DNA of 64,000 nt, taken from Patescibacteria group bacterium. GTDB lineage: Bacteria; Patescibacteriota; WWE3; UBA101185; UBA10185. A program made the translations under genes and the position numbers. This document shows, piece after piece, positions 1 through 64,000 of the stretch; the stretch's first letter is position 1, and the number at the start of each line of letters is the position of its first letter. Location: NCBI GenBank assembly GCA_018825365.1, contig JAHJEV010000003.1:108670-172669 (forward strand). Direction: 5' to 3'. Below the pieces are notes generated by a model. The model was not told the origin of the DNA and did not search any database. It saw nothing but the letters and a program-made list of their open reading frames with translations.

Positions 1-117
1 AGGTTTTCGAAAAAAAGAACAAAGTTTGGTACTATCTTTCGCTTGTAGCATTTTATGCCTTTTACGCAGGATACCTTGCTATTTGGACAAGGGGTATAAG
101 AATTACGGATGGAATTA

Positions 118-1308
118 TTAGCTTGTAAATAGTGTGATTTTAGGTTCCTGGGATATTATTTCCAATGCTGACCCGACTATATTTTTCATGTCGCATTTTT
201 TTATAGCTTTAAGTTCGTAAAGGTGGTTTTGGCTTTCGTTACCGTGAAGCAAAAGGTCTGAATAAAACTCGGCAATCTGGGAAGTTTTTTCAAATCTAAA
301 TTTGAAATCAGCAATAATTCTTTTTTTCACGTGTTCGATATTTCTGACGCTTGCGATTTTTTGGATGTTGTTTAATGCGGCAAAAACTACTTTTATGACT
401 TCTTGAACTTTTTCTTTTTCACAGGATAAGGAGATACTAAAAAGTCCATAGGTTCCTGTTGAAAAAGAATTACAGGATATACCATAAACGTACCCAAGCT
501 TTTCCCGAATTAGGTTTTTAAGAAAAGTATCCAATACCAAAGCTAGTATTGCTGATGAGTACTTCCTATCCTCGTTTGTTTTGTATCCGTAGAAGTCTAT
601 CTTAATGTAGTTTTGTTTAATTCCATTCATCTTTATTCTTTGGGTTTCCCTTTTTTCATTTCTTTTGTGTTTCACGTGGTCGGACCTTTTACCTTTCGGT
701 AAGCGACAAAAAAAGTTCTCAATGTAGGGGACGATGCTATTTTGACTAACATTCCCGCAAAGAACAAGAACAAAATTGTTTGGTGTGTAGCGTCTCTCCT
801 GAAAGAAATTTATGTTTTTAGTATTAAGTTCCCTGATGCTGTTTTCATAACCCGTGTTTTTTATAGACAGTCTGTCATTTGGGAACAAAATTTTATAAGA
901 CATTGAGTTAATAAGTCTTTCAGGTATATTTTGGGATCTTTTTATTTCCTGAATAACTACTTTTTTCTGAATCAATATGTCCTCACTTGAAAAGTCGTTT
1001 TTATCAAAAATGTGAAAAAGAAACTCAAGTCCATCCAAAACGTCTTCTTTTAGTACTTTGACCATGTACAAGACGTCATCTCTGCTTGTCACACCCAGAA
1101 TCTTCCCACCGTTTATAAGAATTTTATTTTTGTTTCCTTTAAGGAGGTTTAAATGCTCTAGCAAGTGAGCCGCGCCTATTTGACTTGCGTTTTCATAACT
1201 ACTTCCCGCAAAACCTTTTAGGTGGATAGTAACAGAATCTACATTTGCGCGAGGAATTACGCAAATCCTCAGCCCGTTTTTTAATTTCTTGATTTTAGGT
1301 ACACGCAT
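118..1308 (-). CDS. M16 family zinc peptidase (insulinase/pitrilysin-like)
   Basis: 396-aa ORF. Inverted zinc motif HxxEH (HLLEHL) lies near the N-terminus. Ends with TAA. Confidence 0.7.
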   Translation of the reverse strand: MRVPKIKKLKNGLRICVIPRANVDSVTIHLKGFAGSSYENASQIGAAHLLEHLNLLKGNKNKILINGGKILGVTSRDDVLYMVKVLKEDVLDGLEFLFHIFDKNDFSSEDILIQKKVVIQEIKRSQNIPERLINSMSYKILFPNDRLSIKNTGYENSIRELNTKNINFFQERRYTPNNFVLVLCGNVSQNSIVPYIENFFCRLPKGKRSDHVKHKRNEKRETQRIKMNGIKQNYIKIDFYGYKTNEDRKYSSAILALVLDTFLKNLIREKLGYVYGISCNSFSTGTYGLFSISLSCEKEKVQEVIKVVFAALNNIQKIASVRNIEHVKKRIIADFKFRFEKTSQIAEFYSDLLLHGNESQNHLYELKAIKKCDMKNIVGSALEIISQEPKITLFTS

Positions 1309-1361
1309 TTTTAACTAATATATTGACTTTAGCTTAGTCTGGATTTAATCTTAGTGTAATT

Positions 1362-1892
1362 ATGCTTCCCGAATATAAAAAATACATTAAATTTTTCACT
1401 GTTGCACTTTTCCTTGTTTTTACCTTTAAATCAACGTTTGCAGCTACTTTGACACTCACAAAAATTGGAGTTTTGGATCTTGGAGGCAAAACTTATAATG
1501 AATGGTGGTATACGGGAACCAACCCAACCTTTTACGGTACAGCCGCGAAAGATTCTACTGTTAGTTTAAAGATTGCAGAAACGACTTTTACGACGACAGC
1601 GGATGTCGCAGGTAATTGGTCTTACCTCGTTAGTATGGCAAAAGGAGACTATGCGATTGAGATTTCGTCAGGGACAGAGAAACTCTCTTTCACTTTGCAC
1701 CTCGGCCAAACAATGTCCGATTCTACTTCACAAACCAGTCCCTCAGCCCCCGGCACACTGTCCACAGGATTTAACCAATTTATTGGGGTAACATTCGGAA
1801 TCGGGGTAATACTACTGGCTACGTATTTATACTTTTCTACAGATAGCAAAAGAAAAACCATTTTTGAGAATAGGATGTTGAAGGAAGATTAA
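1362..1892 (+). CDS. hypothetical secreted/surface protein with C-terminal membrane anchor
   Basis: N-terminal signal-peptide-like hydrophobic segment, Thr/Ser-rich beta-rich body, and a C-terminal TM helix followed by basic residues. Confidence 0.45.
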   Translation: MLPEYKKYIKFFTVALFLVFTFKSTFAATLTLTKIGVLDLGGKTYNEWWYTGTNPTFYGTAAKDSTVSLKIAETTFTTTADVAGNWSYLVSMAKGDYAIEISSGTEKLSFTLHLGQTMSDSTSQTSPSAPGTLSTGFNQFIGVTFGIGVILLATYLYFSTDSKRKTIFENRMLKED

Positions 1893-2069
1893 ACCCCTCA
1901 CTCTATTTTGTAATTTTCAAAGCTAACTTGTGAAGTTCCTCATGTGTTGGAGTACAGCCTTCGGCATCTAAAACCATTTTCAAAGACTCGCCTTTCCTTA
2001 GCGGATAAAGTTTCAAGTGTAGATGATTAATTTCGATTCCTTCAAAAAGTGCGGAAACTCTTTCTATAA

Positions 2070-2300
2070 TTAGATTTTTTCTAACAGTATCGAAACCTTT
2101 TTGGCAGCACTTATTAGGTTGTGGACATCCCTATCCTCGTTATGAAAAACGTTCGAGCTTAAATGTTGTTTTGGTATTATTAAAGTCATCCCTTCTGTTG
2201 TGGGGTGTATATCTAAAAAAGCAAGAAAATCCCTGTCCTCCCAAATTTTTTCACATGGAATTTCTCCTTTTGCAATTCTACAAAAAATACAATTGTCCAT
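2070..2300 (-). CDS. HIT family hydrolase (N-terminal part; reading frame continues to about 1896 after a 1-nt shift)
   Basis: N-terminus CIFCRIAKGEIP...LIIPKQH is typical of HIT/Hint proteins. The revcomp of 1896-2147 in the adjacent frame encodes the missing C-terminus, including the histidine-triad-like INHLHLKLYP. Confidence 0.6.
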   Translation of the reverse strand: MDNCIFCRIAKGEIPCEKIWEDRDFLAFLDIHPTTEGMTLIIPKQHLSSNVFHNEDRDVHNLISAAKKVSILLEKI

Positions 2301-2496
2301 GACTAAATATTACCAAAAACTAAATAGGAATTCAGTGTCTTAATAGAGACGTTGAGGATTACAAAAAACTAGGATTACAAAAAGGGTTATTGTATTAGTA
2401 TCAATACCTCTAGGTAACAATTGTAGTTGAAATCGTCTTTACACCTGGTTTTTCTTTTCGCGCAACCCGCACAGGTTCTGTCTCACCTTTATGTTT

Positions 2497-3018
2497 TTAG
2501 TTCTTTGGCGATTCCTGGAATTGTATGTTGCTTGGAATTACGAACATTGAGTTATCAGCGGTCCAAGGTGTACACTCGGTTGCTGGAGTAGTTTCCGTTG
2601 AAGTAGCCTCTGGATCTGTTGTATTAGGTCGAATCGGCAAATCGGTAACTTTTATTTTTGTGCCCACATCTTCTCCTGTGGCCCATGAGTATATCCACTC
2701 ACCGTCAGAAATGTTGTTAAATTCCATCAGCACACCGTCAGGATTATGATTATTTGTAACTGTGTTAGATTTATCACCAGAGACATATGAAGTTCCTGAA
2801 AAAGTTCCATTTTCATCGGTCGCTGAGAAAATACACTTTTGGCCTTGGTCTGTGTTTGCAGTATTTGTTGGGTTAGTTATTACAGCCTCTTCTTTACCAG
2901 TAGTGGTTTTTGGCGTATTACTAGTTGTTGTAGTGAATTTTTTTACGAAACCAATTAACAAAATTGATGCAAATATTAAAGCCAAAAGAATTAATAAAAT
3001 TAAAAGCTTTTTTTTCAT
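2497..3018 (-). CDS. hypothetical secreted Thr-rich protein
   Basis: Lys-rich N-terminus, one TM/signal helix, a poly-Thr linker, then a globular C-terminal domain. Confidence 0.45.
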   Translation of the reverse strand: MKKKLLILLILLALIFASILLIGFVKKFTTTTSNTPKTTTGKEEAVITNPTNTANTDQGQKCIFSATDENGTFSGTSYVSGDKSNTVTNNHNPDGVLMEFNNISDGEWIYSWATGEDVGTKIKVTDLPIRPNTTDPEATSTETTPATECTPWTADNSMFVIPSNIQFQESPKN

Positions 3019-3073
3019 ATCTACCCCCCAATAATTAAAATACTACATGTGTTTAGATTATACATATTTTAGA

Positions 3074-3838
3074 TCAGTATGTCTGACGATTATTATTTTT
3101 ATTCTTATACATGTTTCGATCAGCCGTTGAGAGCATGAACCTCATTCCATTCTTATCGTTAGCTGTTGTGTAACCCATCGATACACTAAGTGGAATTTTG
3201 GATTTTTTATTTTGGCGAAGAACTTTATTATTAATAGTATCCATGATTCTAAGTGCTATTTTGTTGTCGGCTTTTGGAATTAAAATAACGAATTCATCTC
3301 CCCCCATTCTAGCCGCTACATCACTTTTTCTAATAGATTTTTTTATAATTTCCCCGGTATTTTTAATTACTTTATCACCCGCAACGTGTCCGTGTGTATC
3401 GTTAATCGTTTTTAACTTATCTATATCTAGGAAGATGACTGAAACGGGAGAGTCCCTTCCGTTTTTAAATCTTTCAAACTCAGTTTCAAGAAACCCTCTG
3501 TTATAAAGACCTGTCATGGAGTCGTGAGTTGCACGATAAGCGTAACCACTTTTATCAGATGTATCTCGCGCGAGTATTATGCAACCCTGTTCCATTTTAT
3601 TTAACGGCTTAATATTAAGGTTGTAGTATAAATAATCGTCTATGAAAGTAGTTTTTCCGGTGTTTAGCTTCCGAATGTTTTTAGGTGAGATAATTAAATC
3701 CTTAAATTTTTTGGGAAAGATGTCTGGAGATATTCTACTTGCGTTCTTATTGGAATATATCAGATCCCCGTTTCCATCATAAAATGCAAAGCCAAGGGGT
3801 AGTAATTCTAGGATTTTTTTATATTCTTTTATATTCAC
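3074..3838 (-). CDS. diguanylate cyclase (GGDEF domain) with N-terminal PAS-like sensor region
   Basis: Intact GGDEF motif (RMGGDEFVILI). An RxxD I-site (RKSD) lies 5 residues upstream. DxLTGLxNR-like motif (DSMTGLYNR). Confidence 0.8.
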   Translation of the reverse strand: MNIKEYKKILELLPLGFAFYDGNGDLIYSNKNASRISPDIFPKKFKDLIISPKNIRKLNTGKTTFIDDYLYYNLNIKPLNKMEQGCIILARDTSDKSGYAYRATHDSMTGLYNRGFLETEFERFKNGRDSPVSVIFLDIDKLKTINDTHGHVAGDKVIKNTGEIIKKSIRKSDVAARMGGDEFVILIPKADNKIALRIMDTINNKVLRQNKKSKIPLSVSMGYTTANDKNGMRFMLSTADRNMYKNKNNNRQTY

Positions 3839-4056
3839 TTTTCTATTATATCAATTGAGGTTACGCTGACAGGAGAAACCGGTTTTGACATCTCACCATT
3901 CCCACTATCTATAACTTCAGACTCTGCAATTTTATCCACAGTTTCCACCCCATTTATAACAGTTCCAAATATCACATAGTTTTTTGGCAGGTCCGTTCTG
4001 TCTTTTTGCATTATAAAAAACTGGCTTCCATTTGTGTTGGGGCCGGCATTTGCCAT
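3835..4056 (-). CDS. peptidyl-prolyl cis-trans isomerase, cyclophilin type (C-terminal part of a frameshifted gene)
   Basis: MANAGPNTNGSQFFI is the cyclophilin signature. It continues from 4100..4486 in another frame. Confidence 0.7.
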   Translation of the reverse strand: MANAGPNTNGSQFFIMQKDRTDLPKNYVIFGTVINGVETVDKIAESEVIDSGNGEMSKPVSPVSVTSIDIIEK

Positions 4057-4099
4057 CGCGACGGTTCCTTTGGTGTATTCTCCATCAAAAGGCTCGTCA

Positions 4100-4486
4100 T
4101 TAAATATGGTATCCCGGGCCGCCGCTTCCCGTTCCGGTTGGATCGCCGCCTTGTATCATGAAATCCTTTACGACTCTGTGAAATATAGTGTTGTCGTAAA
4201 ATCCCGATCTTGCAAGATAAATGAAGTTCGTAGCGGTTATCGTTGCGTCCAACGTATTAATTTGGATTGTTATATCACCGTAGGTGGTGTGTAGAACAGC
4301 TTTATAATCTTTTGTTATATCAACTTTAGTCTGTGGCGGTTGCACTTGATTTTTGTTTATAATGCTTGGTGCGATCTCAGTGACCTGTTTAGGCGCTGAG
4401 TTAAATGATTTGTCGCTACCAAAAATCACAACTACGATTATCAAAAGGGGAATCCCCGCAAGTATAGCAATTTGTTTTATATTCAT
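4100..4486 (-). CDS. peptidyl-prolyl cis-trans isomerase, cyclophilin type (N-terminal part of a frameshifted gene)
   Basis: N-terminal TM anchor, then a cyclophilin core ending GGPGYHI. Joins the ORF at 3835..4056 after a 1-nt frame change at a T-run near 4081-4083. Confidence 0.7.
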   Translation of the reverse strand: MNIKQIAILAGIPLLIIVVVIFGSDKSFNSAPKQVTEIAPSIINKNQVQPPQTKVDITKDYKAVLHTTYGDITIQINTLDATITATNFIYLARSGFYDNTIFHRVVKDFMIQGGDPTGTGSGGPGYHI

Positions 4487-4672
4487 AAACTATTCTCCTA
4501 ACTTTTATTTTAAAAATATTATAGTTTTCTTAAGTCCCGTTTCCAAGTCTACTGTAGATTCTCAAGATGATCCATTCAGTTACGACTATAGTTTTCATAT
4601 TGATATCTTACACGATTGTCGTAAACTTTTTAATTAGAAGCTTTAGTGAATCTCTGCTAATATTAAATAAGT

Positions 4673-5503
4673 ATGTATCTATCAATTGATTTAGGCAGAT
4701 CTACAACAAGGGTAGCCTCAACAACAGATCTTCAAAAGATCCATAAGATAGTTAAATTTCCAACCGACACAAACTTTGAAAAACAGGTAAAACATATAAC
4801 TACTGCCATATATGATGTTTCAGATAACGATCACATTCACTCTGTTGCCTTAGGTGTTCCCGGGATATTAGATAAAAATTCAAAGAAGTTTGTTTCAAGT
4901 GCAAACTACCCTGTTTTGGCGGGTCTTTCATTTAATTCACTTCTTCCGGATAGTTTAAGAAACGCAAAATTGATTGTAGAAAATGACGCATTGTTTGGTG
5001 GGCTTGGAGAAGCTTACTTTGGAGCCGGAGTGGAATTTAACACCCTTGCCTATTTGACTTTGAGTACCGGGGTTGGTGGAACAAGAATAGAAAAAAGCAA
5101 AGAAGGTAGTTACACATTTATCGAATCGGAGCCCGGACACCATATTATTTGTGAGACTGATAAGGTGGCTGATAAGACAGGGATATTTGGAACGTTTGAA
5201 TCTTTTTGCTCAGGTTCGTATTTTGAGATGAGATACGGTGAAAAACCTACAAATATTAAAAAAGATAAAGTGTGGGAGGGTTATGCCAAACATCTATCAA
5301 GCGGAATTATTAATATCATTTCTTTATGGAAACCACAGGTTATAGTTCTTGGAGGCGGGGTGTCCAACAACTTCGACTGCTTCTATCCATATTTGAAAGA
5401 ATACTTATCAAAGCAGACCTTTTTTACAATTCCAGATATTGTAAAGTCTCAACTTGGAGATGAGTCCGGGGTATATGGTGGGTTTGTTTTACTTCGGGAG
5501 TAA
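4673..5503 (+). CDS. ROK family sugar kinase / glucokinase-like (ASKHA fold)
   Basis: N-terminal DLGRSTTRV phosphate-1-like motif. ENDALFGGLGE and LSTGVGG are ROK-like glycine motifs. Confidence 0.55.
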   Translation: MYLSIDLGRSTTRVASTTDLQKIHKIVKFPTDTNFEKQVKHITTAIYDVSDNDHIHSVALGVPGILDKNSKKFVSSANYPVLAGLSFNSLLPDSLRNAKLIVENDALFGGLGEAYFGAGVEFNTLAYLTLSTGVGGTRIEKSKEGSYTFIESEPGHHIICETDKVADKTGIFGTFESFCSGSYFEMRYGEKPTNIKKDKVWEGYAKHLSSGIINIISLWKPQVIVLGGGVSNNFDCFYPYLKEYLSKQTFFTIPDIVKSQLGDESGVYGGFVLLRE

Positions 5504-5506
5504 AAA

Positions 5507-5938
5507 ATGAAATTTTGCATAATATATAAATATCAAACGACTAAAGATAAATCTCAGCTTGGAAAGGAGCTTGAGCAGCTCTCCTCTCTTATCTCTGACC
5601 TTGGCGACAACGAAACCTTTATATTTGACAGAGATGTAAAAAACTGGAGTGATGTTGACATACCGCGTGAGGAATCTTCTAAAATGATGTTTTCCAGAAT
5701 AAAGCAGTCTGATGGAGTTATTGCATATGTTAGCCACAACGAACCTAGCGAGGGCATGGCAATGGAATCCGGATATGCTAAAGCTTTAGGTAAAAAAATA
5801 ATATTGGCTTGCAAGAAAGGAAGTTCCGCACTAAGGGTTAGAAGTATCTGTGACGCTTATATTGAGTTTGAAGATATGGAGGATTTAAAAATCCAAATGT
5901 CAGATTACTTAAAAAGTGCCTTTGCCGTATCCCAATAA
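5507..5938 (+). CDS. nucleoside 2-deoxyribosyltransferase-like / DNPH1(Rcl)-like nucleotide hydrolase family protein
   Basis: The motif SEGMAMESGYAKALGKKIILAC matches the S-x-G-x-x-E-x-G-x-A-x-A-x-x-K signature of the NDT/DNPH1 family. A paralog is present at 55319..55735. Confidence 0.5.
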   Translation: MKFCIIYKYQTTKDKSQLGKELEQLSSLISDLGDNETFIFDRDVKNWSDVDIPREESSKMMFSRIKQSDGVIAYVSHNEPSEGMAMESGYAKALGKKIILACKKGSSALRVRSICDAYIEFEDMEDLKIQMSDYLKSAFAVSQ

Positions 5939-6984
5939 TAGGAATTTCCATTAAGTTTCTGAAAATACCACCATTCTGCTCCCCACAGATAGAGATTTTT
6001 AAAACCTGATTTCTGGGCGTAACTTATCGTAGATATGAAATCAGCACGGGACATGGTTTTATCCGTCTCGTTTTGTGAGAGTTGCGAGTTAATACCGGGT
6101 CCCCAAGGTTCCCCTTGGAGTTCAGTAATATAAATCTTATCGACTGGAACCCCAACTAGATTAGCCTTGATTTTATAGGTCCAGTAGCTAAGTGGGTATT
6201 GGAAATATATGAATCTGCCGCCAAAAATGTGCCAAAAGTCATACCAGATTTTTCTATACATCGATATCCCAAGGTAGTCTCCAAGTTCATAGGTAGGTTT
6301 CCAGAAACCACCCTCTCCGCTATCTTGAACAAGAATAGGTCTTTTATCCATGCTTCTTACCAACCCTATTTCTTTTATCACCAATTCCCTTTTGATTTCA
6401 GGTTTGCTGCATGTCCCAAAAGGCCAGAAAGGCTCGTTTTCCACCTGCCACATTTTTATTGATGAGAAGTCTTTAAATTCTTTTATGGTAGCTTTTATGT
6501 AGTTAAGCAAGGCTTGTTCTCTTAAGGCATCGCTTGGTAACTCCTTCCACCAAGATGGTTCGAAGCATTCCGGATATCTTGGTACTTTTCTTCCGATAGC
6601 TAAAATCACGTTTAGATTTCTTTTTTGTGCTTCCTGTATCTGCCATTTGATGTTTGAGAAGTCGTAAACATCCGGATTTTTCTCTATCTCATCCCAATAG
6701 GCTACTAACCTTACGTTTTTTGCCTCCAGATCATCAAGGATAGTTAGGTAGGTTTCTCTCCAATTAAGCCCCATCTGTTCGGAGTATCTGTTAGAAAAAG
6801 TGATCCCGTAATTAATTTCTTTTTGAACTTTAGGTCTTAGTGCAAAAAAAAGAATCACCGGGGAAATTAAAAGAAGAATCGAAAAAACTAGAATTATCTG
6901 GATTACCTTCAGGGAAAATAACCTACGAAGCAGACTCCCTGCTTTTTCAAATTGTCTTTTCAGGGCAGATTTGTGGGCAAACAT
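5905..6984 (-). CDS. glycoside hydrolase, clan GH-A (GH5-like), membrane-anchored
   Basis: N-terminal TM helix. The NEP acid/base motif (VENEPFWPFG) and an ITELQ nucleophile-like motif are typical of (beta/alpha)8 GH-A hydrolases. Confidence 0.5.
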   Translation of the reverse strand: MFAHKSALKRQFEKAGSLLRRLFSLKVIQIILVFSILLLISPVILFFALRPKVQKEINYGITFSNRYSEQMGLNWRETYLTILDDLEAKNVRLVAYWDEIEKNPDVYDFSNIKWQIQEAQKRNLNVILAIGRKVPRYPECFEPSWWKELPSDALREQALLNYIKATIKEFKDFSSIKMWQVENEPFWPFGTCSKPEIKRELVIKEIGLVRSMDKRPILVQDSGEGGFWKPTYELGDYLGISMYRKIWYDFWHIFGGRFIYFQYPLSYWTYKIKANLVGVPVDKIYITELQGEPWGPGINSQLSQNETDKTMSRADFISTISYAQKSGFKNLYLWGAEWWYFQKLNGNSYYWDTAKALFK

Positions 6985-6985
6985 T

Positions 6986-8167
6986 TTATTCTCCTAATGA
7001 ATTATTATGGCAGATTTCACCATAGTAATAAAAGGACTTTCTTGGCTTTCTGGCTAAAGTTTTTCTGTCTATTGCAACAAGACCAAATTTTGGCCAGTAA
7101 CCTTCATGCCATTCAAAATTATCAATTAACGACCAATAGAAATATCCTTCCAATTGAACTCCCATTTGCATGGATTCGTAACAAGCAATAAGCATAGCCT
7201 TAATAAATACTTTTCTAAGTTTATCCTCGGTATCTGCAAGACCGTTTTCTGTTATGTAAATCGGTACCTTATACCTTTTCATATGTAAAAGTACTTTCTT
7301 TAAACCTTCTGGGTTAATCCACCAATTTAAGTTACTTACCATACCCGCCGGATGTATAGGTTTTAAATTTTTAATTTGGTTAGTGAAGTAGTAGTTTAGG
7401 CCAATCACATCTACATGTTTTAAAATCGGATAGATAAAAAAGTCTGAGTTGAGGAAAAACAGGAACTTTGCCATAAGTCTGTCTAAAAAGAAAGGCCTTA
7501 CTTCAAAAGTTTCATACCAAACAATGTGTTTGACAATACCGACAGTGTAGTTTCCGACTGATTTTATTGCCTTCGCAGCTTCGTTATGAGCTTTCATCAA
7601 AATTAACTGGCATTTATAGGATAAAATAGGATTCACTTTATTAGGTGGCCATATACCAAGAAGGTAGCATATCATTGAGAGAACTTGAGGTTCATTGATT
7701 GTAAAAAATACATTTGTCAGTGGGCCTAACTCCTGGGCGCATTTTTTCGCGTACCTGGCAAAATACCACGGCGCCTTTAAATTTACCCAGCCACGTTTTT
7801 TTGCAAACCAGATTGGATTGGTAAAGTGATGAAGGGTTACATAAGTTTTTAAGCCTTTGTCTCGGGCTGCTTTCAGGACCTTCTTATAATGATCTAATTC
7901 TTTTTGATCAAACACTCCCTCCTTAGGTTCTATTCTTGCCCATTCCACGGAGAGTCTTATTCCATTGTTGTGCATTTGTTTTGCAAGTTCAAAGTCTTCT
8001 TCGTATCGGTTGTAGGAGTCACAGGCAAGTCCCGATGGTTCTAGGGGGTATTTTTGGCCGCGTTTTTTGTTGTGTTCCCACAACCACCAGTCGGTGTTAC
8101 TGTTGTTACCCTCAGTTTGATAGGCTGACACTGCTGTGCCCCAAATAAAGTCTGCTGGAAATTTCAT
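6986..8167 (-). CDS. GH1 beta-glucosidase
   Basis: GH1 signatures FTINEP (acid/base) and YITENG (nucleophile). The N-terminus FIWGTAVSAYQTEG is canonical for GH1. Confidence 0.85.
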   Translation of the reverse strand: MKFPADFIWGTAVSAYQTEGNNSNTDWWLWEHNKKRGQKYPLEPSGLACDSYNRYEEDFELAKQMHNNGIRLSVEWARIEPKEGVFDQKELDHYKKVLKAARDKGLKTYVTLHHFTNPIWFAKKRGWVNLKAPWYFARYAKKCAQELGPLTNVFFTINEPQVLSMICYLLGIWPPNKVNPILSYKCQLILMKAHNEAAKAIKSVGNYTVGIVKHIVWYETFEVRPFFLDRLMAKFLFFLNSDFFIYPILKHVDVIGLNYYFTNQIKNLKPIHPAGMVSNLNWWINPEGLKKVLLHMKRYKVPIYITENGLADTEDKLRKVFIKAMLIACYESMQMGVQLEGYFYWSLIDNFEWHEGYWPKFGLVAIDRKTLARKPRKSFYYYGEICHNNSLGE

Positions 8168-9018
8168 ATTTTATTTTGACTTCCAAAGATTTTTATTTTG
8201 TATTCAACAACTTTTTGCATTTCTTTGATCGGTTTTTGCATATATTTATAAGCAGCAATCTCTTTTGTGTTTTTAAGCTCTTCCTCAAGTGTCATTTTAA
8301 AAGTTATTCTTAACTCGGAATTTACGTTTATTTTCACAACCCCACATTTAATTGCCTCTTTTATATCATCTTCTATAATTCCCGACCCGCCGTGTAAAGA
8401 AAGGAAAGTATTTGGATTTTCCTTATGGATTTGTTTCAGAAGATCCAGATTGAGATGTTTGTTTTCCGAATATATCCCGTGAAGGTTTCCAACAAAGCTA
8501 GCAAACACATCTATGCCTGTTTTTTCTATAAACGCCTTAGCCTTGTCGGGATCTGTATATAGATTTTGGTCTACACTTGGTTTTTCACCCGTATGGTCCG
8601 CAGAACTCCCCTCGATACTGTCTATTTCCCCCTCAATAACCACCCCATTTTTGTGTGCATAGTCTGCAAGCTCTTTGCCTACTTTTACAGCCTCTTCAAA
8701 AGGAAGTTTTCCTCCGTCAAAATGTACGTAATCAAAGCCTGAGTCTATCGCCTGTTTAATCTTTTCTGGGTCAGTTCCATGATCAAGATTCAAAATTATA
8801 GGGATGTGAAGTTGTTTCTCAAAAGTTCTTGCTAATGAGACCATTTGAGAAACACCAATGTGTTCAATTTCACCCGGAGAACATTCAATAAGTATCGGTG
8901 AGTGAAGATTTTTTGCGGCATTTGTAATTGCCTTTAGAGTTTCAATATTTGCACAATTAAAAGCGCCAATTGCAAATTTCTCTTTTCGTGCTTTTTCAAG
9001 ATATTTTAATGCGTTCAT
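8164..9018 (-). CDS. fba: class II fructose-bisphosphate aldolase
   Basis: The N-terminus ...EKFAIGAFNCANIE... and the NLDHG, HFDGG and SLHGGSG motifs are typical of class II FBA/tagatose-bisphosphate aldolase. Confidence 0.8.
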   Translation of the reverse strand: MNALKYLEKARKEKFAIGAFNCANIETLKAITNAAKNLHSPILIECSPGEIEHIGVSQMVSLARTFEKQLHIPIILNLDHGTDPEKIKQAIDSGFDYVHFDGGKLPFEEAVKVGKELADYAHKNGVVIEGEIDSIEGSSADHTGEKPSVDQNLYTDPDKAKAFIEKTGIDVFASFVGNLHGIYSENKHLNLDLLKQIHKENPNTFLSLHGGSGIIEDDIKEAIKCGVVKINVNSELRITFKMTLEEELKNTKEIAAYKYMQKPIKEMQKVVEYKIKIFGSQNKI

Positions 9019-9122
9019 TTTAGGCAGCTTTCAAAAACTCTTCTTATATATATTCTATAGATACTGAGTGTGTTTTCAAACGACTTTGATTAGAAGACTC
9101 AAAACACTTATAATTTGACGAT

Positions 9123-9716
9123 ATGTATTTCACCCACAGTTTAGTCGGAGCAGTAGCTCAAAGATTTGTAATCGATAAAGTTGATAAGAAGTTTACTGAA
9201 AAAGAAAAACGTGTTTTATGGATAGTTGGAATAACGGCATCGGTCTTACCCGATTTTGATCTTATCTACTCGGCACTCAATCACATGGCCAACCACAGGG
9301 GATTTATTACTCACGGGCTATTTATCTATTTGTTAATGAGCCTTTTTTTATACCTTCTGAGTTTTACTAAAGATAAAAAGGAGTTCGGACAAAAGTTTTT
9401 TAAAACTCTGGTGTTGTGTTTTCTTATCGGAATATCGGTTCATTTTTTGATGGACTTTATGGTAGGAGGAATCGTTTTTCTTGCCCCCTTTAGTTATAAG
9501 GTTTATGGTCTGGAGATGTCGTTTGAAAGATACAACGGGAATTGGCTTTTTAGATACCTGGAATCCAGATACATGTTTTTGGAATTGTTTAACTTAAGCT
9601 ATTTCTTAATTGTTTTAAAAAATAAAAAATATTTCTTCGGAAAGATTGTAGCTTTTGGATACTTATTAATGGCAATCTTTGCTTTCGTTTTTATAAATAT
9701 GATATTCTTCACGTAA
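9123..9716 (+). CDS. membrane-bound metal-dependent hydrolase (YdjM/DUF457-like)
   Basis: Starts MYFTHSLVG. LPDFDLI, HRGFITHGL and HFLMDF motifs are present. Several TM helices. Confidence 0.5.
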   Translation: MYFTHSLVGAVAQRFVIDKVDKKFTEKEKRVLWIVGITASVLPDFDLIYSALNHMANHRGFITHGLFIYLLMSLFLYLLSFTKDKKEFGQKFFKTLVLCFLIGISVHFLMDFMVGGIVFLAPFSYKVYGLEMSFERYNGNWLFRYLESRYMFLELFNLSYFLIVLKNKKYFFGKIVAFGYLLMAIFAFVFINMIFFT

Positions 9717-9859
9717 TATTGACGAAATTGATTTTAACTATATAATTTTTCTTATATGGACCGCAGATTAGTTATAAAAATCTACAGAGGTTGGCATAAC
9801 GCTTAAGTTGAAGCGGGCTGACTTTTGTGATGTCAAAAGACTAATCGAATACAAGTTAA

Positions 9860-9881
9860 CCCGCGAAAGCGGGATTTTTTG
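9860..9881 (+). terminator. intrinsic terminator candidate (GC stem with GAAA tetraloop plus T-run)
   Basis: The stem-loop cccgc-gaaa-gcggg is followed by attttttgt. Confidence 0.4.
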
Positions 9882-9912
9882 TACAAATTTTTAAATAATA
9901 AGAGATAAAAAG

Positions 9913-11244
9913 ATGAATAAAAACTTAATTAATAAATTTAAAGAGAATTTAGGGGGCATTATAAAATATAAAAGTATCTCTACAGATAAGGCGTACAAGC
10001 AAGAGATGAAAAAGACAGTCGAAGCGTTAGAAACCCTTTTTAAGAGAAATGGATTTAAAACGCAGGTATTGAAAGGAAAAACAACAAATCCATATGTTTA
10101 TGCAGGTCTAAACATAGATAAAAACAAGAAAACCATACTCATATATGGTCACTACGATGAGATGCCGGTGGGAGATACTAATAAGTGGGTAGGAGACCCT
10201 TTTAAACTTACTGAGAAAAACGGAAGGTTGTATGGCCGCGGGGTTATCGATAATAAAGGACAGTTCCTAATTCACTTTACCGCAGTTACAGAACTGGCTA
10301 AGAATAATAATTTAAAATACAACGTTAAGTTCTTACTTGAAGGAAATGAGGAAACAGGAAATACGGAGATTGCGGAAGTGATAAGAGTCAATAGAAAACT
10401 TTTATCTTGCGATTTTGTTTTGATTTCTGATGGGGAGACGACAGCTAATCGGCCGACCATTGAGGCAGGTTTTAGAGGAGGGTCCAATGTCACACTTGGT
10501 TTTAAAACCGCAAAGGGGGATGTTCACTCCGGTCTTTACGGCGGAGCAATACCAAATGCCGCTCACGAACTTAGCATCTTGATATCAAAGTTTTATGATA
10601 AAAACAATAAAGTTGCGATCCTGGGATTCTACGAGGGTCTAGACAAACCCACTAAATCGGAGCTTTTAAATAACAAAAGTCTTAAATTTAGTTCACTTAA
10701 ATTGAAGGAGCTGACAGGAATAAAATCACTTAAATGTGAAAAAGGGATAGATTTTTTTACCCAAACAGGTTTAAGACCGATGCTTACAGTGTCGGGAATG
10801 AAATCCGGATACACCGACGAAGGCTACAACAACATAGTCCCCTGCTATGCTGAGGCTAAAATAAATTTCAGATTTGCGGCATCCCAAGACCCTAGGAAAA
10901 TACTTTCGGACTTTAAAAAGTTTGTAATGAGAAACAAACCAAGCTATGTATCCTGCGAAATAAATGTTTCAAGTTCTTGGCCGGCATTAAAAATGGCTAC
11001 CAAAACAAAACTAGTGGAAAATATTAAAAAGATTCTAGAGGAAGTTTATAAGGAAAAGGTCGCATTTAGATTTGTTGGGGGAAGCATTCCTGTAATAGGT
11101 TTTTTTAAAAGTATATTAAAAACGCAGGTTGTTTCTATCCCACTTGCAAATGAGGACTGTAACATGCATGGTACAAATGAGAATTTTAAGCTTAAATTAG
11201 TAGAGAAAGCTTTAGAATTCTCAACAAGCTTCTTTGCCCGTTAG
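9913..11244 (+). CDS. M20 family dipeptidase (PepV/Sapep-like)
   Basis: GHYDEMP, a metal-binding D in VIDNKGQ, and LEGNEETG are M20 signatures. 443 aa. Confidence 0.75.
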   Translation: MNKNLINKFKENLGGIIKYKSISTDKAYKQEMKKTVEALETLFKRNGFKTQVLKGKTTNPYVYAGLNIDKNKKTILIYGHYDEMPVGDTNKWVGDPFKLTEKNGRLYGRGVIDNKGQFLIHFTAVTELAKNNNLKYNVKFLLEGNEETGNTEIAEVIRVNRKLLSCDFVLISDGETTANRPTIEAGFRGGSNVTLGFKTAKGDVHSGLYGGAIPNAAHELSILISKFYDKNNKVAILGFYEGLDKPTKSELLNNKSLKFSSLKLKELTGIKSLKCEKGIDFFTQTGLRPMLTVSGMKSGYTDEGYNNIVPCYAEAKINFRFAASQDPRKILSDFKKFVMRNKPSYVSCEINVSSSWPALKMATKTKLVENIKKILEEVYKEKVAFRFVGGSIPVIGFFKSILKTQVVSIPLANEDCNMHGTNENFKLKLVEKALEFSTSFFAR

Positions 11245-11278
11245 TATGAAGATTGTTATACTGACAAAGTAAGTGTTT

Positions 11279-11352
11279 ACCGGCGTAGCTCAGTGGTAGA
11301 GTAGCGGTCTCCAAAACCGTTGATAGAGGTTCGATTCCTCTCGCCGGTGCCA
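11279..11352 (+). tRNA. tRNA-Trp (anticodon CCA)
   Basis: Hand-folded cloverleaf. Acceptor accggcg/cgccggt with A1-U72, anticodon loop CTCCAAA, G73 discriminator and encoded CCA (E. coli-like Trp identity). Confidence 0.9.
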
Positions 11353-11373
11353 AAATTTGTTTATAATAAAGGT

Positions 11374-12405
11374 ATGAGTGAAAACATGAAAAGAGTCTTA
11401 ACAGGAATAAGGCCTACAGGTCCATTGCATTTGGGACATTATGTTGGTGCTTTGAAACAATGGGTTTTACTTCAGGATGAATATGAGTGCTTTTTTATGA
11501 TCGCCGATGTTCAAGCCTTAACCACACACGCCGGTAACCCCAAGGTAATAGAAGAATCGGTTAGGGATGTTTTACTGGATTTTTTGGCAGTTGGACTGGA
11601 TCCGACAAAACCTAATGTTCATTTTATACTTCAAAGTGCAATTCCTGAGCTTGCTGAGCTTACGGTTTATCTTTCAATGGTCACTCCTTTTACGTGGATG
11701 CAAAGCAATCCTACAATTCAGCAAGAAAGTAAAGCTTTAGGTAAAGGTATATCTACAGGTTTTATGTGTTATCCGGTAAGCCAGGCGGCTGATATTTTGT
11801 TTGTTTCTCCTGATCCAACTGAGTCAAAGGAAGAAATATTAGTTCCGGTTGGTGAAGATCAGGTCCCGCATCTAAGAGATACAAACAGCATCGTCTCTGC
11901 TTTTAATAGGACATACTCCCCTACTTTTAATGAATGCAAACCCTTATTGGGAGATTATCCAAGACTTGTTGGTACAGATGGACAATTGAAGATGTCAAAG
12001 TCTTTGGGTAACTGTATAAACCTAGGCGACGATGAAAAAACAGTTGAGAAAATGGTTAAAGGAATGTTTACCGATCCGAATAGAATTCATCCAAACGACC
12101 CGGGGACAGTTGAGGGGAATCCTGTCTTTATATACCACGACATTTTTAATCCCGATAAGAAAGAGGTTTGCGATTTAAAGAAAAGATACAAGGATGGAAC
12201 GGTTGGGGATGTCGAAGTTAAAGAAAAACTTAACGTAGCTATTCAGTCTTTTCTGAAACCTATAAGAGAAAGAAGAAAGCATGCTGAGAAAATGGATATC
12301 AAGAAGTTTTTGGAAGACGGAACAGATTTTGCAAGAGGTCTTGCAGTTAAAACTTTGAGTAGAACTAGAAAAGCCATGCATTTGGATTATCCAAGTTTGA
12401 AATAG
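11374..12405 (+). CDS. trpS: tryptophan--tRNA ligase
   Basis: HIGH-type motif PTGPLHLGHY and KMSKS motif. The start was moved from the ORF-track 11320 to the in-frame ATG at 11374, because the track ORF overlaps tRNA-Trp. Confidence 0.9.
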   Translation: MSENMKRVLTGIRPTGPLHLGHYVGALKQWVLLQDEYECFFMIADVQALTTHAGNPKVIEESVRDVLLDFLAVGLDPTKPNVHFILQSAIPELAELTVYLSMVTPFTWMQSNPTIQQESKALGKGISTGFMCYPVSQAADILFVSPDPTESKEEILVPVGEDQVPHLRDTNSIVSAFNRTYSPTFNECKPLLGDYPRLVGTDGQLKMSKSLGNCINLGDDEKTVEKMVKGMFTDPNRIHPNDPGTVEGNPVFIYHDIFNPDKKEVCDLKKRYKDGTVGDVEVKEKLNVAIQSFLKPIRERRKHAEKMDIKKFLEDGTDFARGLAVKTLSRTRKAMHLDYPSLK

Positions 12406-12496
12406 TATACTTTTATGTTAAACTATCTTTGTTTTTCCTCGTGTGGTATGGCTCAATACACGATGAGGTGGGAGAGATTAAGAAGGGTGGGTGCTT

Positions 12497-12572
12497 AGCG
12501 GGGTAGCCTAGTTAGGTTCAAGGCGTCTCAGTTTAAATGAGAAAATCTCAGGTTCAAATCCTGACCCCGCTA
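12497..12572 (+). tRNA. class I tRNA with anticodon UUA (ochre-suppressor-like); A1-U72, A73, no encoded CCA
   Basis: Hand-folded, every stem Watson-Crick: acceptor agcgggg/ccccgct, D gcct/aggc, anticodon stem tctca/tgaga with loop GTTTAAA (positions 34-36 = TTA), 5-nt variable loop, T arm tcagg-TTCAAAT-cctga. It is followed by ttagc, not CCA. Confidence 0.7.
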
Positions 12573-12602
12573 TTAGCTTATTTATTTAAACCAATCTTTT
12601 AA

Positions 12603-12645
12603 AGGAAGTCTCAAGTAGATGTATCTACAAAGACTTCCTATTTTT
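12603..12645 (+). terminator. intrinsic terminator downstream of the UUA tRNA
   Basis: ggaagtct ... agacttcc gives an 8-bp stem with an internally palindromic loop, followed by tattttttcc. Confidence 0.6.
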
Positions 12646-13110
12646 TCCTAGTCCAACAGTTCTTTCACGCCCCCAAAAGCTATTCTGTCGTGAACATACT
12701 CTTTAGCTGTCAAAAGCTTGGTTGGAGTTATAACGAAATCGCCCTACTTACTATTTATGTCATCCAAAGCCTCTACAAGCCTTTTTTTCCTGTCAATATC
12801 GTTAAAAAGCTCTAGTGTTGGCTGATATCGTAAGGAACGAGTCCAAAACACGGTTCTGCGAGTATTTCGACCGGTTTTTTGTATGGTGAGCCGCATAAAA
12901 TCCTAAAAACTTCCTTAAAGATGTCTCTGGAATCAAAAAGGTTGTGTTTGACGACTTTCCCGTGGTGCCAATAGGTTCCGTCTTTGTAACTTATCGCATA
13001 AAATTGGGGCTACCTCCTCAGGAGTACTAAAAGGTTTTGGTGGTGCAAAGGAATTTCCAAAGCTTTTTCTTTCAAAAGAAACATCATCCATTTCCCATCC
13101 GGTTTTTCTT
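12640..13110 (-). pseudogene. decayed ORF remnants (several frames, no intact ORF)
   Basis: Reverse-strand translation gives protein-like stretches (e.g. ...ITPTKLLTAKEYVHDRIAFGGVKELLD, ...FKEVFRILCGSPYKKPVEILAEPCFGLVPYDISQH) interrupted by stops and frame changes. The six-frame track shows no ORF of 60 aa or more here. Confidence 0.35.
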
Positions 13111-13136
13111 AAATTAGAGACAGTTTTGGCCAGACT

Positions 13137-13892
13137 TTGTTTAAACCTGATTTTATAATATCATTAATAGTAATGCCCAAAGCTCCTTATATTAAAAAAC
13201 TGGAAACGATCGAAGACTTTGACGTTTGGGAAGTAGACGGCGAGCATATTCGAAACAAGATAAACAGAGAATTCACAAACTTCGGACAGCATTTCAGATT
13301 CGATTTTATCCCTACAAAAGAATTTTGGCTTGATAAGCAGCATGGATCTGACGAGAAGGACTACTTTATAGATCATATGTTGGTTGAATGGCATATGATG
13401 AAAAACGGGGTTCCTTACGATAAGGCATTGGGAGCGGCGGACTCACTTGAAAAAAGAGAACGTTCTAAGTCTGATTTGATGAAGAAACTTGAGAAGAAAG
13501 TAAGCAGCATTAATTCTGATATTCCAAAGGAAATATATAAGGAGAAACTTAATAAGTATAAGAGTGTGGTTGAAGTATGTATTGTAAGTGGAGAGGCCGT
13601 AAGAGGACTTTACTTTGTTGATTTCACTGAGGGTGGGCATCATTTTGTGTATGATTTTATTCCCTTAAATGAAGTTTGGATTGACGATGATCTTCCTCCC
13701 GGAGAAAGAGGTTTTGTAATACTTCACGAATTACACGAAAGATTCCTTATGTCTAACGGGATAGATTATGCATATGCACACAGGTCTTCCAGCATTATCG
13801 AATACAAATGTAGAAATAACGAAAAACTTTTAAAAGAGGCAATTGACGCGGAGATAGAAAAAAATAAACAGATTCTGGAAACAATAGTTTAA
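13137..13892 (+). CDS. hypothetical protein with an internal tandem duplication of a roughly 90-aa domain
   Basis: Repeat 1 (...WEVDGEHIRNK...FRFDFIPTKEFWLDK...HMLVEWHMMKNGVPYDKALGA) and repeat 2 (...VSGEAVRGLYFVDFTEGGHHFVYDFIPLNEVWIDD...ILHELHERFLMSNGIDYAYAH) share F.DFIP..E.W.D and H.L.E....M.NG..Y..A. Confidence 0.5.
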   Translation: MFKPDFIISLIVMPKAPYIKKLETIEDFDVWEVDGEHIRNKINREFTNFGQHFRFDFIPTKEFWLDKQHGSDEKDYFIDHMLVEWHMMKNGVPYDKALGAADSLEKRERSKSDLMKKLEKKVSSINSDIPKEIYKEKLNKYKSVVEVCIVSGEAVRGLYFVDFTEGGHHFVYDFIPLNEVWIDDDLPPGERGFVILHELHERFLMSNGIDYAYAHRSSSIIEYKCRNNEKLLKEAIDAEIEKNKQILETIV

Positions 13893-13908
13893 TTGCTATA
13901 ATTTCTCC

Positions 13909-15462
13909 GTGATAAAGTTTCTTAAATTTTTAAGTTTACTACTTTTTATTGGAATATTCCTGGGTGTGAGACTTCCAAGACTGGGCACCGAAACTTTTAA
14001 CAGTGACGAGGTGTATTGGCATGACAGGTCGGAGGACTTTTTAAACGCGCTAAGCTCTAAAAATTACGCCAAAACTTTTCAGAAATACCATCCTGGTGTT
14101 CCCATAATGTGGGAACTTACGATTACGTCTCTTATTACGAGCAAGTTACAAAATACTTCCGTAGGAAATATTTTTGCTAATGATGAAAAGCTCCACATGG
14201 ATGTGATGCTCGGCCTTGATATCTGGCTTTGTGTTCTTGCAGTTTGCATTTTACTTGTATTGAGCAAGGCTTTGAAAAACTGGTGGTTGGCTTTACTTTG
14301 CATGGTAGTTTTGGTAATAGAGCCGTTTTATCTTGGTAATTCAAGGCTTATTCATCACGATGCGCAGATATCTTTGTATGTGATTTTAGCTTTGGCGATA
14401 ATTTATTTAAATACAAAGAAATTTAATTTTTTCCAGGTCGTGTTAGCTTCTTTGTTATTGTCACTGGCCGCCTTGTCAAAAACTTTGTTTATTGGAGCTT
14501 TTGTCTTTAGTTTGCTCGCGGGAGGTTTATTAACACTTCTAAATCAGGGGTTCAAAAAACCCATTTATTTTATGGTGACCCTTTTAGTTTTTTCGGTTGG
14601 TTTTTACTTTGCCCTATTTCCAGCACTTTGGGTGGAACCTATTCAAACGTTAAACAAGATATTTATTCAAAGCCGAAAGGTTGGTGAGGATGATGGGCAT
14701 GGCCAGATTTTCTTCGGGGTTCCAACTAAAAACCCAGGGCCATTCTTTTACCCGATACTTTTTATCATTAAAAATTCTTTGTTTTTAATGATTGGTTTTG
14801 TGATTTTTGTAAGTAGTGTAATTTTCAAATTAGTAAAGTGGGTGCTTAGAAAAAGTTCAGGAAAACTTAAGGATATTCCCTTTGAGATATTTGCGGGAAT
14901 TTTTTACCTCGGTTATTTTTGTGTGCTTCAGTACTTTAGTAAAAAAGTGGACAGGTATGTTATTCCTATATATCCGTTTTTCGCTATCGGGTCTGTTTTT
15001 GGCTGGGCGGAATTTGTTAAAAAGAGATTTTATCTTGCAGTTATTCCGCTGTTTTTGTTTGTCTACTCTGTTGCCATTCCTCTTTATAAATTATTTCCCC
15101 ACTATTTGCTTTATAACTCACCTATTTATGGAGATGCTTCAGTTGGGAACGAAATTATCGGCCAGAAACTATTCGGGATTGGTGTGTTTGAACTTCGAGA
15201 CAAAATCATTTTCAGGTTTGGGGAAAAGGCAAAAATAGGCGCGAGCGATTTTGAACCGCTGGCATCTATATATAAGGGCGGGTATGTCGATAATGTTTTA
15301 GTTGCGCACCCGAACAGTTACAATGTGATGGTATTGGGACCAAATAAACCATTCCCACCGAGCATGAAAAACGAACCTACCATTAAGTTTTACAAAGTCG
15401 ATTCTGTTTATATTAATGGCTTGGAGTTTTGGAGAATTTATCACAAAAGAGTTATTCACTAA
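13909..15462 (+). CDS. GT-C fold membrane glycosyltransferase (ArnT/PMT-like, GT39/GT83 family)
   Basis: 517 aa with about 12 predicted TM helices. The N-terminal region has a conserved loop with D/E residues typical of the ArnT/PMT family. Confidence 0.55.
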   Translation: MIKFLKFLSLLLFIGIFLGVRLPRLGTETFNSDEVYWHDRSEDFLNALSSKNYAKTFQKYHPGVPIMWELTITSLITSKLQNTSVGNIFANDEKLHMDVMLGLDIWLCVLAVCILLVLSKALKNWWLALLCMVVLVIEPFYLGNSRLIHHDAQISLYVILALAIIYLNTKKFNFFQVVLASLLLSLAALSKTLFIGAFVFSLLAGGLLTLLNQGFKKPIYFMVTLLVFSVGFYFALFPALWVEPIQTLNKIFIQSRKVGEDDGHGQIFFGVPTKNPGPFFYPILFIIKNSLFLMIGFVIFVSSVIFKLVKWVLRKSSGKLKDIPFEIFAGIFYLGYFCVLQYFSKKVDRYVIPIYPFFAIGSVFGWAEFVKKRFYLAVIPLFLFVYSVAIPLYKLFPHYLLYNSPIYGDASVGNEIIGQKLFGIGVFELRDKIIFRFGEKAKIGASDFEPLASIYKGGYVDNVLVAHPNSYNVMVLGPNKPFPPSMKNEPTIKFYKVDSVYINGLEFWRIYHKRVIH

Positions 15463-15589
15463 TTATGAATAAAGAAGTTTTGAAGTATATTGTTAAAAAT
15501 AAGGCCATTATGCCAAGAACAGCTAAGATTTAAATTTCCTAGGTAAGATAATCTAAAGCCATAAATTCAAAGTTTATGGCTTTCTTGTT

Positions 15590-18151
15590 TTGTTATGGAA
15601 AGAAAGTATTAAAACAGTTAGTATTTATAATATGGGTTTTCCTAAATATACTGCCCTATCTGTTGAGGAAACTATAAAGGATCTTGAGACATCTTCAGAG
15701 TTTGGTTTAACGAATAAATCTGTTCGTGAAAGACTTTTGAAATACGGCAGTAACGAATCCGGGTCTCATGAAGTAAGTGTATGGGAAATTTTTTTGAGGC
15801 AGTTTAAATCCGCATTTGTCTACCTTTTACTTGTAGCTTCCGTTGTGACCTTTGTCTTAGAGGAATATATAGATTGTTCCATGATATTGGCTTTTGTTTT
15901 GATAAATGTTTTTTTAGGGTTTGTTCAGGAATACAAATCGGAAAAAACAACAAAATATTTAAAAAAATTTACTGACCGAAAAGCCACAGTTTTAAGAGAA
16001 GGTAAAGAAATACTAATAAGTTCTTCAGAATTAGTTCCGGGAGACATTGTTCAAATTGAAACCGGTGATATAGTCTCAGCTGATTTAAGACTAATTAAGG
16101 CTAATAACCTGGTGATTGACGAGTCGACATTGACTGGCGAGTCAGTACAAATAGGGAAACACATAGAAAAACTGGATTCTGAAAAAACGGATCTATATAA
16201 AGCTACAAATATTATATTTTCCGGTACTACGGTTGTCGAAGGCAAGGCGTATGCAGTTGTGGTGGCAACCGGAAAGGATACTGTATTTGGAAAAATAGCA
16301 AAAATAACAACTGAAACTAAAGAAGTCAGTGCGTTTGAAAAACAAATTAATAAATTCAGCAAGTTTATACTATTTTTAACTTTAATCACCCTTGCGCTTG
16401 TTTTTGTAGTTCACCTTGTGTTTAAAAGGACGGTGTCGTTTGTCGATTTAACGGTGTTTTCTGTAGCACTGGCGGTAGGGGTAATTCCAGAGGCAATGCC
16501 TCTTGTATCTACTTTTTCCTTGTCTCTTGGAGCTGCAATGCTTGCCAAGAAGCATGTTGTCGTAAAAAGACTTTCTTCAATTGAAGATCTTGGAGGAATA
16601 CAAATTTTATGTTCCGATAAAACAGGTACTATAACTGAAAATAAGCTTACAGTGGCAGATATTTTTTCTGAAAATGAGGAAGAAACCATAAAGTATGGTC
16701 TTTTGGCGTCTTCAGTTACAACCGGTGAGGTAACTTCTAATAACGCCTTTGATTTGGCCATCTATTCAAAAGTGAGTAATAAGGAGAGAAAATTATTCTC
16801 AAGCGAAAAAAGGATATACGAAATACCTTTTAACCCAACAAGAAAAAGAAACAGCGTGCTTGTAAAAGGTGAAAATCTTAACACCTTAATAGTCAGAGGC
16901 GCACCGGAGGTAATAATACCCTTTGTTAAAAATCTATCAGAAGCTATGGGGGATAAAATAATACAATGGCTTTTGGAAGAAGGGCGGTTGGGTAGAAGAA
17001 CCATAGCAATTGCAAAGAAAACTTTTGAGGACGAAACGTATAAAATAAGTGATGAGGAAAATAACCTTGAACTTATTGGCTTAATTTCCTTTGAAGATCC
17101 AATAAAAAAGAGCACTACTGCAGCTGTATCTAAAGCAAAAAGTTATGGTGTGACTGTAAAAATAATTACCGGAGATAGTCCTGAGGTAGCCGGAGCAGTT
17201 GGGTATAAAGTTGGTATTGCGAATAGGTTTTCGGATGTAATAACCGGAGAGGAATTTGCAAAACTTAAAAGAGATGAACAAAAGGAAGTTTTGAAATCAA
17301 TTAATGTGTTTGCAAGAGTGTCTCCCGAACAGAAATACCAAATTATTAAGCTTTTACAGGAAGATTTTGAGGTTGGCTATCTGGGAGAAGGAATTAATGA
17401 TGCTCCGGCTTTAAAGGCAGCGGGAGTTGCAATAGTAGTGGACAGCGCTGCAGACGTTTCCAGAGAAGTTGCCGATATAATTTTACTGAAACACAACTTG
17501 CAGGTAATTGTAGATGGAATAGAACTTGGTAGAAAAACTTTCGTAAATGTAACAAACTACATAAAGGCTACTCTGGCCTCCAATTTTGGCAACTTCTACG
17601 CGATGGTATTTGCTACCTTAATGATAGATTACCTACCGATGCTTCCGGTACAAATCCTTCTTGTTAATTTACTCTCTGATTTTCCTATGATCTCAATTGC
17701 AACTGATAGACCGATAAAAAGTGAGCTTAGAGAGCAGAAAAACTACTCTATTAAGGATATACTTCTTCTCGCAACATTACTTGGACTTGTGAGCACTGCC
17801 TTTGATTTTATGATGTTTGGCATGTTTGTTGAAAAAGGTCCCGGTGTTCTTAGAACCAACTGGTTTATTGGAAGTATTTTAACAGAGTTAGTCCTAATTT
17901 ATTCTATTAGGACCAGAAAGTTCGCCTTTAATTTGAAAAAAATGCCGTCCATCCAAATAATTGTTTTAACTTTTGTAGCTGCCTTTTTTACTGTGTATAT
18001 ACCCCTTACCAAATTTGGGGTGGAAGTCTTTCAATTTGTTAAACCTACATCAAACTATTTATGGCTACTCCTAGCTATAGTGATTGCTTACTTTTTAAGC
18101 ACAGAAACGGTTAAAAGACTTTACTACAGACATATAAATCCTATTAAATGA
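15590..18151 (+). CDS. P-type cation-transporting ATPase (type IIA/IIIB, Ca2+/Mg2+-like)
   Basis: Phosphorylation motif CSDKTGTITEN, a TGES-like actuator motif (TGESVQ), the hinge GDGINDAPALKAAGVA, and 10 TM segments. The true start is probably MGFPKY at about 15632. Confidence 0.85.
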   Translation: MLWKESIKTVSIYNMGFPKYTALSVEETIKDLETSSEFGLTNKSVRERLLKYGSNESGSHEVSVWEIFLRQFKSAFVYLLLVASVVTFVLEEYIDCSMILAFVLINVFLGFVQEYKSEKTTKYLKKFTDRKATVLREGKEILISSSELVPGDIVQIETGDIVSADLRLIKANNLVIDESTLTGESVQIGKHIEKLDSEKTDLYKATNIIFSGTTVVEGKAYAVVVATGKDTVFGKIAKITTETKEVSAFEKQINKFSKFILFLTLITLALVFVVHLVFKRTVSFVDLTVFSVALAVGVIPEAMPLVSTFSLSLGAAMLAKKHVVVKRLSSIEDLGGIQILCSDKTGTITENKLTVADIFSENEEETIKYGLLASSVTTGEVTSNNAFDLAIYSKVSNKERKLFSSEKRIYEIPFNPTRKRNSVLVKGENLNTLIVRGAPEVIIPFVKNLSEAMGDKIIQWLLEEGRLGRRTIAIAKKTFEDETYKISDEENNLELIGLISFEDPIKKSTTAAVSKAKSYGVTVKIITGDSPEVAGAVGYKVGIANRFSDVITGEEFAKLKRDEQKEVLKSINVFARVSPEQKYQIIKLLQEDFEVGYLGEGINDAPALKAAGVAIVVDSAADVSREVADIILLKHNLQVIVDGIELGRKTFVNVTNYIKATLASNFGNFYAMVFATLMIDYLPMLPVQILLVNLLSDFPMISIATDRPIKSELREQKNYSIKDILLLATLLGLVSTAFDFMMFGMFVEKGPGVLRTNWFIGSILTELVLIYSIRTRKFAFNLKKMPSIQIIVLTFVAAFFTVYIPLTKFGVEVFQFVKPTSNYLWLLLAIVIAYFLSTETVKRLYYRHINPIK

Positions 18152-18322
18152 AACTTGCATCAGTTTCTTTTGTATATATAAATAGCTGAAAGGGATAGTA
18201 AGCTAAGTCTAGTAGTCCCAAACTTTCACACAATATGTATTTTTAGAAAAACTTCAAAGCAGTAGCGACCCACTCTTTATATATTAGTAAAGCGTTGCGC
18301 AAATTTAATATATACTTAGCTT

Positions 18323-18673
18323 ATGTTTAAAATAGTAAAAACAGTTTTTATGTTAATAATGATTCTGGTCGGTTTAGTTATTATTTTTGCGTCTTATCAT
18401 CTATATAAAGGTTTTAAGTCAGGTGATATTACATCTTATTTTATGAAGTACGCGGCAAAGTCAATTGTAGACAGGACCAAATTATCTCCTACACAGGTGG
18501 AATATTTGGATGCTGGGGACTTTGAAAGTTTAGTGAAAGATATAGAACAAAACATTACTCAGGAACAAATCGATTGTTTCACTAATAGTGTTGGGGACGA
18601 GCGAGCAAAAGAGTTAGTAATTGACAAAAACCCCACACCGCAAGAAATATTGAAGCTTTCTAAGTGTCTTTAG
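18323..18673 (+). CDS. hypothetical small membrane-anchored protein
   Basis: N-terminal TM helix followed by a charged soluble tail. No recognisable domain. Confidence 0.4.
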   Translation: MFKIVKTVFMLIMILVGLVIIFASYHLYKGFKSGDITSYFMKYAAKSIVDRTKLSPTQVEYLDAGDFESLVKDIEQNITQEQIDCFTNSVGDERAKELVIDKNPTPQEILKLSKCL

Positions 18674-18694
18674 CTGTAAAATGGATTTCTTTTC

Positions 18695-18780
18695 TGGTGG
18701 GAAGGGTGGGGTTCGAACCCACGAAGGCTAAAGCCAACGGTTTTACAGACCGCTCCATTTGACCACTTTGGTACCTTCCC
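18695..18780 (-). tRNA. tRNA-Tyr (anticodon GTA), class II with long variable arm
   Basis: Minus-strand fold: acceptor gggaagg/ccttccc, anticodon stem gcggt/accgt with loop CTGTAAA, long variable arm, T arm gtggg-TTCGAAC-cccac, A73 and encoded CCA. Confidence 0.85.
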
Positions 18781-18920
18781 ATAATTAAAAGACTGAAAGG
18801 ATGATAGCACAAAAAAACTACCGGAGAATGTGCTTGTTCTGCGGCCCTGGAAATAGTATGAGATAAGATCCCATTTAGTACTTTACTAATTTGTGTCCTT
18901 GCCATATTCTTAAACGCGTT

Positions 18921-18990
18921 TAACATGCTCATTTTTCCCCTGATAACCCGACTACCATTATTAAAATCCCGAGCATTAAAAAACCACGTT
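18921..18990 (-). repeat. diverged duplicate of the pyrH 3' end (gene fragment; att-like direct repeat of 24879..24965)
   Basis: Minus-strand translation WFFNARDFNNGSRVIRGK matches VVVFDVRDFNNVSRVIKGEK at the real pyrH C-terminus. There is a 16-nt identical core cattattaaaatcccg, and some differences are synonymous, indicating a homologous gene fragment. Confidence 0.6.
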
Positions 18991-19003
18991 TACTACTGGT
19001 AAA

Positions 19004-19291
19004 TTAGTGCTTAGGGGTTTCCAAGCTCAATTTCTTGAGTAGTTCAAGAGTAACTCTGACTGATGGGTTTTCGTCATTTATAAAATGAACTCGATTGCCA
19101 AATCGGTCGATCAGCTGAGTAACGAATTCATCCGCCCAGGAGGGTGTAAAAGTGATTACACCTTCAAAATCAAGTTCCAACATTTCAGTTTCAAGTACGC
19201 CCTGCAATAGTGGCGCTATTGCGGCTAACGCCTCACGCCCGTCTTGTCTTGATGTAAGAATGTTTCCGAATTTTTTAAGTTCTATTTTCAT
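19004..19291 (-). CDS. DUF4325/STAS-like (anti-sigma-factor-antagonist-like) small protein
   Basis: 95 aa with a STAS-like alpha/beta pattern (…LELDFEGVITFTPSWADEF…). It lies 8 nt downstream of, and is apparently co-transcribed with, the GHKL ATPase gene. Confidence 0.5.
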   Translation of the reverse strand: MKIELKKFGNILTSRQDGREALAAIAPLLQGVLETEMLELDFEGVITFTPSWADEFVTQLIDRFGNRVHFINDENPSVRVTLELLKKLSLETPKH

Positions 19292-19298
19292 ATTTTAC

Positions 19299-20030
19299 TT
19301 AAAACCTTATTAATGCTAAACAGCCACTGTAATATAGATCAGTTTTACTTATCTTCAACTCTTTAACCTCATTAGTAATAGAAACTTTAGCGTTCCCACT
19401 GTAAAAGTCGAGTTCAATGGCCCTATTTAATACTACTTCCAGCACGAATTTAAGTCCATTCCCTCTTGCTTCAGGAGATCTGCCTGATATCACTTCAGTA
19501 AATGCAATGCGCAAAGCGTCCTCATCGTTTTTAATATCAATCACTCTTTTTAGAGTTCTTAAAATACCCTGTCCCCTGTCCGCCAGGGCTATCTGTCTTT
19601 TGTTTGTATCATACGAAAAGAGTATACCTGGGATGTCTGGCCAATTTCCTAGATTATGGTCAAAGGAGTTATTTCCTATTTCTCCTACTATGGCAACAAT
19701 AAGCGGATAATACTCTTTTAGATCTGGTAGCTTTTCCAGAGCACTTTGCAGCTTTGAAAGTCTTCCTTTAAACTCTGCGCTGGTTGGACAGTAAAATGCA
19801 CTTTCTGGTTCTTTGGGGGTAGCCAACATCCACTCCATGGCTGTTGCAAAAATATTTTGTTTGTATATCTCAAGATCCAGTTGCACATAGTATCTGTGAC
19901 CGCCTTCAGTTCTTTTAGCCGGAAATTTACCGCTCCTGTCCCATCTTCTAAGGGTGGTGGTGGTTACATCTAAATATTCCGCGGCTTCGCCTATACTTAG
20001 TCTTTTAGTGTTTTCCATATACTTATACAA
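19299..20030 (-). CDS. fusion of MerR/excisionase-type HTH and GHKL (histidine-kinase-like, RsbW/SpoIIAB-type) ATPase
   Basis: N-terminal HTH (LSIGEAAEYLDVTTTTLRRWDRSGKFPAKRTEGGHRYY). The C-terminal GHKL Bergerat fold has an N-box (GEIGNNSFDHN), a G1 box (DRGQGI) and a G2 box (GNGLKFV). Confidence 0.6.
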   Translation of the reverse strand: MYKYMENTKRLSIGEAAEYLDVTTTTLRRWDRSGKFPAKRTEGGHRYYVQLDLEIYKQNIFATAMEWMLATPKEPESAFYCPTSAEFKGRLSKLQSALEKLPDLKEYYPLIVAIVGEIGNNSFDHNLGNWPDIPGILFSYDTNKRQIALADRGQGILRTLKRVIDIKNDEDALRIAFTEVISGRSPEARGNGLKFVLEVVLNRAIELDFYSGNAKVSITNEVKELKISKTDLYYSGCLALIRF

Positions 20031-20258
20031 CTTTTATATCATATTTCCTAAACTTGTACAACTTGTGTGTAAACTTATACATTCGGTAACACCCATCAAG
20101 CCACAACAACAAAAATCGAGGTTCAGATTTAAAAATATCAAAGGAAGCCTTAACAAGCGGCTACAGGGGGTTTGAGGCTTTGTAGCCGCATAAATGTCCT
20201 GTCTGACTGACTGCATGGGAATTTGTGGGAACTTCTTACAACACTGATTTAAAAATAC

Positions 20259-20708
20259 TTAGGAAAGCTTATTAACTAGAACGACTAGTGCGGTTCTGGA
20301 TTCTATAACAAGATCATATTTTAAGGCTTCCTTTACTCTGAGCCATTTGAAGTCGCTATGCTCAGATGATATAGCTACTTCTCCACCAACACTTTTTGAT
20401 AAACCCACGAGAATAACGTATGGTAGACCTTTATATTTCCCAGAAGAAATAATTTCGCTACGCCAGTAAGCTATTTTATCTGTCGGAATTACAACTAAAC
20501 CTGTTTCCTCAAGCACCTCTCTTTCTAATGCGTTAGAAATATCTTGCCCTATATCTAGCTTTCCTCCAGGTAGCTCCCATTTGTTAGGCATGTATGAGTC
20601 GCTAGGAGAACGCTTTATTATCAAAATAAGACCATCTTCGTTTTGAACAATCGCTCGAATTACAAGTACTACTTTCGGTCGTTTTTGTCTATCGGATTTA
20701 ATGTTCAT
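20259..20708 (-). CDS. Nudix hydrolase
   Basis: Nudix box GGKLDIGQDISNALEREVLEETGL (Gx5Ex7REuxEExGu). Confidence 0.8.
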   Translation of the reverse strand: MNIKSDRQKRPKVVLVIRAIVQNEDGLILIIKRSPSDSYMPNKWELPGGKLDIGQDISNALEREVLEETGLVVIPTDKIAYWRSEIISSGKYKGLPYVILVGLSKSVGGEVAISSEHSDFKWLRVKEALKYDLVIESRTALVVLVNKLS

Positions 20709-20771
20709 AATTTATTATATTTTACCGCATTTCTGATTAGGGAAGTGTTACTACATTTTATGTGAAAACCA

Positions 20772-20812
20772 TGGCTGGCTAGGTGGGAAGTTGTTGGAAC
20801 TTTTAAGTTAGA
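20772..20812 (+). repeat. intergenic repeat family member R1 (tggctggct...gggaa...ggaact)
   Basis: Shares tggctggct-N-gggaa-N-(t)tcgaact/ttggaact with R2 (21714) and R3 (24731). Confidence 0.4.
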
Positions 20813-20823
20813 TCCTTCAGGTG

Positions 20824-21639
20824 TTAATCGAATTTTATAAAGTAAGCAGTTTTTTCCTTATAGAAGCCAAATTTTTGGGTTGTTTCTGCTATGTATTTGT
20901 AAGTATCGGATGTAAATGGGCTGTCTTTTAATTTTTTAATAAATTCCTGGTTTTGTAAAAGCTGAATAAACCCATCAGTGTATACACAGACTAAGTCACC
21001 TTTTTTAAGTTCTACCTCTCCGGTTTGAAGATATTGTTCAAATCCCTCTCTACCGTCTATCACTCCATATCCATATTCTTTACCATCCACAATAACTTGA
21101 TGGTTTCTAATATCTTTTCTCCAGTGTTTCCTTGTTTCGATCTTTCCCCAATCAAAGTTTCCATCTAGATATTTAGCAGATTGTTCAACATAAGACTTAA
21201 GCATTGGGTGATCCACCAAGTCATTACCAAAGACGGATATAAAGCAATCATCCAAAACACCATATATTAACCTGTTTTCCTTAATCCATATTGTTGAGGT
21301 AGTAGCAGCTCCAATAGTAAAGCCATTATTTTCTTTATTCTTATAGAGAGGGCTTTTACAATTAAACTTTGCAACCTCTTTATTAGCTTCTAAATAGGCT
21401 TGTTTGATTGAGTCGGTCGAGAAATTCTTACTCTCGAGGTTATGTACAACTTGATTACATATAATTCTAGCTACCTCATATGAGTCAGAGGGTACGGGGT
21501 AAAGTGTTGGATCCGTTGGGTCGTGTGTTACCCCATCTGCAACTACAAAAATGTTCTCTTTATTTGAATGTAAATAGCAGTCTTCTTGAGGTGCATATGG
21601 GTGTTTTAAATTATTTTCATGGTACAGAATAAACTTCAT
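20824..21639 (-). CDS. hypothetical protein, possibly a PP2C/SpoIIE-like phosphatase fold
   Basis: Weak PP2C-like motifs (...QEDCY..., FVVADGVTHD, VCVYTDGFIQLL). 271 aa. Low confidence. Confidence 0.35.
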   Translation of the reverse strand: MKFILYHENNLKHPYAPQEDCYLHSNKENIFVVADGVTHDPTDPTLYPVPSDSYEVARIICNQVVHNLESKNFSTDSIKQAYLEANKEVAKFNCKSPLYKNKENNGFTIGAATTSTIWIKENRLIYGVLDDCFISVFGNDLVDHPMLKSYVEQSAKYLDGNFDWGKIETRKHWRKDIRNHQVIVDGKEYGYGVIDGREGFEQYLQTGEVELKKGDLVCVYTDGFIQLLQNQEFIKKLKDSPFTSDTYKYIAETTQKFGFYKEKTAYFIKFD

Positions 21640-21713
21640 GTATTTATTTTATCACCAGAGGTTGTATTTTATCGTAGGGTGATGATTTATATTGCTATGA
21701 CAACAAAAACCTT

Positions 21714-21800
21714 GGCTGGCCGTAAGGGAACAAGCTCGAACTGTGGTTTTGGTCTAAATCCTGGCTTTTAATCCAGTGGTAGGGGCCTAATAATCCTGTT
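21714..21800 (+). repeat. intergenic repeat family member R2
   Basis: ttggctggccgtaagggaacaagctcgaactgtggttttggt...taataatcctg aligns with R3 over the 5' 40 nt and the 3' aataatcctg block. Confidence 0.45.
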
Positions 21801-21913
21801 TGAAACCTTCACAAACTGACAATGTGCCTATAAACCGATTCTGATAGAAGACAGGATGCTACAAGTAAAGAACATTCGATGCTTACATACTTCCACTATG
21901 CTAAAATTTAGCT

Positions 21914-22969
21914 ATGGGCAGACTAGAAATAGGTAGCAGGTGGAAGTTTGAGATAGTCGCGTTTCTGATAACTGGTCTTTTATTGTATAAGGTTGATTTT
22001 AGTATAGACACTGATTCTTATTTCTATTTTAAAAAGCATGATATATATTACGACTATCAAGCAGCCAAACAATTGCAACACGGAGAAAACCCATACAATA
22101 GAATATTAGAAGGTAACATGATTGAAAATGATAAATACGCTACTCAGCTGCCTCTTTATTTTTATTTTCTTGCCCTAATAGGGAAAATTTCTCAAAATAA
22201 CTTTGACGTGTTTTTGGAAAACTTTAGACTCGTTTTATTTTGGTTCCATTTAGCGGGGGGCGTTTTTATGTATCTCCTTTTTCGCCGTATCAATAAACTT
22301 TTTGTAGGATATTGTGCTGCAGTTTTTTATATGTTTAATGTATGGAGTTTAAATAGTTTTATGTATCTTAAACAAGATATGATAGCCATAGCCTTACTTG
22401 TTTTATCTTTTTACTTCTTCAGAAATAAAACTTATCGCTGGATCTCATACGTATTATTTGGGCTATCGCTTGGAATAAAACATATAGGAATTTTTGCTTT
22501 TCCAATATATCTTACACCAATTCTTTTTAAAGAAGATTCTTTTAAGCGCTTTGGTCTCAATATGTTACTGTTGTTCTCTACGATACTTATACCAGCAGCT
22601 CCTCTTTTAATTGATAATTCGTTAAGTTTTGTAAATTCCATGCTGTTTAGTCTTACGCGGAGTCCTCGCAGCTCTGAAATAATTTATGGGTACAACGAGT
22701 TGCTTGTAAAATACAACCCCTCTTTTAATAAAGGCACTTTATTTCAGCAGTTACTCCCAAGGCTGCCCCTTTTTATTGCCTCTATCCTGTGCTTACTAAT
22801 GCTCTTACTAAGAAAGATACCTTTATCTGTGTATCTTTTTATTTCAATACTGGTATTTGCTATATTTAACCCTGTAATTTTCCCTCAATATATAACATGG
22901 GTTACCCCAATGGCCCTTATTTCTCTAGTTGATTACACAGACCACGTTCAACTACAAAAACGTGTTTAA
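21914..22969 (+). CDS. polytopic integral membrane protein (possible GT-C/DUF2029-like glycosyltransferase)
   Basis: 351 aa with 9 or more hydrophobic helices. No soluble domain. Confidence 0.45.
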   Translation: MGRLEIGSRWKFEIVAFLITGLLLYKVDFSIDTDSYFYFKKHDIYYDYQAAKQLQHGENPYNRILEGNMIENDKYATQLPLYFYFLALIGKISQNNFDVFLENFRLVLFWFHLAGGVFMYLLFRRINKLFVGYCAAVFYMFNVWSLNSFMYLKQDMIAIALLVLSFYFFRNKTYRWISYVLFGLSLGIKHIGIFAFPIYLTPILFKEDSFKRFGLNMLLLFSTILIPAAPLLIDNSLSFVNSMLFSLTRSPRSSEIIYGYNELLVKYNPSFNKGTLFQQLLPRLPLFIASILCLLMLLLRKIPLSVYLFISILVFAIFNPVIFPQYITWVTPMALISLVDYTDHVQLQKRV

Positions 22970-23162
22970 ACAAATGTCTCCCCCAGCCCAAGATCCTAAA
23001 AGCCTGAACTAAAAAGATTTTCAGATTTATACTACAACCCTTTTATAGTAGTAGAAATTTAAATAATCCTCGCCGCATAATTATTGTAATATTGTATTTC
23101 TTGACAAACCACTATAAAAGGGTGCTATTATTTTGTAGCACAGAAAAGATACTTTTACTTAA

Positions 23163-23849
23163 ATGTTTAAAAATACGGGAAATACAAGTAGTAAAAAGAC
23201 AAGGGAGATTAGCTTAAAAACTGTTTTTACGTATATTTTCGGTGCTTTATTCTTGATCTTCTTCCTCTTTTCTGGAGTCGTAACAATTAAAGCGGGACAG
23301 TTGGTTATTGGTGTTCTTTATTTTATTTTAGCTGTCCTAGTCCTTGTACCTCACCACCACTTGAGAGTTACCAAAACTTTAAAATTTGTAATTTTTGTCG
23401 TGCTTTTCTTCGTACTCGCCTACTTTAGCGGTCGTAGCACTCCCCCTGTTGCGCAAAAGTATGAATATTTTGCATTAGGGGAAATATTTAACATTGCATT
23501 TGGAAATAACACATTTTCAATGGTAGTTAGAGAAGCGAAACATGATGCTAAAATTAGTATCTCTGGAAAAGAAGTAACTACATCTGGTTACTTTATTATT
23601 GTTACAGGAGATATCGTAAATCTTGGCTCGGAAGCTGTAGATTTTAAATTTAGCGTAACCCCTGAATTAAAGGATAAACAAGATAGACGTTATACCTTAT
23701 ATGGAACAGGTCTAGCTGTAGGAAAATTGCAACCCGGTGTGGCTAAAGAAGTTTCCTATGTTTTTGAAATTCCTAAAGATGCAACGGGATTAGAATTTAT
23801 TGTTAGTGATAAAACCGATGTTGCTAAATCGGTAGATTTAAAAAGATAA
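23163..23849 (+). CDS. membrane-anchored protein with a C-terminal beta-sandwich (DUF4352-like) domain
   Basis: Two N-terminal TM helices, then the pattern FIIVTGDIVNLGSEAVDF...YVFEIPKDATGLEFIV, which is typical of DUF4352-type domains. Confidence 0.4.
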   Translation: MFKNTGNTSSKKTREISLKTVFTYIFGALFLIFFLFSGVVTIKAGQLVIGVLYFILAVLVLVPHHHLRVTKTLKFVIFVVLFFVLAYFSGRSTPPVAQKYEYFALGEIFNIAFGNNTFSMVVREAKHDAKISISGKEVTTSGYFIIVTGDIVNLGSEAVDFKFSVTPELKDKQDRRYTLYGTGLAVGKLQPGVAKEVSYVFEIPKDATGLEFIVSDKTDVAKSVDLKR

Positions 23850-23852
23850 TTA

Positions 23853-23888
23853 CGGTGAGGTTTTTTAAATTTTACCTCACCGTTTTTA
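23853..23888. terminator. bidirectional intrinsic terminator between convergent genes
   Basis: cggtgaggt-tttttaaatttt-acctcaccg has a perfect 9-bp stem flanked by T/A runs on both sides. Confidence 0.6.
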
Positions 23889-23904
23889 AGTAAACAAGTA
23901 AAGA

Positions 23905-24579
23905 CTACGTTCCAAACTGTCTGTCACCCGCGTCTCCCAGCCCAGGCAAAATGTAGCCTTTTGGATATTTACTTTGTCCATCGCTTAGCTTTCTGTCAAC
24001 CGTGGCGACAACAATACGAACATCTGGATGAGTATCCGATAGAGCTTTTATTCCCTCGGGCGCTGCTATCACCCCCAGATATACTATCCTCTTAGCTCCC
24101 CTTTCTTTTAAACGAGAAATGGTGGCGATTGCCGAGCCTCCTGTTGCAAGCATAGGATCAGGTACTAACCAAACGAAATTTTCACACTCCATAGGAATTT
24201 TACTACGTCCCCATACAGGCTGAAGAGTTTCCTCATCTCTGTACATGTCAATATGGAAAATCTTGGCTTCGGGAAGGATTTCTTGTATGGGAGCTACCAT
24301 TCCCAGAGCTGCCCGGAGTATTGTTGCTACCGCAACTTCTTCTGTGAAAACATACCCTACTGTCTCTTCTAGAGGTGTAGACACTTGTGTAGATTTTACT
24401 TTTAGATCAGAAAGAGCGGCATACACCAAGGGGTACGTTAATCGCCCAAGAATTGTACGAAACTGCTCTGATTTAGTATGCACATCCCTCAGTTCCGTCA
24501 GCCAAACCTTAATCAGTGCGTTTGAGTCCAACACAATCAAGCTTGAACATTCCATGATACTATCTCCTTTTTTTAGCAA
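23905..24579 (-). CDS. upp: uracil phosphoribosyltransferase
   Basis: PRPP-binding motif VWLVPDPMLATGGSA and a UPRTase C-terminal GYILPGLGDAGDR motif. The real start is probably the internal Met (MECSS...). Confidence 0.85.
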   Translation of the reverse strand: MLKKGDSIMECSSLIVLDSNALIKVWLTELRDVHTKSEQFRTILGRLTYPLVYAALSDLKVKSTQVSTPLEETVGYVFTEEVAVATILRAALGMVAPIQEILPEAKIFHIDMYRDEETLQPVWGRSKIPMECENFVWLVPDPMLATGGSAIATISRLKERGAKRIVYLGVIAAPEGIKALSDTHPDVRIVVATVDRKLSDGQSKYPKGYILPGLGDAGDRQFGT

Positions 24580-24730
24580 GATGCTTTTTTGAACAGACCA
24601 ACATTGATTCTAAGTATTTATTAGAAAGTGTCAATGATATTTAATATTATTAAAAATTAATGGAAGTATACTTCAGTCTAGTTCACTATTGGATTAGTTG
24701 ATTTTATGCTGTTGTGACAATGTAAATCCT

Positions 24731-24862
24731 ATGGCTGGCTATTAGGGAACAAGTTCGAACTGTTTGTAGCTGTTAAAGGAAAATTCGACGATTTCAGGTT
24801 CATGACGTAACATTGCACTCTAGAAGGTTTTGGTACTTATAACTAGCTGCAAAATAATCCTG
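24731..24862 (+). repeat. intergenic repeat family member R3
   Basis: atggctggctattagggaacaagttcgaactgt...ggttttggt...aaaataatcctg contains the perfect 10-nt palindrome agttcgaact. Confidence 0.45.
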
Positions 24863-24878
24863 GAGAGAATAATATTAT

Positions 24879-25592
24879 TTATGGTGTGATTAGTGTACCT
24901 ACTTTTTCTCCTTTAATCACACGACTAACATTATTAAAATCCCGTACGTCAAAAACAACAACCGGAATATGCTGGGATTGACAAAGAGCAAAGGCCGTAT
25001 TGTCCATCACCATCAAACCTCTAACCAATGCTTCCTGAAACGTAAGTTGCGGAAACTTTTTAGCATTTGTGTTTGTCTTCGGATCACTATCATAAACCCC
25101 ATCCACATTAGTTCCTTTCAAGAGAATATCAGCATTTATTTCTGCTGCTTTTAGTGCGGCTGCAGAGTCGGTGGTGAAAAAAGGGCTGCCGGTACCACCC
25201 GCCAGTATTAAAACGTAGCCTTTTTCTAAATGATGCACAGCTCGCAAACGAATAAAAGGTTCGCAAGCCTGATCCAGCCTTAAAGATGACATCACCCGTG
25301 AGGTAACTCCTAGGACGTTTAATTCCTGTTGTAATGCCAAGGCGTTCATAATCGTCCCCAGCATACCAATGTAATCCAACTGCGCCGGATCAGCTGTTCC
25401 CTTCTGATGATCCCGTCCCCTAAAGAGATTACCACCACCGTTGACTATCGCCAGCTGAATACCAGCTTCATCGATAAGCTTCTTTACGCCAAGTGCAATT
25501 AATCCTATTGCTTTGAAATCCAAACCCACCTTTTTTTCTCCTCCAAACACCTCTCCGCTTAGTTTTAACAGGACACGCTTGTATTCTGACAT
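24879..25592 (-). CDS. pyrH: UMP kinase
   Basis: N-terminus RVLLKLSGEVFGG and the amino-acid-kinase family fold. 237 aa. Confidence 0.9.
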   Translation of the reverse strand: MSEYKRVLLKLSGEVFGGEKKVGLDFKAIGLIALGVKKLIDEAGIQLAIVNGGGNLFRGRDHQKGTADPAQLDYIGMLGTIMNALALQQELNVLGVTSRVMSSLRLDQACEPFIRLRAVHHLEKGYVLILAGGTGSPFFTTDSAAALKAAEINADILLKGTNVDGVYDSDPKTNTNAKKFPQLTFQEALVRGLMVMDNTAFALCQSQHIPVVVFDVRDFNNVSRVIKGEKVGTLITP

Positions 25593-25733
25593 TGTTTAGA
25601 ATTATAAACCTTTTAACAGGTAAGGTGGTAAGTGCTTATCGGGGATGGTACAATGCAAATAATTAAGTTTGGTAGAGGTAGTTTGACCAAAACACTCCTT
25701 TGTGTAGGAGAGACGTAGGTAAAATCCTGCCCC

Positions 25734-27062
25734 CTACCCCAGTTTAGTCTTAAGAAAGGTGACGAGATCTTTTTGTTTAATGTTACTTTGCTCTCCCGTC
25801 TTCATGTTTTTTAAAGTTATTGAGGATTCTTTTAATTCTTTTTCACCTATAATGCCCGCGTATTCGACGCCCAGTTTGTTGGAGTACTCGAGTTTTTTAG
25901 TAAGGGATGCCTGATGAGCATAAACTTCAGTGGGTATTGACCTTAACCTTAATTGAGTAGCTATACCAAATGTCTCCGACAACGATTCTGTTAAAGGTAG
26001 TAGTAAAACCTTTGTTGGCGTTAGAGAATGTTTGTCTATTAAATTAAGTTCGTTAAGTTGATAGAAAAGTCTCGTTAAGCCTAAGGAAATCCCAACTCCG
26101 GGTAACTTTTCTTCTGTATAGTATTCGGCTAAATTATCATATCTACCCCCAGAGCAAACAGCTCCTAATTCTGGGTAATCAACTAAAACTGTTTCGTATA
26201 CTGTACCGGTGTAGTAATCTAAACCCCTTGCTACCGATAAATCTATTTTCCAGTTGGTTTCAGGAATATCCAGATACTTAATATATTGCACAACTTCCTC
26301 AAGCTCATTTACTCCGTCTTTGAACATGTTGTTTTCGATTTTAAGTTCTCGTAAACGTTTTATTGTACTCGATGCATCCTCATGTATCGTTAGAAGATTC
26401 GTCAAAACCTCAACCTGATCACTATTTATGTTAAGATTCTTTAATTCCTTTATAAAAACTTCTTTACCAACCTTTTCTAGTTTGTCTATTAACCGCATAA
26501 CATCTGCAACCTGCTCCTTAATGCCTAAATCTTCGATAAAACCGGATAATATTTTTCTGTTGTTTAATTTGATGCAGAACTTTCCTATGCCTAATCTGTT
26601 AAATGTAAAGTACGTTACTGCTAGTATTTCAGCATCATTTACAAAATCTAAATTACCTTTACCTATGATATCTACATCACATTGATAAAACTCTCTAAAC
26701 CTACCTTTTTGTGGTTTTTCACCTCGATAAACTTTACCAATTTGGTATCGTCTAAAAGGAAAAATCAGATCTCGAAAGTGCTGGCTTACATATCTAGCTA
26801 GAGGGACTGTTAGGTCAAATCTAAGAGCCTGGTCGGTATCACCCTTTTTAAATCGGTAGGTTTGCTTAGTCGCTTCAGATCCTGCCTTGGCTAAAAGTAC
26901 CTCTGCTCTTTCAATAATGGGGGTATCTAACGGTACAAAACCAAAAAGCTCGTAGCTTTCCTGGATTGTCCTGAGCATGGAATTGAAAACTAGCTGTTCG
27001 TTAGGCATGAGTTCCATGAAACCCGGTAGTATCGATGGTTTTATTAGGTTCTTGTTGTTCAT
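25734..27062 (-). CDS. hisS: histidine--tRNA ligase
   Basis: Class II aaRS motifs and the HisRS-specific regions (…RYDNLAEYYTEEKLPGVGISLGLTRL…). The start was trimmed to the MNNKNLIKP Met, where plus-strand 27060-62 reads cat. Confidence 0.85.
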   Translation of the reverse strand: MNNKNLIKPSILPGFMELMPNEQLVFNSMLRTIQESYELFGFVPLDTPIIERAEVLLAKAGSEATKQTYRFKKGDTDQALRFDLTVPLARYVSQHFRDLIFPFRRYQIGKVYRGEKPQKGRFREFYQCDVDIIGKGNLDFVNDAEILAVTYFTFNRLGIGKFCIKLNNRKILSGFIEDLGIKEQVADVMRLIDKLEKVGKEVFIKELKNLNINSDQVEVLTNLLTIHEDASSTIKRLRELKIENNMFKDGVNELEEVVQYIKYLDIPETNWKIDLSVARGLDYYTGTVYETVLVDYPELGAVCSGGRYDNLAEYYTEEKLPGVGISLGLTRLFYQLNELNLIDKHSLTPTKVLLLPLTESLSETFGIATQLRLRSIPTEVYAHQASLTKKLEYSNKLGVEYAGIIGEKELKESSITLKNMKTGEQSNIKQKDLVTFLKTKLG

Positions 27063-27201
27063 ATCTCTTAAAGTGCTATAATCTGTGCACTTATGATAAG
27101 AACGATAGCACATCACCATATTCATGTAAATATTTGCTCCATCTGCAAAACCTCTTTTGGAGGTTTTTTTGTTTTTACAGATATCTATTTAAGGAGACCT
27201 T

Positions 27202-28695
27202 ATGAAAATAGATCATAAACCCATTGATGTAGATGATTTAGTAGGAGTTACAAGAAGTTTTGAAAAGGTATCAATTTCTCCTAGTTTAAAGTTGCCAATA
27301 GCTAAGGCAAGAAAAATTGTTGATGAAGCTGTTACTGCGAAAAAAATCGTCTATGGTATTACTACAGGTTTCGGTGCATTTAAAAATAAGTCTATTGATC
27401 AAAAGGAAACTAAGCAATTACAGGAAAACCTTATCTTATCTCATGCTGTTGGAGTAGGAAATTTTTTTCCTACAGAAACAGTAAGAGGGATAATGCTTCT
27501 AATCGCAAATTACCTTTCGAAAGGTTATTCGGGAGCAAAATGGGAAACAGTTCAAACAATTATTGAAATGCTAAACAAAAGTGTTCATCCCCTTATTCCG
27601 GAAAAAGGGTCTGTAGGTTCTAGTGGAGACCTCGCTCCCTCGGCACATATGGTGCTTGTTCTTATAGGTAAGGGCGAGGCTGAGTATAAAGGAAAAATTA
27701 TGACTGGCGCCGAAGCTATGCGTAAAGCTGGAATTAAACCAGTACAATTAAGTTCCAAGGAGGGTTTAGCATTAATTAATAACACCACAGCAATGAGCAG
27801 TGTTGCATCTCACGTTGTTCATGACTTTCGATGGTTAATCGAGTTGGCCGATACTTGCGCTGCCCTTTCATTACAAGCGCTTAGAGGTACAGATAAGGCT
27901 TACGACGCAAGAATCCATGCTATAAAACCTCATGATGGTCAAATACAAACAGCAGCTAACTTGAGAGCTTTACTACGAGGCAGCACTTTTGTGGACAGGA
28001 CCCGTGTTCAGGAAGCATATTCATTCAGGTGTTTACCACAAATTCATGGTGCAATACGTGAAGCTTATTACTATGTAAATAAAGTTGTTGGTACTGAGAT
28101 AAATAGTGTTACAGACAACCCATTGATATTTTCAGGTGACGAACCAGATGTGATTTCAGGTGGGAATTTCCACGGAGAACCTGTTGCTATAGCAATGGAC
28201 ACTATGGGAATTGCCTTATCAGAAATTGCAAACACGTCCGATAGAAGAATTGCAACATTGTATGATCCTTCAACAAATAATGGACTACCGGCATTTCTTG
28301 TTGTTAACGGAGGTCTAAATTCAGGATTTATGATCATGCAGTACACTACTGCGTCTTTAGTCTCGGAAAATAAAATATTAGCTCATCCGGCATCGGTGGA
28401 TTCTGTTCCTACTTCCGCCAACATAGAAGATTTAGTCTCAATGGGTACAATAGCTTCGAGAAAAGCAAGAGAAATTTTTGACAATACAGCTAATGTGTTG
28501 ACCATAGAGCTAATTTCCGCTTGCCAGGCTATTGATATAAGAAACCGAGATTTGTTCCCAAAGCTTAAACTTAGTAAACGAACTGAAAAGGTATATAAAA
28601 AAGTAAGAGAAATCGTACCGTTTATCGATAAAGATACCGTTTATTATCCATACATGCGTGCGGTAAGATCCTCACTACAAGACTTACTAAAGTAA
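27202..28695 (+). CDS. hutH: histidine ammonia-lyase
   Basis: HAL/PAL family, 497 aa. The MIO-forming region reads GSVGSSGDLAPSAHM, so the triad is SSG rather than the canonical ASG. Confidence 0.85.
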   Translation: MKIDHKPIDVDDLVGVTRSFEKVSISPSLKLPIAKARKIVDEAVTAKKIVYGITTGFGAFKNKSIDQKETKQLQENLILSHAVGVGNFFPTETVRGIMLLIANYLSKGYSGAKWETVQTIIEMLNKSVHPLIPEKGSVGSSGDLAPSAHMVLVLIGKGEAEYKGKIMTGAEAMRKAGIKPVQLSSKEGLALINNTTAMSSVASHVVHDFRWLIELADTCAALSLQALRGTDKAYDARIHAIKPHDGQIQTAANLRALLRGSTFVDRTRVQEAYSFRCLPQIHGAIREAYYYVNKVVGTEINSVTDNPLIFSGDEPDVISGGNFHGEPVAIAMDTMGIALSEIANTSDRRIATLYDPSTNNGLPAFLVVNGGLNSGFMIMQYTTASLVSENKILAHPASVDSVPTSANIEDLVSMGTIASRKAREIFDNTANVLTIELISACQAIDIRNRDLFPKLKLSKRTEKVYKKVREIVPFIDKDTVYYPYMRAVRSSLQDLLK

Positions 28696-28704
28696 TTGAC
28701 TAAT

Positions 28705-28732
28705 TTGACTGTGTATCTTTTTGTAGTAATAT
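28705..28732 (+). promoter_or_regulatory. sigma70-like promoter upstream of the leader ORF and GNAT gene
   Basis: -35 TTGACT (28705-28710), a 16-nt spacer, and -10 TAATAT (28727-28732). Confidence 0.4.
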
Positions 28733-28760
28733 ACTGCTAATACGGAGTAGGAAAGGAGGC

Positions 28761-28793
28761 ATGGAGGTTTTTTTTGCCCTGTTGTTACGTTAG
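28761..28793 (+). CDS. 10-codon leader peptide (MEVFFALLLR) with its own SD
   Basis: GGAAAGGAGG lies 1 nt upstream of the ATG. The stop lies 40 nt upstream of the GNAT start, which has a second SD (AAAGGAGGA). Confidence 0.3.
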   Translation: MEVFFALLLR

Positions 28794-28833
28794 ATACTGT
28801 TTAAATCACAATACAAATGTAAAGGAGGACGAA

Positions 28834-29517
28834 ATGAACGAGGGTACTTTAATGAGTCGGTTCGACGCAAAAGTTCTGCGATCAAAGCCCCAAGTATTGC
28901 ATCAACTTGCGGAGCTCTACTGTGACATTTTTTCGATGGATCCAAACTTCGGTGAATATCGTCAATGTCCAGTTTGCAAGGGGTACTTTAACCACCAGCA
29001 GGTTGAAGTCGAGGGTGTTCGTTTCTGCGAGAATAACCACCCTAAAACGGAAATCGTTCCTGCATGGGAAGTCGAGAAAGTGAAAGTTGAGATCTTGGAT
29101 CAATCCAGTGAGCAAGGTTTCTTTGGAGTCTTGGCGTTCCTTAACCAGAAGGTTGTTGGCTTTGCTTGGGCGCGTGTGATTTTGTTCCCTGAGGTTCGGA
29201 AACACTGGGGTGACAAGATCATCGACAAGGTACAACCGTACGCCAAAACACTAAACCTGGTTTACTTTGACGAGCTTGCTGTTGATCTCAAGAAGCGCAA
29301 CAAGGGTTTGGGTAAGGAGATGGTTGTGTTCGTTTGCCGATGGGCAAAACAAGAACACCCCGATGACATGACTTTGCTTAGAACCCACAAGGACTCCCCC
29401 GCCAAACACATCTACGAGTCGATTGGGTACATTATCTTCGCAGATGACACGGAGTATGGGGGCGGACGCGTGATGATGAAAGCTGACCGCTGCCGCGATC
29501 TGAATGTAACAGTATAG
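28834..29517 (+). CDS. GNAT family N-acetyltransferase with an N-terminal Cys/His zinc-ribbon-like segment
   Basis: Acetyl-CoA motif A (RNKGLGKEM). CPVC...C.NNH cluster. GC content is visibly higher than in flanking genes. The start was chosen at the SD-preceded ATG, since the ORF-track start at 28774 is TTG. Confidence 0.55.
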   Translation: MNEGTLMSRFDAKVLRSKPQVLHQLAELYCDIFSMDPNFGEYRQCPVCKGYFNHQQVEVEGVRFCENNHPKTEIVPAWEVEKVKVEILDQSSEQGFFGVLAFLNQKVVGFAWARVILFPEVRKHWGDKIIDKVQPYAKTLNLVYFDELAVDLKKRNKGLGKEMVVFVCRWAKQEHPDDMTLLRTHKDSPAKHIYESIGYIIFADDTEYGGGRVMMKADRCRDLNVTV

Positions 29518-29614
29518 AGTTATTCGCTCTTGGGCAGCTTACCTATGAAAACGCCCCATGGAAAGTGTCAACGTTGAGAAAAGTACAATCTGGGCGCTAA
29601 TTAAGGATAAAAAC

Positions 29615-30745
29615 TTAATCGGCGCCTTCTTTTTTTATGAAATCTTCTATAACATATAATGTTTGGTTTACGGTATCAATGTCCACGTATTCATTTGCAC
29701 AATGAGACATTGATGTTGGTCCAGGTCCGAATATCACAACACTTCCCTTCCATTTTTCTTGTAATAACTGGACTTCAAAATATCCTGTTTCATTTATACT
29801 AGAGTATTCGCAGGTAAGGTGGTTTCGAGCAACTGAGTCTTCAAAATCTTTGATGTTTTCCTTTGGCGTATACATATGCCCGACGAGAAATTTAAAATCT
29901 ATATTTGTTATTTCCAGCTTAAGTAAAGCACCAATTTCCCTTATCTTATCTTTAACGTATTCTTTTGTAATTTTAGAGTCAGCAAGTCTAATTTCACCCA
30001 CACATTTAGCGTAATTAGGTACCACGTTGCCACTATAAGAAACATCACCATCAAGTTTTAACACACCACCGTTTAAATAAGCCAGATTTAACGAATTTAC
30101 GGTGTCGGGTTTATCAAATTTTGAAATCTCTTTTTGTAATAGGTCAAATAACTCTACGGTTTTTTCTATAGCGTTAATACCTTGGTGCTTAACTCCTGCG
30201 TGACAGGATTTTCCGTGGGTTTCAAAACTGAACTCTGTAACACCTCTACAACCATTTAGAACCTTTAGACTAGTTGGTTCAATACTGATTATAAATTTAG
30301 GTCTAAACACGTACTTTTCGATTAATTTATAAGCACCTTTGAATTCATATTCCTCATCAACTGTAAAAACGTATGCAATGTCATCGGAATCTTTATGAAC
30401 TTTAGCTATCTCAAGCATAATGGCAAGCCCTGCCTTCATATCTACAGATCCAAGTCCATACAGTTTACCGTCCTCTTCTCTACTTTCGAATGGATTTTGT
30501 GTTTCAATTTTTGGCGGGACTGTATCCATGTGACCAAAGAAAATAATTTTTGGCGACTTATTTTTATAGGCAATAATATTAGCCCTGTTATTTTCTACGT
30601 TCTGTCTTTCTACTTTTAGGTTTGTGTTTGAAGACAGAAAATTATATATATAATCGACTAATTTACTCTCGTCCTTATCTTCTGAAACATAAGATGGGAT
30701 GTTTATTAGTTCTTTTAAAGTTTGTAATACCTGATTTTTCCTCAT
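29615..30745 (-). CDS. M20 family metallopeptidase (ArgE/DapE-like deacylase)
   Basis: GHMDTVP, SVDMKAG and EPT motifs. The start was set at MRKNQVLQTLKELI (ATG at 30745). The longer track ORF overlaps the convergent gene. Confidence 0.75.
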   Translation of the reverse strand: MRKNQVLQTLKELINIPSYVSEDKDESKLVDYIYNFLSSNTNLKVERQNVENNRANIIAYKNKSPKIIFFGHMDTVPPKIETQNPFESREEDGKLYGLGSVDMKAGLAIMLEIAKVHKDSDDIAYVFTVDEEYEFKGAYKLIEKYVFRPKFIISIEPTSLKVLNGCRGVTEFSFETHGKSCHAGVKHQGINAIEKTVELFDLLQKEISKFDKPDTVNSLNLAYLNGGVLKLDGDVSYSGNVVPNYAKCVGEIRLADSKITKEYVKDKIREIGALLKLEITNIDFKFLVGHMYTPKENIKDFEDSVARNHLTCEYSSINETGYFEVQLLQEKWKGSVVIFGPGPTSMSHCANEYVDIDTVNQTLYVIEDFIKKEGAD

Positions 30746-30836
30746 ATTGTTAATTTTTACAACTAATTTGCAAATAACACAAGCTTGTAGTAATATCTCA
30801 ACGAATGCCCAATTTTCAAGTAAAGAGGAGGAAGAG

Positions 30837-31607
30837 ATGAATACACAGGATATTGTAAATTCTATGGATAGGATGCCTGGTAATCCCGATGCCGCCTGGA
30901 TTGAGAGTATCGTTAGTGTTGCAATTAAGACTGGGGTCTTGGACCTTTCTGTCTTTGTGTGTCCAAAATTTAACACCGTAGCACTGTATTCCAAACAACC
31001 GGAGGAGTACATGCCAGCTACAGCGGATGACCCAAACGATCTATTTTTCCAGAGGATACCTAAACTTAAGAAGGTATTAGCAGATCTGAAGAACACAGGG
31101 GTTTCTCCAAAACTTCACATCCTTGTTGGTGACAATGATGCTGAGGTTTATATTTTCCCGTTTATGAGGGGGTTTAATCTGAACTTAGCTAAGTTTGATA
31201 AACGTCGCGCTGCGTACCTTCAAAGTTTTGAAGTGCGTGCGGGCTCTTTGTTCAGTAAAGATGCTGAGGTTCAAAGTCTTGGACTGAACAATGTTGTTCC
31301 CGGAACGTCTGAGGCAAAAGTGGCTGAAGATGAGCTTCAAAGTGAGCTTGTATTTTTCGGCTGGCTTTTTGGGGAAACAGGTCCTTACAAAGGCAACCTC
31401 AAATTTGACCAACAGACACTTGAGGAGATGGTCAGATTAAAATTTGCCTTGTACGGAGCGCAGGGAAAATTTCTCCAGAAAATCGGGGGAATATTGCTCC
31501 AAACTGAAGGTCCGAAAATCTGGTTACAGCGTACACGTATGCTGAGGTGTACCGGAGCCACTACTGTGCCAGCAATCTACCCATGGATCCGTAAGGAAGA
31601 AATGTGA
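30837..31607 (+). CDS. hypothetical protein (higher-GC gene with strong SD)
   Basis: AGAGGAGGAAG lies 6 nt upstream of the ATG at 30837. GC content is elevated relative to neighbours. No recognisable domain. Confidence 0.5.
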   Translation: MNTQDIVNSMDRMPGNPDAAWIESIVSVAIKTGVLDLSVFVCPKFNTVALYSKQPEEYMPATADDPNDLFFQRIPKLKKVLADLKNTGVSPKLHILVGDNDAEVYIFPFMRGFNLNLAKFDKRRAAYLQSFEVRAGSLFSKDAEVQSLGLNNVVPGTSEAKVAEDELQSELVFFGWLFGETGPYKGNLKFDQQTLEEMVRLKFALYGAQGKFLQKIGGILLQTEGPKIWLQRTRMLRCTGATTVPAIYPWIRKEEM

Positions 31608-31664
31608 TTTCGAAAGAACTAAGTTATACAAAGGACGCAAAAAGAATCAAATCTTTAGCGTCCC

Positions 31665-32249
31665 TTATTTTTTGCTAATATTTAAAACTGGTCTAAGAAT
31701 TAGTAAAACCACTATTGTGTTGACAAGAATTATATATAGGGGGTAAGCAAACGCTTCAAATACCCACTTTTCCGTAGCTAATAGATTTAAGGCTGCTGAA
31801 ACTGCACCAATAAAGAAGAAGGTCCATACCTCGGACTCAGGCATTTTATAGGATTTTATTATAGTTGGAAGGAAACCAGTAAAATCTGCAGCGATAGAAG
31901 AAAATATCGCTGTCGTTGGATTTCTAGTATAAATCCAAACTGCAATACCGAACAAAGCTATAACAAAGCAAAAAATATCAAGTTTGGAAAAACCACCCAA
32001 ACCGTACTTTATACTCATTAAAAAGATAACAAAGGAACTAACTGCAAAAACGCCCGACAGCCAAATAGCTACCCGATTACCTTGTGCAAACATTGATGCT
32101 GTTGCAAGGGAACTAATAATAAATAAAACCAGTCTTGTTGTTCTATGAGGTTTAGCTTTACCTTTTAAAATAGAGATATAATATACAAAGTAAGCAACAA
32201 GGGCTAAAGCGGTACTTAGAAAAGTTAGTAAGTTTTGCATAGAGAACAT
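31665..32249 (-). CDS. hypothetical polytopic membrane protein
   Basis: 194 aa with about 6 TM helices. Confidence 0.45.
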   Translation of the reverse strand: MFSMQNLLTFLSTALALVAYFVYYISILKGKAKPHRTTRLVLFIISSLATASMFAQGNRVAIWLSGVFAVSSFVIFLMSIKYGLGGFSKLDIFCFVIALFGIAVWIYTRNPTTAIFSSIAADFTGFLPTIIKSYKMPESEVWTFFFIGAVSAALNLLATEKWVFEAFAYPLYIILVNTIVVLLILRPVLNISKK

Positions 32250-32459
32250 AGGTTATTACATTATATATGTAATTTGAGAAAATTAAGAACATGTAAAAGA
32301 ATTATATTTTGGTTTCTATTTTCAACACTCTCTTTCATTTCCTGAGCCCACCTACAAACATTTTGGTACGGTCCCTCTACAAAGGAGAATCCAAAAAGAG
32401 TTTTGGTGGTGATAAGATGAAAATTGTTTTTTTTACATTTTTCTGATAAAATCTAACCA

Positions 32460-34475
32460 ATGAAAGTTAGTGAACTAAAAAGTTTCCAGAAATCAATTTT
32501 GCAGGGGATTCCAGATAAACTTCCCAATGTCAAACTATATGATGAGAATATAAACCATGCTCCGAAAAGAAAAGACATCCTTTCAAAAGAAGAAAAAAGG
32601 TTGGCAGTTAGAAACGCCTTACGCTATTTTCCTTCGAAATTTCATCAAGTGCTCGCTAAAGAATTTGCAAAAGAACTAGAGGAATATGGAAGAATTTACA
32701 TGTACCGCTTTAGACCAGATTACAGGATCTACGCCAGAAAAATAAGTGATTACCCACACAAATCAACACATGCTGCTGCAATTATGTTAATGATTAACAA
32801 CAATTTAGATACTTCCGTAGCGCAGCATCCATATGAATTGATTACCTATGGTGGTAACGGTGCGGTTTTCCAAAATTGGGCGCAATATCTTTTAACAATG
32901 AGATATCTGGCTACAATGACAGATGAACAAACGCTTGTTATGTATTCTGGTCATCCTTTGGGTCTATTCCCTTCACATAAAGACGCCCCGAGAGTTGTTG
33001 TCACAAACGGCATGATGGTACCAAACTATTCTAAACCTGACGATTGGGAACGGTTTAATGCTTTGGGTGTCACTCAATACGGCCAAATGACGGCCGGCTC
33101 ATATATGTATATCGGTCCCCAGGGGATAGTTCATGGCACGACAATTACCATTCTTAACGCCGCAAGAATTTTGCAAAAAGGATCTGACGATTTAGGAGGT
33201 AAAATTTTTGTGTCTTCAGGTCTGGGTGGTATGTCAGGCGCTCAAGCTAAAGCCGCCGTAATTGCAGGTGCGGTTGGGGTTATTGCGGAAGTTAATCCTA
33301 AAGCCATAGAAAAAAGGTACACCCAAGGGTGGCTTAATGAGGTTTTTCAGGATCTTGACAAACTTATAGACAGGCTAAAACTTGCTCAGAAAAATGAAGA
33401 GGCTGTCTCTCTCGGGTATCAGGGAAATATTGTAGATCTTTGGGAAAAACTTGTTCAAGAAAAGATCAAGGTCGATTTAGGGTCAGATCAAACCTCACTT
33501 CACAATCCTTATGGGGGTGGTTATTATCCTGTTAGCTTAACTTTTGAGGGAGCAAAAATAATGATGGTTTCCGATTCTCAAAAGTTTAAGGAGTATGTTC
33601 ATCAATCTCTAGTCAGACAGGTTGCAGCCATAAATAAGATGGTGGCGCGGGGAATGTATTTCTGGGACTACGGCAACGCCTTTTTACTAGAGGCTAGCAG
33701 AGCTGGCGCTGACATTCTTAAAGCCGACAAAACTTTTAAGTATCCTTCCTATGTAGAAGATATAATGGGTCCAAAATACTTTGATTATGGTTTTGGCCCT
33801 TTTAGATGGGTGTGTACATCGGGTGACCCCAAAGACTTAGCACTAACAGACAAAACTGCAGCTCGTGTCCTTGAGATTATTACAAAATCTGCTCACTCAG
33901 AAATCCGTCAACAACTGGAAGATAATATTAAGTGGATTACTAATGCCGATAAAAACAATTTAGTTGTTGGATCACAAGCTAGGATTCTCTATGCCAATTC
34001 TGAAGGAAGACTGAAGATAGCAAAAGCATTTAACGATCTAATTAGGAAACGGTTAATCTCTGCACCTATTGCTATAGGTAGAGACCATCACGATGTTTCA
34101 GGTGCGGATTCCCCATACAGGGAAACCTCTGATATTTACGACGGATCCCGCTATACAGCTGATATGGCTGTTCAGAATGTAATAGGGGATTCCTTCCGTG
34201 GGGCTACCTGGGTTTCAATTCACAATGGAGGTGGGGTTGGTTGGGGTGAGGTAATAAATAGTGGTTTTGGGTTGGTTTTGGATGGAAGTAAAGACGCCGA
34301 AAGAAGGCTTAATTCAATGATTTTTTGGGATATACATAACGGTTTGGCTAGAAGAAGCTGGGCAAGAAATAAAGGAGCTATACTGTCCATAAAGAGAGCT
34401 TTGAAGGAAAATCCAAAACTAAAAGTTACCGAACCTAACTCGGTTAGTGAGAAGATTGTTTCCTCTCTTTTTTGA
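32460..34475 (+). CDS. hutU: urocanate hydratase
   Basis: Urocanase signatures (MLMINNNLD, ITYGGNGAVFQNW, NAD-binding GLGGMSGAQ). About 100-aa N-terminal extension. Confidence 0.85.
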   Translation: MKVSELKSFQKSILQGIPDKLPNVKLYDENINHAPKRKDILSKEEKRLAVRNALRYFPSKFHQVLAKEFAKELEEYGRIYMYRFRPDYRIYARKISDYPHKSTHAAAIMLMINNNLDTSVAQHPYELITYGGNGAVFQNWAQYLLTMRYLATMTDEQTLVMYSGHPLGLFPSHKDAPRVVVTNGMMVPNYSKPDDWERFNALGVTQYGQMTAGSYMYIGPQGIVHGTTITILNAARILQKGSDDLGGKIFVSSGLGGMSGAQAKAAVIAGAVGVIAEVNPKAIEKRYTQGWLNEVFQDLDKLIDRLKLAQKNEEAVSLGYQGNIVDLWEKLVQEKIKVDLGSDQTSLHNPYGGGYYPVSLTFEGAKIMMVSDSQKFKEYVHQSLVRQVAAINKMVARGMYFWDYGNAFLLEASRAGADILKADKTFKYPSYVEDIMGPKYFDYGFGPFRWVCTSGDPKDLALTDKTAARVLEIITKSAHSEIRQQLEDNIKWITNADKNNLVVGSQARILYANSEGRLKIAKAFNDLIRKRLISAPIAIGRDHHDVSGADSPYRETSDIYDGSRYTADMAVQNVIGDSFRGATWVSIHNGGGVGWGEVINSGFGLVLDGSKDAERRLNSMIFWDIHNGLARRSWARNKGAILSIKRALKENPKLKVTEPNSVSEKIVSSLF

Positions 34476-34801
34476 TAACAAGAGAATGGAGAGAATAACA
34501 AAGAAAAATACTAATGGAAATATTGATGAATCCACACTTTTATTCCTATTTGAAGCATTTGGACGATTACCTAAAATAATAAAATTGTAATATCAAAAAT
34601 GTGACCTACACAACGATCGAAACTAAAGGTACATGAACTGTCGAATTCCTACTTTTGAGCGATTCTTTCATACCTTAATTATTTTAAATAGGGAGATAGT
34701 GTTTTATAGGAATCAAGTTTACAGTGCAAACGTATAGATGGTTTATGTTCTAAAGTTATTATTTGCTTTATTAAGCATCTAGGTCACATAAGTATACCGT
34801 T

Positions 34802-34875
34802 TGGCTGGGGGACAGGGATTCGAACCCCAATAGCTGGGACCAAAACCCAGAGTCCTACCGTTAGACGATCCCCCA
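34802..34875 (-). tRNA. tRNA-Gln (anticodon TTG)
   Basis: U1-A72 acceptor tggggga/tccccca, anticodon stem ctggg/cccag with loop TTTTGGT, G73 and CCA encoded. Confidence 0.85.
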
Positions 34876-34938
34876 TTAATGTTGCAATTATAATAGTAAC
34901 TTAGATAAATGGCAAAGAAAAAATTGTTAGTACGATCT

Positions 34939-35015
34939 TGGTGGGCGGTAAAGGGATTGAACCTATGACCTCACGGATGTAAACCGTGCGCTCTAACCAG
35001 CTGAGCTAACCGCCC
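34939..35015 (-). tRNA. tRNA-Val (anticodon TAC)
   Basis: Acceptor gggcggt/accgccc, anticodon stem cacgg/ccgtg with loop TTTACAT, A73 and CCA. Confidence 0.85.
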
Positions 35016-35037
35016 TAAATCACGTTTGATAATAAAT

Positions 35038-35113
35038 TGGTGGGGAGGGAGGGACTCGAACCCTCATAGCCGGTTTTTCAGACCGGTGCCGTGACCATCT
35101 TGGCTACCGCCCC
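35038..35113 (-). tRNA. tRNA-Phe (anticodon GAA)
   Basis: Anticodon stem ccggt/accgg with loop CTGAAAA, T loop TTCGAGT, one C-U mismatch in the acceptor stem, A73 and CCA. Confidence 0.8.
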
Positions 35114-35127
35114 GTATTTACAAACTT

Positions 35128-35203
<76 letters not shown>

Positions 35204-35251
35204 ACAGTAAGATATTATAACAACAATCCTGTCGTTTTTTTATTCATACTT

Positions 35252-35336
35252 TGGTGGGCGGGACAGGACTTGAACCTGCATGGGTTGCCCCACTAGCTCC
35301 TTAAGCTAGCGCGTATGCCAATTCCGCCACCCGCCC
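35252..35336 (-). tRNA. tRNA-Leu (anticodon AAG), class II
   Basis: Acceptor gggcggg/cccgccc, anticodon stem ctagc/gctag with loop TTAAGGA (positions 34-36 = AAG), 13-nt variable arm, A73 and CCA. The loop context is identical to the Leu(CAG) loop TTCAGGA. Confidence 0.75.
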
Positions 35337-35409
35337 TGGATGGATAGATTATACTATATTACAGGAAAACGATAAGTCCCATAAATTTCTATGCTAAAAT
35401 ATATTTGTT

Positions 35410-37200
35410 ATGATAGATACTGGGGTTGGTAAACAAAAAACTATAAAAATACTTAAAAGCGCTGGTTCAAACCCACTTTTTATTACAGTTTTCATTTATC
35501 TGGTCAGTATAGTAATCGTAGGATGTTGGGGAAATTTTCCTTCGAATGATGATTTTTATTATCTTACGCAGATAAAAACTTTTTCAAATGGAATATTTAC
35601 AAAAAGTGCACTTATTGGTCCAACCTTTATTTTGCAGGGTCTTATGGGTTTTTTGTGGAGTAAATTTTTTGGGTTAAGCTATATATCCTTGAGGGTTCTC
35701 ACGATATTAGTAACAATTTTTTGTATTGTGGGGTTGGACAGGGTTTTTTCAGTCCTAAATGTCCAAAGGAAAATAAGAACCCTGACTTTAATACTAATCA
35801 CGTTTATTCCACAATTTTACGTCAGCTCTCTTAGTTTTATGACTGAGAATTACTTTCTGTTTTACATAATTTGGTCTTTATATTTTTTTCTATCGTACAT
35901 AAAAACAAGACGTGATAGATCTTTGCTTATCGCCTGCATTTTAGGCGGGCTCTCAATAATGATCAGGCAGTACGGGGTTGTGCTGTTGGTTGCCTATTTA
36001 ATTGTGTATGTTATTTCTAATCTTAAAAAAATAAACATTAGAAAACTTTTGCTAATTCTCATACCCTTCATAGTGTTTGGATGTATGGGTTTGTTTTGGC
36101 CGAAATTTAAGAGTTTGGGGGATCCCAAGAGCTTGAACATGCTGCTTTTTTTTGCTAGCGTGAATTTGTTTATTTCCAGAGTAACAAGCACATCAGTTCT
36201 CCCATATATAGGGTATTTACTTCTGCCATTTACGGCTTCTTTGTTTTTAAAACAAAGAAATTACATCAAAATTTTCACTTTAGCTATCGCACTACCCATG
36301 TCTTATGAATTCTTTAAAATTGATGTTTTTAAACTAAGAAATCTTTTTTACCTTGAGGGATTTTATGCGAGGCTAATGGTTAATATTAGAGAAAATCTAT
36401 TTAACAATACCCTTTTTAAGCTGTTCCTTTCATATTTAATTTCCGTATCTCTATTAGCCATTGCTTTTTATCTGATTGACAAGCTGATTGGAAAAATTAA
36501 AGATACAAAAAACAAGGGAGTCGCTGTTGCTAAAGCTAATATAAATTTTCACAAGTTAACACTGCTTTTATTGATATTGGGTTTTTATGTTATCGCGGTT
36601 GTTACCGACAGGGTTTTTGACAGATACTTGGTAAATTTCTTCATCATTTTACTAATATATGTTGCGACAAGCGCTCAAGAGAGGGGTTTTTCGATACACT
36701 GGACGACTATACTAATGACCGCCTTTATTTGCGTAGTGACTTTTTTCTTATCCTTTCACCATTACAGGGAACTGCAGCTTAAATGGAAATTTGCCGATAA
36801 ACTTATGGCTATGGGTGTTGGGAAGTATCAAATATTTATCGATAACGTTTATGCCAGAACAGCTTATATGGAATTAATAAACAATTATGACGGAAGATAC
36901 GCGGCGAAACCAGAAAACTACGACCCTATCTGTTTTGTGCAGGAATACGTAAAACAGCAAAGCAACGCGCTGAATTCACTAATTGTTTATGTTAATAACA
37001 GGGCATTTGTTAGGAAATATTTTGCAAACCCCACTGTACTAAACGCGGGACTGCTGAAAGAAAGAAGCAATCATTTTGACTCCACGGATATTTTGATGAT
37101 CGACGAGGAATATCCAAGTCCTGTCTACAACCTTCTTGGTAAAAGAACCTTTGTCAGGGCTTTTTGCACGGAACCTATTCAGAAAGTAAAAGGGATTTAG
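35410..37200 (+). CDS. GT-C fold membrane glycosyltransferase (ArnT/PMT-like)
   Basis: 596 aa with more than 12 TM helices. N-terminal DD/FYY loop. Architecture is similar to 13909..15462 and 40651..42279. Confidence 0.5.
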   Translation: MIDTGVGKQKTIKILKSAGSNPLFITVFIYLVSIVIVGCWGNFPSNDDFYYLTQIKTFSNGIFTKSALIGPTFILQGLMGFLWSKFFGLSYISLRVLTILVTIFCIVGLDRVFSVLNVQRKIRTLTLILITFIPQFYVSSLSFMTENYFLFYIIWSLYFFLSYIKTRRDRSLLIACILGGLSIMIRQYGVVLLVAYLIVYVISNLKKINIRKLLLILIPFIVFGCMGLFWPKFKSLGDPKSLNMLLFFASVNLFISRVTSTSVLPYIGYLLLPFTASLFLKQRNYIKIFTLAIALPMSYEFFKIDVFKLRNLFYLEGFYARLMVNIRENLFNNTLFKLFLSYLISVSLLAIAFYLIDKLIGKIKDTKNKGVAVAKANINFHKLTLLLLILGFYVIAVVTDRVFDRYLVNFFIILLIYVATSAQERGFSIHWTTILMTAFICVVTFFLSFHHYRELQLKWKFADKLMAMGVGKYQIFIDNVYARTAYMELINNYDGRYAAKPENYDPICFVQEYVKQQSNALNSLIVYVNNRAFVRKYFANPTVLNAGLLKERSNHFDSTDILMIDEEYPSPVYNLLGKRTFVRAFCTEPIQKVKGI

Positions 37201-37207
37201 TATTAAT

Positions 37208-37293
37208 TGGTGCCGGAGACAGGATTTGAACCTGCAATCCTTTTGGGAACAGCCTCCTGAAGACTGCGTGTATGCCATTTCCACCACTCCGGC
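37208..37293 (-). tRNA. tRNA-Leu (anticodon CAG), class II
   Basis: Acceptor gccggag/ctccggc, anticodon stem cagtc/ggctg with loop TTCAGGA, long variable arm, A73 and CCA. Confidence 0.85.
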
Positions 37294-37555
37294 TTATACA
37301 GTCCTATTCTATCAATATTACGTCATACGCACAAAAAAGCCCGGGGTGTGATTATCCGGGCCTACGAAATTTTCTACACGCTTCTGTGCTTATTGCTGGA
37401 ACGTGCTGGTTTAGTTTTATTCCTCTCCTTCCGATTTCTCTCGGAGGATTTAGATTTATGATATTTTCTGAACCAGTCTACAATTCTGCAAGCGACATCG
37501 GGCTGTGTATGATTCGACATCCTCTCTCCTTATCGAAATAAAGTTTTGGTGTGAC

Positions 37556-38179
37556 CTATTGTAGTAAATCTAACAGCTCTTGAGGCCTATTTATTATAAA
37601 ATCGGGTTTATATTCAGCCAGCTTAGACTCAAAATTATAACCCCAAGTTACCGAGGCTACCTTTAAACCCGCTGCTTTTGCTGCCCTTATGTCCCGAGTT
37701 TCATCCCCAACATATATCGTTTCTTCTTTTTTAAGATTAAACCTCCTTAAGGAATTCAAAAGGGCCTTTTCTTTATGAAATAAACTAAATGTCGAAAATA
37801 TAAAATCAAAAACTTCTAGATTATTGAAATTTAAAAACTTTTGAACTATTTTTTTCTGATTTGATGTGACAATTCCAAGCTTAACCTTTTTGGATCTAAG
37901 TTGGTGCAGTACGTGTGGGAGGTCGTTAAATGTAGGCAGGCCCTCTATCTCCTTTTGAAGTTTTTTTCTATACTTAAGTACGAAAAAAAGAAGCTTTACC
38001 TTTGAAATTTTAAATTCCTTAACAAAATCTTCCATATCCAAAGATCTAAATTCTTCGGGATTTATTTTCTCGTCGGATAGAAGTTTAAGCTCTTTGTTAA
38101 TTTCCATCGCGGCATTAACAGCAAAGGGAAATGTATCTGCAAGCACACCATCAAAATCAAATATTATATTTTTGATCAT
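37556..38179 (-). CDS. HAD superfamily hydrolase (phosphoglycolate phosphatase/beta-PGM-like)
   Basis: Motif I IIFDFDGVLADT, motif II VTS, motif IV GDETRD. Confidence 0.75.
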   Translation of the reverse strand: MIKNIIFDFDGVLADTFPFAVNAAMEINKELKLLSDEKINPEEFRSLDMEDFVKEFKISKVKLLFFVLKYRKKLQKEIEGLPTFNDLPHVLHQLRSKKVKLGIVTSNQKKIVQKFLNFNNLEVFDFIFSTFSLFHKEKALLNSLRRFNLKKEETIYVGDETRDIRAAKAAGLKVASVTWGYNFESKLAEYKPDFIINRPQELLDLLQ

Positions 38180-38614
38180 TTATTTCTTAACCAATCTAAT
38201 TTCGTATACTGCCCCATCTAAAATTCTTGTGGATGAAAGGGCATCGGTTAGATCGTTACCATTTTGAAAGACCGCCCATTTGTAACCGTCCGAAGCTTTA
38301 GTGTTAAATAATGAGTCAATTTCAACCCCATGCGTGTAATCAACCTTCTCAAACACAAGCCCTTTGTTATTTCTTAAATCCTCTAAAAAACTCATAATCG
38401 AATCTGTGTTTTTGACGTCAGTTTTATAGTTAAATGTTTTTGAACCTGTGTTTACAATTAAACTTGCACTTATCGTCCAGGTTTTTTCTATCTTAGGTTT
38501 AACATTGTCTTTTGGGAAAAGGTTTTCTGTTTTGAGTATTGATTTTACATAAAAAAATGAGACAACAATAAAACTTAAATAACCCAAACCTAAGATTATC
38601 GTTTTCCTTGGCAT
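38180..38614 (-). CDS. hypothetical membrane-anchored protein
   Basis: N-terminal TM helix and a 120-aa soluble domain. It overlaps the stop of the upstream gene (operon-like). Confidence 0.4.
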   Translation of the reverse strand: MPRKTIILGLGYLSFIVVSFFYVKSILKTENLFPKDNVKPKIEKTWTISASLIVNTGSKTFNYKTDVKNTDSIMSFLEDLRNNKGLVFEKVDYTHGVEIDSLFNTKASDGYKWAVFQNGNDLTDALSSTRILDGAVYEIRLVKK

Positions 38615-38659
38615 GTAAAAATAATATCACGGAAATTTAGGTATAATATATAAGTTAAT

Positions 38660-38737
38660 GCGCCTGTAGCCTAATGGATAGGGCACTTGTCTTCGGAACA
38701 AGGTTATGTGGGGGTTCGACTCCCCCCGGGCGCGCCA
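38660..38737 (+). tRNA. tRNA-Arg (anticodon TCG)
   Basis: Acceptor gcgcctg/cgggcgc, anticodon stem cttgt/acaag with loop CTTCGGA, G73 and CCA. Confidence 0.8.
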
Positions 38738-38929
38738 TTTAAAGATCCGCATTTCCGTATGCCCCCAAAACTGTGCAGACCCCCTTTGAGAAAATCATTC
38801 GGGGCCTTTTCATTTTCAATATTTTTTAAATAATATTTTCAGTCCTAGTATTGACATTACATAAAAATACATTCATTATTTTATCAAGAGCGATGAATTT
38901 AACTCTGCCCAACAAATTTATAAAAAAGG

Positions 38930-38962
38930 TAAGCACTTTGATAGGATTCGAGTGCTTTTTTT
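38930..38962 (+). terminator. intrinsic terminator
   Basis: Stem aagcact...agtgctt followed by ttttttt. A TTGACA at 38851 with an ATTATT -10 lies about 80 nt upstream, so a short transcript (candidate sRNA) is possible. Confidence 0.45.
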
Positions 38963-39114
38963 ATTGCTTTTAAAAGAATGGGTTAAATGAACCTTGGTGA
39001 GATGCCCAAGTCGAGGATCTAAAACTAACTTGAAAATTTAAACAGTTTTGAACAACTGGAATGGTTAACATGAAATTTAACCAGTATTAATTTACTCATA
39101 AGGAGGGTGAAACA

Positions 39115-39162
39115 ATGCCAGCAAAGAAGAAAAAGGTAGTCAAGAAAAAAAAGAAGAAATAG
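39115..39162 (+). CDS. 15-codon lysine-rich mini-ORF (MPAKKKKVVKKKKKK)
   Basis: Strong SD AGGAGGG 7 nt upstream of the ATG. 11 of 15 codons are AAA/AAG. A T-run follows the stop. Lies about 100 nt upstream of tRNA-Lys(CUU). Confidence 0.35.
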   Translation: MPAKKKKVVKKKKKK

Positions 39163-39261
39163 TTTTTTTCTAAACAGCAGTCAATACGTAATAGTAGAAG
39201 GCTGCTGTTTGATTTGGTATGAAATGCGAGGAGAGAATATAATGTATAATGTCATGGGTTT

Positions 39262-39336
39262 GGGGACGTAGCTCAGTGGTAGAGCAGTGGACTCTTAATC
39301 CATTTGTCGAGGGTTCGAATCCCTCCGTCCTCACCA
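39262..39336 (+). tRNA. tRNA-Lys (anticodon CTT)
   Basis: Acceptor ggggacg/cgtcctc, anticodon stem gtgga/tccat with loop CTCTTAA, A73 and CCA. Confidence 0.85.
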
Positions 39337-39355
39337 TTCATAACTTAAAATTAAT

Positions 39356-40114
39356 TTGTATAATAAAGATATGTCAATAAAAGATTCATTTTCAGAAATA
39401 TTTGATAATAAAAATAGAGTACTTATTATTTTGGGACATCCGGATGATAATGAAATTATCTGCGGGGGTATTGTTGCAAGATTACTAGCAGAAGGGAAAA
39501 AAGTAAGGAACGTAGCTATGACAAATGGAGGTAAGGGGTTTCAAAACAGAACCGACGTGTCAGAGAAAGAGTATTCAGAAATAAGAAAATTTGAACAAGT
39601 AGAAGCTGGAAAAGAACTGGGATTGGCAGAAGAGAATATTTTCAACTTGGATATCCCAGACGGTGAGTTAGAAGATACCGTAGAAAACATTGGAAAAGTA
39701 GTTTTCCATATCAGGCAATTTAAGCCCGATATCATTATTACCCAAAATCCCTTTGATCCTATAAACGCCTTTAATTCAGAAATACATTGGGTAAACCACC
39801 GGGATCATAGGCACACAGCTCTCATAACAATAGACGCAGCCTACCCATATTCAAGAGATAGAGGGTTCTTCCCGGAGCATTTCACAAAATATAATCTTGA
39901 GCCTCACGAAGTTTCAGAGCTTTTGTTTTCAGATGCGTACGCTTATCCAGACGTACGTTACTTTGATATTACTAAATATATTAATAAAAAAAGAAACGCG
40001 TTACTTAAACATAAAAATGCCTTTACCCCTGAAATTGTTGAAGAAGAATTTCTTGAAGAAACAAGACTTGAATCGGGAAAGAACTTTGAAAGATTAAAAT
40101 ACATCAAAATCTAA
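39356..40114 (+). CDS. PIG-L/LmbE family N-acetylglucosaminyl deacetylase
   Basis: LIILGHPDDNEI (HPDD motif) and a downstream HxDH (NHRDHRH) region. Confidence 0.7.
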   Translation: MYNKDMSIKDSFSEIFDNKNRVLIILGHPDDNEIICGGIVARLLAEGKKVRNVAMTNGGKGFQNRTDVSEKEYSEIRKFEQVEAGKELGLAEENIFNLDIPDGELEDTVENIGKVVFHIRQFKPDIIITQNPFDPINAFNSEIHWVNHRDHRHTALITIDAAYPYSRDRGFFPEHFTKYNLEPHEVSELLFSDAYAYPDVRYFDITKYINKKRNALLKHKNAFTPEIVEEEFLEETRLESGKNFERLKYIKI

Positions 40115-40282
40115 TACTCGCGACGGCATCCAATTCTAACTATTTCCTTATCTATACCAATACACGTTGTTTTTCGAGTTGAAATATAAAAAAACGCCCA
40201 AGATCACCAGAACAAACGGGATGTATTCTTTTATCTTTTTAAACCAGCTTTTCTTGGTTGTCATATATGTTATTATTTTAGC

Positions 40283-40654
40283 ATGCTACAAATATTTAAG
40301 TCCCATCACCCTACCAGACACATTAGAAGTTTTAAGCATGCGTTTAACGGAATTTTTCACGCACTCCTAAACGAAGCTAACTTCAGAGCTCAGATTGTAA
40401 TAGTAATCTTTGCAATAATTTTTGGCAAATTACTTAAGATATCAAATGTGGAATGGGCTCTTATAACACTTTCCATGAGCCTTTTACTCGCATCAGAACT
40501 TATAAATACAACCGTGGAAGAAATCATGGATCATTTCGTAAGACATAATAATCAAATTGCAAAAGTAGTTAAGGATTTAACCGCGGGATTTGTTCTAATT
40601 AACGCAATCGGCTCATTAATTGTTTTTTACTTGGTATTTGGAAATAAGATTTAA
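40283..40654 (+). CDS. dgkA: diacylglycerol/undecaprenol kinase DgkA family
   Basis: 123 aa with 3 TM helices. Alignable to E. coli DgkA (FKHAFNG, ASELINTTVEEIMDH, AKVVKDLTAGFVLINA). Confidence 0.7.
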   Translation: MLQIFKSHHPTRHIRSFKHAFNGIFHALLNEANFRAQIVIVIFAIIFGKLLKISNVEWALITLSMSLLLASELINTTVEEIMDHFVRHNNQIAKVVKDLTAGFVLINAIGSLIVFYLVFGNKI

Positions 40655-42279
40655 AATCCTTTAGCTTTTATATCATCCAAGGTTCCCGTTTCCATTATAT
40701 ATATTCTTACCAGGTCACTTCCATTTCTCGTAAGAGTATGTACGGGCTGGTAACGGGAAATCCAATAAGCGGCCTTATCGTAAATAATATTGTTTTCAAA
40801 GCTTTGGGGGCTTTTAACATATACAAAAAATCCTGCCGCTTCTTTTTCTCTGTCAAACGGAATGTAGTACCTGGAAATTGCCTGTCTCTCGTTTGACATA
40901 TAAGCGGTAACTTCCGGGAAGGATGTTACAAACTCCCTTATCCCCTCCCAATCTCTAAAATAAGGAAAACCAAATAAACTTGAGTGGTACAACAAATTAA
41001 CCTGGGAAAATGTCCAAAACAAAAACTTCTCATGTTCCCACGGGTATTCCTTTGAGTTATCAACATAAATTACATAGGACTGGGCAAGCAAAAATACTGA
41101 AAGTATCACCACCCCGGCGGTATTAACTAGTTTCATTAGGTTATATTCAAATATTTTGAATGTCAGGCTTTCAAGCGTAACAAGACCGTAAGCCAAAAAT
41201 ACAAAGCACGGAATCAGGTAACAATATATGTGGGTTCCCGGAATATGTACATATACCTCGAAAAACAGAAACGGCACTAAAAACCATAAGGTTAATGCGT
41301 AAATTAATAAGTGATTTTCTTGAATTATCTTCATGTGATCAGTTGAGTGAACAAAAAACCTTTTTACAAAACTTGGGAGCTTTTTAAGTTTAAGAATGTG
41401 TCTCGAAGAAAGACCAAGTATTAAAAACATCAAGCCTAAAATGAAAAGGATCCTATAAATATGCACGGTGTATATTGGCTGATAAATTGAAAAAAGATAC
41501 AAAGAGCTTGATATTTTTTGAGACACGTCCCCACTAATTCTCCCTTGCCAATACAACTTCGTTGCGGGACTCAAAGAAAATACAGATGGAATGTAAAAAA
41601 TGAGGATTAAAAAAGCAGAAACTAAACCTGCAAGTACAAAATGCTTAATCTTATCGCTTTTTAACAAAACCTTACTTTTGAACCATTCATATAACAAGTA
41701 GGCCATAAAAGGAAATATAAAAATCCCGTCGTAATGAGATAGCAATGATAATGCCCAGGAAATCAAAGAGATATAAAGACCTTTGACAGCGAAGTCTTTG
41801 TTTTTTACAGCCAGTGACAACGAATATAAAGATAAAACCATAAACAAAATTACGAACGCCTGGTACTGAGCTATTCTTGAAAAAGCGATGAAAAAACCGT
41901 TTGTTGCAAAAAACACTGAGGAGTAAAAAGCTATCTTCTTTCCAAAATAAAGGTTTATAAACTTGTAGAAAATATAAACTGAAAGTAAACCCGCGACAGC
42001 AAAAGGTAACCTTACAAGAAACTGGTTATTGTAATTGTTATCAAAAATCTTTATCAAGAAAGTGATAATAAATTGAATAGGGCCTTTCCTTTGATCCATA
42101 ACAAACTGAAAAAAAGATTGGCCGGAAGGGGGAAAGTACAATGCTTTTATCTCATCTCCCTGGTAATCAGAGTAACCCAAATTTACGAATCTTAAAATAA
42201 AAGATGGGACTAAAATTAAAATCAGACAAATGTTTTCTTTTGTCCATTTAAAAATCCTTTTAAGCCCCATCATATTCAT
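40651..42279 (-). CDS. GT-C fold membrane glycosyltransferase (GT39/ArnT-like)
   Basis: 542 aa with about 12 TM helices. N-terminal YSDYQGDE loop. Its start overlaps the stop of the upstream helicase gene (ATGA). Confidence 0.55.
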   Translation of the reverse strand: MNMMGLKRIFKWTKENICLILILVPSFILRFVNLGYSDYQGDEIKALYFPPSGQSFFQFVMDQRKGPIQFIITFLIKIFDNNYNNQFLVRLPFAVAGLLSVYIFYKFINLYFGKKIAFYSSVFFATNGFFIAFSRIAQYQAFVILFMVLSLYSLSLAVKNKDFAVKGLYISLISWALSLLSHYDGIFIFPFMAYLLYEWFKSKVLLKSDKIKHFVLAGLVSAFLILIFYIPSVFSLSPATKLYWQGRISGDVSQKISSSLYLFSIYQPIYTVHIYRILFILGLMFLILGLSSRHILKLKKLPSFVKRFFVHSTDHMKIIQENHLLIYALTLWFLVPFLFFEVYVHIPGTHIYCYLIPCFVFLAYGLVTLESLTFKIFEYNLMKLVNTAGVVILSVFLLAQSYVIYVDNSKEYPWEHEKFLFWTFSQVNLLYHSSLFGFPYFRDWEGIREFVTSFPEVTAYMSNERQAISRYYIPFDREKEAAGFFVYVKSPQSFENNIIYDKAAYWISRYQPVHTLTRNGSDLVRIYIMETGTLDDIKAKGF

Positions 42280-44330
42280 TTTACACCATAAACAAAAAGC
42301 TCATTCATCGCCCTTGTTACAGCAACAAAGGCTTTTCTGGCCTCAGGGAGGATTTTAATCTTTTTTAAATTTAGTCCTAAAATATATACCTTAGAAAACT
42401 CAAGACCCTTACAATCATCAGCCGACATTAAATAAACTCCTCTTGGAACGTAAGTTATTTTTTTTGTTGACTCAAGTTTTATCACCTTATCCTTTAGGGA
42501 TTTGATCTTTGAAAGGATTTGTTCCGCTTTTTCAGTATCACCAAAGCAAATTATCCCGATACTTTTATCTATTTTTTTCGAATCTCCTTTTATTCCCTCT
42601 TCAAATTTCTTATACACCCCATCGATATCCTGGAACAAGATCTCAACAGGATCATCACCAACCCGATTAATAGATTTGGGTAAATACTTGTTCGAGTAGT
42701 TTCTAAGAACTTTATTTGCAAATATTATAATTTGTTTTGTACTTCTGTAATTCTTATCCAACTCAAATTTAATTGCTACTCTTGCTTCTTTAATGACATC
42801 CGGAATTATTTCCCAATTTTCTATTCCGTTTTCCTGAAGAGTCTGATTCAAGTCACCAAAAAGAGCAAACCTTCCTCTCAAAACAACTTTGCTTAAGAAT
42901 AAATACTCAAGCGGACTAAAATCCTGAGCCTCATCAACAACACAATACTCATATTTCCTAAACTTTGTGAGTCCAACAAGTTCTGAGTAAATATAAAGGT
43001 AGGCTAAAACTTTTGAGTAGTTAAGCTTTTTGTTTATGTCAAGACCCGTTTTTTTTGCGACCCTTTTGATAGTTTTTTCTTTAATCTCACTTTTTAAAAC
43101 GTTTGCCTGTCTTAATATTTTTCTTAGAGCCAAAATATTTTCTTTATATAACCACGCCTGTATGGAATCTGGGTTTTTAGCGAACCGCTCTTTCTGAACC
43201 GTAAGCTCCTCAGTAATATCCTCCAAAATATCCGTTATATTTTCGTACGGTGTTTGGTTGTAGCTATATTTAAAACTTGCGAACGTTCCGAGCTCCGGGT
43301 CTTTGAATATTTTATTTATTTTTCTTTCGTACTCCTTTTGAGCTAACAAAACAGACTTCATCAATTTTTTAACGCCGGTTGGATTAAATTCAGAAAGGTT
43401 TCGGGTGTCTGCAAGATCATAATTTGCTTTAAGCCCCTCCTGAAACATTAAATTGTATGCTACGTCCTTGACGGTTTTATAAGTAAGATCAAAAATACCT
43501 AGTCTTGGAAAAAGAGTAGAAAGATAGCCCGCAAGGATCTGACTTTTGGCAACAAGCAAGCATCTTTCGGGATGAATGAGGTTTGGGTAGTTAAAAAAGA
43601 TGTGCGCAAGCTTGTGGATTGCTACAGTGCTTTTACCGCTGCCAACGCAACCCTGAACCACACAAATTTGTCTGGGGTCAGCTTCTATAATATCAAGCTG
43701 GGACTCCTGTATTGTCTGAACTATGTCCTCCAATACTCCTCCCGATCTCGTTTTTATTTTCTCTATAATTACTGTTGATTCATCTAATTGAAGGTCGTTA
43801 TCAAAATAACCAACAAGTTTTCCATCCTGAATCTCAAAGGTTCTTTTAATCTTTAAGTCTCTTGTTTGCTTACCAAGGGGAGTTTCATAAAAAACACCTT
43901 TTTGTGGGTACCTGTATCTGTAATAAACCGATGCCACCTTGCTTCTCCAGTCAGTAATAATCGGTTTTTTCTCAGTAAAAGAAAACTTTCCGATGTAAAA
44001 CTTATCCGTCTTTTTAAACGAGGGGTCAAATAAATCTATTCTTGAAAAATAAGGTTCGCTTAAAAGAAAGCCTATTTCCTCAAGTGACTTGTATTTTCCT
44101 TTTATATTTAAGGCGGCATTTTTTTGGTGAAGCTGCTCAAGTAAAACATCAAAATCAGATGTCTGATAGCCATAAGAGCTGCCACCGCTTTCCCTTAACT
44201 CCTTAAGTCTTTCAAGATTTTCGGAACTTATAACATCAAGTTTCAAAGTTGCAGATTTTCTAGCTTTCTTAAGCTTTAGAATAGTTGTTTTAAGATGTGA
44301 TTCTTCTTCTTTTCTTACTTTGGGTTTCAT
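42276..44330 (-). CDS. HelD/UvrD-like superfamily 1 helicase
   Basis: Walker A GCVGSGKST, DEAQ-type motif II VVDEAQDF, and UvrD C-terminal motifs (KGLEF, VAVTRA). HelD-like N-terminal domain of about 210 aa. Confidence 0.7.
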   Translation of the reverse strand: MKPKVRKEEESHLKTTILKLKKARKSATLKLDVISSENLERLKELRESGGSSYGYQTSDFDVLLEQLHQKNAALNIKGKYKSLEEIGFLLSEPYFSRIDLFDPSFKKTDKFYIGKFSFTEKKPIITDWRSKVASVYYRYRYPQKGVFYETPLGKQTRDLKIKRTFEIQDGKLVGYFDNDLQLDESTVIIEKIKTRSGGVLEDIVQTIQESQLDIIEADPRQICVVQGCVGSGKSTVAIHKLAHIFFNYPNLIHPERCLLVAKSQILAGYLSTLFPRLGIFDLTYKTVKDVAYNLMFQEGLKANYDLADTRNLSEFNPTGVKKLMKSVLLAQKEYERKINKIFKDPELGTFASFKYSYNQTPYENITDILEDITEELTVQKERFAKNPDSIQAWLYKENILALRKILRQANVLKSEIKEKTIKRVAKKTGLDINKKLNYSKVLAYLYIYSELVGLTKFRKYEYCVVDEAQDFSPLEYLFLSKVVLRGRFALFGDLNQTLQENGIENWEIIPDVIKEARVAIKFELDKNYRSTKQIIIFANKVLRNYSNKYLPKSINRVGDDPVEILFQDIDGVYKKFEEGIKGDSKKIDKSIGIICFGDTEKAEQILSKIKSLKDKVIKLESTKKITYVPRGVYLMSADDCKGLEFSKVYILGLNLKKIKILPEARKAFVAVTRAMNELFVYGVK

Positions 44331-45022
44331 AGTTCAAAACCTTCCTTGGCAACTAAAACAACAAACTCCCCTTTAAGTTTGGAATTGGAGTAAATATTTA
44401 ATAAATCTGAGATACTTCCTCTAATGATTTTTTCGTGAAGCTTTGTCATTTCGTTTGCAAGGCATACATGGCGCTTTCCCAGTGACTCATTAATTTCCTC
44501 CAAAAGCTTTATTATCCTAAAAGGAGATTCGTAAATAATTAATGTAGCCTCCTTATCACCGTATGATTTGAGAAGTTTTACCCGATCGTTTTTTGATTTT
44601 GGTAAAAAACCCAAAAAACTAAACTTATCGGTAGGAAAACCCGACTCAACAAGAGCCGATATTAAAGCGGAAGGACCAGGTATAGATTGGACTACAAAAT
44701 CCTTTTTAATCAGTTCCCTAACAAGTTTGTACCCCGGATCTGATATTAAAGGTGTACCACTATCGGAAATCAAGGCAGCATTCTGCCCAGATTCAAGTAT
44801 GTCCACTATTTTAGGAAGCATGGTGGGGTGATTTTGGTCCCTGTACGATAGCTGGGACTTTGAAATCTCATATTTCTTGAGTATTTTATCGGTTTCCCTT
44901 GTATCTTCAGAAATAATAAGGTCAACGCCCCTAAGTATTTCCAGAGCTCTGAGGGTTATGTCGGACATATTTCCGATTGGCGTTGCAACAATAAATAGAA
45001 TTCCTCTGCTCATATTTACCAA
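44327..45022 (-). CDS. rsmI: 16S rRNA (cytidine1402-2'-O)-methyltransferase
   Basis: Tetrapyrrole-methylase fold. The N-terminus LFIVATPIGNMSDITLRALEIL matches RsmI. Confidence 0.85.
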   Translation of the reverse strand: MVNMSRGILFIVATPIGNMSDITLRALEILRGVDLIISEDTRETDKILKKYEISKSQLSYRDQNHPTMLPKIVDILESGQNAALISDSGTPLISDPGYKLVRELIKKDFVVQSIPGPSALISALVESGFPTDKFSFLGFLPKSKNDRVKLLKSYGDKEATLIIYESPFRIIKLLEEINESLGKRHVCLANEMTKLHEKIIRGSISDLLNIYSNSKLKGEFVVLVAKEGFEL

Positions 45023-45513
45023 AAACCTCTTTTACGACGCTCTATTCTAGCACTTTTTAAGGAAAATTTCAGAAAATCGTACTTGAACACCGTGTTGGAA
45101 ACTTACTGAAAAACGTATTTCACAAAATAGTCTGCAAATATAAAACCCCCTTCTGATTTAAGGAGGGGGTAAGAACCAAACGGCAACTCCAACGACTGTG
45201 ACCGCCAAGGGAAGCAGGATATAGATCGTGTATGTTGCCACAAGTTTTTCGCTCACGTAGAAAGAACATTAGCAAACTAACCAAGGCGACAGCACACATA
45301 GCTGTCAAGATCAGCTTACCTAACGTGGTCATTTTAGTCTCCTTTTCCTGTTTTTTGGCTGTCGAAATAGTACCAACAGCTTAATATTATGCCTATTGTA
45401 ACACAGAAACAGGAATCGAACCGTTTTTTAGAAGATAGGGTGTTGTAAAAATACCAATTTGCTACATAATTTTGAGTTGGTATAACAATGAAAACGCTGG
45501 TTGAAAGTTAAAT

Positions 45514-45699
45514 CTACTTAAGCTTTTGAACTTCTTTGTGAAGTGTGTGTTTTCTCAGCTTTGGGTTGTATTTTTTCAATTCAATCTTTTCCGTGCTATT
45601 AACACGATTTTTCTCGGTTATGTAGGAACGCATACCGGTTTCGGTGCATTCCATAGCTATTAATATTCGATTACCTTTCTTTTTTGCCACGTATTGCAA
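45514..45699 (-). CDS. rpmG: 50S ribosomal protein L33
   Basis: AKKKGNRILIAMECTETG...KYNPKLRKHTLHKE is the bL33 zinc-ribbon consensus. Confidence 0.85.
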   Translation of the reverse strand: MQYVAKKKGNRILIAMECTETGMRSYITEKNRVNSTEKIELKKYNPKLRKHTLHKEVQKLK

Positions 45700-45734
45700 T
45701 ATATTATAAAATCAACTAAATTTCAACTATCTTT

Positions 45735-48176
45735 ATGGAAAGCTACGATCACTCAAAAATAGAAGAAAAATGGAAAGATAAGTGGTTTGAAGATAATGTT
45801 TATGAAGCAATAGACTTTTCCGACAAGCCCAAAAAATACATCCTTGCTGAATTTCCATATCCATCGGGCAAGGCCTTACACGTCGGACATGCGATGAGGT
45901 ACACCGTACCTGATGTTTACTCAAGATTTTTAAGAATGAATGGATATAACGTCATGTTTCCGATGGGTTGGGATGCGTTCGGACTTCCAGCCGAAAATTA
46001 CGCAATAAAAACCGGCGGACATCCTTCAAAGATCAATACTGACATTATCCCGCACTACAAAGATTGCATGATGAGAATGGGCTATGGAGTTGATTGGAAC
46101 CGTGAAATAAACACCACGGACCCAAATTATTACAAGTGGACGCAGTGGTTGTTTTTGAAGTTTTTTGAACAAGGTCTCGCGCAATACAAGGAAACCCCTG
46201 TTTGGTGGTGTGAGAAATTAAAGACAGTTTTAGCCGATGAGGAAGTACTAAACGATAAAGACGGAAATAAAATATCAGAAAGAGATGGAAATCCCGTTGA
46301 AAAGAAAATGCTCAAGCAGTGGGTTCTAAAAATACCTCAGTATGCTGAAAAACTACTGCGGGGATTAAAGGACTTGGATTTTCCTGAAGCTATAAAGATT
46401 GCACAAACAAATTGGATAGGAAAAAGCGAAGGTGCTGAGATTGATTTTGAAATAGAAGGAGAAAAGGTGAGTATTTTCACAACAAGACCAGACACTATTT
46501 ATGGGATTACCTTTATGGGAATTGCTCCGGAAAATCCTTTAATAACTAAGATTTTTGAGCATATTAAAAACAAGGATGCGGTTTCTGAATATATAAATAA
46601 ATCAAAAAATAAATCTGATCTTGAAAAACAAATGTTAAAAGAAAAAACCGGGGTTGAACTTAAAGGAATTACCGCAAAATGCTTACTTATTGGTAGGGAA
46701 GTTCCGATTTACGTTGCCGACTATGTTTTGATGGATTATGGAACCGGAGTTGTTATGGCAGTTCCGGCACACGATGAAAGAGACTTCAGCTTTGCTAAAA
46801 AGTATGGGATTGAAATTATTAAAGTTATTGAAGGAAATGATAAAAAAACAGATTTGTATATAGGTGAGGGAATAATGATAAACAGTGATAAATACAATGG
46901 CATGAAATCAGAAGACTTCAAACTAAAAATAGTTGAAGATTTAGAGCGGGAGGGTGTTGGGAAGAAGGCTGTAAGTTACAAAATCAGAGACTGGGTATTC
47001 TCAAGACAGAGGTATTGGGGTGAGCCATTTCCACTATTACATCTTGAAGATGGTTCTGTAGTGGCAATCTGCGACACAAATAACCCCAAGCAAGTAAAAG
47101 AGATGCTTCCCGTTACGTTACCAGATGTTCCCGATTACTCACCTACTTCTGACGGATCTTCGCCCTTAGATAAAAATAAAGAGTGGGTAAATATTGAATT
47201 TAAAGGTAGAAAAGCAAAAAGAGAGACCGATACAATGCCTAATTGGGCCGGATCTTGTTGGTACTACCTTAGATACTGCGATCCAAAAAATGACGAGACA
47301 TTTGCAGATATGGAAAAACTTAAATACTGGTTGCCTGTTGATAAGTATTTTGGAGGTGCGGAACATACAACGATGCACCTACTCTACTCACGTTTCTGGC
47401 ATAAGTTCTTATATGATCAAAAACTTGTTCCGACCGAAGAACCCTATCAATGGAGGTTAAACGGCGGGCTTTTACTGGGAGCAGATGGAAGAAAAATGTC
47501 CAAGTCCTACGGAAATACGGTAGAACCTATGGAGTATGTAGATCAATATGGTGCGGACTCAACAAGAATGAGCATTTGCTTTTTAGGGCCGTATGAAGAC
47601 ACATATCCTTGGAATACAAACAGCATTAAGGCTGTTCGTAAATTGATCTCAAATGTTTACCAGATGAAAAACAAGATTACTAACGACCCCGCATCGAAGG
47701 AAATTACAAAAGCGTACAACTTAATGCTTAAAAATGCTACGAGTATGATTGAAGCGCTGAAAATGAATACTTGCATAAGTGAGTTTATGATTTTTATTAA
47801 TATTCTTAAAAAAGAAACGAAAATAAATAAGGAAATTTACAAAGGCTTTATAAAAGCATTCGCTCCGTTCGCACCTTTCGCTTCTGAAGATATTTGGCAG
47901 GAAATTAATGGCTATAGAAAGTGGAAAAAGGAAAACAGTGTGCACTTACAGCAGTGGCCAAAATTCGATATAAACGTGCTAGAAGAAGACACAGTTTTAA
48001 TACCGGTTCAAATAAACGGCAGGGTTAAAGCAGAAATTGAAATTACAAGGGATGCTGATGAAAATGGAGCCAAAAAAACCGCTTTAAACAACGAGAAAAT
48101 AAAGGGTCTAATCGGGGATAAAAAGCTACTTAGTGTTATTTATGTAAAAAATAGAATTATTAATTTACTTCTTTGA
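45735..48176 (+). CDS. leuS: leucine--tRNA ligase
   Basis: HIGH-type motif (PYPSGKALHVGH), KMSKS, the editing domain, and a typical N-terminus IEEKWKDKW. Confidence 0.9.
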   Translation: MESYDHSKIEEKWKDKWFEDNVYEAIDFSDKPKKYILAEFPYPSGKALHVGHAMRYTVPDVYSRFLRMNGYNVMFPMGWDAFGLPAENYAIKTGGHPSKINTDIIPHYKDCMMRMGYGVDWNREINTTDPNYYKWTQWLFLKFFEQGLAQYKETPVWWCEKLKTVLADEEVLNDKDGNKISERDGNPVEKKMLKQWVLKIPQYAEKLLRGLKDLDFPEAIKIAQTNWIGKSEGAEIDFEIEGEKVSIFTTRPDTIYGITFMGIAPENPLITKIFEHIKNKDAVSEYINKSKNKSDLEKQMLKEKTGVELKGITAKCLLIGREVPIYVADYVLMDYGTGVVMAVPAHDERDFSFAKKYGIEIIKVIEGNDKKTDLYIGEGIMINSDKYNGMKSEDFKLKIVEDLEREGVGKKAVSYKIRDWVFSRQRYWGEPFPLLHLEDGSVVAICDTNNPKQVKEMLPVTLPDVPDYSPTSDGSSPLDKNKEWVNIEFKGRKAKRETDTMPNWAGSCWYYLRYCDPKNDETFADMEKLKYWLPVDKYFGGAEHTTMHLLYSRFWHKFLYDQKLVPTEEPYQWRLNGGLLLGADGRKMSKSYGNTVEPMEYVDQYGADSTRMSICFLGPYEDTYPWNTNSIKAVRKLISNVYQMKNKITNDPASKEITKAYNLMLKNATSMIEALKMNTCISEFMIFINILKKETKINKEIYKGFIKAFAPFAPFASEDIWQEINGYRKWKKENSVHLQQWPKFDINVLEEDTVLIPVQINGRVKAEIEITRDADENGAKKTALNNEKIKGLIGDKKLLSVIYVKNRIINLLL

Positions 48177-48201
48177 CATTTTCAGAATAACAAATTAAAA
48201 T
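48173..48201 (+). promoter_or_regulatory. consensus sigma70-type promoter for the downstream ncRNA candidate
   Basis: -35 TTGACA (48173-48178), a 17-nt spacer, and -10 TAAAAT (48196-48201). It overlaps the leuS stop. Confidence 0.5.
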
Positions 48202-48208
48202 ACTACTA

Positions 48209-48418
48209 GGTCTAATCGGGAGACTGAAGTTGGCTCGTTCGTGGATCGTTCGTGGAATGTCTGACAAGCTCGTAGATGGATGTTCGTAACTTGTTCAGTC
48301 CCGATGTTTAAACGGTGTCACACCGCACACGTTAAACCTGAGCAAATCATCTAAATCGGTGTTGCTTAAAGGGCTGTGCGGTTGTCTCCTCTTACAACTT
48401 CTCAGCCCGATTTTTTTT
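48209..48418 (+). ncRNA. candidate structured ncRNA of about 210 nt (function unknown)
   Basis: Locally elevated GC. Long-range complementary pairs (atcgggagactgaa/ttcagtcccgat, caccgcacac/tgtgcggttg). It ends in a strong intrinsic terminator and is bounded by convergent genes. Confidence 0.45.
48371..48418 (+). terminator. intrinsic terminator
   Basis: gggctg-tgc-ggttgt-[ctcctctt]-acaact-tct-cagccc followed by T8. Confidence 0.65.
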
Positions 48419-48428
48419 AAAGATGTAG

Positions 48429-49169
48429 CTATTTCAATCTAAAGGTTACGGTAACCGTTTTTGAAACTGTTGTGGACCCCGTCTCAATTGGGAGACCCCC
48501 GCCTCCCCCACCGAAACCTTTTAAATCACCGTACGCTACCGACCCGTTGTAATTAGAACCCTCAACTATACTAATGACCTCCCCCAATTTCTTTCCGCCT
48601 GCTTTGGCGATCTTTTCAGCTTTAGTTTTGGCATCAACTATGGCTTTGACTAAAATAGAAGCCTCGTCAACTTGGGTCTGATCTATAGTGAGATTTGGAC
48701 CGTACATTGTCGTTTTTTCAAACTTAACTAACAACGCTGTAAGTGCATCGGATTTAGTTAAATCCCTTAAAGTTATTGAGATTGAATAATTCGCATGCCA
48801 ATCACCCGGTTTATAAACTGTAGTACCCTTTTCATAGTAAGGATCCTGGTTTTGATAGATATTCATATTTTGAGTAAGAATATCCTTATCCGGAATACCA
48901 AAATTTGACAGTGCACCAGCAATTTCGTTGGCCCTTGCAGCTGCTTCGTCTACGGCCAACTGCTTGTCCTTATTCTGAATATCCACACTAACACTAAAGG
49001 TAGCTATCTGGTTGGAAACTTGAGATTGCGCCGAGCCTATAACAGTTATTGTTTTTACGGTCTTACATTTATAGAAAAGGTAGTATACAATGCACAAAAC
49101 TAGAAGTGATGTGGCCAAAAAAATAACTAAACGTATATGTCTTCTACACAGGGCTATGATTTTTTCCAT
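48429..49169 (-). CDS. SIMPL/DUF541 (YggE-like) periplasmic protein
   Basis: N-terminal TM/signal helix, a two-lobed DUF541-like pattern, and a Gly-rich C-terminus GFGGGGGGLPIE. Confidence 0.55.
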   Translation of the reverse strand: MEKIIALCRRHIRLVIFLATSLLVLCIVYYLFYKCKTVKTITVIGSAQSQVSNQIATFSVSVDIQNKDKQLAVDEAAARANEIAGALSNFGIPDKDILTQNMNIYQNQDPYYEKGTTVYKPGDWHANYSISITLRDLTKSDALTALLVKFEKTTMYGPNLTIDQTQVDEASILVKAIVDAKTKAEKIAKAGGKKLGEVISIVEGSNYNGSVAYGDLKGFGGGGGGLPIETGSTTVSKTVTVTFRLK

Positions 49170-49185
49170 GTGATAATATTATCAC

Positions 49186-49698
49186 ATGTCAGGGGTTCAA
49201 TTTATTGTGTTTATCCGAGGCTTACCCGGAGCGGGAAAGTCTACCATCTCCAACAAAATATGCAACATTACTGGCTACGTACGTATAGATCCTGACTTAA
49301 TACCAGATAAATACAATATTTCGCTGCATAAAGAGAGGATGAGAAAATACAAAATTTGCCTCAATGAAGCTATAAAGTCTATTAGAAATGGTCTTTCAAT
49401 AGTATGGGCTCAACCTTGGAGAAAAATCAAAAATATCCAGCTTACAATTAACCGCATAAATAACCTTAACGTTAAACCTATATTAGTTAATATAAATATC
49501 CCAGTCGAGGAATCGTGGAATCGTAGCAAAAATAGATTTTATAACAATAGACAAGATTTTGATAATTACATATCCAAGTTTGCTGTTTTTGATAATAATT
49601 TTAAAATCGATTCCGTTGATATTGAGGGTACTGAAGACATCAACACAAATGTAGACAGAATAACGAAATTCTTAAGGAATAATGTGCCAGATGAATAA
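49186..49698 (+). CDS. P-loop NTPase (AAA_33/zeta-toxin-like small kinase)
   Basis: Walker A GLPGAGKST at the N-terminus. 170 aa. Confidence 0.5.
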   Translation: MSGVQFIVFIRGLPGAGKSTISNKICNITGYVRIDPDLIPDKYNISLHKERMRKYKICLNEAIKSIRNGLSIVWAQPWRKIKNIQLTINRINNLNVKPILVNINIPVEESWNRSKNRFYNNRQDFDNYISKFAVFDNNFKIDSVDIEGTEDINTNVDRITKFLRNNVPDE

Positions 49699-50455
49699 AA
49701 TTAACATTAAAACCCAAGATGAAATCGAAATAATGAGAAAAGCCGGAAAACTTCTTTCGGATATATTAAACGGTCTGAAATTAATGATAAAACCAGGATT
49801 AAATATCTGGGACTTAGAAGAACGATTCATAGCTTTTTGCAGTGAGAAAAACGTATCACCAGCTTGTAAGAATTACGCACCTAAAGGATATCTACCCTTT
49901 CCAACGGGACTTTGCATTAGCATAAATAGTCAGTCGGTACATTGTTTTCCAAGAAAAAACACAATTCTAAAAGATGGGGATATAGTTAACGTAGATACCG
50001 TAATAACTTTATCAGGTTTAAACGTAGACTCCGCGTTTTGTACTTGCGCTGGGGTACCAACTGGTATGGCAGAAAAACTAATGAAAACCGCCAAAGAGGC
50101 GTTGTGCAGAGCTACAAACGAGGTAAAAGAAGGTATTAAAATCGGAGTGCTCTCGCAGACCCTACAAAAAACGGTAGAACAGGCAGGGTTTAACGTTTTA
50201 AGGGATTACGCGGGTCATGGAATCGGGTATCACATGCACGAAGAACCGGAAATACCTTGTTTTGGAGGTAAGCACGAGGGCCCAAAACTCAAAAATGGCA
50301 TGACTATTTGCATCGAAGCACTCACCTGCTCCGGTAGCGCTAGAGTTGAAAATCTAAATCCCTGGGAGACAAAAATGGCCGATAACGGGCTGTTTTGTAT
50401 TTTTGAGCACACAGTACTTGTTACAAAAAAGGGATACGAAATCTTAACTGAGTAG
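49682..50455 (+). CDS. map: type I methionine aminopeptidase
   Basis: MetAP metal ligands and the pita-bread fold (…DGDIVNVD…, HGIGYHMHEEP). The real start is probably MNKINIK. Confidence 0.85.
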   Translation: MCQMNKINIKTQDEIEIMRKAGKLLSDILNGLKLMIKPGLNIWDLEERFIAFCSEKNVSPACKNYAPKGYLPFPTGLCISINSQSVHCFPRKNTILKDGDIVNVDTVITLSGLNVDSAFCTCAGVPTGMAEKLMKTAKEALCRATNEVKEGIKIGVLSQTLQKTVEQAGFNVLRDYAGHGIGYHMHEEPEIPCFGGKHEGPKLKNGMTICIEALTCSGSARVENLNPWETKMADNGLFCIFEHTVLVTKKGYEILTE

Positions 50456-51883
50456 CTAGTTAGTGTTGATCCTTTTCCAATTTGCAAAATCCAAAAACCT
50501 ATCCCAGTAAGTAAATGTATATTTCTGACCTACCCCGGAAATTCTTTTGGATACGTAGTAATGTTCAATGGGGTGGTAAAGGAAAATTACCGGAACTTGT
50601 TCATTAATAACTCTCTGAAATTCGTTGTAGTGAACAGCTCTGGTTTCGTTATCAAGTTCATTTCTACCCTCCTCTAAAGCCCTATCGCTTCTCATATGGC
50701 TAAATCCCGAAAGATTAAGTCCCGGCGCGTTGCTTTGGACTGAGTGCCACAAAACATACCTATCCGGATCCCTTCCAACTTCCTGCCCATAAAATAGTAT
50801 CTCAAAATCTCTAGGAATTATTACCTTGTTTACAAAATCTTCTGCAGATTCTTTGACAACGATAACCTTAATACCAAGCTTATCCTCCCAAATATCTTTT
50901 ATCTGCTCAACAAATCTGACGTGGCTTTTATCATTCGGAACTTTTATTTCCACAACGGTGTCTGCAATTGAACCAGAAACCGTTTTGTCATATTTATCAA
51001 ATTGTAAAGCTCTGTCGGTGAAAACACTTCTGCTTATTGGACCTTGTACAGCAATTCCCCTGTCCAAAATTATATCTGTGATAGGAAGCACTGCCTCAAG
51101 TTTTTTCCTAAACTCAACATCCTTAAATTTCTCATTTCTTAAATTAAAGTAAAGCGAATAGTAGATTCCCTGAATTGGGAATTTGTAATCAGTAAAATTT
51201 TCAAGATTGGAACAACAGTTCGAGTCAGACATAAACCCCTCGATTTCTCCAAGTTTAGCGGCTGTTTCTAACTCGTTCTCATTAGGATAAAACTTAAAAA
51301 CTATTTTTTTGATCGCATAGTCGTTTTTTGTTGTAACTAAAACGACCCCATTGATGAAAGCTCCTTTCTTTTCAACCCTCGCTACCCTAAAATCTGCGCT
51401 TGAGACAGGAATTAAATGATTCATTTTCTCTTCCGCACCCTCAGGAAGTACATCAACAGTTAATAAACTCAAAAATGGTGCGTATTTATTAGGAAGTGTG
51501 TATCTAACGGTAAGATCATCGATCTTGTCTGTTGCAACACCAGAAAGATCCACAGACTTGTATGAAGTATAAATAAGATCATTTGCGATTATTTTCTTTC
51601 CATTTGTCCAGTATTGGTTATCCTTAAGTTTTATAGTGTATGTAAGACCATCCTCAGAAACTGTCCAAGTATCTGCAAGGTCAGGGACGGTTGCACCATA
51701 GATATCGTATTTAAAAAGTCCTCTGAAAATAAGGTTGGAAACAGATTTTTCTATCTCATTTTGAGCTTGGGTGGGAAGAAATGATTGGGGTTGCCCAACA
51801 ACACCTTCCACATATTTGGACGTTGGTATAACGGCAAGCAGAAACGAATAAACATAAAGTACTATTTGTTGAAAGATATTCAT
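50456..51883 (-). CDS. ABC transporter substrate-binding protein, family 5 (peptide/nickel type), apparently orphan
   Basis: SBP_bac_5-like N-terminal region (LADTWTVSEDGLTYTIKLKDNQYW) with a signal/anchor helix. No permease or ATPase genes are adjacent. Confidence 0.55.
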   Translation of the reverse strand: MNIFQQIVLYVYSFLLAVIPTSKYVEGVVGQPQSFLPTQAQNEIEKSVSNLIFRGLFKYDIYGATVPDLADTWTVSEDGLTYTIKLKDNQYWTNGKKIIANDLIYTSYKSVDLSGVATDKIDDLTVRYTLPNKYAPFLSLLTVDVLPEGAEEKMNHLIPVSSADFRVARVEKKGAFINGVVLVTTKNDYAIKKIVFKFYPNENELETAAKLGEIEGFMSDSNCCSNLENFTDYKFPIQGIYYSLYFNLRNEKFKDVEFRKKLEAVLPITDIILDRGIAVQGPISRSVFTDRALQFDKYDKTVSGSIADTVVEIKVPNDKSHVRFVEQIKDIWEDKLGIKVIVVKESAEDFVNKVIIPRDFEILFYGQEVGRDPDRYVLWHSVQSNAPGLNLSGFSHMRSDRALEEGRNELDNETRAVHYNEFQRVINEQVPVIFLYHPIEHYYVSKRISGVGQKYTFTYWDRFLDFANWKRINTN

Positions 51884-51995
51884 AATACAAGTTAGATTTT
51901 ACCAAAAATGACGAGGTATTTCTGTACGCAGGGCCAGGATGAAATTTATCCGATTTGGCGTATAATACCTTACAGCTGCCCAAACTACTATTAAC

Positions 51996-53075
51996 ATGTC
52001 TAAAATCAGTGATCTATTTACTAATAACAACTGGTCGCCACAAACAAAAGACCGAGTTTTCAAGGTTTTAAGGTGGTTTGTTGCTATTATTGGCTTACTT
52101 GTTGTTATATCGATACTTTCACCAACAGCACTAAACATACTCTTAAATATACTTAGAGTTATAAGTATTGGAATAGTAAGTATTTTCTTTGTCCTGGGAA
52201 TACTTGTAGTAATCGGTTTAAGAAAAGAGGCTACCAGAATTTTGGATATTTTGCTTGAGGGGTCGCTTAGCTTTATAGATGTTGTTGAATTTTTGAAAAT
52301 TCTTTACCACAGATTTCTGGAAATGTTGAAGGAGTTTTTGATCTATATTACGCCAATTCTTGCCTACATAACCGCGGGGGTTATTTATATTCTTCTTCTT
52401 GTTATCTACAAGACCATAGGAAGAAGTTACGACGTGACTTTGTTCACCATACTTATAACAATTATATTGGTGGCTTCCGTCGCTTTACTAAATAGAAACA
52501 AAAATCAAGACGAACCGGCTACCACGTATACAAAAAGAGTTGCCATAATATATAAGAGGTACTTTATAGATAGTTTTGAAATTGTTCTATTGCTTTTCTT
52601 CCTAACTATAGACAGCACTCGCCTCTTTTTCCTTCCTGATAGCTTAAATGTAAAAATACTATCTAAATTTGATGGCTATGACTTAATGACCAGGGCATTT
52701 ACTACAACCCATCTAAACTGGACCATAAATATAGTTACGGTTGCGATAGTAAGTGAAATTATAAGATACTCGATGAGAATCACCGCTTTGGCAAAGCGAT
52801 ACTACGCATCCATTTTGGAGCCAAGGAGAATCGTCAGAATAAAAATTGCTGTCAGAATGGCTTTTGGGAATGCGAAAGATGATATTGTAAGGTTTATAAC
52901 ATTCACAACTGTGTTGTTTTCTGTTTTCTTGATATTCCCAAGATTAAAGCTTCTATCCTTAGCTGTAACGAGTTTAACGAACCTGGCAATTGACTTGCTA
53001 ATCCCAGAGAGACTTGTAATCTCACGGGGCAAGGACTTAATAAACAGGGTAATTAACAAGATTTTTAAACTTTAA
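51996..53075 (+). CDS. hypothetical polytopic membrane protein
   Basis: 359 aa with multiple TM helices. No recognisable domain. Confidence 0.4.
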   Translation: MSKISDLFTNNNWSPQTKDRVFKVLRWFVAIIGLLVVISILSPTALNILLNILRVISIGIVSIFFVLGILVVIGLRKEATRILDILLEGSLSFIDVVEFLKILYHRFLEMLKEFLIYITPILAYITAGVIYILLLVIYKTIGRSYDVTLFTILITIILVASVALLNRNKNQDEPATTYTKRVAIIYKRYFIDSFEIVLLLFFLTIDSTRLFFLPDSLNVKILSKFDGYDLMTRAFTTTHLNWTINIVTVAIVSEIIRYSMRITALAKRYYASILEPRRIVRIKIAVRMAFGNAKDDIVRFITFTTVLFSVFLIFPRLKLLSLAVTSLTNLAIDLLIPERLVISRGKDLINRVINKIFKL

Positions 53076-53155
53076 CTTTCAGTTGTATCTTTAGTTAAAA
53101 TTTTCCAAATGTTGTCAAATTACTGGTATATTGATAGTATATCTTGTTATTTTAC

Positions 53156-53230
53156 GGCCCCATCGTCTAATGGTTAGGACGTCGGGTTTTCATCCCGGCA
53201 ACCGGAGTTCGATTCTCCGTGGGGTCACCA
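53156..53230 (+). tRNA. tRNA-Glu (anticodon TTC)
   Basis: Acceptor ggcccca/tggggtc, Glu-type D loop TAATGGTTAGGAC, anticodon stem tcggg/cccgg with loop TTTTCAT, A73 and CCA. Confidence 0.85.
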
Positions 53231-53488
53231 ACTCGCTTTTACTCAAATTCTGATTTATAGAAAGCTCGAAGATTGGGGTTAATTCAGGTGTTCCACTAAT
53301 TAATTCTTTGTAGGTCGGGAAAATCTTAAAAAACGCTTTCAATCTAGAACCCTTTTCTATTGGATTTCGCACCTCTGAAAGGAATTTCGATAGGTGTTCC
53401 ATAATCCTATCTAGATGATTTATAACCTGCTTAAAACTATCATCTGAAAGCTCCTGAGAGGCCCTACGCTCCTTTAATAAGGCAATGT

Positions 53489-54482
53489 CTATATCGATAT
53501 CTTCATATTTACTTTCAAGTGCTTTTCTAACGCTATCTGAGGAAGTTTTGTGGTTATCTCGTAGTATTTTCGTGAATTACTGTCGTAACTATTTTCTGAA
53601 AAGGAGTTGACAAAGATTGTAAACGGAGATAATGTGTAGGAGCTGAAACTGGAGAGTGAGCCTTGCGCCGCTGGCCAGTTTTTTGCGTTTAGCATATAAT
53701 TTTCAGACCTTCTATCTTTTTGTAAAGCCTAGACTTCTCAGCATTTTTTACGCCAGTTGGAAAAACAAATAGCTTACTTTTCGCACAACCCCTAATCATT
53801 TTTTGATAGGTGTTCATTGAGCTTATCTTTTTGTCTCTCTTTAAATGTAGAACTTCCATCCTTAAACCGTATGCCAACAAGTCACTTACTTGAGATATTG
53901 TATCAACATTCCTCTTAGTTAAAAATGAAACACCAGTTAGATGATTTTTAACATCTTGGTGCGTAATAGAATCAGTAGGAATACCACTCGACTGATAATT
54001 AAAAAACTGTTGATAGATATTTAGGTCTTGGATAGGAGTGGAAGCTTCCTGAACTATCTGACCTTTTTCATTTTTTGCTATGAGCACTCTGATGTAATTC
54101 TCAATTATTTCCTTATAGGCTCTATTATCACAGTCCTTTGGTCCCAGTTATTCCTAAAAGCAACCTGTTGGTCTACAGCAACCGACAATAAATACATTGG
54201 ACAGTGCCTGAAAAAATCAGCTAAATTTTGAGTGAAACTCTTAAATAAGGAAATATTGTTTTTAAATATTTCGAATTCCTTCTCTTTTCTCCCTATAAGT
54301 TTTGAGTGCAGAATAATTTCAGTAGTATCCCAAAACTTGAATTTTATATGGTCGAGGTTGTTCATCAGGTCTCTTTTGTTGTCATCATTCATAACACACC
54401 CAGTTAATATAAAATAAGATGAGTTTTTATATCTCTTCGGAGACGACTCTCCAAGTTCATCAATGTACATTGTTAGACTCAT
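53489..54482 (-). pseudogene. DUF3800-like gene broken into 3 or more frames (fragments 54105..54482, 53689..54087, 53489..53695)
   Basis: The N-terminal fragment starts MSLTMYIDELGESS...YFILTGCVM, which resembles the [FY]IDESG N-terminal motif of DUF3800. Successive fragments are in different frames. It lies immediately downstream of tRNA-Glu. Confidence 0.45.
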
Positions 54483-54641
54483 AGGTGCATTCTACCACTG
54501 GAGCACATCGTATGTGATTGTAGTTCGATACACGGATGGGTAATTCGTCTTCAGTTAGTCTTGTCTGAAATACAAGGTTTAAAGAGTGTTTATATGTCGG
54601 GGGCGTAAACCCCAACCAATTCAAAAGCTGATGATATAAAG

Positions 54642-55274
54642 GTGTTCCACTTTTGGTACAATAAGGTCACCAAAAACATGACTTTCGACAGACAAAAATA
54701 CTACGATGCGGCAAAGAATCAGTTGGAACCCGGAATATTCAAGCATTCCCTGGCACTTGAGAGTTGTATGTGTGGATTATATGACTACCTCAAAGCCAAT
54801 AATCTACTAACCCCACAAGACCCGTCAAAAGAGGACTGGGCGCTGGCAGGACTTATACACGACATAGACTTTTCTGGTGAATTTAAAGAGCAACATCCAT
54901 CTAAAACCAGAGAGGCACTTTCATTGTATGGGCTGGAAATATCCGATACGGTATATAACATCGTGCAGGCACACGCCGTTGGATCTACTGGTGTAAATTT
55001 TAAGAACAAGGCAGAATGGGCAATTTTTTGCGCTGACTCTCTAACCGGACTAATAATGGCAGTAGCTTATGTATACCCAAGCAGAAAGTTAGCTGATGTT
55101 AAAGTATCTTCAGTTTTGAAACGTTTTTTAAAAGAACCAAGATTCGCTGCCGGGACAAGACGTGATGAAGTTTCCATGTGTAGCAACCCCCAAGGTTTAA
55201 ATCTACCACTAGAGAAATTTATTGAAATTTGCTTAACCTCGATGCAGTCTATTGCGGGCGAGCTAGGTTTGTAA
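54642..55274 (+). CDS. HD domain phosphohydrolase
   Basis: H...HD metal motif (HSLALESC ... LAGLIHDIDF). The real start is probably MTFDRQKYY. Confidence 0.6.
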   Translation: MFHFWYNKVTKNMTFDRQKYYDAAKNQLEPGIFKHSLALESCMCGLYDYLKANNLLTPQDPSKEDWALAGLIHDIDFSGEFKEQHPSKTREALSLYGLEISDTVYNIVQAHAVGSTGVNFKNKAEWAIFCADSLTGLIMAVAYVYPSRKLADVKVSSVLKRFLKEPRFAAGTRRDEVSMCSNPQGLNLPLEKFIEICLTSMQSIAGELGL

Positions 55275-55318
55275 ACACCAAAACCCCTGTACTGAATTAA
55301 AATGCTAAAATATACAAA

Positions 55319-55735
55319 ATGAACATATTTATTGGCTACAAATATAAAAACAATAAAAATAAGGACACACTACAAAATAACTTAGAGAAAATATCCAATA
55401 AACTGGAAGAAGCATGCCACAAGTGTTTTGTTTTGGGCAGGGATGTGCATGGCTGGCATATAAACCACATCTCAACATCAAAAAGTATTTCCCCGATAAT
55501 TTCAAATATTAGAAAATCTGACCTTTTATTCGCATTTATTGATCATCCCGGCGAAAGCCTGGGACTGAGATTTGAAACACTTTGTGCAAAGGTACTGGGA
55601 AAGAAAATCATCATAGCCATTAAACGAAATCTTTCGGAAAAATTCTTTAGAAAATTGGCAACTGATACACTAGAATTTGAAAATATCGATGATTTAATTG
55701 CTAAAATTCCTAATTATTTTCAAAATCTAGATTAA
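55319..55735 (+). CDS. nucleoside 2-deoxyribosyltransferase-like / DNPH1(Rcl)-like protein (paralog of 5507..5938)
   Basis: HPGESLGLRFETLCAKVLGKKIIIAIK has the same signature and length as the 5507 gene. It lies directly upstream of tmk. Confidence 0.5.
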   Translation: MNIFIGYKYKNNKNKDTLQNNLEKISNKLEEACHKCFVLGRDVHGWHINHISTSKSISPIISNIRKSDLLFAFIDHPGESLGLRFETLCAKVLGKKIIIAIKRNLSEKFFRKLATDTLEFENIDDLIAKIPNYFQNLD

Positions 55736-55738
55736 TAA

Positions 55739-56365
55739 ATGTATATCGTATTTGAAGGCATAGTGGGTACCGGAAAAACTACCCTCTCAAAAAAACTCTA
55801 CGATTATCTTAAAGAAAAGTATCCTAGGAAAGAAGTTGTCTGGACTCGTGAGCCGGGAGGAACTGAAATTGCACAAAAGATACGGGAATGTGTTCAAGGA
55901 ACTAATTTTAATGAAGACATGGACCCAATATGCGAGGCATACCTTTACGCTGCTTCTCGTGCTCAATCTTTAAGAACAATCGTAAAACCGATTATAGAAA
56001 AAGGTGGTATTGCAATTGCTGATAGAAGCTTTATTACGAGCATGGCAAACCAGGGATACGGAAGAGAGTTAGGAGTCAAAAGGGCTCTTAAAATAAATGA
56101 GCCAGCAGTTGAGGGAATACATCCCGACTTAGTAGTTTTTTTGGACGTAGACCCCAAAATAGCAATCACAAGGGTCTATGATGGCAGCGGCGACAAATTC
56201 GAGAGGTTCGGAATCGATTTTTACAGAAAGCTACATAGTGGTTACAAAAAGATATCAAAAATGAAAATGTTTAAGAATAAATGGGTAAATGTGAAAGTTG
56301 AAAAAGATTCCATTGAGAAAAACTTCAAACTTATACTAAAGGCAGTCAAACCTTATCTTCCTTAA
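55739..56365 (+). CDS. tmk: thymidylate kinase
   Basis: P-loop FEGIVGTGKTT, a DR(Y/F)-like region, and a LID region. 208 aa. Confidence 0.85.
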   Translation: MYIVFEGIVGTGKTTLSKKLYDYLKEKYPRKEVVWTREPGGTEIAQKIRECVQGTNFNEDMDPICEAYLYAASRAQSLRTIVKPIIEKGGIAIADRSFITSMANQGYGRELGVKRALKINEPAVEGIHPDLVVFLDVDPKIAITRVYDGSGDKFERFGIDFYRKLHSGYKKISKMKMFKNKWVNVKVEKDSIEKNFKLILKAVKPYLP

Positions 56366-57573
56366 AAGTATTTCTTTCCTTTTAGTTTTGTCGGCATATA
56401 TTCCTGACCTGTTTTTTCAGCCTTTAAACTATGCTCATATTTGTAACCCCTGCCATAGCCGATCTTTTTCATGAATTTAGTGGGAGCATTTCTTATCTCC
56501 AAAGGAACCGGCAGGTTTCCATATTTCTCCACATCTTCTTTAACCTTTCCATAAGCCATATAAAGCAAGTTGGACTTGGGAGCTTTCGCGCAATAAACAA
56601 CGGCCTCGGCCAAAGCTAAATTACACTCCGGCATTCCAATAACCTCACAGGCTTTAAATGCTGAAACGGCAATAACCAAAGCGTTTGGGTCTGAAAGTCC
56701 AATATCCTCCGATGCAAACCTAACAACTCGTCTTGCTATATAAATAGGGTCCTGACCTGCTTCAAGCATTCTCCCTAGCCAATACAAAGCTGAGTCGGGA
56801 TCTGAACCTCTCATTGATTTATGAAGTGCTGAAATTGTATTGTAAAACTCCTCGCCTTTTAGATCAAACCCCAAATTTCTTCTTTGCAAAGCATCTTCAA
56901 TATTTTTCATTTCAATTTTCTTACTCTTGGTAAGGTGTGAAGCGATCTCAAGCACATTTAGGGATATTCTGGCATCTCCGTTTGACGCTGTGATTAAAAA
57001 ACCAAAGGCATTCTCATCTAGCTTTTTTTTTAACAATTTTAATCCCCTACTTATTATTATTCTTAAATCGTTTTCTGGGAGTTGGGATAGAATAAGCACT
57101 CTGCATCGGGACATTAATGGACTTATAACCTCAAAGGACGGGTTTTCTGTAGTTGCACCTATGAATATAATTATTCCTTTTTCTACATGCGGTAATAGAG
57201 AATCCTGCTGGGCTTTGTTAAACCTATGTAGTTCATCGATAAAAACAATAGGTACTCTGAAATCCTCATTTTCGCAGAATTTAAAGCCTTTATTCAAGTT
57301 TGCATCCTTTTTGGGAATTATTTTCTCTATTTCTTTTATAGAAGTATTAACTGCTGAAAATTCATAAAACTTTCTGTTAAGTTCATTTGCAATTATTCTT
57401 GCAAGAGTGGTCTTCCCTGATCCCGGAGGTCCCCAAAATATTAATGATGGGAAAAAGTCTGAATACTTGGATTGTTTTATTAATGATGAAACTACCTCTA
57501 TTATTTTCTTTTGGCCTACAAAATCTTCAATTTTTGAGGGACGAAGTTTGTCAGCCAGAGGTTGATACGCCAT
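56362..57573 (-). CDS. rarA: replication-associated recombination protein A (AAA+ ATPase)
   Basis: Walker A GPPGSGKTTLARI, Walker B FIDELHRF, and the MgsA C-terminal domain. Confidence 0.85.
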   Translation of the reverse strand: MAYQPLADKLRPSKIEDFVGQKKIIEVVSSLIKQSKYSDFFPSLIFWGPPGSGKTTLARIIANELNRKFYEFSAVNTSIKEIEKIIPKKDANLNKGFKFCENEDFRVPIVFIDELHRFNKAQQDSLLPHVEKGIIIFIGATTENPSFEVISPLMSRCRVLILSQLPENDLRIIISRGLKLLKKKLDENAFGFLITASNGDARISLNVLEIASHLTKSKKIEMKNIEDALQRRNLGFDLKGEEFYNTISALHKSMRGSDPDSALYWLGRMLEAGQDPIYIARRVVRFASEDIGLSDPNALVIAVSAFKACEVIGMPECNLALAEAVVYCAKAPKSNLLYMAYGKVKEDVEKYGNLPVPLEIRNAPTKFMKKIGYGRGYKYEHSLKAEKTGQEYMPTKLKGKKYF

Positions 57574-57664
57574 GTATAAAGTTTATACTAAATTTCTTTT
57601 CGTGTAAACTTCGGGTATTTAATATTTAAATACAAAACGCTATGATATAATAATCAACATCTCT

Positions 57665-57739
57665 GGGGGCGTAGCTCAGCGGTAGAGCAGCGGCCTTTTA
57701 AGCCGCGTGTCCTGGGTTCGATCCCCAGCGCCCTCACCA
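57665..57739 (+). tRNA. tRNA-Lys (anticodon TTT)
   Basis: Acceptor gggggcg/cgccctc, anticodon stem gcggc/gccgc with loop CTTTTAA, A73 and CCA. Confidence 0.85.
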
Positions 57740-57785
57740 TAAAAAAATAGACAAGTACTGGTGTGTGCTTGCCTATTGCAAAAAG

Positions 57786-58130
57786 TTATTTGCTGCGTTC
57801 GTCCGAATTCTCCTTGCACCGTTGAATGAAGCCCGGAGTTACAACATATCTGGCTCCGTCACTGTGCTTAATCCATCTATATTCCAACAACCACTCAAAC
57901 CCCTCGCGAATGCTGTCTTCTTCCTCCGGTGGGCTCTCAAGTTCCCCAGTAATGCAAAGTTCACTATGTGTAAACTCTCTCCACTGGTTTCCTTGAGAAC
58001 AAAGCGTGACGATGAGACGAGCTGTAACATCCATTTCGAACTTCCCAAAGAAACTGGCAAACGCATGCGTATTTGGATCTTGTGGTTTCAAGGAAATATC
58101 TCTAGGGCTTACTTTATTAGGTGTACTCAT
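57786..58130 (-). CDS. hypothetical protein in a higher-GC patch adjacent to tRNA-Lys(TTT)
   Basis: 114-aa ORF. GC is visibly higher than in flanking genes. No recognisable domain. Confidence 0.4.
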   Translation of the reverse strand: MSTPNKVSPRDISLKPQDPNTHAFASFFGKFEMDVTARLIVTLCSQGNQWREFTHSELCITGELESPPEEEDSIREGFEWLLEYRWIKHSDGARYVVTPGFIQRCKENSDERSK

Positions 58131-58254
58131 GTCTTCTCTCCAATCTGTATTTCAGGATATTAACCGAGGTATACTAAATAATCTTTCGGCTGTCAAGTAT
58201 AGACAACGAAGACGTGCAAGAACGATTTACATGAAAGAGTAAAATTAATTTAGT

Positions 58255-59079
58255 ATGGTCAAAAAGAAACGCACTCGGAAAGATACGCTAGATGTTTTGA
58301 TTTTAGCTTCTGCGGCTATTGTTCTTTCAACCTTTCTCGTGATTAAGTTGCTCGCAATCTCAGGTTTCAACCTAAGAAATTTTGTTAAACGGTCACAAAA
58401 TGTAGAATCCGACCAAAAACCCTATTCATTAAATATCCCCATAATTACGTACCACTATATTGAGATTGTTACAGATAAGAATGATTTTCTGAGAAAAAAC
58501 ATGGCGATTACACCAACGGAATTAAAAAGGGAAATTAACGAACTCAAAAGTCAAGGGTACGAATTCGTGTTTATTAAAGAAATCCCAAAGCTTCTTCATA
58601 TGGAAACCCCGCCGACAGGGAAATTTGTTGCAATTACATTTGACGATGGGTATAGGGACTTTTACACCGATGCTTTCCCTGTAATAAAAGAAACAGGTGT
58701 TAAAGCAACTGTCTTTGTCATTACTGGATTTGTTAACTATCAAAACTACATGACCGACGAGCAGATTAAAGAGGTTTCCCAAAGCGGACTAGTAGAAGTG
58801 GGTGCTCACACAATGAGCCATATCGATCTAAGATCTATTACTTCCGCCCACGCTGATAGCGAGATTGTTGGAAGCAAAGATTATCTGGAATCAAAACTTG
58901 GTATAAAAGTAGAATCATTCTCATATCCTTTTGGCGGATTTAACAACGAAATAACTCAAATGGTAAAAAATGCTTCGCATACCTCAGCCGTATCGGATAT
59001 TTCTGGAACAACCCAATCATTAAGTAACCTGTACTCACTTTCAAGAATTCGGGTAGGGTACTTCTTTAAGTTTGAATAG
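58255..59079 (+). CDS. polysaccharide deacetylase (CE4/NodB homology), membrane-anchored
   Basis: NodB motifs (ITFDDGYRD, catalytic His in GAHTMSH). N-terminal TM helix. Confidence 0.7.
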   Translation: MVKKKRTRKDTLDVLILASAAIVLSTFLVIKLLAISGFNLRNFVKRSQNVESDQKPYSLNIPIITYHYIEIVTDKNDFLRKNMAITPTELKREINELKSQGYEFVFIKEIPKLLHMETPPTGKFVAITFDDGYRDFYTDAFPVIKETGVKATVFVITGFVNYQNYMTDEQIKEVSQSGLVEVGAHTMSHIDLRSITSAHADSEIVGSKDYLESKLGIKVESFSYPFGGFNNEITQMVKNASHTSAVSDISGTTQSLSNLYSLSRIRVGYFFKFE

Positions 59080-59826
59080 TTACTTCTTAACCAACTTGTA
59101 AAAAATAGAAGGTCCGAAATAAAAGTAAGACAGGATTCCCTGAGTTAAATTTTCAAACCTCAAGAGAATTTTGACCGGGAAGTACCTTGTGACAAAAGAA
59201 ACCCTAAAATTTGAAACTGAGAGTTTTTTTTCAATTTTAAAACCAGCTTCTTTAAGCATCTTTTCGATTTCTTTAGGATGGTGGTTTAGAAATGTGACAT
59301 CTTTTGTTGCCACGCTAACTGAGTCGCGACTAAAGTACTTAAGGTTACCTTTAAACAAGTTTAGTAAAACTGACTTAAAATGCATTTTATTGGCTATTTC
59401 TAATATAAAAACCCCGTTATCATTCAGTACCCCGTAAATTTGCTCAAAAACACTCTGTAAATCATCCAGGTGATGGGAAACCCGGATCATTGCAGCGTAA
59501 TCAAATTTTTCGGTAGAGCAGGACGCTAATTTGTAAACATCGCACTGGATAGTTTTTACATTTATACCCATCTGCTTCCCTGTTTCTTTCGCCAAATCTA
59601 GAAGTCTTTGGGAACAATCAAAAACAGTAATTGACCCAAAGTAATCCTTAAAAATAGGAATCAGCCTTCCAAACCCACCCCCGATATCAATAACGTTTTT
59701 ACTGCTATCTATATTTTTTGGAAGAAGCTTTTTCAAAGCTATAAACTCAGCCGTGTGTTCGTAGTCACGACCCTCCCAATATCTGGTGTAATCATAGTTT
59801 TTATCGTTGTAATCAACACTAAGCAT
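59080..59826 (-). CDS. class I SAM-dependent methyltransferase
   Basis: Motif I VIDIGGGFGRL, and a motif post-I acidic residue in TVFDCSQ. Confidence 0.7.
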   Translation of the reverse strand: MLSVDYNDKNYDYTRYWEGRDYEHTAEFIALKKLLPKNIDSSKNVIDIGGGFGRLIPIFKDYFGSITVFDCSQRLLDLAKETGKQMGINVKTIQCDVYKLASCSTEKFDYAAMIRVSHHLDDLQSVFEQIYGVLNDNGVFILEIANKMHFKSVLLNLFKGNLKYFSRDSVSVATKDVTFLNHHPKEIEKMLKEAGFKIEKKLSVSNFRVSFVTRYFPVKILLRFENLTQGILSYFYFGPSIFYKLVKK

Positions 59827-59924
59827 GATTTAAATATACCTAAACGTCCAGATATTAACAAGAAACGAAAGAGGCCCCGCGTTTGCGGAGCCTCCGAATC
59901 AAAGTATTCCCATAAGAGAAAAGC

Positions 59925-60200
59925 TTATCTTCTGAAAGATCTTTCTGGTCTTTCTTCCTTTGGTCTTGCGACTGAGACTACGATATTTCTTCCTTCCATG
60001 TCTTTGTCATTCAAGTCCTTAATCGCGTTTTGAGCAGATGCATCATCTTCTAACTCTACGAATCCAAATCCTTTGGATCTTCCACTCATTTTATCGAATA
60101 TAATAGTCGCGGAAACAATATTTCCGTATGAGGCAAATAATGTTTTTAAACTATCATCGTTATAGCTGTAAGGTAAATTACCTACGTATAATTTTGTCAA
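59925..60200 (-). CDS. RRM-domain RNA-binding protein
   Basis: RNP-2 LYVGNL and RNP-1 KGFGFVE. The start was placed at a TTG preceded by SD GGAAGGTGG. The longer track ORF upstream lacks an SD. Confidence 0.6.
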   Translation of the reverse strand: MTKLYVGNLPYSYNDDSLKTLFASYGNIVSATIIFDKMSGRSKGFGFVELEDDASAQNAIKDLNDKDMEGRNIVVSVARPKEERPERSFRR

Positions 60201-60613
60201 ACTAACACACCACCTTCCGTACAAACAAAATACAAACAAGTCTCTTAGAAAATGGGAAATGCTTTGAGTTAAAAAGTCAAGATTTCTATCATTCGTAAGA
60301 GCACGCCTAAGATTGTAGCACATATCTCTCAATTTACCTATGGCAATATCCTTATAAGGCGATGGCTCTCTTTTTACCTGTTATAAATAGTTTGGGTTCC
60401 GATAAGATCCCCCAACGTTACGTTTTTATAAATCCAATACGAGCAGACCAGGAACAAAACACATGCGAGTGCAAATGCTGTCTTTGAAGACAAAAATGAA
60501 TAGAGATTTTTCACAGCACTATTATCTATCAAATCAAGGGAATAAAAAAGACCCTTCAATAAAAAGGGGGGCTACCATTGTGTGAGGAGTGTGAGGAGAT
60601 AAGTTCTTTAAAG

Positions 60614-61120
60614 CTACTTTTTAATAACCCTTTCTTTAATTCTTGTAGCCTGTTTTCCGATTCTTTCTCTTAAGTAATATAGCTTTGCCCTTCTAACTTT
60701 TCCTCTTTTTACCACCTTTAAAGACTCGATGTTAGGGGATGAGAGCGGAAATATTCTTTCAACTCCGATGCTGTTAGATGAAATTTTTCTGACAGTGAAT
60801 GTTTTTGAAATACCTGTACCTTTTCTTGCTATAACAATTCCTTGGTATGGTTGGATTCTTGTTTTATCGCCTTCAATAATTTTATAGTTTACCTTAACCG
60901 TATCCCCAACTCTAAAATCCTCAATTTTTGACTGACCTGATTTTACCGGTTCCTCCACAACTTCTTCTTCCTCAACTTCGGATTTCTCACCTTTAACGGT
61001 GGTTTCCTCTGCAGGTGTTTCGGAAATCGAAGAATCTTCCTGTTTTTCATCAACAGGTTCTTCTTTTGTTTCTTCTGCGTTTTCTTCAGTTTTTCCCAGA
61101 TCCTTCTTTTCTTCCGCCAT
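60614..61120 (-). CDS. rplS: 50S ribosomal protein L19 (with a possible 55-aa acidic N-terminal extension)
   Basis: The core [33 protein letters not shown]... is canonical bL19. Upstream, the only ATG gives an E-rich extension. An alternative GTG start with a purine-rich SD about 150 nt downstream would give a standard-length L19. Confidence 0.75.
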
Positions 61121-61158
61121 AGCTGTGAAAGAGTAACAAATTTAGGTACTTTTTTCAA

Positions 61159-63300
61159 TTACATTTTTCTTGCAGCAACTTTTGCCGGTTTTAGTACATT
61201 AACATTCAGTCCGTTTCTTCCAAAGCTTGCCTTAACTCTATCGCCCTTTGTAACTTCGTTCTTGATTATCATACCGGACAAAACATTATCCAACTCCTTT
61301 TGAATAAGTCTCCTTAACGGTCTTGCTCCATAATCTTCACTGTAACCGGTTTCCGCAAGATATTTGATAGCAGAATCCGCTATTTCAACACTTATTCCTT
61401 GCTCTTTAAGCATTTCCTCTGTCTTTTTAACAAGCCTTTTTGTGATTTCTTTAATATCTTCTGGTGACAAAGTTGAGAAAATTACAATTTCATCAATTCT
61501 GTTTAGAAATTCGGGTCTGAACGAATCTTTCAAGATTTCCTGGACTCTCCTGTTAAAGTCTTCGTTGCTTTCGGAGTGTTTTTTTACACCTTTGTCAAAA
61601 CCTATTTCTGATCTCCTCAAAAATTCCGATCCAACATTTGAAGTCATGATCAAAATAGTGTTTTTGAAATCTACAGTTCTTCCCTTGCTGTCAGTTAGTC
61701 TTCCATCTTCCATTATTTGAAGCAATGTATTAAATGTATCCGGATGAGCTTTCTCAATTTCATCTAAAAGAATGACTGAGAAGGGTTTTCTTCTCACAAC
61801 ATCGGTTAACTGTCCTCCCTGGTCGTATCCGATATATCCTGGAGGAGCCCCAATAAGCTTACTTACCGAATGTTTTTCCATATACTCACTCATATCGATT
61901 CTTATCATCATATCCTCATCACCATACAAAGCCTCAGCCAATGCTTTTGCCAGTTCGGTTTTTCCTACTCCCGTTGGTCCCAAAAACAAAAATGCTCCGA
62001 TTGGTCTTTTTGGATCTTTAAGACCGGCCCTTGCCCTTCTTACAGCTTCAGACAAAATGGAAATAGCATTTTTTTGAGCAACAATTCTTTTTCCGATGGT
62101 TTGTTCAAGTTTCAAAAGTCTTTCTCTTTCAGCAACATTTAAACTTTCAAGGGGAATACCGGTTGCTCTGGAAACAACCTTATTTACTGCTTCGGCTCCA
62201 ACTTCCGGAATTTCTTCAAGTTTTGTTTTTGTCCATATTTCCAAAAGCTCAGCTTTCACCTTTTCCAAAACCTCTACTCTTTTTTTCAGTTTTGATTTTT
62301 CTTCACTAGTAAGATCTCTTTTTTTAAGTTTTTTATTTATCTCAGTAATTTCCTCCTCAACATTCTTCAAATTTTCCGGTTCTTTAACTTGAGAAAGCCT
62401 GATTAAGGCGCACGCTTCGTCAATAAGATCAATGGCCTTATCAGGTAAAAATCTATCGCTTATATATCTATCGCTCATCTTTACTGCCGCCTCAATTGCC
62501 GAATCCATTATTTTTACATTGTGGTGTTTCTCATACCTTTCCCTTAAACCTTCTAATATTTCTACCGTCTGATCGGTAGTTGGCTCATTAACCATTATGG
62601 GCTGAAACCTTCGCTCCAAAGCAGCGTCTCGTTCGATATATTTTCTGTAGTCATCAATTGTTGTTGCACCAACCATTTGAAGCTCGCCTCTTGAAAGCGC
62701 AGGTTTTAAGATATTTGCGGCATCCATTGAACCTTCCGCGCTGCCCGCTCCAACAACCGTATGAAGTTCATCAACAAAAAGAACGATCTGACCTGAGGAA
62801 TTAATAACTTCCTGAATAATATCCTTAAGTCTTTCTTCAAACATACCTCTGTGTGAAGTTCCGGCAATGACTGATGCTAAATCAAGCATAAAAACTCTTT
62901 TTCCTCTTAATGGTTCGGGAACAATTCCCTCAACTATTTTTTGAGCCAAACCTTCTACAATAGCTGTCTTTCCAACCCCGGGATCACCAATTAAAACAGG
63001 ATTGTTTTTTGTCCTTCTGGATAAAATATGGATTACCCGATCTATCTCGTCTTTTCTTCCGATAACCGGATCTAGTTTTCCCTCACGCGCCATTTGAGTT
63101 AAATCTTTGCCAAATTTATCAAGTTTTGAGGCAGTTTCTGAAGTTTCTTGCATTACCTCTTGGTAACAAATCTCACACAAAGCCATATAGACTTGTTTAC
63201 CGTCAATAATTCTTGTTATTGGTATTCTGGCGGGTCTTTGCCCGCATCTGTGACATAAGACCATACTACGAATACTAGCACTCTCAGCACGTGAGTGCAA
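61159..63300 (-). CDS. Clp-family AAA+ chaperone (ClpE/ClpC-like; two nucleotide-binding domains plus N-terminal zinc ribbon)
   Basis: NBD1 Walker [12 protein letters not shown]2 GPTGVGKT, and an N-terminal CxxC...CxxC motif (CHRCGQ...CEIC) as in ClpE. Confidence 0.8.
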
Positions 63301-63310
63301 GACCTATATA

Positions 63311-64000
63311 CTAATGCTCCCAAACATCACTTACAAAAGGCTCTGATAATATCGGTAGCTTCTTTATAAACAGTTCCGCAGCTCTGCACATTTCCTGTGA
63401 TTGTATCTTTGACCATTCTTCAGCCTGATCAGCTCTTACCTCACTTACAATTTCATCGTGAACCGTCAAAATAAGCCTCACGTCAAAACCTTTTTCCTTA
63501 ATTTTGTCATTCATAAAAACTAGTGCGTACTTAATAGCGTCAGCGTTAGTTCCTTGAATCGGGTGGTTTTTTGCCTGTCTTTCAATATGTCCTATTTTTC
63601 TTTGGTACTCTGGATCATCTTTTTCAGGTTTAATGTACCATCGTTTTCTACCGGCGGGAGTCGTGCTCCAACCATCTCTTACAGCCTGCCTTGCAACTCC
63701 ATCCAAAAATTTCCTAACTCCAGGGTAGAGTCTATAATATTTGTCGAGGTATTCCTTGCCTCTTTCAGCCGAAACTCCTATTTGCTTTGCCAAACTATTG
63801 GAGCCCCTTCCGTACATAAGTCCAAAATTTATTGATTTAGCGGCAAATCTTTCCAAGGGATGCTTTTTTGCAAAATCATCAGTAAGTTTAAGGTTAAACA
63901 TCAAAGCCGCAGTATGAGAGTGAACGTCAACTCCCTTTTTAAACGCGCCTATCAAAGCGGCGTCTCCCGAAAGATCAGCCATAATTCTCATTTCCATCGT
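63311..64000 (-). CDS. polA: DNA polymerase I, C-terminal fragment (gene continues beyond the window end)
   Basis: Family A polymerase motif B (RFAAKSINFGLMYG) and motif C (LTVHDEIV). The ORF is open to the window edge. Confidence 0.8.
   Translation of the reverse strand, partial: TMEMRIMADLSGDAALIGAFKKGVDVHSHTAALMFNLKLTDDFAKKHPLERFAAKSINFGLMYGRGSNSLAKQIGVSAERGKEYLDKYYRLYPGVRKFLDGVARQAVRDGWSTTPAGRKRWYIKPEKDDPEYQRKIGHIERQAKNHPIQGTNADAIKYALVFMNDKIKEKGFDVRLILTVHDEIVSEVRADQAEEWSKIQSQEMCRAAELFIKKLPILSEPFVSDVWEH

What the first reader, a model, noticed from the sequence alone, without database searches (positions are those of the whole stretch)
11279..12660. Ochre-suppressor-type tRNA (anticodon UUA) immediately after tRNA-Trp and trpS; the only tRNA lacking an encoded CCA
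The sequence 12497-12572 folds into a flawless class I cloverleaf (7/4/5/5-bp stems all Watson-Crick, canonical T loop TTCAAAT) whose positions 34-36 read TTA, i.e. a UAA-decoding anticodon (U34 could also read UAG). Its other features are A1-U72, A73 and G32. All 12 other tRNAs in this window encode their 3' CCA. This one does not (it is followed by ttagc) and has no stem similarity to the host tRNA-Lys, Gln or Tyr, which argues for foreign (phage or mobile-element) origin rather than a recent anticodon mutation. Yet TAA is clearly used as a stop by long conserved genes here (hutH, the Clp ATPase and others), so a constitutively active UAA suppressor would be harmful. Possibilities are a phage-derived suppressor remnant, a tightly regulated recoding tRNA, or a tRNA-like integration target. 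It has its own downstream terminator (12603-12645) and is followed by decayed ORF debris.
Basis: seen in the sequence. Interest (0 to 1): 0.75.

Follow-up and report, generated by a model that had tools for sequence, protein, structure and literature searches.

The report
Conserved stop-codon-reading tRNA in a CPR bacterium
A well-formed tRNA gene whose anticodon matches the stop codon UAA sits after the tryptophanyl-tRNA synthetase gene of a tiny uncultured (WWE3/Patescibacteria) bacterium, and related species have kept it by natural selection even though they use UAA as their main stop signal.

Summary
Window 12497-12572(+) is a canonical 76-nt cloverleaf (Rfam tRNA 65.5 bits; ARAGORN tRNA-Stop) with UUA at positions 34-36, G32, A1-U72 and A73. 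It is the only one of 13 tRNAs in the window without an encoded CCA. TAA ends 36 of 57 long ORFs, so the host uses the standard code.

The tRNA is not a lone foreign relic. The same gene, 76/76 identical, occurs in three other assemblies of this species. Orthologs lie at the same place (trpS, promoter, tRNA, shared hairpin, convergent dinB) in four more diverged WWE3 lineages. Their anticodons are UUA (two lineages), CUA (one) and GCG (one). Six of 21 stem pairs show compensatory double changes. tRNA identity is 85-87% where trpS third-codon positions are only 60-62% identical. No phage, plasmid or metagenome homolog was found.

It belongs to a gain-and-loss-prone cassette of CCA-less odd tRNAs. 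One sister lineage lost it, and in one population variant other DNA begins at its second base. The "debris" downstream is a decayed dinB gene.

Best reading (about 0.45): a selected, probably weak, UAA/UAG nonsense-suppressor tRNA. Main rival: a tRNA-like RNA that does not decode. Expression, CCA addition and charging are untested.

The parts
11279..11352 (+). tRNA-Trp(CCA) with encoded CCA, 21 nt upstream of trpS. Context only, not part of the cassette.
   Evidence: ARAGORN and Rfam, 71.4 bits. The tRNA-Trp/trpS pairing is conserved in WWE3 relatives.
11374..12405 (+). trpS (tryptophan--tRNA ligase), the housekeeping gene. Its stop codon marks the left edge of the variable cassette.
   Evidence: NCBIfam TIGR00233, 264.9 bits, above the cut-off of 176.75. 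Syntenic in relatives.
12397..12424 (+). Sigma-70-like promoter for the tRNA: TTGAAA, 16 nt, TAAACT, with TG before the -10. Homologous to the cassette promoter of relatives (TTGACC, 18 nt, TATATT with TGT).
   Evidence: Consensus scan. Alignment of the regions just downstream of the trpS stop in six lineages shows the -10 block is conserved. Activity is not tested.
12445..12475 (+). Probable decayed remnant of the second cassette gene (B-type tRNA with an inserted anticodon arm). Limits are uncertain.
   Evidence: GGTATGGCTCAAT aligns to GGCGTAGCTCAAT of the truncated B gene in L108, and the spacer before the UUA tRNA is homologous. Weak evidence.
12497..12572 (+). The tRNA: 76 nt, class I cloverleaf, anticodon UUA, G32, A1-U72, A73, no encoded CCA (followed by TTAGC).
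   Evidence: Identical copies in L100, L101 and L107. Orthologs in L108, L106, L097 and L105. The family covariance model scores 85-105 bits for members against 64 bits or less for any other tRNA held.
12533..12535 (+). Anticodon TTA (positions 34-36), within the loop G32 U33 U34 U35 A36 A37 A38 (12531-12537).
   Evidence: Read from the sequence, the Rfam alignment and ARAGORN.
12603..12647 (.). Hairpin (12603-12639) plus T tract. An intrinsic-terminator-like element shared by the tRNA and the convergent dinB.
   Evidence: Fold of -17.2 kcal/mol, z -4.39. The same hairpin follows every ortholog. The consensus scanner did not list it; its rule allows a single loop of at most 8 nt, which this interrupted stem appears not to fit.
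12654..13139 (-). dinB (DNA polymerase IV, IMS/IMS_C) pseudogene. Only the C-terminal ~185 codons remain, with frameshifts and an in-frame TAG.
   Evidence: tblastn with the intact L097 dinB: E 3e-44 and 1e-27 in two frames. The stop codon is identified. The intact gene has IMS and IMS_C domains.

Best explanation
It is a genuine accessory tRNA gene specific to one clade of candidate division WWE3 (Patescibacteria). It is not a one-off relic. It is the third gene (C) of a small cassette of CCA-less, non-standard tRNAs that lies between trpS and a convergent dinB and has its own promoter and terminator.

Shown: the cloverleaf, the UUA anticodon, orthology by synteny, purifying selection on the structure, persistence of the loop GUUUAAA in three lineages, and standard-code stop usage in the host.

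Inferred mechanism:
- The RNA is transcribed from the promoter at 12397-12424.
- It is cut by RNase P and a 3' endonuclease, completed by a CCA-adding enzyme, and charged by a synthetase that tolerates this anticodon.
- Lysyl-tRNA synthetase is the best guess for that synthetase, because U35 and A73 are its main determinants and E. coli lysT ochre suppressors insert Lys.
- The charged tRNA competes with release factors at UAA and, by U34 wobble, at UAG.
- The unusual purine at position 32 and competition from release factors would keep read-through low enough to be tolerated.

The result would be low-level C-terminal extension or rescue of nonsense alleles, not a changed genetic code.
For:: a canonical tRNA with UUA at positions 34-36.

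the same 76-nt gene occurs in four independent assemblies of the species.

orthologs lie at the same locus in L097 (CUA), L106 (UUA), L108 (UUA) and L105 (GCG).

on the four-sequence alignment A5 (window, L106, L097, L105), 98.8% of cells are paired. Six of 21 pairs carry compensatory double changes (1-72, 4-69, 5-68, 11-24, 12-23, 13-22). Only 1 of 500 shuffles reaches the observed covariation score.

tRNA identity to the window copy is 87% (L106) and 86% (L097), where trpS third-codon positions are 60% and 62% identical. The 17-nt anticodon stem-loop is identical in the window, L108 and L106.

The one change within the UUA group gives CUA, another stop-reading anticodon. The loop changes also fit decoding logic. 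UUA and CUA copies have A36-A37-A38, as in tRNAs that read UNN codons. The GCG copy has G36-G37, as in tRNAs that read CGN codons (read; the modification rules are recalled, not tested).

promoter-like and terminator elements are conserved across lineages.

PMC13092985 reports suppressor tRNA genes in 0.3% of standard-code bacterial genomes, so the kind exists.
Against: Nothing here shows transcription, CCA addition, aminoacylation or read-through.

The gene encodes no CCA, whereas all 12 other tRNAs in the window do. I could not check whether the genome has a CCA-adding enzyme or RNase Z; a motif scan of the 64-kb window alone was negative.

G32 is atypical for decoding tRNAs.

The gene is dispensable. 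The sister lineage L001/L096 lost it together with dinB. In variant L102 unrelated DNA starts at nt 2 of the tRNA. L098 and L109 have no cassette.

TAA is still the main stop, and there is no sign of adaptation to read-through and no TAA-interrupted gene in the window.

The most divergent ortholog carries a sense anticodon, GCG. The two neighbouring cassette genes have aberrant or variable anticodon loops. This could mean the cassette's function does not depend on decoding.

All 20 phage tRNAs with UUA anticodons tested in E. coli extract gave near-background suppression (PMC12636597).
Confidence: 0.45

Rival explanations
1. It is a tRNA-shaped RNA that works outside decoding. It might act as a processing or stability element, a decoy, a regulator like the B. 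cereus pseudo-tRNA, or a carrier for a non-ribosomal aminoacyl-transfer reaction. Selection would act on the fold, and the anticodon would matter little.
For: Orthologs carry three different anticodons: UUA, CUA and GCG. The cassette's A-type genes keep a Gly-like acceptor (G1 C2 G3, U73) and show compensatory changes, but their loops are scrambled, including U37 and G33. The B-type gene has a 76-80-nt structured insert in place of the anticodon loop. All cassette genes lack CCA, while every ordinary tRNA seen encodes it. Each cassette gene is lost in some lineage. A precedent exists for a pseudo-tRNA with a regulatory role (PMC3399842).
Against: The C-type loop is fully canonical except for position 32. 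It is identical in three lineages that differ at about 40% of trpS third-codon positions. Under neutrality at about 60% identity per site, seven conserved loop bases would be expected about 3% of the time. The only change within that group yields another stop anticodon. Positions 36-38 co-vary with the anticodon in the way decoding tRNAs do. The C gene is the one retained intact in the window lineage, while A and B decayed.
Confidence: 0.25
2. It is a neutral leftover: a horizontally acquired (phage or mobile-element) or duplicated tRNA that is no longer used, tolerated because it cannot be matured or charged, and on its way to decay.
For: There is no encoded CCA. The tRNA has lower G+C (47%) than the host tRNA-Trp beside it (56%). 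It sits in a gain-and-loss-prone spot next to a pseudogene. It is lost in L001/L096 and interrupted in L102. The best phage match, a Rhizobium phage tRNA-Glu, shares the anticodon stem and T loop.
Against: Compensatory stem changes and 85-87% identity at a divergence where silent sites are about 60% identical are not expected of a pseudogene. The promoter and terminator are conserved. No viral, plasmid or metagenome relative was found. The phage tRNA-Glu match is only 81% over 47 nt, E 0.004.
Confidence: 0.1
3. It is a dedicated recoding tRNA. It would read particular UAA or UAG codons in particular genes (programmed read-through), or insert a special amino acid, possibly under control of the cassette promoter and together with the anticodon-shifted Gly-like tRNAs as a deliberate mistranslation module.
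For: The stop anticodon is conserved across species. The cassette has a strong conserved promoter. It is accompanied by Gly-like tRNAs with sense anticodons for Ser, Thr, Asp or Glu codons. It lies next to the error-prone polymerase gene dinB.
Against: No gene in the 64-kb window is interrupted by an in-frame TAA or TAG. There is no extra synthetase, elongation factor or modification enzyme at the locus; the neighbours are dinB, an MFS transporter and two widespread hypothetical proteins. The gene is dispensable in sister lineages.
Confidence: 0.1
4. It is an artefact of assembly or of tRNA prediction (wrong anticodon register, chimeric contig).
For: The source is a metagenome-assembled genome. 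Some assemblies break at exactly this point (L102, L103).
Against: Two independent programs agree on the register. The identical gene is present in four assemblies from different samples, and orthologs occur in four more.
Confidence: 0.02

Closest known systems
Classical E. coli ochre suppressor tRNAs (supG/supL = lysT U36A; supB = glnU; supC = tyrT). Recalled from the literature, not retrieved here.
   Same: A tRNA with anticodon UUA that pairs with UAA and, by wobble, UAG. It is tolerated because ochre suppression is inefficient. The A36-A37-A38 loop context is shared.
   Different: Those are laboratory point mutants of housekeeping tRNA genes and encode CCA. This is a separate gene with no close sense-tRNA parent in the window. 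It lacks CCA, has G32, and is kept across species.
Suppressor tRNA genes found in a small fraction (0.3%) of standard-code bacterial genomes (PMC13092985)
   Same: A chromosomal tRNA with a stop-reading anticodon in a bacterium that still uses that codon as a stop.
   Different: That paper treats them as suppressors of nonsense mutations and gives no UUA or WWE3 example in the passages I read. Here the gene has orthologs with covariation and sits in a cassette of other odd tRNAs.
Phage-encoded suppressor tRNAs of stop-codon-recoded phages (bioRxiv 10.1101/2021.08.26.457843; PMC12636597: 20 of 213 curated phage suppressors are UUA, 11 of them low-confidence)
   Same: UUA-anticodon tRNAs do occur in metagenomic sequence.
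   Different: This one is in a bacterial chromosome between housekeeping genes, with no phage genes nearby. There are no relatives in IMG/VR or INPHARED and no recoded genes nearby. TAA recoding itself is not reported for phages in those papers.
Bacillus cereus tRNA-Other, a pseudo-tRNA with a regulatory role (PMC3399842)
   Same: An extra tRNA-like gene at a variable genomic spot, with a link to trpS (there regulatory, here positional). It is dispensable and possibly not used in translation.
   Different: tRNA-Other carries a Trp anticodon and acts on a T box; no T box was found here (Rfam scans). The present tRNA has a canonical cloverleaf and a stop anticodon.
Natural anticodon-shifted ('mistranslating') tRNAs such as the Streptomyces tRNA-ProX family, and allo-tRNAs with many anticodons. 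Recalled from the literature, not retrieved here.
   Same: Families of accessory tRNA genes whose body is conserved while the anticodon differs between orthologs, including stop anticodons.
   Different: tRNA-ProX comes with its own ProRS paralog, and allo-tRNAs have 8/4 or 9/3 acceptor/T geometry and a long variable arm. Here there is no extra synthetase at the locus, the geometry is the standard 7/5, and the variable loop is short.

Membership tests
Canonical elongator tRNA (Rfam RF00005) | Cloverleaf with 7/4/5/5-bp stems and a 7-nt anticodon loop | tested here: met
   65.5 bits against a gathering score of 29, full-length match. The MFE fold is the cloverleaf. Covariation in orthologs.
Canonical elongator tRNA (Rfam RF00005) | Conserved tertiary nucleotides (U8, A14, G18-G19, A21, U33, purine 37, G53, T54-Psi55-C56, A58, C61) | tested here: met
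   All are present when read from the sequence. The exception is position 32, which is G instead of the usual pyrimidine.
Canonical elongator tRNA (Rfam RF00005) | 3' CCA end, encoded or added | not testable with these tools
   Not encoded: A73 is followed by TTA. Orthologs have CCT or CTA. Whether CCA is added needs RNA data or the full genome, to check for a cca gene.
Nonsense (ochre) suppressor tRNA | Anticodon complementary to UAA at positions 34-36 | tested here: met
   UUA, called by two programs. The same is found in L100, L101, L107, L108 and L106.
Nonsense (ochre) suppressor tRNA | Is aminoacylated and delivers an amino acid at stop codons in vivo | not testable with these tools
   No expression, charging or proteome data are available. 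Lys is only a guess from U35 and A73.
Nonsense (ochre) suppressor tRNA | Arose from a sense tRNA by anticodon change | tested here: inconclusive
   The most divergent ortholog has GCG. The nearest ordinary tRNA to the family model is a WWE3 tRNA-Arg(GCG) at 64 bits. The direction of change cannot be fixed, and the model included the GCG copy.
Phage-borne suppressor tRNA of a recoded phage | Lies in a phage or prophage genome, or has relatives there | tested here: not met
   The flanks are trpS, dinB, an MFS transporter gene and hypothetical genes widespread in the Candidate Phyla Radiation (CPR). PHROGs found nothing. Zero family hits in IMG/VR with five patterns; the best INPHARED hit is 81% over 47 nt.
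Reassigned genetic code (stop codon to sense) | The codon is no longer used as a stop and appears in-frame in conserved genes | tested here: not met
   TAA ends 36 of 57 long ORFs. No TAA- or TAG-split genes were found. The two same-frame neighbour pairs are separate genes: ROK and Nuc_deoxyrib_tr, and an unknown protein and a HAD hydrolase.
tRNA-Pyl / tRNA-Sec / allo-tRNA (special stop-decoding tRNAs) | Non-standard geometry (short D loop and 3-nt variable loop; or 8/5, 9/4, 8/4 or 9/3 stems; long variable arm) | tested here: not met
   Standard 7/5 acceptor/T stems, an 11-nt D loop with G18-G19, and a 5-nt variable loop. The family criteria are recalled from the literature.
Pseudo-tRNA / tRNA-like regulator (B. 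cereus tRNA-Other type) | Poorly charged, not on polysomes, acts on another RNA such as a T box | not testable with these tools
   No T box or other Rfam element is present at the locus. Charging and polysome association cannot be assessed.

The most novel reading that the evidence does not exclude
A clade of standard-code CPR bacteria keeps, under a strong conserved promoter, a small 'decoding-error cassette'. It would comprise a UAA/UAG-reading tRNA plus Gly-like tRNAs with shifted sense anticodons and a tRNA with a large structured anticodon-arm insert, next to the error-prone polymerase gene dinB. On this reading the UUA tRNA would mediate selected, perhaps conditional, stop-codon read-through or statistical proteome diversification. 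That would be a natural bacterial ochre suppressor maintained by selection, not one produced by mutation in the laboratory.
Probability: 0.15. Interest if true: 0.85.

Novelty: new variant of a known kind. Interest (0 to 1): 0.6.

Why it matters
UAA is the stop codon least often reassigned, and ochre suppressors are known mainly as laboratory mutants or as low-confidence predictions in phage metagenomes. This UUA-anticodon tRNA gene is conserved, with compensatory changes, across species-level divergence in bacteria whose main stop codon is UAA. That gives a concrete natural system for three questions. Can free-living (or episymbiotic) bacteria tolerate or exploit constitutive stop-codon read-through? 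How do anticodons switch within one tRNA lineage (GCG, UUA, CUA)? How is a CCA-less tRNA matured in a genome where every ordinary tRNA seen (12 in this window) encodes CCA? The tRNA is also a candidate orthogonal pair for genetic-code expansion. If it proves inactive in translation, it is instead a clear example of a selected tRNA-shaped RNA with another role.

Tried and rejected
- Phage or plasmid origin. Exact and degenerate patterns of the anticodon arm, the D arm and the family consensus found nothing related in IMG/VR. A general GUUUAAA-loop plus T-loop pattern found only one unrelated odd tRNA, in L092. blastn against INPHARED gave at best a Rhizobium phage tRNA-Glu, 81% over 47 nt. blastn against PLSDB gave nothing.
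- JGI metagenome scan. Five hits, none related; the two that ARAGORN called are tRNA-Glu and tRNA-Thr.
- attL/attR-type repeats around the locus: none.
- Debris as an MFS remnant: rejected. It is dinB. Pfam and PHROGs on the joined debris gave nothing.
- Same protein in other assemblies. The trpS look-up gave only the source genome. Relatives were reached through protein clusters instead.
- The small ORF between the A and C genes has no relatives beyond L105 and L106 and no Pfam family.
- Recoding. No TAA- or TAG-interrupted genes and no shift in stop usage in the window.
- CCA-adding enzyme motifs are absent from the 64-kb window, which says little about the whole genome.
- The supplementary tRNA list of Seki et al. 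is not held, so no direct comparison with their 20 phage UUA tRNAs was possible.
- Charging by the neighbouring TrpRS was considered because of A1-U72, G5-C68 and A9. It was set aside: the discriminator is A, not G; C34 and C35 are absent; and orthologs have G1-C72, A5-U68 and G9.
Full report
**Observation**

The window is a 37% G+C stretch of an uncultured Patescibacteria (candidate division WWE3-like) genome. The trpS protein look-up places it on NCBI GCA_018813105.1, contig JAHJCK010000002.1, and its nearest genome-collection relatives are WWE3/Patescibacteria MAGs.

ARAGORN finds 13 tRNAs and calls 12496-12573 'tRNA-Stop (tta)'. The Rfam tRNA model matches 12497-12572 end to end at 65.5 bits (gathering score 29) and puts U-U-A at positions 34-36. 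Read directly, the gene is AGCGGGG UA GCCU AGUUAGGUUCA AGGC G UCUCA GUUUAAA UGAGA AAAUC UCAGG UUCAAAU CCUGA CCCCGCU A.

All 21 stem pairs are Watson-Crick. The usual tertiary nucleotides are present. Position 32 is G, the 1-72 pair is A-U, and the discriminator is A. The free-energy fold is the cloverleaf, z = -4.8.

All 12 other tRNAs in the window end in an encoded CCA; this one is followed by TTAGC. TAA terminates 36 of 57 long ORFs, TAG 14 and TGA 7. Every factual statement in the finding is therefore confirmed.

**Local anatomy**

A sigma-70-like promoter (TTGAAA, 16 nt, TAAACT, preceded by TG) spans 12397-12424 and overlaps the trpS stop. A hairpin at 12603-12639 followed by a T run folds at -17.2 kcal/mol, z -4.4.

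The 'debris' at 12654-13139 on the minus strand is the C-terminal ~185 codons of a DinB-type polymerase gene. It has frameshifts and an in-frame TAG (tblastn with the intact gene of a relative: E 3e-44 and 1e-27). No att-like repeats flank the region.

**Comparative evidence changes the picture**

In more distant WWE3 genomes trpS is followed directly by a P-type ATPase gene, with no tRNA after trpS. In the closer clade the order is:

- YdjM, tRNA-Trp, trpS
- [cassette]
- dinB(-), MFS(-)
- two hypothetical proteins, a further gene in some relatives, then the ATPase

The first of those hypothetical proteins is a widespread CPR protein (1,797 hits). It is not a mobile-element gene.

Using protein clusters of trpS and of that protein, I recovered 13 further contigs. 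The findings were:

- **Same species.** The UUA tRNA is 76/76 identical in three other assemblies: L100 (GCA_043824185.1), L101 (SRR2544004) and L107 (SRR26275509).
- **Orthologs in four diverged lineages.** They lie at the same position, followed by the same hairpin and the dinB 3' end: L108 (UUA), L106 (UUA), L097 (CUA) and L105 (GCG).
- **Family model.** A covariance model of the family scores members at 85-105 bits. The best other tRNA scores 64 bits: a WWE3 tRNA-Arg(GCG).

**Selection**

Covariation was counted on the four-sequence alignment A5 (window, L106, L097, L105). 98.8% of stem cells pair. Six of 21 pairs show compensatory double changes (1-72 A-U/G-C, 4-69, 5-68, 11-24, 12-23, 13-22). 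Only 1 of 500 shuffles reaches the observed covariation score, and structures slid by 1-3 columns collapse to 26-46% paired.

Against the window, trpS third-codon positions are 69% (L108), 62% (L097), 60% (L106) and 51% (L105) identical. The tRNA is 96% (73/76, counted), 86%, 87% and 71% identical. The neighbouring tRNA-Trp stays at 93-95%.

The anticodon stem and the T arm are invariant. The whole loop GUUUAAA is identical in the window, L108 and L106. By parsimony on the trpS distances, the ancestor of the window, L001, L108, L097 and L106 carried UUA, and L097 changed to CUA (C34, A32).

Positions 36-38 track the anticodon. They are A-A-A with UUA and CUA, and G-G-A with GCG. That is what decoding tRNAs for UNN and CGN codons show; this rule is recalled knowledge, not tested here.

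A pseudogene or a random tRNA look-alike does not behave this way.

**Turnover**

The gene is one of three CCA-less genes in a cassette driven by a conserved promoter (TTGACC, 18 nt, TATATT with TGT).

- **Gene A** keeps a Gly-like acceptor (G1 C2 G3, U73), but its anticodon loop differs in every lineage: UGA, CGU, AUC, and a loop with G33. In L108 it carries a partial duplication.
- **Gene B** is a tRNA whose anticodon loop is replaced by a 76-80-nt structured insert. It is truncated in L108 and probably reduced to a remnant in the window at about 12445-12475. L105 and L106 have a small orphan ORF in its place.
- **Gene C**, the subject here, is lost together with dinB in the sister lineage L001/L096. 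It is absent, with the whole cassette, from L098 and L109. In population variant L102 unrelated DNA begins after nt 2 of the tRNA, and contig L103 breaks at the same base.

So C is selected for its structure but is not essential.

**Origin**

I found no support for a phage or plasmid source:

- Six IMG/VR pattern scans found no relative: five found nothing at all, and the general GUUUAAA-loop pattern found only an unrelated odd tRNA.
- The JGI metagenome scan gave only unrelated tRNAs.
- The best of 50,697 phage records is a Rhizobium phage tRNA-Glu, 81% identical over 47 nt.
- There was no plasmid match.

**What it most likely does**

The host is not recoded. TAA is the main stop. The two same-frame neighbour gene pairs are separate genes, and gene ends coincide with those of the 92%-identical relative.

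I favour, at about 0.45, a real but weak nonsense suppressor. The inferred steps are:

1. Transcription from its own promoter.
2. Processing at both ends.
3. Non-templated CCA addition.
4. Charging by a synthetase that accepts U35 and A73. Lysine is the best guess, by analogy with E. coli lysT ochre suppressors and with the known tendency of CUA or UUA suppressor bodies to be charged by LysRS or GlnRS (recalled knowledge).
5. Competition with release factors at UAA and UAG, damped by the odd purine at position 32.

Only the sequence-level features are shown; every biochemical step is inferred.

The main rival, at about 0.25, is a tRNA-shaped RNA whose role does not involve decoding. The aberrant sister genes, the missing CCA and the GCG ortholog suggest it. 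The conserved canonical stop-anticodon loop argues against it. A neutral relic (about 0.1), a dedicated recoding system (about 0.1) and an artefact (about 0.02) are less likely.

**Comparison with what is known**

Suppressor tRNA genes occur in 0.3% of standard-code bacterial genomes (PMC13092985). UUA-anticodon tRNAs make up 20 of 213 curated phage suppressors, 11 of them low-confidence and none active in E. coli extract (PMC12636597). A pseudo-tRNA with a non-translational role is known in B. cereus (PMC3399842).

This case belongs to the known kind 'natural suppressor-type tRNA gene'. It differs in five ways:

- It is chromosomal.
- It has orthologs across species, with covariation.
- It lacks CCA in a genome whose other tRNAs seen here all encode it.
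- Its anticodon switches within one lineage.
- It is embedded in a cassette of other non-standard tRNAs.

I rate it a new variant of a known kind, interest 0.6.

Noticed in passing
L001 5110-5184; L096 3388-3462; L097 1192-1266; L104 and L106 3129-3200; L105 4440-4512; L108 3068-3153: First cassette gene (A-type). These are CCA-less tRNAs that keep a Gly-like acceptor (G1 C2 G3 and U73, as in the host tRNA-Gly) and show compensatory stem changes. The anticodon loop differs in every lineage and is partly non-canonical: UUUGAUG, UUCGUUA, UUAUCAA, UGCUCAA. L108 has a partial duplication that forms an extra arm.
   Followed up: partly
L001 5199-5340; L096 3477-3618; L097 1281-1426; truncated in L108 3171-3205; possible remnant in window 12445-12475: Second cassette gene (B-type). 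This is a tRNA (Rfam 51 bits) whose anticodon loop is replaced by a 76-80-nt insert. The insert folds into an extended helix and contains CUGAUGA. It is too short for a group I intron, and no Rfam family other than tRNA matches.
   Followed up: partly
L102 4521-4745 (ENA ERZ27247117 k141_419447); the L103 contig ends at the same point: A population variant is identical to the window up to nt 2 of the UUA tRNA and then continues into unrelated DNA. The minus strand of that DNA ends an ORF (...KFRHLNGKTPIESTLKSNEEIPNIFN*) that resembles a DDE transposase C-terminus. The resemblance was not tested. It suggests an insertion at or in the tRNA gene.
   Followed up: no
window 12654-13139 (-): dinB (Pol IV) is a 5'-truncated, frameshifted pseudogene here, and the adjacent MFS transporter gene of relatives is gone. 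Both are intact in L097 and L098, and dinB is intact in L108.
   Followed up: yes
window 25672-25738 (+): An intergenic, weakly tRNA-like sequence (24 bits, E about 0.002 with my family model). It has an acceptor-like GGTAGAG/CCCTACC pairing and a CTCCT-TTGTGTA-AGGAG arm. Neither ARAGORN nor Rfam calls it. It is possibly a decayed tRNA.
   Followed up: partly
window 13173-13892 (+): A hypothetical protein with two internally similar halves and an HELHE motif (Pfam Peptidase_M78 only at E 0.1). It has about 1,800 homologs across Patescibacteria, none annotated.
   Followed up: partly
L105 4547-4807 and L106 3235-3528: A small orphan ORF (86-97 aa, with a good Shine-Dalgarno sequence) sits between the A-type and C-type tRNAs, in place of the B-type gene. 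It has no Pfam family and no other homolog in 5.8 billion proteins.
   Followed up: yes
L082 551-583 and L085 11084-11116 (JGI metagenome contigs): Identical sequences with a tRNA-like 3' two-thirds whose anticodon-arm-like hairpin reads CUUCA GUUCAAA UGAAG, which places UCA (the UGA-reading anticodon) at the anticodon position. ARAGORN does not call them. They are unrelated to the finding.
   Followed up: no

What the first reader, a model, noticed from the sequence alone, without database searches (positions are those of the whole stretch)
18905..24965. Candidate 5.9-kb inserted island bracketed by direct repeats of the pyrH 3' end
The last roughly 24 codons of pyrH (24879-24965; VVVFDVRDFNNVSRVIKGEK) recur as a diverged fragment at 18921-18990 (WFFNARDFNNGSRVIRGK). 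The two are in the same orientation, share a 16-nt identical core cattattaaaatcccg, and differ partly by synonymous changes, which points to homology rather than chance. This is the footprint expected when an integrative element inserts into the 3' end of a gene carrying its own copy of the target 3' end. The bracketed segment (18996-24878) contains an excisionase-type HTH fused to a GHKL ATPase, a DUF4325 protein, Nudix, a PP2C-like protein, two membrane proteins, upp, and all three copies of an intergenic repeat family. It sits 125 nt from tRNA-Tyr. No integrase is present, so it may be degraded, satellite-like, or mobilised in trans.
Basis: seen in the sequence. Interest (0 to 1): 0.7.

Follow-up and report, generated by a model that had tools for sequence, protein, structure and literature searches.

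The report
Leftover pyrH fragment beside tRNA-Tyr
The repeat is real, but it is a decayed leftover of an earlier copy of the essential gene pyrH, left by ordinary recombination at an unstable spot next to a tRNA gene; it is not the scar of a self-inserting mobile island.

Summary
Window 18932-18988 is a pyrH-derived fragment in the same orientation as the intact pyrH (24879-25592). It matches 40/51 nt ungapped, in frame, with blastn E 4e-7.

The integrative-island reading is only partly supported. The closest sister genome (L004) has an intact pyrH 1.3 kb from the same tRNA-Tyr and lacks the 6-kb block, so the locus is polymorphic.

Several results argue against an integrating element:
- No recombinase lies within 10 kb.
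- The 16-nt "core" falls on the most conserved pyrH codons and is not beyond chance on its own.
- The fragment covers only codons ~211-230. It lacks the last 7 codons and the stop, carries two frameshifts, and abuts a second relic, the 5' end of a GCS2-family gene.
- It matches L004's pyrH (49/57) better than the window's own (42/53).
- pyrH carries excess synonymous divergence against every relative, which points to repeated recombination.
- The enclosed genes are lineage-typical chromosomal genes. The HTH-GHKL/DUF4325 pair has more than 4400 Patescibacteria homologues, and the block core is syntenic elsewhere (L150).
- Near-identical strains are mosaics here.

Best reading: a relic of a displaced pyrH at a recombination hotspot. 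This is ordinary genome erosion, of modest interest.

The parts
18932..18988 (-). pyrH relic: codons ~211-230 of a former pyrH. It has two 1-nt indels and no start or stop codon.
   Evidence: Matches the window's pyrH at 40/51 ungapped and L004's pyrH at 49/57, E 9e-10. It is the only pyrH fragment in the window. It occurs only in this lineage among the close loci.
18956..18971 (.). 16-nt run identical to 24929-24944, covering the codons for RDFNN.
   Evidence: The same codons are near-identical in all 11 pyrH alleles compared. As an exact 16-mer it is not beyond chance.
18834..18932 (-). Second relic: the first ~33 codons (MSMLNAFKNMARTQISKV...AEQ) of a GCS2-family ligase gene. It begins directly after the pyrH relic.
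   Evidence: Aligns from residue 1 with the 406-aa GCS2 (PF04107) gene, which sits intact directly upstream of tRNA-Tyr in L091/L005. BLOSUM62 score is 65, against 23.6 +/- 3.6 and a maximum of 54 in 5000 shuffles.
18781..18861 (-). 80-nt block upstream of tRNA-Tyr that is conserved with L004. Synteny with L004 ends at 18861.
   Evidence: Alignment has 1 mismatch and 1 indel, then similarity is lost abruptly. Collinearity with L004 continues from here down to window 12030.
18695..18780 (-). tRNA-Tyr (GTA)
   Evidence: ARAGORN; Rfam tRNA 59.6 bits.
19004..19291 (-). DUF4325 (STAS-like) protein. Its stop codon lies 15 nt from the pyrH relic.
   Evidence: Pfam PF14213, E 2.6e-8. This gene always follows the HTH-GHKL gene in relatives. 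Homology to L149/L150 stops at the stop codon.
19299..20030 (-). MerR/BldC-type HTH fused to a GHKL-fold domain
   Evidence: Pfam MerR, E 2.8e-13. The AF2 model has pLDDT 86.5, and its Foldseek top hits are Hsp90/TRAP1 and GyrB/ParE ATPase domains plus BldC/RacA for the HTH. More than 4400 homologues occur across Patescibacteria.
20259..20708 (-). Nudix hydrolase
   Evidence: Pfam PF00293, E 9e-18. Absent, together with the PP2C gene, from the 99.5%-identical strain L148.
20824..21639 (-). PP2C-like protein
   Evidence: Pfam PP2C_2, E 1.6e-6.
21914..22969 (+).
   Evidence: No Pfam or NCBIfam match. 87% identical in L150, which has the same neighbours.
23163..23849 (+). DUF4352 protein
   Evidence: Pfam PF11611, E 4.9e-7.
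23905..24579 (-). upp (uracil phosphoribosyltransferase)
   Evidence: Pfam and TIGR01091. Interrupted by an IS in strain L148.
24879..25592 (-). Present, intact pyrH (UMP kinase)
   Evidence: TIGR02075 scores 282.6 bits over its full length. dS to L004's pyrH is 0.66, against 0.24-0.29 for the backbone. It also holds a SNP cluster against strain L084.
24720..24764 (-). Promoter-region motif GTTC-N7-TTCCC-N5-GCCAGCCA upstream of upp. Further copies lie at 21701-21745 and 20760-20804, with a weak copy at 20192-20236.
   Evidence: The same motif lies upstream of pyrH in L004 and of recR in L141, and also occurs in L150. It is therefore a lineage-wide regulatory motif, not an island signature.

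Best explanation
The 57-nt sequence at 18932-18988 is a non-functional relic of an earlier pyrH copy. That copy sat just upstream of a GCS2-family gene and tRNA-Tyr, which is the position where the sister genome L004 still has an intact pyrH.

In the window's lineage a stretch of ordinary chromosomal DNA became joined to the old pyrH at about codon 211, 15 nt after the DUF4325 stop codon. This DNA carries its own complete pyrH followed by upp, DUF4352, a 351-aa protein of unassigned family, PP2C-like, Nudix, HTH-GHKL and DUF4325 genes. The old gene was then redundant. Deletions eroded it from both sides, as they did the neighbouring GCS2 gene.

The join was made by general recombination, not by a site-specific recombinase. 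The mechanism I favour (inferred, about 0.35-0.4 on its own) is import of DNA from a related strain, with a homologous crossover on the pyrH-proximal side and an illegitimate join on the other. This is homology-facilitated illegitimate recombination.

The locus is a recombination hotspot. pyrH is the conserved anchor next to a variable block, so it repeatedly picks up divergent alleles.

Shown: the relic, its position, its decay, the polymorphism, the excess pyrH divergence and the strain mosaics. Inferred: the order of events and the type of recombination.
For: - The relic is homologous and decayed: E 4e-7 to 9e-10, two frameshifts, and the last 7 codons and stop missing.
- It sits at the position of L004's pyrH. 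L004 has intact pyrH, one glycosyltransferase gene and the same tRNA-Tyr, and is collinear from the tRNA onward for more than 7 kb.
- The relic matches L004's allele best of 11 alleles: score 39 (49/57), against 30 (42/53) for the window's own pyrH. At the 9 sites where the two alleles differ, it agrees with L004 at 7 and with the window at 1.
- The adjoining GCS2 5' relic shows serial deletions at this spot.
- pyrH dS exceeds that of its neighbours in every comparison: 0.66 against 0.24-0.29 (L004), 1.14 against 0.475 for upp (L146), and 0.137 against 0.000 for hisS (L084). In L084, 31 of 49 SNPs across 10 kb fall in 24750-25600.
- Strain L148 (99.5-99.8% identical) has PP2C, Nudix and the HTH N-terminus swapped for 447 nt of other sequence. 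One junction lies exactly at the end of a motif copy. L148 also has an IS in upp.
- The block genes are chromosomal and conserved. The DUF4352, 351-aa protein, HTH-GHKL and DUF4325 genes are syntenic in L150 in another context, and the HTH-GHKL family has more than 4400 members.
- No recombinase, no composition shift, no match to phages, plasmids or viral contigs, and no RNA structure or terminator in the relic.
- HFIR as a known process: PMC3240628.
Against: - No donor or clean pre-event site is available. L004 carries a glycosyltransferase gene between pyrH and the tRNA, and a different gene upstream of pyrH, so at least one further event is needed in L004.
- pyrH dS against L004 is uniformly high, so no crossover point is visible inside pyrH. 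The homologous anchor, if there was one, is not located.
- The preference of the relic for L004's allele rests on 57 nt. The count is 7 against 1 informative sites under the best alignment, but 5 against 2 under an alternative gap placement.
- Because pyrH alleles are overwritten often, allele affinity cannot separate import from internal duplication.
- Competence genes were not examined.
Confidence: 0.6

Rival explanations
1. Internal relocation of pyrH. The block (upp ... DUF4325) always lay upstream of the old pyrH. A duplicate pyrH arose or was inserted upstream of upp, and the original copy next to tRNA-Tyr then decayed to the relic. No block insertion took place.
For: In relatives, pyrimidine-related genes lie upstream of pyrH: upp, a 139-aa gene, then pyrH in L146, and a Nudix-like gene then pyrH in L085. 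Between the window and L004, pyrH behaves as a minimal unit, with homology running only from -25 to the stop codon. pyrH alleles are overwritten frequently, so the relic's affinity to L004's allele does not exclude this.
Against: No relative shows DUF4325 directly followed by pyrH; four other HTH-GHKL/DUF4325 contexts have other neighbours. The relic is closer to L004's allele than to the window's own pyrH. This model needs both a duplication and later allele replacement.
Confidence: 0.2
2. An integrative element, now without its integrase or mobilised in trans, inserted by site-specific recombination into the 3' end of pyrH and supplied a replacement 3' end. The relic is attR and the present pyrH end is attL.
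For: There are direct repeats in the same orientation with a 16-nt identical run. The block is absent from L004 at this locus. The site lies next to a tRNA gene. The block contains an excisionase-family HTH (TIGR01764 at 28.5 bits, just under its cutoff of 28.8).
Against: - No recombinase within 10 kb.
- The HTH protein belongs to a Patescibacteria family of more than 4400 members that is always paired with DUF4325; it is not an excisionase.
- The core is the conserved RDFNN codons and is not significant alone.
- The relic lacks the gene's last 25 nt and is fused to another gene relic.
- The whole pyrH, not only its end, is divergent.
- The block core is syntenic chromosomal DNA in L150.
- The intergenic motif occurs outside the block in relatives.
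- No phage, plasmid or viral matches, and no composition shift.
Confidence: 0.1
3. Chance similarity in AT-rich DNA.
For: The exact 16-mer alone is within chance expectation.
Against: The extended in-frame match has E 4e-7 to the window's pyrH and 9e-10 to L004's. Scores are 30-39 against a maximum of 24 in 1000 shuffles. The fragment matches 9 of the 10 other pyrH alleles at the same gene positions, weakly for the most distant, L090.
Confidence: 0.01

Closest known systems
Genomic islands integrated at the 3' end of a tRNA or protein gene by a tyrosine recombinase, leaving a displaced duplicate of the gene end (for example SGI1 at trmE; from my own knowledge)
   Same: Direct repeats of a gene end flank a strain-variable block. 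The target gene remains intact. A tRNA gene lies nearby.
   Different: There is no recombinase. The repeat core is not distinctive. The displaced end is truncated and fused to another relic. The cargo is lineage-typical chromosomal genes. The whole target gene, not only its end, is the divergent copy.
Homology-facilitated illegitimate recombination during natural transformation (PMC3240628)
   Same: It predicts one homologous end and one illegitimate end. It also predicts foreign DNA inserted next to an anchor gene and leftover recipient sequence at the illegitimate junction. No dedicated recombinase is needed.
   Different: The described cases involve small linear DNA. Here at least 6.7 kb is involved, and the anchor and donor are not identified.
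Core genes flanking hypervariable loci that show excess diversity through recombination (for example gnd beside the E. coli O-antigen cluster; from my own knowledge)
   Same: pyrH shows 2-3 times the synonymous divergence of neighbouring genes, and a SNP cluster between 99.5%-identical strains, while bordering a variable block.
   Different: Here the anchor gene was itself duplicated or displaced, leaving a relic. The variable block encodes regulatory and salvage functions, not surface polysaccharide genes.
Partner-switching modules (GHKL-type kinase, STAS-domain protein and PP2C phosphatase, as in RsbW/RsbV/RsbU; from my own knowledge)
   Same: The block encodes a GHKL-fold protein, a STAS-like DUF4325 protein and a PP2C-like protein.
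   Different: The GHKL domain is fused to a MerR/BldC HTH. No sigma factor is present. The PP2C gene is dispensable in strain L148. Neither kinase activity nor interaction between the proteins was tested.

Membership tests
Site-specific integrative element / genomic island | Encodes, or lies next to, an integrase or recombinase | tested here: not met
   Pfam, NCBIfam and PADLOC scans of the block proteins, plus the Pfam table for all called genes within 10 kb on either side, show none.
Site-specific integrative element / genomic island | attL/attR: a distinctive identical core at both boundaries | tested here: inconclusive
   A 16-nt identical run exists. It coincides with the most conserved pyrH codons in all alleles, and exact 16-mers occur at chance frequency (4 observed, 1.9 expected).
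Site-specific integrative element / genomic island | The displaced gene end is complete and contiguous with the native downstream DNA | tested here: not met
   The relic covers codons ~211-230 only. The last 7 codons and stop are absent, and the next base starts a GCS2 gene relic.
Site-specific integrative element / genomic island | Precise empty site in a close relative | tested here: inconclusive
   L004 lacks the block but has a glycosyltransferase gene between pyrH and tRNA-Tyr, and different DNA upstream of pyrH.
Site-specific integrative element / genomic island | The same element occurs elsewhere (other sites, other genomes, phages or plasmids), or has foreign composition | tested here: not met
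   No viral, phage or plasmid match. GC is 0.33-0.41 inside the block and 0.33-0.44 in the flanks. The block core is conserved as chromosomal synteny in L150.
Gene relic at a recombination/deletion junction | Significant homology to a functional gene, but truncated, frameshifted and without a start or stop codon | tested here: met
Gene relic at a recombination/deletion junction | An intact gene at the equivalent position in a close relative | tested here: met
   L004 has pyrH on the same side of the same tRNA-Tyr, in the same orientation, 1.3 kb away.
Gene relic at a recombination/deletion junction | No sign of a retained function (RNA structure, terminator, conservation) | tested here: met
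   Fold z-score is -0.28, no terminator was found, and there is no Rfam hit other than the tRNA. The relic is absent from L004.
Homology-facilitated illegitimate recombination product | One junction within homology to the recipient, the other at no homology or microhomology | not testable with these tools
   This needs donor and pre-event recipient sequences. Only the illegitimate-looking junction (19003/18988) is visible, and no low-dS segment marks a crossover within pyrH.
Homology-facilitated illegitimate recombination product | The organism is naturally transformable (has a DNA-uptake machinery) | not tested
   Competence genes were not searched for in the window or the genome.

The most novel reading that the evidence does not exclude
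The pyrH to tRNA-Tyr interval may be a dedicated, repeatedly re-used exchange site in WWE3-type Patescibacteria. There, an essential gene moves as a minimal promoter-to-stop unit, and whole gene blocks are swapped between strains without any recombinase. Alternatively, the block could be an integrase-less island that targets pyrH and is mobilised in trans.
Probability: 0.12. Interest if true: 0.55.

Novelty: new member of a known kind. Interest (0 to 1): 0.25.

Why it matters
The finding shows how an essential single-copy gene (pyrH) can be displaced and replaced in a reduced Patescibacteria genome without loss of function. Two adjacent gene relics and strain-level mosaics record the process. 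It is also a caution for island prediction: direct repeats of a gene end next to a tRNA are not enough to call an integrative element. The biology is standard genome erosion and recombination, so the value is mainly descriptive. Two side products may be more useful than the relic itself. One is the conserved promoter-region motif. The other is the widespread HTH-GHKL/DUF4325 pair.

Tried and rejected
- More distant relatives were sought through the lineage-specific 116-aa neighbour of tRNA-Tyr. Synteny is lost at 54-74% identity, so this was uninformative, except for showing rpsB-tsf-frr without pyrH in L141.
- I looked for orthologues of L004's pyrH neighbours in the window's genome by 90% cluster look-up. 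Both are singletons, so no reciprocal junction could be traced.
- The viral contigs pattern scan for the pyrH end and blastn of the block against phages and plasmids found nothing.
- Rfam on 17.5-26.5 kb found only the tRNA.
- The RNA fold and terminator scan of the relic region found nothing.
- PADLOC gave only an HTH-level hit (mad1), a weak DrmA hit (E 6e-4) and a Nudix family hit. This is no evidence for a defence system.
- I considered an IMEX/Xer-dif type insertion because of the AT-rich core. I did not pursue it, since the core is explained by codon conservation.
- I considered a replication terminus, because GC skew changes sign near 18 kb. The sign follows gene orientation.
- I first read the pyrH dS excess against L004 as a single xenologous replacement. 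I dropped that reading after the same excess appeared against L146 and L084, which points to recurrent recombination.


Full report
**Source and setting.** The window is part of contig JAHJCK010000002.1 of MAG GCA_018813105.1, a Patescibacteria group bacterium. More distant homologues of a lineage-specific neighbour gene are annotated as candidate division WWE3. On the minus strand the region reads hisS, pyrH (24879-25592), upp, two plus-strand genes (DUF4352 and a 351-aa protein of unassigned family), PP2C-like, Nudix, HTH-GHKL, DUF4325, a 223-nt spacer, then tRNA-Tyr (18695-18780). A 116-aa gene and a P-type ATPase follow on the other strand.

**Checking the observation.** The repeat is real. 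Window 18932-18982 matches 24905-24955 at 40/51 nt without gaps. blastn of the pyrH end against the whole window gives E 4e-7, with the next hit at 0.06. The local score is 30, against 12.8 +/- 1.9 and a maximum of 24 for shuffles. The exact 16-mer (18956-18971 and 24929-24944) is not remarkable alone: the window has four exact direct 16-mers, and simulated windows average 1.9 with a maximum of 5. The 16-mer covers the codons for RDFNN, which are near-identical in all eleven pyrH alleles I collected. No other pyrH fragment exists in the window. Among 22 close loci, only this lineage carries the fragment.

**The fragment is not a complete gene end.** It corresponds to pyrH codons ~211-230. The last seven codons (VGTLITP) and the stop are well conserved at the nucleotide level in the clade, yet they are not recognisable in the fragment. 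Against the best-matching allele, the fragment carries two single-base indels.

**A second relic follows directly.** After GGGGAAAAA comes ATGAGCATG..., and the next ~33 codons (MSMLNAFKNMARTQISKV...AEQ) align from residue 1 with a 406-aa GCS2-family gene (PF04107). That gene is intact directly upstream of tandem tRNA-Tyr genes in L091/L005. The BLOSUM62 score is 65, against 23.6 +/- 3.6 and a maximum of 54 in 5000 shuffles. The spacer between DUF4325 and tRNA-Tyr is therefore a patchwork of two gene relics. It has no predicted RNA structure (z -0.28), no terminator and no Rfam match.

**Comparison with relatives.** Scans with pyrH recovered the same strain (L001-L003) and two 99.5%-identical strains (L084, L148). 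They also recovered one sister genome (L004, CAZLHE010000003.1) and more distant lineages.

L004 is collinear with the window from 80 nt upstream of tRNA-Tyr down to window 12030, at 91-93.6% nt identity. On the other side of that 80-nt block, L004 has a 375-aa MGDG-synthase-like glycosyltransferase on the opposite strand. An intact pyrH follows, in the same orientation as in the window, 1.3 kb from the tRNA. None of the seven block genes is present in L004's locus, and there is no pyrH fragment next to the tRNA. The locus is therefore polymorphic, and a pyrH at this side of tRNA-Tyr is shared.

L004 is not a clean empty site. Homology around pyrH runs only from 25 nt upstream of the ATG to the stop codon. 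Upstream of it lies a 2687-aa gene instead of hisS. Both L004-specific neighbours are singletons at the 90% cluster level.

**Whose pyrH is the relic?** Under one scoring scheme, the relic matches L004's allele best of eleven: score 39 (49/57), against 30 (42/53) for the window's own pyrH and 13-32 for the others. At the nine sites where the window and L004 alleles differ, the relic agrees with L004 at seven and with the window at one. An alternative gap placement gives five against two. This is suggestive, not decisive, support for the relic being the positional orthologue of L004's pyrH.

**pyrH is a recombination hotspot.**
- Window against L004: synonymous divergence is 0.66 for pyrH, uniform along the gene. 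It is 0.24, 0.28 and 0.29 for three backbone genes, and 0.16-0.36 in ATPase sub-windows of pyrH size.
- Window against L146: 1.14 for pyrH against 0.475 for upp.
- Window against L084: 0.137 for pyrH against 0.000 for the adjacent 1389-nt hisS.
- In L084, 31 of the 49 differences across 10 kb fall between 24750 and 25600, and the contig ends at 24690.

An intrinsically higher rate cannot give 24 differences against none, so divergent pyrH alleles are being recombined in repeatedly. This weakens any inference from allele affinity. It fits pyrH acting as the conserved anchor beside a variable block.

**The block is chromosomal and itself mosaic.** Strain L148 carries the relic and 99.5-99.8% identical flanks. 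Its window segment 19815-21712 (PP2C, Nudix and the HTH N-terminus) is replaced by 447 nt of other sequence, which includes a divergent HTH N-terminus. The left junction falls exactly at the end of a copy of the intergenic motif. L148 also has a 1171-nt IS256-family insertion sequence with 24-nt inverted repeats inside upp, and a second copy starting near window 12489.

A relative at ~86% amino-acid identity (L150) has the DUF4352, 351-aa protein, HTH-GHKL and DUF4325 genes in the same order but in a different context, without pyrH or tRNA-Tyr. The HTH-GHKL protein has more than 4400 homologues across Patescibacteria at 53-87% identity among the best 120 listed, each followed by a DUF4325 gene where context was seen. 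Its model (pLDDT 86.5) matches Hsp90/TRAP1 and GyrB/ParE ATPase domains and the BldC/RacA HTH.

In other relatives upp (L146) or a Nudix-like gene (L085) lies upstream of pyrH. In L141, rpsB-tsf-frr are adjacent without pyrH. In this lineage pyrH has therefore left the rpsB-tsf-pyrH-frr operon that is usual in bacteria (my own knowledge), and its neighbourhood differs in each lineage sampled.

**The intergenic repeat family.** The motif GTTC-N7-TTCCC-N5-GCCAGCCA, followed by a conserved AT-rich stretch, lies upstream of upp, PP2C and Nudix, and weakly upstream of the HTH-GHKL gene. It occurs nowhere else in the 64 kb. It also lies upstream of pyrH in L004 and of recR in L141, and occurs in L150. 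It is a lineage-wide promoter-region motif, probably an operator. It is not an island signature, but it does serve as a recombination junction in L148.

**Against an integrative element.**
- No recombinase is in the block or within 10 kb.
- GC content is unremarkable.
- There are no matches in viral contigs, phages or plasmids.
- The tRNA lies with its 5' end towards the block, the opposite of what 3'-end tRNA targeting would give.
- The displaced gene end is truncated on both sides.

**Most likely history.** The ancestor of the window and L004 had pyrH, the GCS2 gene and tRNA-Tyr in that order. The GCS2 body was lost before the two split, because part of its relic lies in the shared 80-nt block. 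In the window's lineage, DNA carrying a complete pyrH plus the block became joined to the old pyrH at about codon 211. The redundant old copy was then trimmed by deletion.

I favour import from a related strain by one-sided homologous recombination with an illegitimate far end (HFIR; PMC3240628). This explains three things: the direct orientation and closeness of the two pyrH sequences, the lack of a recombinase, and the ordinary gene content.

Internal duplication or relocation of pyrH is a serious rival, because relatives place upp or Nudix upstream of pyrH. The data in hand cannot separate the two.

**Verdict.** This is a new example of a known kind of feature: a gene relic at a recombination-prone, tRNA-adjacent variable locus. 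Interest is modest.

Noticed in passing
window 18834-18932 (- strand): A relic of the first ~33 codons of a GCS2-family ligase gene, directly abutting the pyrH relic. The gene is intact upstream of tandem tRNA-Tyr genes in L091/L005 (4512-5732). Part of the relic lies in the 80-nt block shared with L004. The 90-aa ORF 18660-18932, called as a gene in a Logan assembly (L002), is this relic read through the tRNA gene.
   Followed up: yes
window 12497-12572 (+): A well-formed tRNA (Rfam 65.5 bits) whose anticodon loop GUUUAAA gives anticodon UUA. That would read the stop codon UAA, and ARAGORN calls it 'tRNA-Stop'. It is identical in strain L148. L004 has a different tRNA at the corresponding place. 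Many genes here end in TAA, so its role is unclear.
   Followed up: partly
window 24720-24764, 21701-21745, 20760-20804, 20192-20236; L004 8869-8886; L141 8693-8710; L150 1224-1241: A conserved promoter-region motif, GTTC-N7-TTCCC-N5-GCCAGCCA, lies upstream of upp, PP2C, Nudix and HTH-GHKL here, of pyrH in L004 and of recR in L141. It is a candidate operator of a small regulon that includes nucleotide-salvage and repair genes.
   Followed up: partly
L148 699-1869 (window ~24445-24455) and L148 12388-12420 (window ~12489): A 1171-nt IS256-family insertion sequence (Transposase_mut, 24-nt inverted repeats) interrupts upp in a 99.8%-identical strain. A second copy starts beside the unusual tRNA. 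Neither copy is in the window.
   Followed up: partly
window 19815-21712 vs L148 4613-5059: A strain-level replacement: PP2C, Nudix and the first ~72 codons of the HTH-GHKL gene are exchanged for 447 nt carrying a divergent HTH N-terminus. One junction lies exactly at the end of a motif copy.
   Followed up: yes
window 24750-25600 vs L084: 31 of the 49 differences between two 99.5%-identical strains cluster in pyrH and its 3' flank, while the adjacent hisS is 100% identical. The L084 contig ends at window 24690.
   Followed up: yes
window 19004-20030: An HTH-GHKL protein paired with a STAS-like DUF4325 protein. The family has more than 4400 members and is highly conserved across Patescibacteria (53-87% identity among the best 120 hits listed), with no described function. 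Together with the nearby PP2C-like gene it resembles a partner-switching module.
   Followed up: partly
L141 15123-17089: In a relative, rpsB, tsf and frr are adjacent with no pyrH between tsf and frr. The lineage has therefore moved pyrH out of the usual bacterial rpsB-tsf-pyrH-frr operon (my own knowledge), and pyrH has a different neighbourhood in each of about nine lineages sampled.
   Followed up: partly
L005/L091 5797-5879 and 6023-6108: Two tandem tRNA-Tyr(GTA) genes lie about 4 kb upstream of pyrH in a related lineage. pyrH and tRNA-Tyr are thus linked there too, but in the opposite order.
   Followed up: no

What the first reader, a model, noticed from the sequence alone, without database searches (positions are those of the whole stretch)
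20772..24862. Family of intergenic repeats (R1-R3) confined to the candidate island, each upstream of a minus-strand gene
Three copies share tggctggc(t/c)-N3-(a/t)gggaa-(caag/gttg)-(t/c)t(c/g)gaact. R2 and R3 share a further ggttttggt block and end with aataatcctg. R3 carries an extra roughly 50-nt insertion and contains the perfect palindrome agttcgaact. They sit 60-150 nt upstream of the Nudix, PP2C-like and upp genes. A fourth aataatcct occurs upstream of 23163. R2 contains tRNA-like motifs (ggtctaaatcc, agtggtagg). They could be a regulator binding site family, MITE-like elements or small RNA genes.
Basis: seen in the sequence. Interest (0 to 1): 0.5.

Follow-up and report, generated by a model that had tools for sequence, protein, structure and literature searches.

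The report
tRNA-end-like junction repeats between gene cassettes
The repeats are real 30-base junction sequences that end like a glutamine tRNA gene and separate small, strain-variable gene cassettes in an uncultured ultra-small (CPR) bacterium, so they most likely mark where a site-specific recombination system stacked the cassettes, rather than being small RNA genes.

Summary
The repeat family is real. The window holds four copies, not three: R0 20204-20233, R1 20772-20801, R2 21713-21742 and R3 24732-24761. All are co-oriented, and there are none elsewhere in the 64 kb. On the minus (gene-sense) strand the 30-nt core is AGTTC[C/G]A.C...TTCCC-N5-[G/C]CCAGCCA. No copy is a tRNA or an Rfam family, and none folds better than shuffles.

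Related metagenome contigs carry about 14 more copies. These form arrays that begin at a tRNA-Gln gene, with one copy between each pair of single genes. The core ends in CCAGCCA, exactly like tRNA-Gln. The 20 nt after tRNA-Gln, which include a consensus promoter, also follow several cores.

Strains 99.7% identical to the window over 12.8 kb lose homology exactly at the last base of R2's CCAGCCA, and they lack the PP2C and Nudix cassettes. A parallel family in a WWE3 contig mimics a tRNA-Ser 3' end.

Best reading (confidence about 0.6): these are att-type junctions of a tRNA-anchored, integron-like cassette array. No recombinase was found. Closest precedents are the tandem islands bounded by tRNA or tmRNA 3'-end repeats in Dehalococcoides and Prochlorococcus. 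I rate it a new variant of a known kind.

The parts
20204..20233 (-). R0. The most degenerate core copy (gene-sense AGTTCCCACAAATTCCCATGCAGTCAGTCA). It lies between the Nudix stop (20259) and the HTH-GHKL gene start (20018) and is followed by the flank GACAGGACATTTA.
   Evidence: the repeat finder family D1; nhmmer E=4.5e-7. The flank ACAGGACATTTA is shared with the terminal copy of the L012 array.
20772..20801 (-). R1 core (AGTTCCAACAACTTCCCACCTAGCCAGCCA), lying between the PP2C-like stop (20824) and the Nudix start (20708).
   Evidence: Exact pattern match; nhmmer E=2.5e-8.
21713..21800 (-). R2. The core is 21713-21742 (AGTTCGAGCTTGTTCCCTTACGGCCAGCCA) and a long-form extension runs to CAGGATTATT at 21798. 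Position 21713 is the last base of CCAGCCA and is a strain-level homology breakpoint.
   Evidence: L070, L071, L075 and L078 are 99.7-99.8% identical to the window down to base 21713 and unrelated beyond it.
24732..24862 (-). R3. The core is 24732-24761 (AGTTCGAACTTGTTCCCTAATAGCCAGCCA) and a long-form extension begins 17 nt after the pyrH stop. It lies upstream of the upp promoter.
   Evidence: The long form is homologous to the copy in L001.
20259..20708 (-). Nudix hydrolase cassette, bounded by R1 and R0. It is absent from the sister strains L070, L071, L075 and L078.
   Evidence: Pfam NUDIX 8.9e-18; absence.
20824..21639 (-). PP2C-like phosphatase cassette, bounded by R2 and R1. It is absent from the sister strains. 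Elsewhere in WWE3 genomes it sits behind a tRNA-Arg and a copy of that tRNA's 3' end.
   Evidence: Pfam PP2C_2.
21914..23849 (+). Membrane protein (21914-22969) and DUF4352 protein (23163-23849), antisense to the repeats, lying between upp and R2. The membrane gene recurs next to R copies in L031 and L024.
23905..24555 (-). upp (uracil phosphoribosyltransferase), with its own 11/12-match sigma-70-type promoter at 24634-24607, downstream of R3.
   Evidence: Pfam UPRTase 6.5e-58; promoter scan. The gene is interrupted by an IS256-family element in strain L075.
19004..20018 (-). HTH (MerR/BldC/excisionase-type)-GHKL ATPase gene (19299-20018) and a DUF4325 STAS-like gene (19004-19291), downstream of R0. 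The left end of the strain-variable segment lies inside the HTH gene at about 19785.
18905..18990 (-). Remnant of a pyrH 3' end beside tRNA-Tyr. With the intact pyrH 3' end at about 24880-24975, it brackets the ~6-kb variable segment as an imperfect direct repeat.
   Evidence: the repeat finder D6, 78% identity; blast to L001 pyrH, 86%; alignment.
34802..34875 (-). The window's own tRNA-Gln(UUG), ending ...TCCCCCAGCCA. It is an unoccupied counterpart of the site that anchors the arrays in L012, L030 and L031.
   Evidence: ARAGORN and Rfam; sequence; 3'-end table.

Best explanation
R0-R3 are att-type junction sequences of a cassette array. Read on the minus strand, each 30-nt core has two parts. 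The left part is conserved and cassette-borne (AGTTC[C/G]AAC..TTCCC plus a variable 5-mer). The right part is the heptamer CCAGCCA, which is also the 3' end of tRNA-Gln (acceptor A72, discriminator G, CCA).

Proposed mechanism:
1. Small circular or incoming cassettes, each made of a promoter, one gene and often a terminator, recombine through their own copy of the site. The partner is the 3' end of tRNA-Gln or an existing junction, and the crossover is in or next to CCAGCCA.
2. Each insertion pushes older cassettes outward. The result is the order tRNA, cassette, R, cassette, R, and so on, ending with R and then chromosome.
3. The sequence left of CCAGCCA belongs to the upstream cassette. The flank to the right, with its promoter, belongs to the downstream cassette.

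The window holds such an array: upp with two antisense genes, then PP2C, then Nudix, then the HTH-GHKL/STAS genes. Here it is detached from tRNA-Gln and nested in a ~6-kb segment bracketed by pyrH 3'-end repeats.

What is shown: the family, its array architecture, the exact coincidence of the core's end with the tRNA's end, the free re-assortment of left halves and right flanks, and a strain-level breakpoint at that base. What is inferred: the recombination chemistry and the enzyme, which would be a trans-acting tyrosine or serine recombinase and was not found.
For: 1. Family and confinement. There are four co-oriented copies in the window and none elsewhere in it. About 18 distinct genuine copies are known overall.

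2. Array architecture.
- L012 has tRNA-Gln at 1271-1344, followed by six co-oriented junction copies (1801, 2415, 3038, 3646, 4360, 5628). One lies between each pair of co-oriented single genes, and the last abuts a convergent core gene.
- L031 and L030 show the same layout behind tRNA-Gln.

3. Junction identity. In alignment A5 the block CCAGCCA-N-GAACCTGTAGTGTTTGAC is invariant after two tRNA-Gln genes and four R copies. After it come unrelated 17-nt spacers and then TA[T/C]AAT. The promoter scan gives 12/12 matches at L012 1359, 1846 and 3086 and at L031 679, and 11/12 at L031 237.

4. Independent assortment at CCAGCCA. The same left half occurs with different right flanks: L012_1801, L012_2415 and L030_1131 share a left half. 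The same flank class occurs with different left halves and different genes. For example, the class-2 flank precedes PP2C, pyrH and two unrelated genes.

5. Strain polymorphism. Four independent assemblies (L070, L071, L075, L078) are 99.7-99.8% identical to the window up to base 21713. That base is the last A of R2's CCAGCCA. Beyond it they are unrelated and lack PP2C and Nudix.

6. Terminators lie upstream of R in L012, L030 and L031, so R sits between transcription units.

7. A parallel family exists in L041. It has the same 29-nt layout (GTTCCAA-N5-TCC...), but its 3' part is identical to the 13 terminal nt of the adjacent tRNA-Ser(cga). It again lies between co-oriented single genes.

8. 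Precedent. In Dehalococcoides ssrA islands a conserved 15-bp element motif sits directly upstream of each 20-bp ssrA direct repeat (PMC3146451). In Prochlorococcus islands partial tRNA copies separate the elements (bioRxiv 10.1101/2020.12.28.424599).
Against: - No integrase or recombinase was found among the about 59 ORFs of the window or in any array locus.
- Exact identity with tRNA-Gln is only 7-8 nt. The rest of the resemblance needs either a 5-nt insertion or a 10-nt deletion, so it is ambiguous. The profile scores the tRNA-Gln 3' end at only E=5.
- The window's array is not next to tRNA-Gln, and the window's own tRNA-Gln has no array.
- Only one junction (R2) is documented as a strain breakpoint. 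The other end of that variable segment lies inside a gene at about 19785. Mismatches also cluster within 272 nt to the right of R2. The variant was therefore probably delivered by homologous recombination, and the R2 boundary reflects an older insertion.
- No circular intermediates or empty sites were observed.
- Two genes in the window's array are antisense to the repeats.
Confidence: 0.6

Rival explanations
1. R is a cis-regulatory DNA site. It would be an activator, repressor or UP-like site with 10-bp-phased direct repeats (AGTTCC-N4-AGTTCC), lying just upstream of the promoters of a regulon of accessory genes. A BldC/Xis/MerR-type HTH protein, such as the HTH-GHKL protein encoded next to R0, might bind it.
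For: - Most copies lie 60-180 nt upstream of a co-oriented gene.
- In class-1 copies the core ends 13 nt before a perfect -35 box.
- The core contains phased direct repeats.
- The neighbouring protein has a BldC/excisionase-type HTH, which is a class of domain that binds direct repeats.
- That HTH segment and R0 are both divergent between strains.
Against: - Terminal copies sit between convergent genes with nothing to regulate: L012_5628, L030_1131 and L011.
- The same promoter works behind a tRNA-Gln gene with no R left half.
- The distance to the start codon or promoter is not fixed in the window. The upp promoter lies about 100 nt beyond R3.
- A regulatory role does not explain the exact coincidence of the core's end with the tRNA's end, nor the strain breakpoint at that base.
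- The HTH-GHKL gene is not seen near the arrays in L012, L030, L031 or L041.
Confidence: 0.15
2. R copies are inert relics. They would be decayed fragments of tRNA-Gln 3' ends (old attR scars or duplicated tRNA-plus-promoter modules). They would now spread or persist only by homologous recombination and duplication, with no dedicated recombination system acting on them.
For: - R resembles the tRNA-Gln 3' end, and the tRNA-downstream promoter flank is shared.
- Copies far from the tRNA are more degenerate: L031 632, then 1474, then 2713, and the window's R0.
- The strain variant seems to have arrived by homologous recombination.
- No recombinase was found.
Against: - Independent decay would not preserve one 30-nt architecture, with the same length difference from the tRNA, across at least six genomes.
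- Identical 30-mers occur in unrelated surroundings: L012 1802-1831 equals L030 1133-1162 at 100%.
- Left halves and right flanks re-assort precisely at CCAGCCA.
- An equivalent family is retargeted to tRNA-Ser.
Confidence: 0.15
3. R2 and R3, and perhaps all copies, are small RNA genes or tRNA-like RNA elements. Examples would be processing signals or 3'-terminal tRNA mimics.
For: - The core ends in ...GCCA, as a tRNA does, and contains a T-loop-like GTTCGAA.
- The R2 long form is 77 nt, and the GGTTTTGGT block equals the tRNA-Gln anticodon loop.
- In other WWE3 contigs, segments that end in tRNA 3' copies are strongly structured, with z down to -4.6.
Against: - ARAGORN and Rfam find nothing, even at E up to 10.
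- MFE z-scores for all four copies on both strands lie between -1.0 and +1.7.
- Candidate hairpins are in different registers in different copies, so there is no covariation.
- Terminators precede the core and promoters follow it.
- The structured hairpin motif CGAACGAAGTGAG of the other contigs is absent from the window.
Confidence: 0.04
4. R copies are MITE- or REP-like miniature mobile repeats that insert on their own into intergenic DNA.
For: They are short, intergenic, multi-copy, clade-restricted and associated with a variable region.
Against: - There are no terminal inverted repeats or palindromic structure.
- All copies in an array are co-oriented, with one per gene junction.
- None occurs elsewhere in the 64 kb.
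- No transposase is associated with them.
Confidence: 0.04

Closest known systems
Tandem ssrA (tmRNA)-specific genomic islands of Dehalococcoides, including integrase-less 'cis-mobilizable' units (PMC3146451)
   Same: - Arrays of units lie downstream of a tRNA-like gene.
- Each unit is bounded by a direct repeat of that gene's 3' end.
- A conserved element-derived motif sits directly upstream of each repeat and does not align with the RNA gene.
- The contents are strain-variable accessory genes.
- Some units lack an integration module.
   Different: - There the repeat is 20 bp of exact ssrA sequence; here only 7-8 nt are identical.
- There the islands are 10-30 kb; here the cassettes are 0.5-1.2 kb with a single gene.
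- There many islands carry a CcrB-like serine integrase module; here no recombinase was seen in any locus.
- The window's array is detached from its tRNA.
Tycheposon-seeded genomic islands of Prochlorococcus (bioRxiv 10.1101/2020.12.28.424599; later in Cell)
   Same: - tRNA genes act as seeds for islands.
[quoted passage not shown]
- The host has a streamlined genome with few classical mobile elements.
   Different: - Tycheposons carry tyrosine recombinases and replication genes.
- Their attachment sites are about 40-nt partial tRNAs.
- Here the units are single genes with their own promoter, the tRNA-derived part is minimal, and no hallmark genes were found.
Integron cassette arrays (attI/attC, IntI)
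   Same: - Arrays are co-oriented with one gene per unit and a recombination-site-like repeat between every two genes.
- A fixed primary site sits at the head of the array.
- Each junction is a composite of the end of one cassette and the start of the next.
- The content is accessory and strain-variable.
   Different: - There is no inverted-repeat or hairpin attC structure, and no RYYYAAC/GTTRRRY core sites.
- There is no intI next to the array.
- The cassettes carry their own promoters and terminators.
- The primary site is a tRNA 3' end.
CIME / accretion-mobilisation elements of Firmicutes (reviewed in PMC5704250)
   Same: DNA segments that are flanked by att sites, lack an integrase, and are kept in tandem at the 3' end of a conserved gene.
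   Different: CIMEs are derived from ICEs or IMEs, are kilobases to tens of kilobases long, and have long exact att repeats. No ICE or IME partner is seen here.

Membership tests
attL/attR direct repeats of tRNA-targeting integrative elements | The repeat is a copy of the 3' part of a tRNA gene. | tested here: inconclusive
   Only CCAGCCA (7-8 nt) is identical to tRNA-Gln. The longer resemblance (GTTCGAA..TCCCTA..) needs an indel, and the profile scores the tRNA end at E=5. In the parallel L041 family, 13 nt are identical to tRNA-Ser.
attL/attR direct repeats of tRNA-targeting integrative elements | An intact target tRNA gene sits at one end of the array, co-oriented with the repeats. | tested here: met
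   Met in L012, L030 and L031. Not met in the window itself, where the array lies between pyrH and a pyrH remnant next to tRNA-Tyr.
attL/attR direct repeats of tRNA-targeting integrative elements | An integrase gene lies inside the element, next to an att site. | tested here: not met
   There is no Phage_integrase, Resolvase or Recombinase domain in the window's ORFs or in the array loci.
attL/attR direct repeats of tRNA-targeting integrative elements | Presence/absence polymorphism with a breakpoint at the repeat. | tested here: met
   Homology between the window and L070, L071, L075 and L078 ends at base 21713, the last base of R2's CCAGCCA. PP2C and Nudix are absent from those strains.
Integron attC sites | An imperfect palindrome (R''-L''/L'-R') that folds as a hairpin, with RYYYAAC and GTTRRRY core sites. 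| tested here: not met
   No inverted repeat was found. Fold z-scores run from -1.0 to +1.7 on both strands. The core sequence lacks both consensus heptamers.
Integron attC sites | An adjacent intI gene with attI and a Pc promoter, and promoterless cassettes. | tested here: not met
   No integrase was found. The cassettes have their own consensus promoters.
tRNA / tRNA-like or other Rfam small RNA | A match to a covariance model or to ARAGORN, or a stable conserved fold. | tested here: not met
MITE / REP-type miniature repeats | Terminal inverted repeats or palindromic units, target-site duplication and dispersed insertion. | tested here: not met
   There are no TIRs. The copies are co-oriented, one per gene junction, and confined to one 4.6-kb stretch.
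Transcription-factor operator / UP-type promoter element | A fixed position relative to a promoter, and a downstream regulated gene at every copy. | tested here: inconclusive
   The 13-nt distance to the -35 box is fixed in class-1 copies. Other classes differ, and at least three copies have no downstream co-oriented gene. Binding cannot be tested with these tools.

The most novel reading that the evidence does not exclude
CPR/Patescibacteria of the WWE3-like group may possess a previously undescribed, integron-like gene-capture system. Its proposed features are:
- Single-gene cassettes carry their own promoter and terminator.
- Each cassette ends in a conserved ~23-nt right end (AAAGTTCCAAC..TTCCC-N5).
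- Cassettes are inserted by an unidentified trans-acting recombinase at the extreme 3' end (...CCA) of a tRNA gene.
- The cassette-borne site has been retargeted to different tRNAs in different lineages (Gln in this clade, Ser in L041).

The window would hold a translocated array of this kind.
Probability: 0.3. Interest if true: 0.75.

Novelty: new variant of a known kind. Interest (0 to 1): 0.58.

Why it matters
CPR bacteria have tiny genomes and very few recognised mobile elements, so how they gain and lose accessory genes is poorly understood. These junction repeats give a concrete, searchable signature: a 30-nt profile plus anchoring on a tRNA 3' end. That signature marks hot spots where single genes are swapped between strains, including nucleotide-pool, signalling, toxin, membrane and modification functions.

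If a dedicated recombinase exists, this would be a compact gene-capture system analogous to integrons or tycheposons, in a major uncultured radiation. It would be testable by read-level searches for circles and empty sites, and by co-occurrence profiling.

Even on the conservative reading, in which the repeats are old att scars, they delimit cassette boundaries precisely. They also explain assembly breaks and strain heterogeneity at this locus.

Tried and rejected
- **tRNA, tmRNA or pseudo-tRNA.** ARAGORN and Rfam found nothing at gathering threshold or at E up to 10. Manual T-arm and acceptor pairing fails.
- **Structured RNA.** Folds of all four copies on both strands are no better than shuffles.
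- **Sigma-54 or ECF-type promoter reading of TGGC..GGAAC on the plus strand.** Rejected, because three of four copies would fire antisense into coding DNA and the -12 element is missing (reasoning).
- **Island att repeats of tRNA-Tyr or another window tRNA.** No tail duplicates of any of the 13 tRNAs were found.
- **Genome-wide copies.** The genome-contig scan gave only one true homologue, L001. Most metagenome hits were high-GC chance matches.
- **Phage or plasmid attP.** Two viral-contig scans gave no homologue.
- **PD-(D/E)XK (Cas4-like) nuclease as the array enzyme.** It lies divergent from the array head in L012 and L028. However, the two proteins are not detectably related, and none is present in the window.
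- **Recombinase in the window.** None was found among about 59 ORFs.
- **R copies flanking PP2C homologues in more distant WWE3 genomes.** None was found. This search did uncover the parallel tRNA-Ser family and the tRNA 3'-end duplications.
- **Literature on CPR integrons or cassettes.** Nothing specific was found.

Full report
**1. Observation**

TGGCTGGCYNNNWGGGAA matches without mismatch at 20772, 21713 and 24732. Shuffles give a mean of 0.27 matches at up to two mismatches, and none of 100 shuffles reached the observed five.

The repeat finder adds a fourth, degenerate copy at 20192-20236. I call it R0; it has TGACTGAC in place of TGGCTGGC. An nhmmer profile built from 15 copies recovers only these four sites in the 64 kb, with E-values from 2e-9 to 4.5e-7. 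All four are in the same orientation.

- AATAATCCT(G) is at chance frequency. The copy at 23062 is therefore not a family member.
- R2, R3 and a homologue in another genome all carry AATAATCCT at the far end of a 'long form'.
- GGTTTTGGT is enriched, 5 copies against 1.05 expected.

**2. Anatomy in the window**

The informative strand is the minus strand, which is the sense strand of the flanking genes. On it the 30-nt core reads AGTTC[C/G]A[A/G/C]C[A/T][A/T]NTTCCC-N5-[G/C]CCAGCCA. There are two sub-types:
- AGTTCCAACAAGTTCCC, a 10-bp-phased direct repeat of AGTTCC.
- AGTTCGAACTTGTTCCC, which contains the palindrome AGTTCGAACT.

The gene order on the minus strand is as follows (Pfam):
- hisS, then pyrH, then R3
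- upp, followed by DUF4352 and a membrane protein (both antisense), then R2
- a PP2C-like gene, then R1
- Nudix, then R0
- a MerR/BldC/excisionase-type HTH fused to a GHKL ATPase, then a DUF4325 STAS-like gene
- an ~85-nt remnant of a pyrH 3' end, then tRNA-Tyr

The remnant (about 18905-18990) and the intact pyrH 3' end bracket the ~6-kb segment as imperfect direct repeats.

**3. Not an RNA gene**

ARAGORN finds 13 tRNAs in the window, but none at R0-R3. Rfam finds nothing there, either at gathering thresholds or at E up to 10. Minimum-free-energy z-scores for all four copies on both strands lie between -1.0 and +1.7. The short hairpins one can draw are in different registers in different copies.

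**4. Relatives**

The identical PP2C protein is deposited as a hypothetical protein of a 'Patescibacteria group bacterium'. Its homologues are mostly from candidate division WWE3. The organism is therefore a CPR bacterium.

- A scan of species-representative genomes gave one true homologue. It lies in the divergent spacer upstream of pyrH in a MAG labelled Saccharibacteria, locus L001.
- The metagenome scan gave 37 loci. Most are high-GC chance hits. Eight low-GC contigs are homologous: L006, L011, L012, L024, L028, L030 and L031 in addition to L001.
- With the profile there are about 18 distinct genuine copies overall.

**5. Array architecture and the tRNA link**

In L012 a tRNA-Gln gene (1271-1344) is followed by six co-oriented copies, at 1801, 2415, 3038, 3646, 4360 and 5628. 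One copy lies between each pair of co-oriented single genes, and the last copy abuts a convergent phosphomannomutase gene. L031 and L030 show the same layout behind tRNA-Gln.

The cassette genes are unrelated accessory genes. They include PIN/Abi, GNAT, AbiEii, a methyltransferase, an ATP-grasp protein, DUF218 and many proteins with no family. Between arrays only the tRNA, the junctions and a few genes are shared.

The key alignment is A5. The block CCAGCCA-N-GAACCTGTAGTGTTTGAC is invariant after two tRNA-Gln genes and after four R copies. After it come unrelated 17-nt spacers and then TA[T/C]AAT.

The promoter scan scores these sites 12/12 at L012 1359, 1846 and 3086 and at L031 679, and 11/12 at L031 237. 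Strong hairpin-plus-T-run terminators lie just upstream of several cores.

So the core sits between transcription units. Its 3' boundary is equivalent to the 3' end of tRNA-Gln (…A72-G73-CCA).

Left halves and right flanks re-assort at CCAGCCA:
- An identical 30-mer occurs in L012 and L030 with unrelated surroundings.
- The 'class-2' flank (AGGTTTTTGTTGTCATAGCAAT) follows different left halves and precedes PP2C (window R2), pyrH (L001) and two unrelated genes in L012.
- A 'class-3' flank (ACAGGACATTTA) follows the terminal copy in L012 and the window's R0. It is about 65% similar to the native flank of the window's own unoccupied tRNA-Gln (my reading).

**6. Strain comparison**

Look-ups of the window's own proteins returned assemblies with the window's structure (L065-L069, L072-L074). 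They also returned four independent assemblies with a different structure: L070 (a NCBI MAG), L071, L075 and L078.

The second group is 99.7-99.8% identical to the window over up to 12.8 kb, but only down to base 21713. That base is the last A of R2's CCAGCCA. Beyond it these strains have, in order:
- about 125 nt of unrelated DNA;
- an R0-like copy;
- a divergent 5' part of the HTH-GHKL gene.

PP2C, R1 and Nudix are absent from them. On the other side, identity returns to 100% at about 19785, inside the HTH-GHKL gene.

Five of the few mismatches cluster within 272 nt to the right of R2. This suggests that the variant segment was exchanged by homologous recombination in the flanks. Non-homology nevertheless begins exactly at the core's end. 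That is the position predicted from the tRNA-Gln alignment, so it is independent support for CCAGCCA as a cassette boundary.

**7. A parallel family**

The R profile finds nothing around PP2C homologues in more distant WWE3 contigs. L041, however, has an analogous system.

Its tRNA-Ser(cga) ends …ACTCCCTCCGCCA. Downstream, between co-oriented single genes (Nudix, His_Phos_1, an 88-aa protein and NADAR), there are repeats such as AAAAAGTTCCAAGTACGTCCAACTCCCTCCGCCA. These share the 29-nt layout and the left end AAAGTTCCAA with the window's family, but their 3' part copies tRNA-Ser instead of tRNA-Gln. The right flanks again fall into re-assorting classes.

This is what one expects if related cassette-borne sites have been retargeted to different tRNAs.

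**8. Mechanism**

*Shown:*
- a discrete 30-nt junction unit;
- one unit per gene junction in co-oriented arrays headed by tRNA-Gln;
- equivalence of the unit's 3' end with the tRNA's 3' end;
- re-assortment at that point;
- a strain-level breakpoint at that base;
- cassettes with their own promoters and terminators.

*Inferred:* cassettes enter by site-specific recombination between their own site and the tRNA 3' end or an existing junction, with the crossover in or next to CCAGCCA. The left half of the core would then be the right end of the upstream cassette. The flank with its promoter would be the left end of the downstream cassette. The terminal copy would be followed by the original chromosomal flank.

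*Not shown:* the enzyme. No recombinase domain occurs in about 59 window ORFs or in the array loci. No phage-borne copy of the site was found.

*Unexplained:* the window's array is not next to tRNA-Gln. It is nested between pyrH and a pyrH remnant, so it was probably moved there as a block.

I put this explanation at about 0.6.

**9. Rivals**

- **Regulatory site (0.15).** It fits the position upstream of promoters, the phased direct repeats, and the neighbouring BldC/Xis-type HTH protein. It does not explain copies between convergent genes, the tRNA substituting for the core, or the breakpoint.
- **Inert relics of tRNA-Gln ends (0.15).** This fits the lack of a recombinase and the greater decay of distal copies. 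It does not fit the conserved architecture, the identical 30-mers in unrelated contexts, or the tRNA-Ser counterpart.
- **Small RNA (0.04) and MITE/REP (0.04).** Both fail their defining tests.

**10. Comparison with known systems**

The closest precedents are tandem islands bounded by copies of a tRNA or tmRNA 3' end.
- In Dehalococcoides, 20-bp ssrA repeats bound tandem islands. Each repeat is preceded by a conserved 15-bp element-derived motif that does not align with ssrA, and some units lack integration genes (PMC3146451).

The present case works like these and, in array logic, like an integron. It differs in four respects:
- the minimal tRNA-identical segment (7-8 nt);
- single-gene, self-expressed cassettes of 0.5-1.2 kb;
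- the absence of any linked recombinase;
- its occurrence in CPR bacteria.

It fails the defining tests for attC sites, so it is not an integron. I file it as a new variant of a known kind.

**11. Limits**

- All relatives are metagenomic contigs.
- Only one junction is documented as a strain breakpoint.
- The derivation of the core's left half from a tRNA is ambiguous. It needs either a 5-nt insertion after the T-loop or a 10-nt deletion.

Noticed in passing
window 12496-12573 (+): A tRNA-like gene (Rfam tRNA, 65.5 bits) whose anticodon loop GTTTAAA gives anticodon UUA. ARAGORN calls it 'tRNA-Stop', because it would read the UAA stop codon. It has no encoded CCA and lies just after trpS. It could be a suppressor or recoding tRNA, or a mis-registered tRNA.
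   Followed up: partly
window 18905-18990, compared with 24880-24975: An ~85-nt remnant of a pyrH 3' end sits beside tRNA-Tyr. It is 78% identical to the window's pyrH and 86% identical to the L001 pyrH. The ~6-kb variable segment is therefore bracketed by imperfect direct repeats of the pyrH 3' end, as if a block had integrated into, or recombined at, the end of pyrH.
   Followed up: partly
window 19004-20018 (-), with PP2C at 20824-21639: A MerR/BldC/excisionase-type HTH is fused to a domain with GHKL-ATPase (SpoIIAB-like) motifs. It is followed by a DUF4325 STAS-like protein and lies near a PP2C phosphatase, which looks like a partner-switching set with a DNA-binding kinase. The HTH-coding part (about 19785-20082) is only 60-80% identical between strains that are 100% identical in the rest of the gene.
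   Followed up: partly
L075 10656-11828 (corresponds to window ~24445-24455, inside upp): In one sister strain an IS256-family transposase (Pfam Transposase_mut) element of about 1.17 kb interrupts upp, with about 11 nt of window sequence duplicated at the insertion. upp is therefore dispensable in that population.
   Followed up: no
L041 9939-10086, 12904-13051, 13978-14114; L045 15070-15283, 17219-17396, 19753-19902; L048 3037-3179; L053 5383-5529: In WWE3-like contigs many tRNA genes are followed 137-214 nt downstream by a copy of their own last 13-30 nt. The intervening segments are strongly structured (z from -2.4 to -4.6). Each has a terminator hairpin and then hairpins with variable stems and a conserved loop CGAACGAAGTGAG. 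There is no Rfam match, and the motif is absent from the window. The tRNA-Arg case is conserved upstream of PP2C in three genomes.
   Followed up: partly
window 21745-21753 and 24826-24834 (+), compared with 34839-34847 (-): The GGTTTTGGT block in the long forms of R2 and R3 is the same 9-mer as the anticodon stem-loop of the window's tRNA-Gln. However, it is in inverted orientation relative to the tRNA-3'-like core. This is unexplained; it may be a further tRNA-derived fragment of the site.
   Followed up: no
L006 (Ga0180009_10003928), start of contig = window 24690: A contig 99.5% identical to the window begins 42 nt before the R3 core. Several other assemblies also break inside or next to the variable segment (L070 and L076 inside the HTH gene, L079 inside tRNA-Tyr). 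This is consistent with population heterogeneity at this locus.
   Followed up: no
L012 173-1168 (-) and L028 2731-3120 (+): A PD-(D/E)XK (Cas4/RecB-like) nuclease gene lies divergently at the head of two arrays. The two proteins are not detectably similar to each other, and none is present in the window, so the association may be coincidental.
   Followed up: partly
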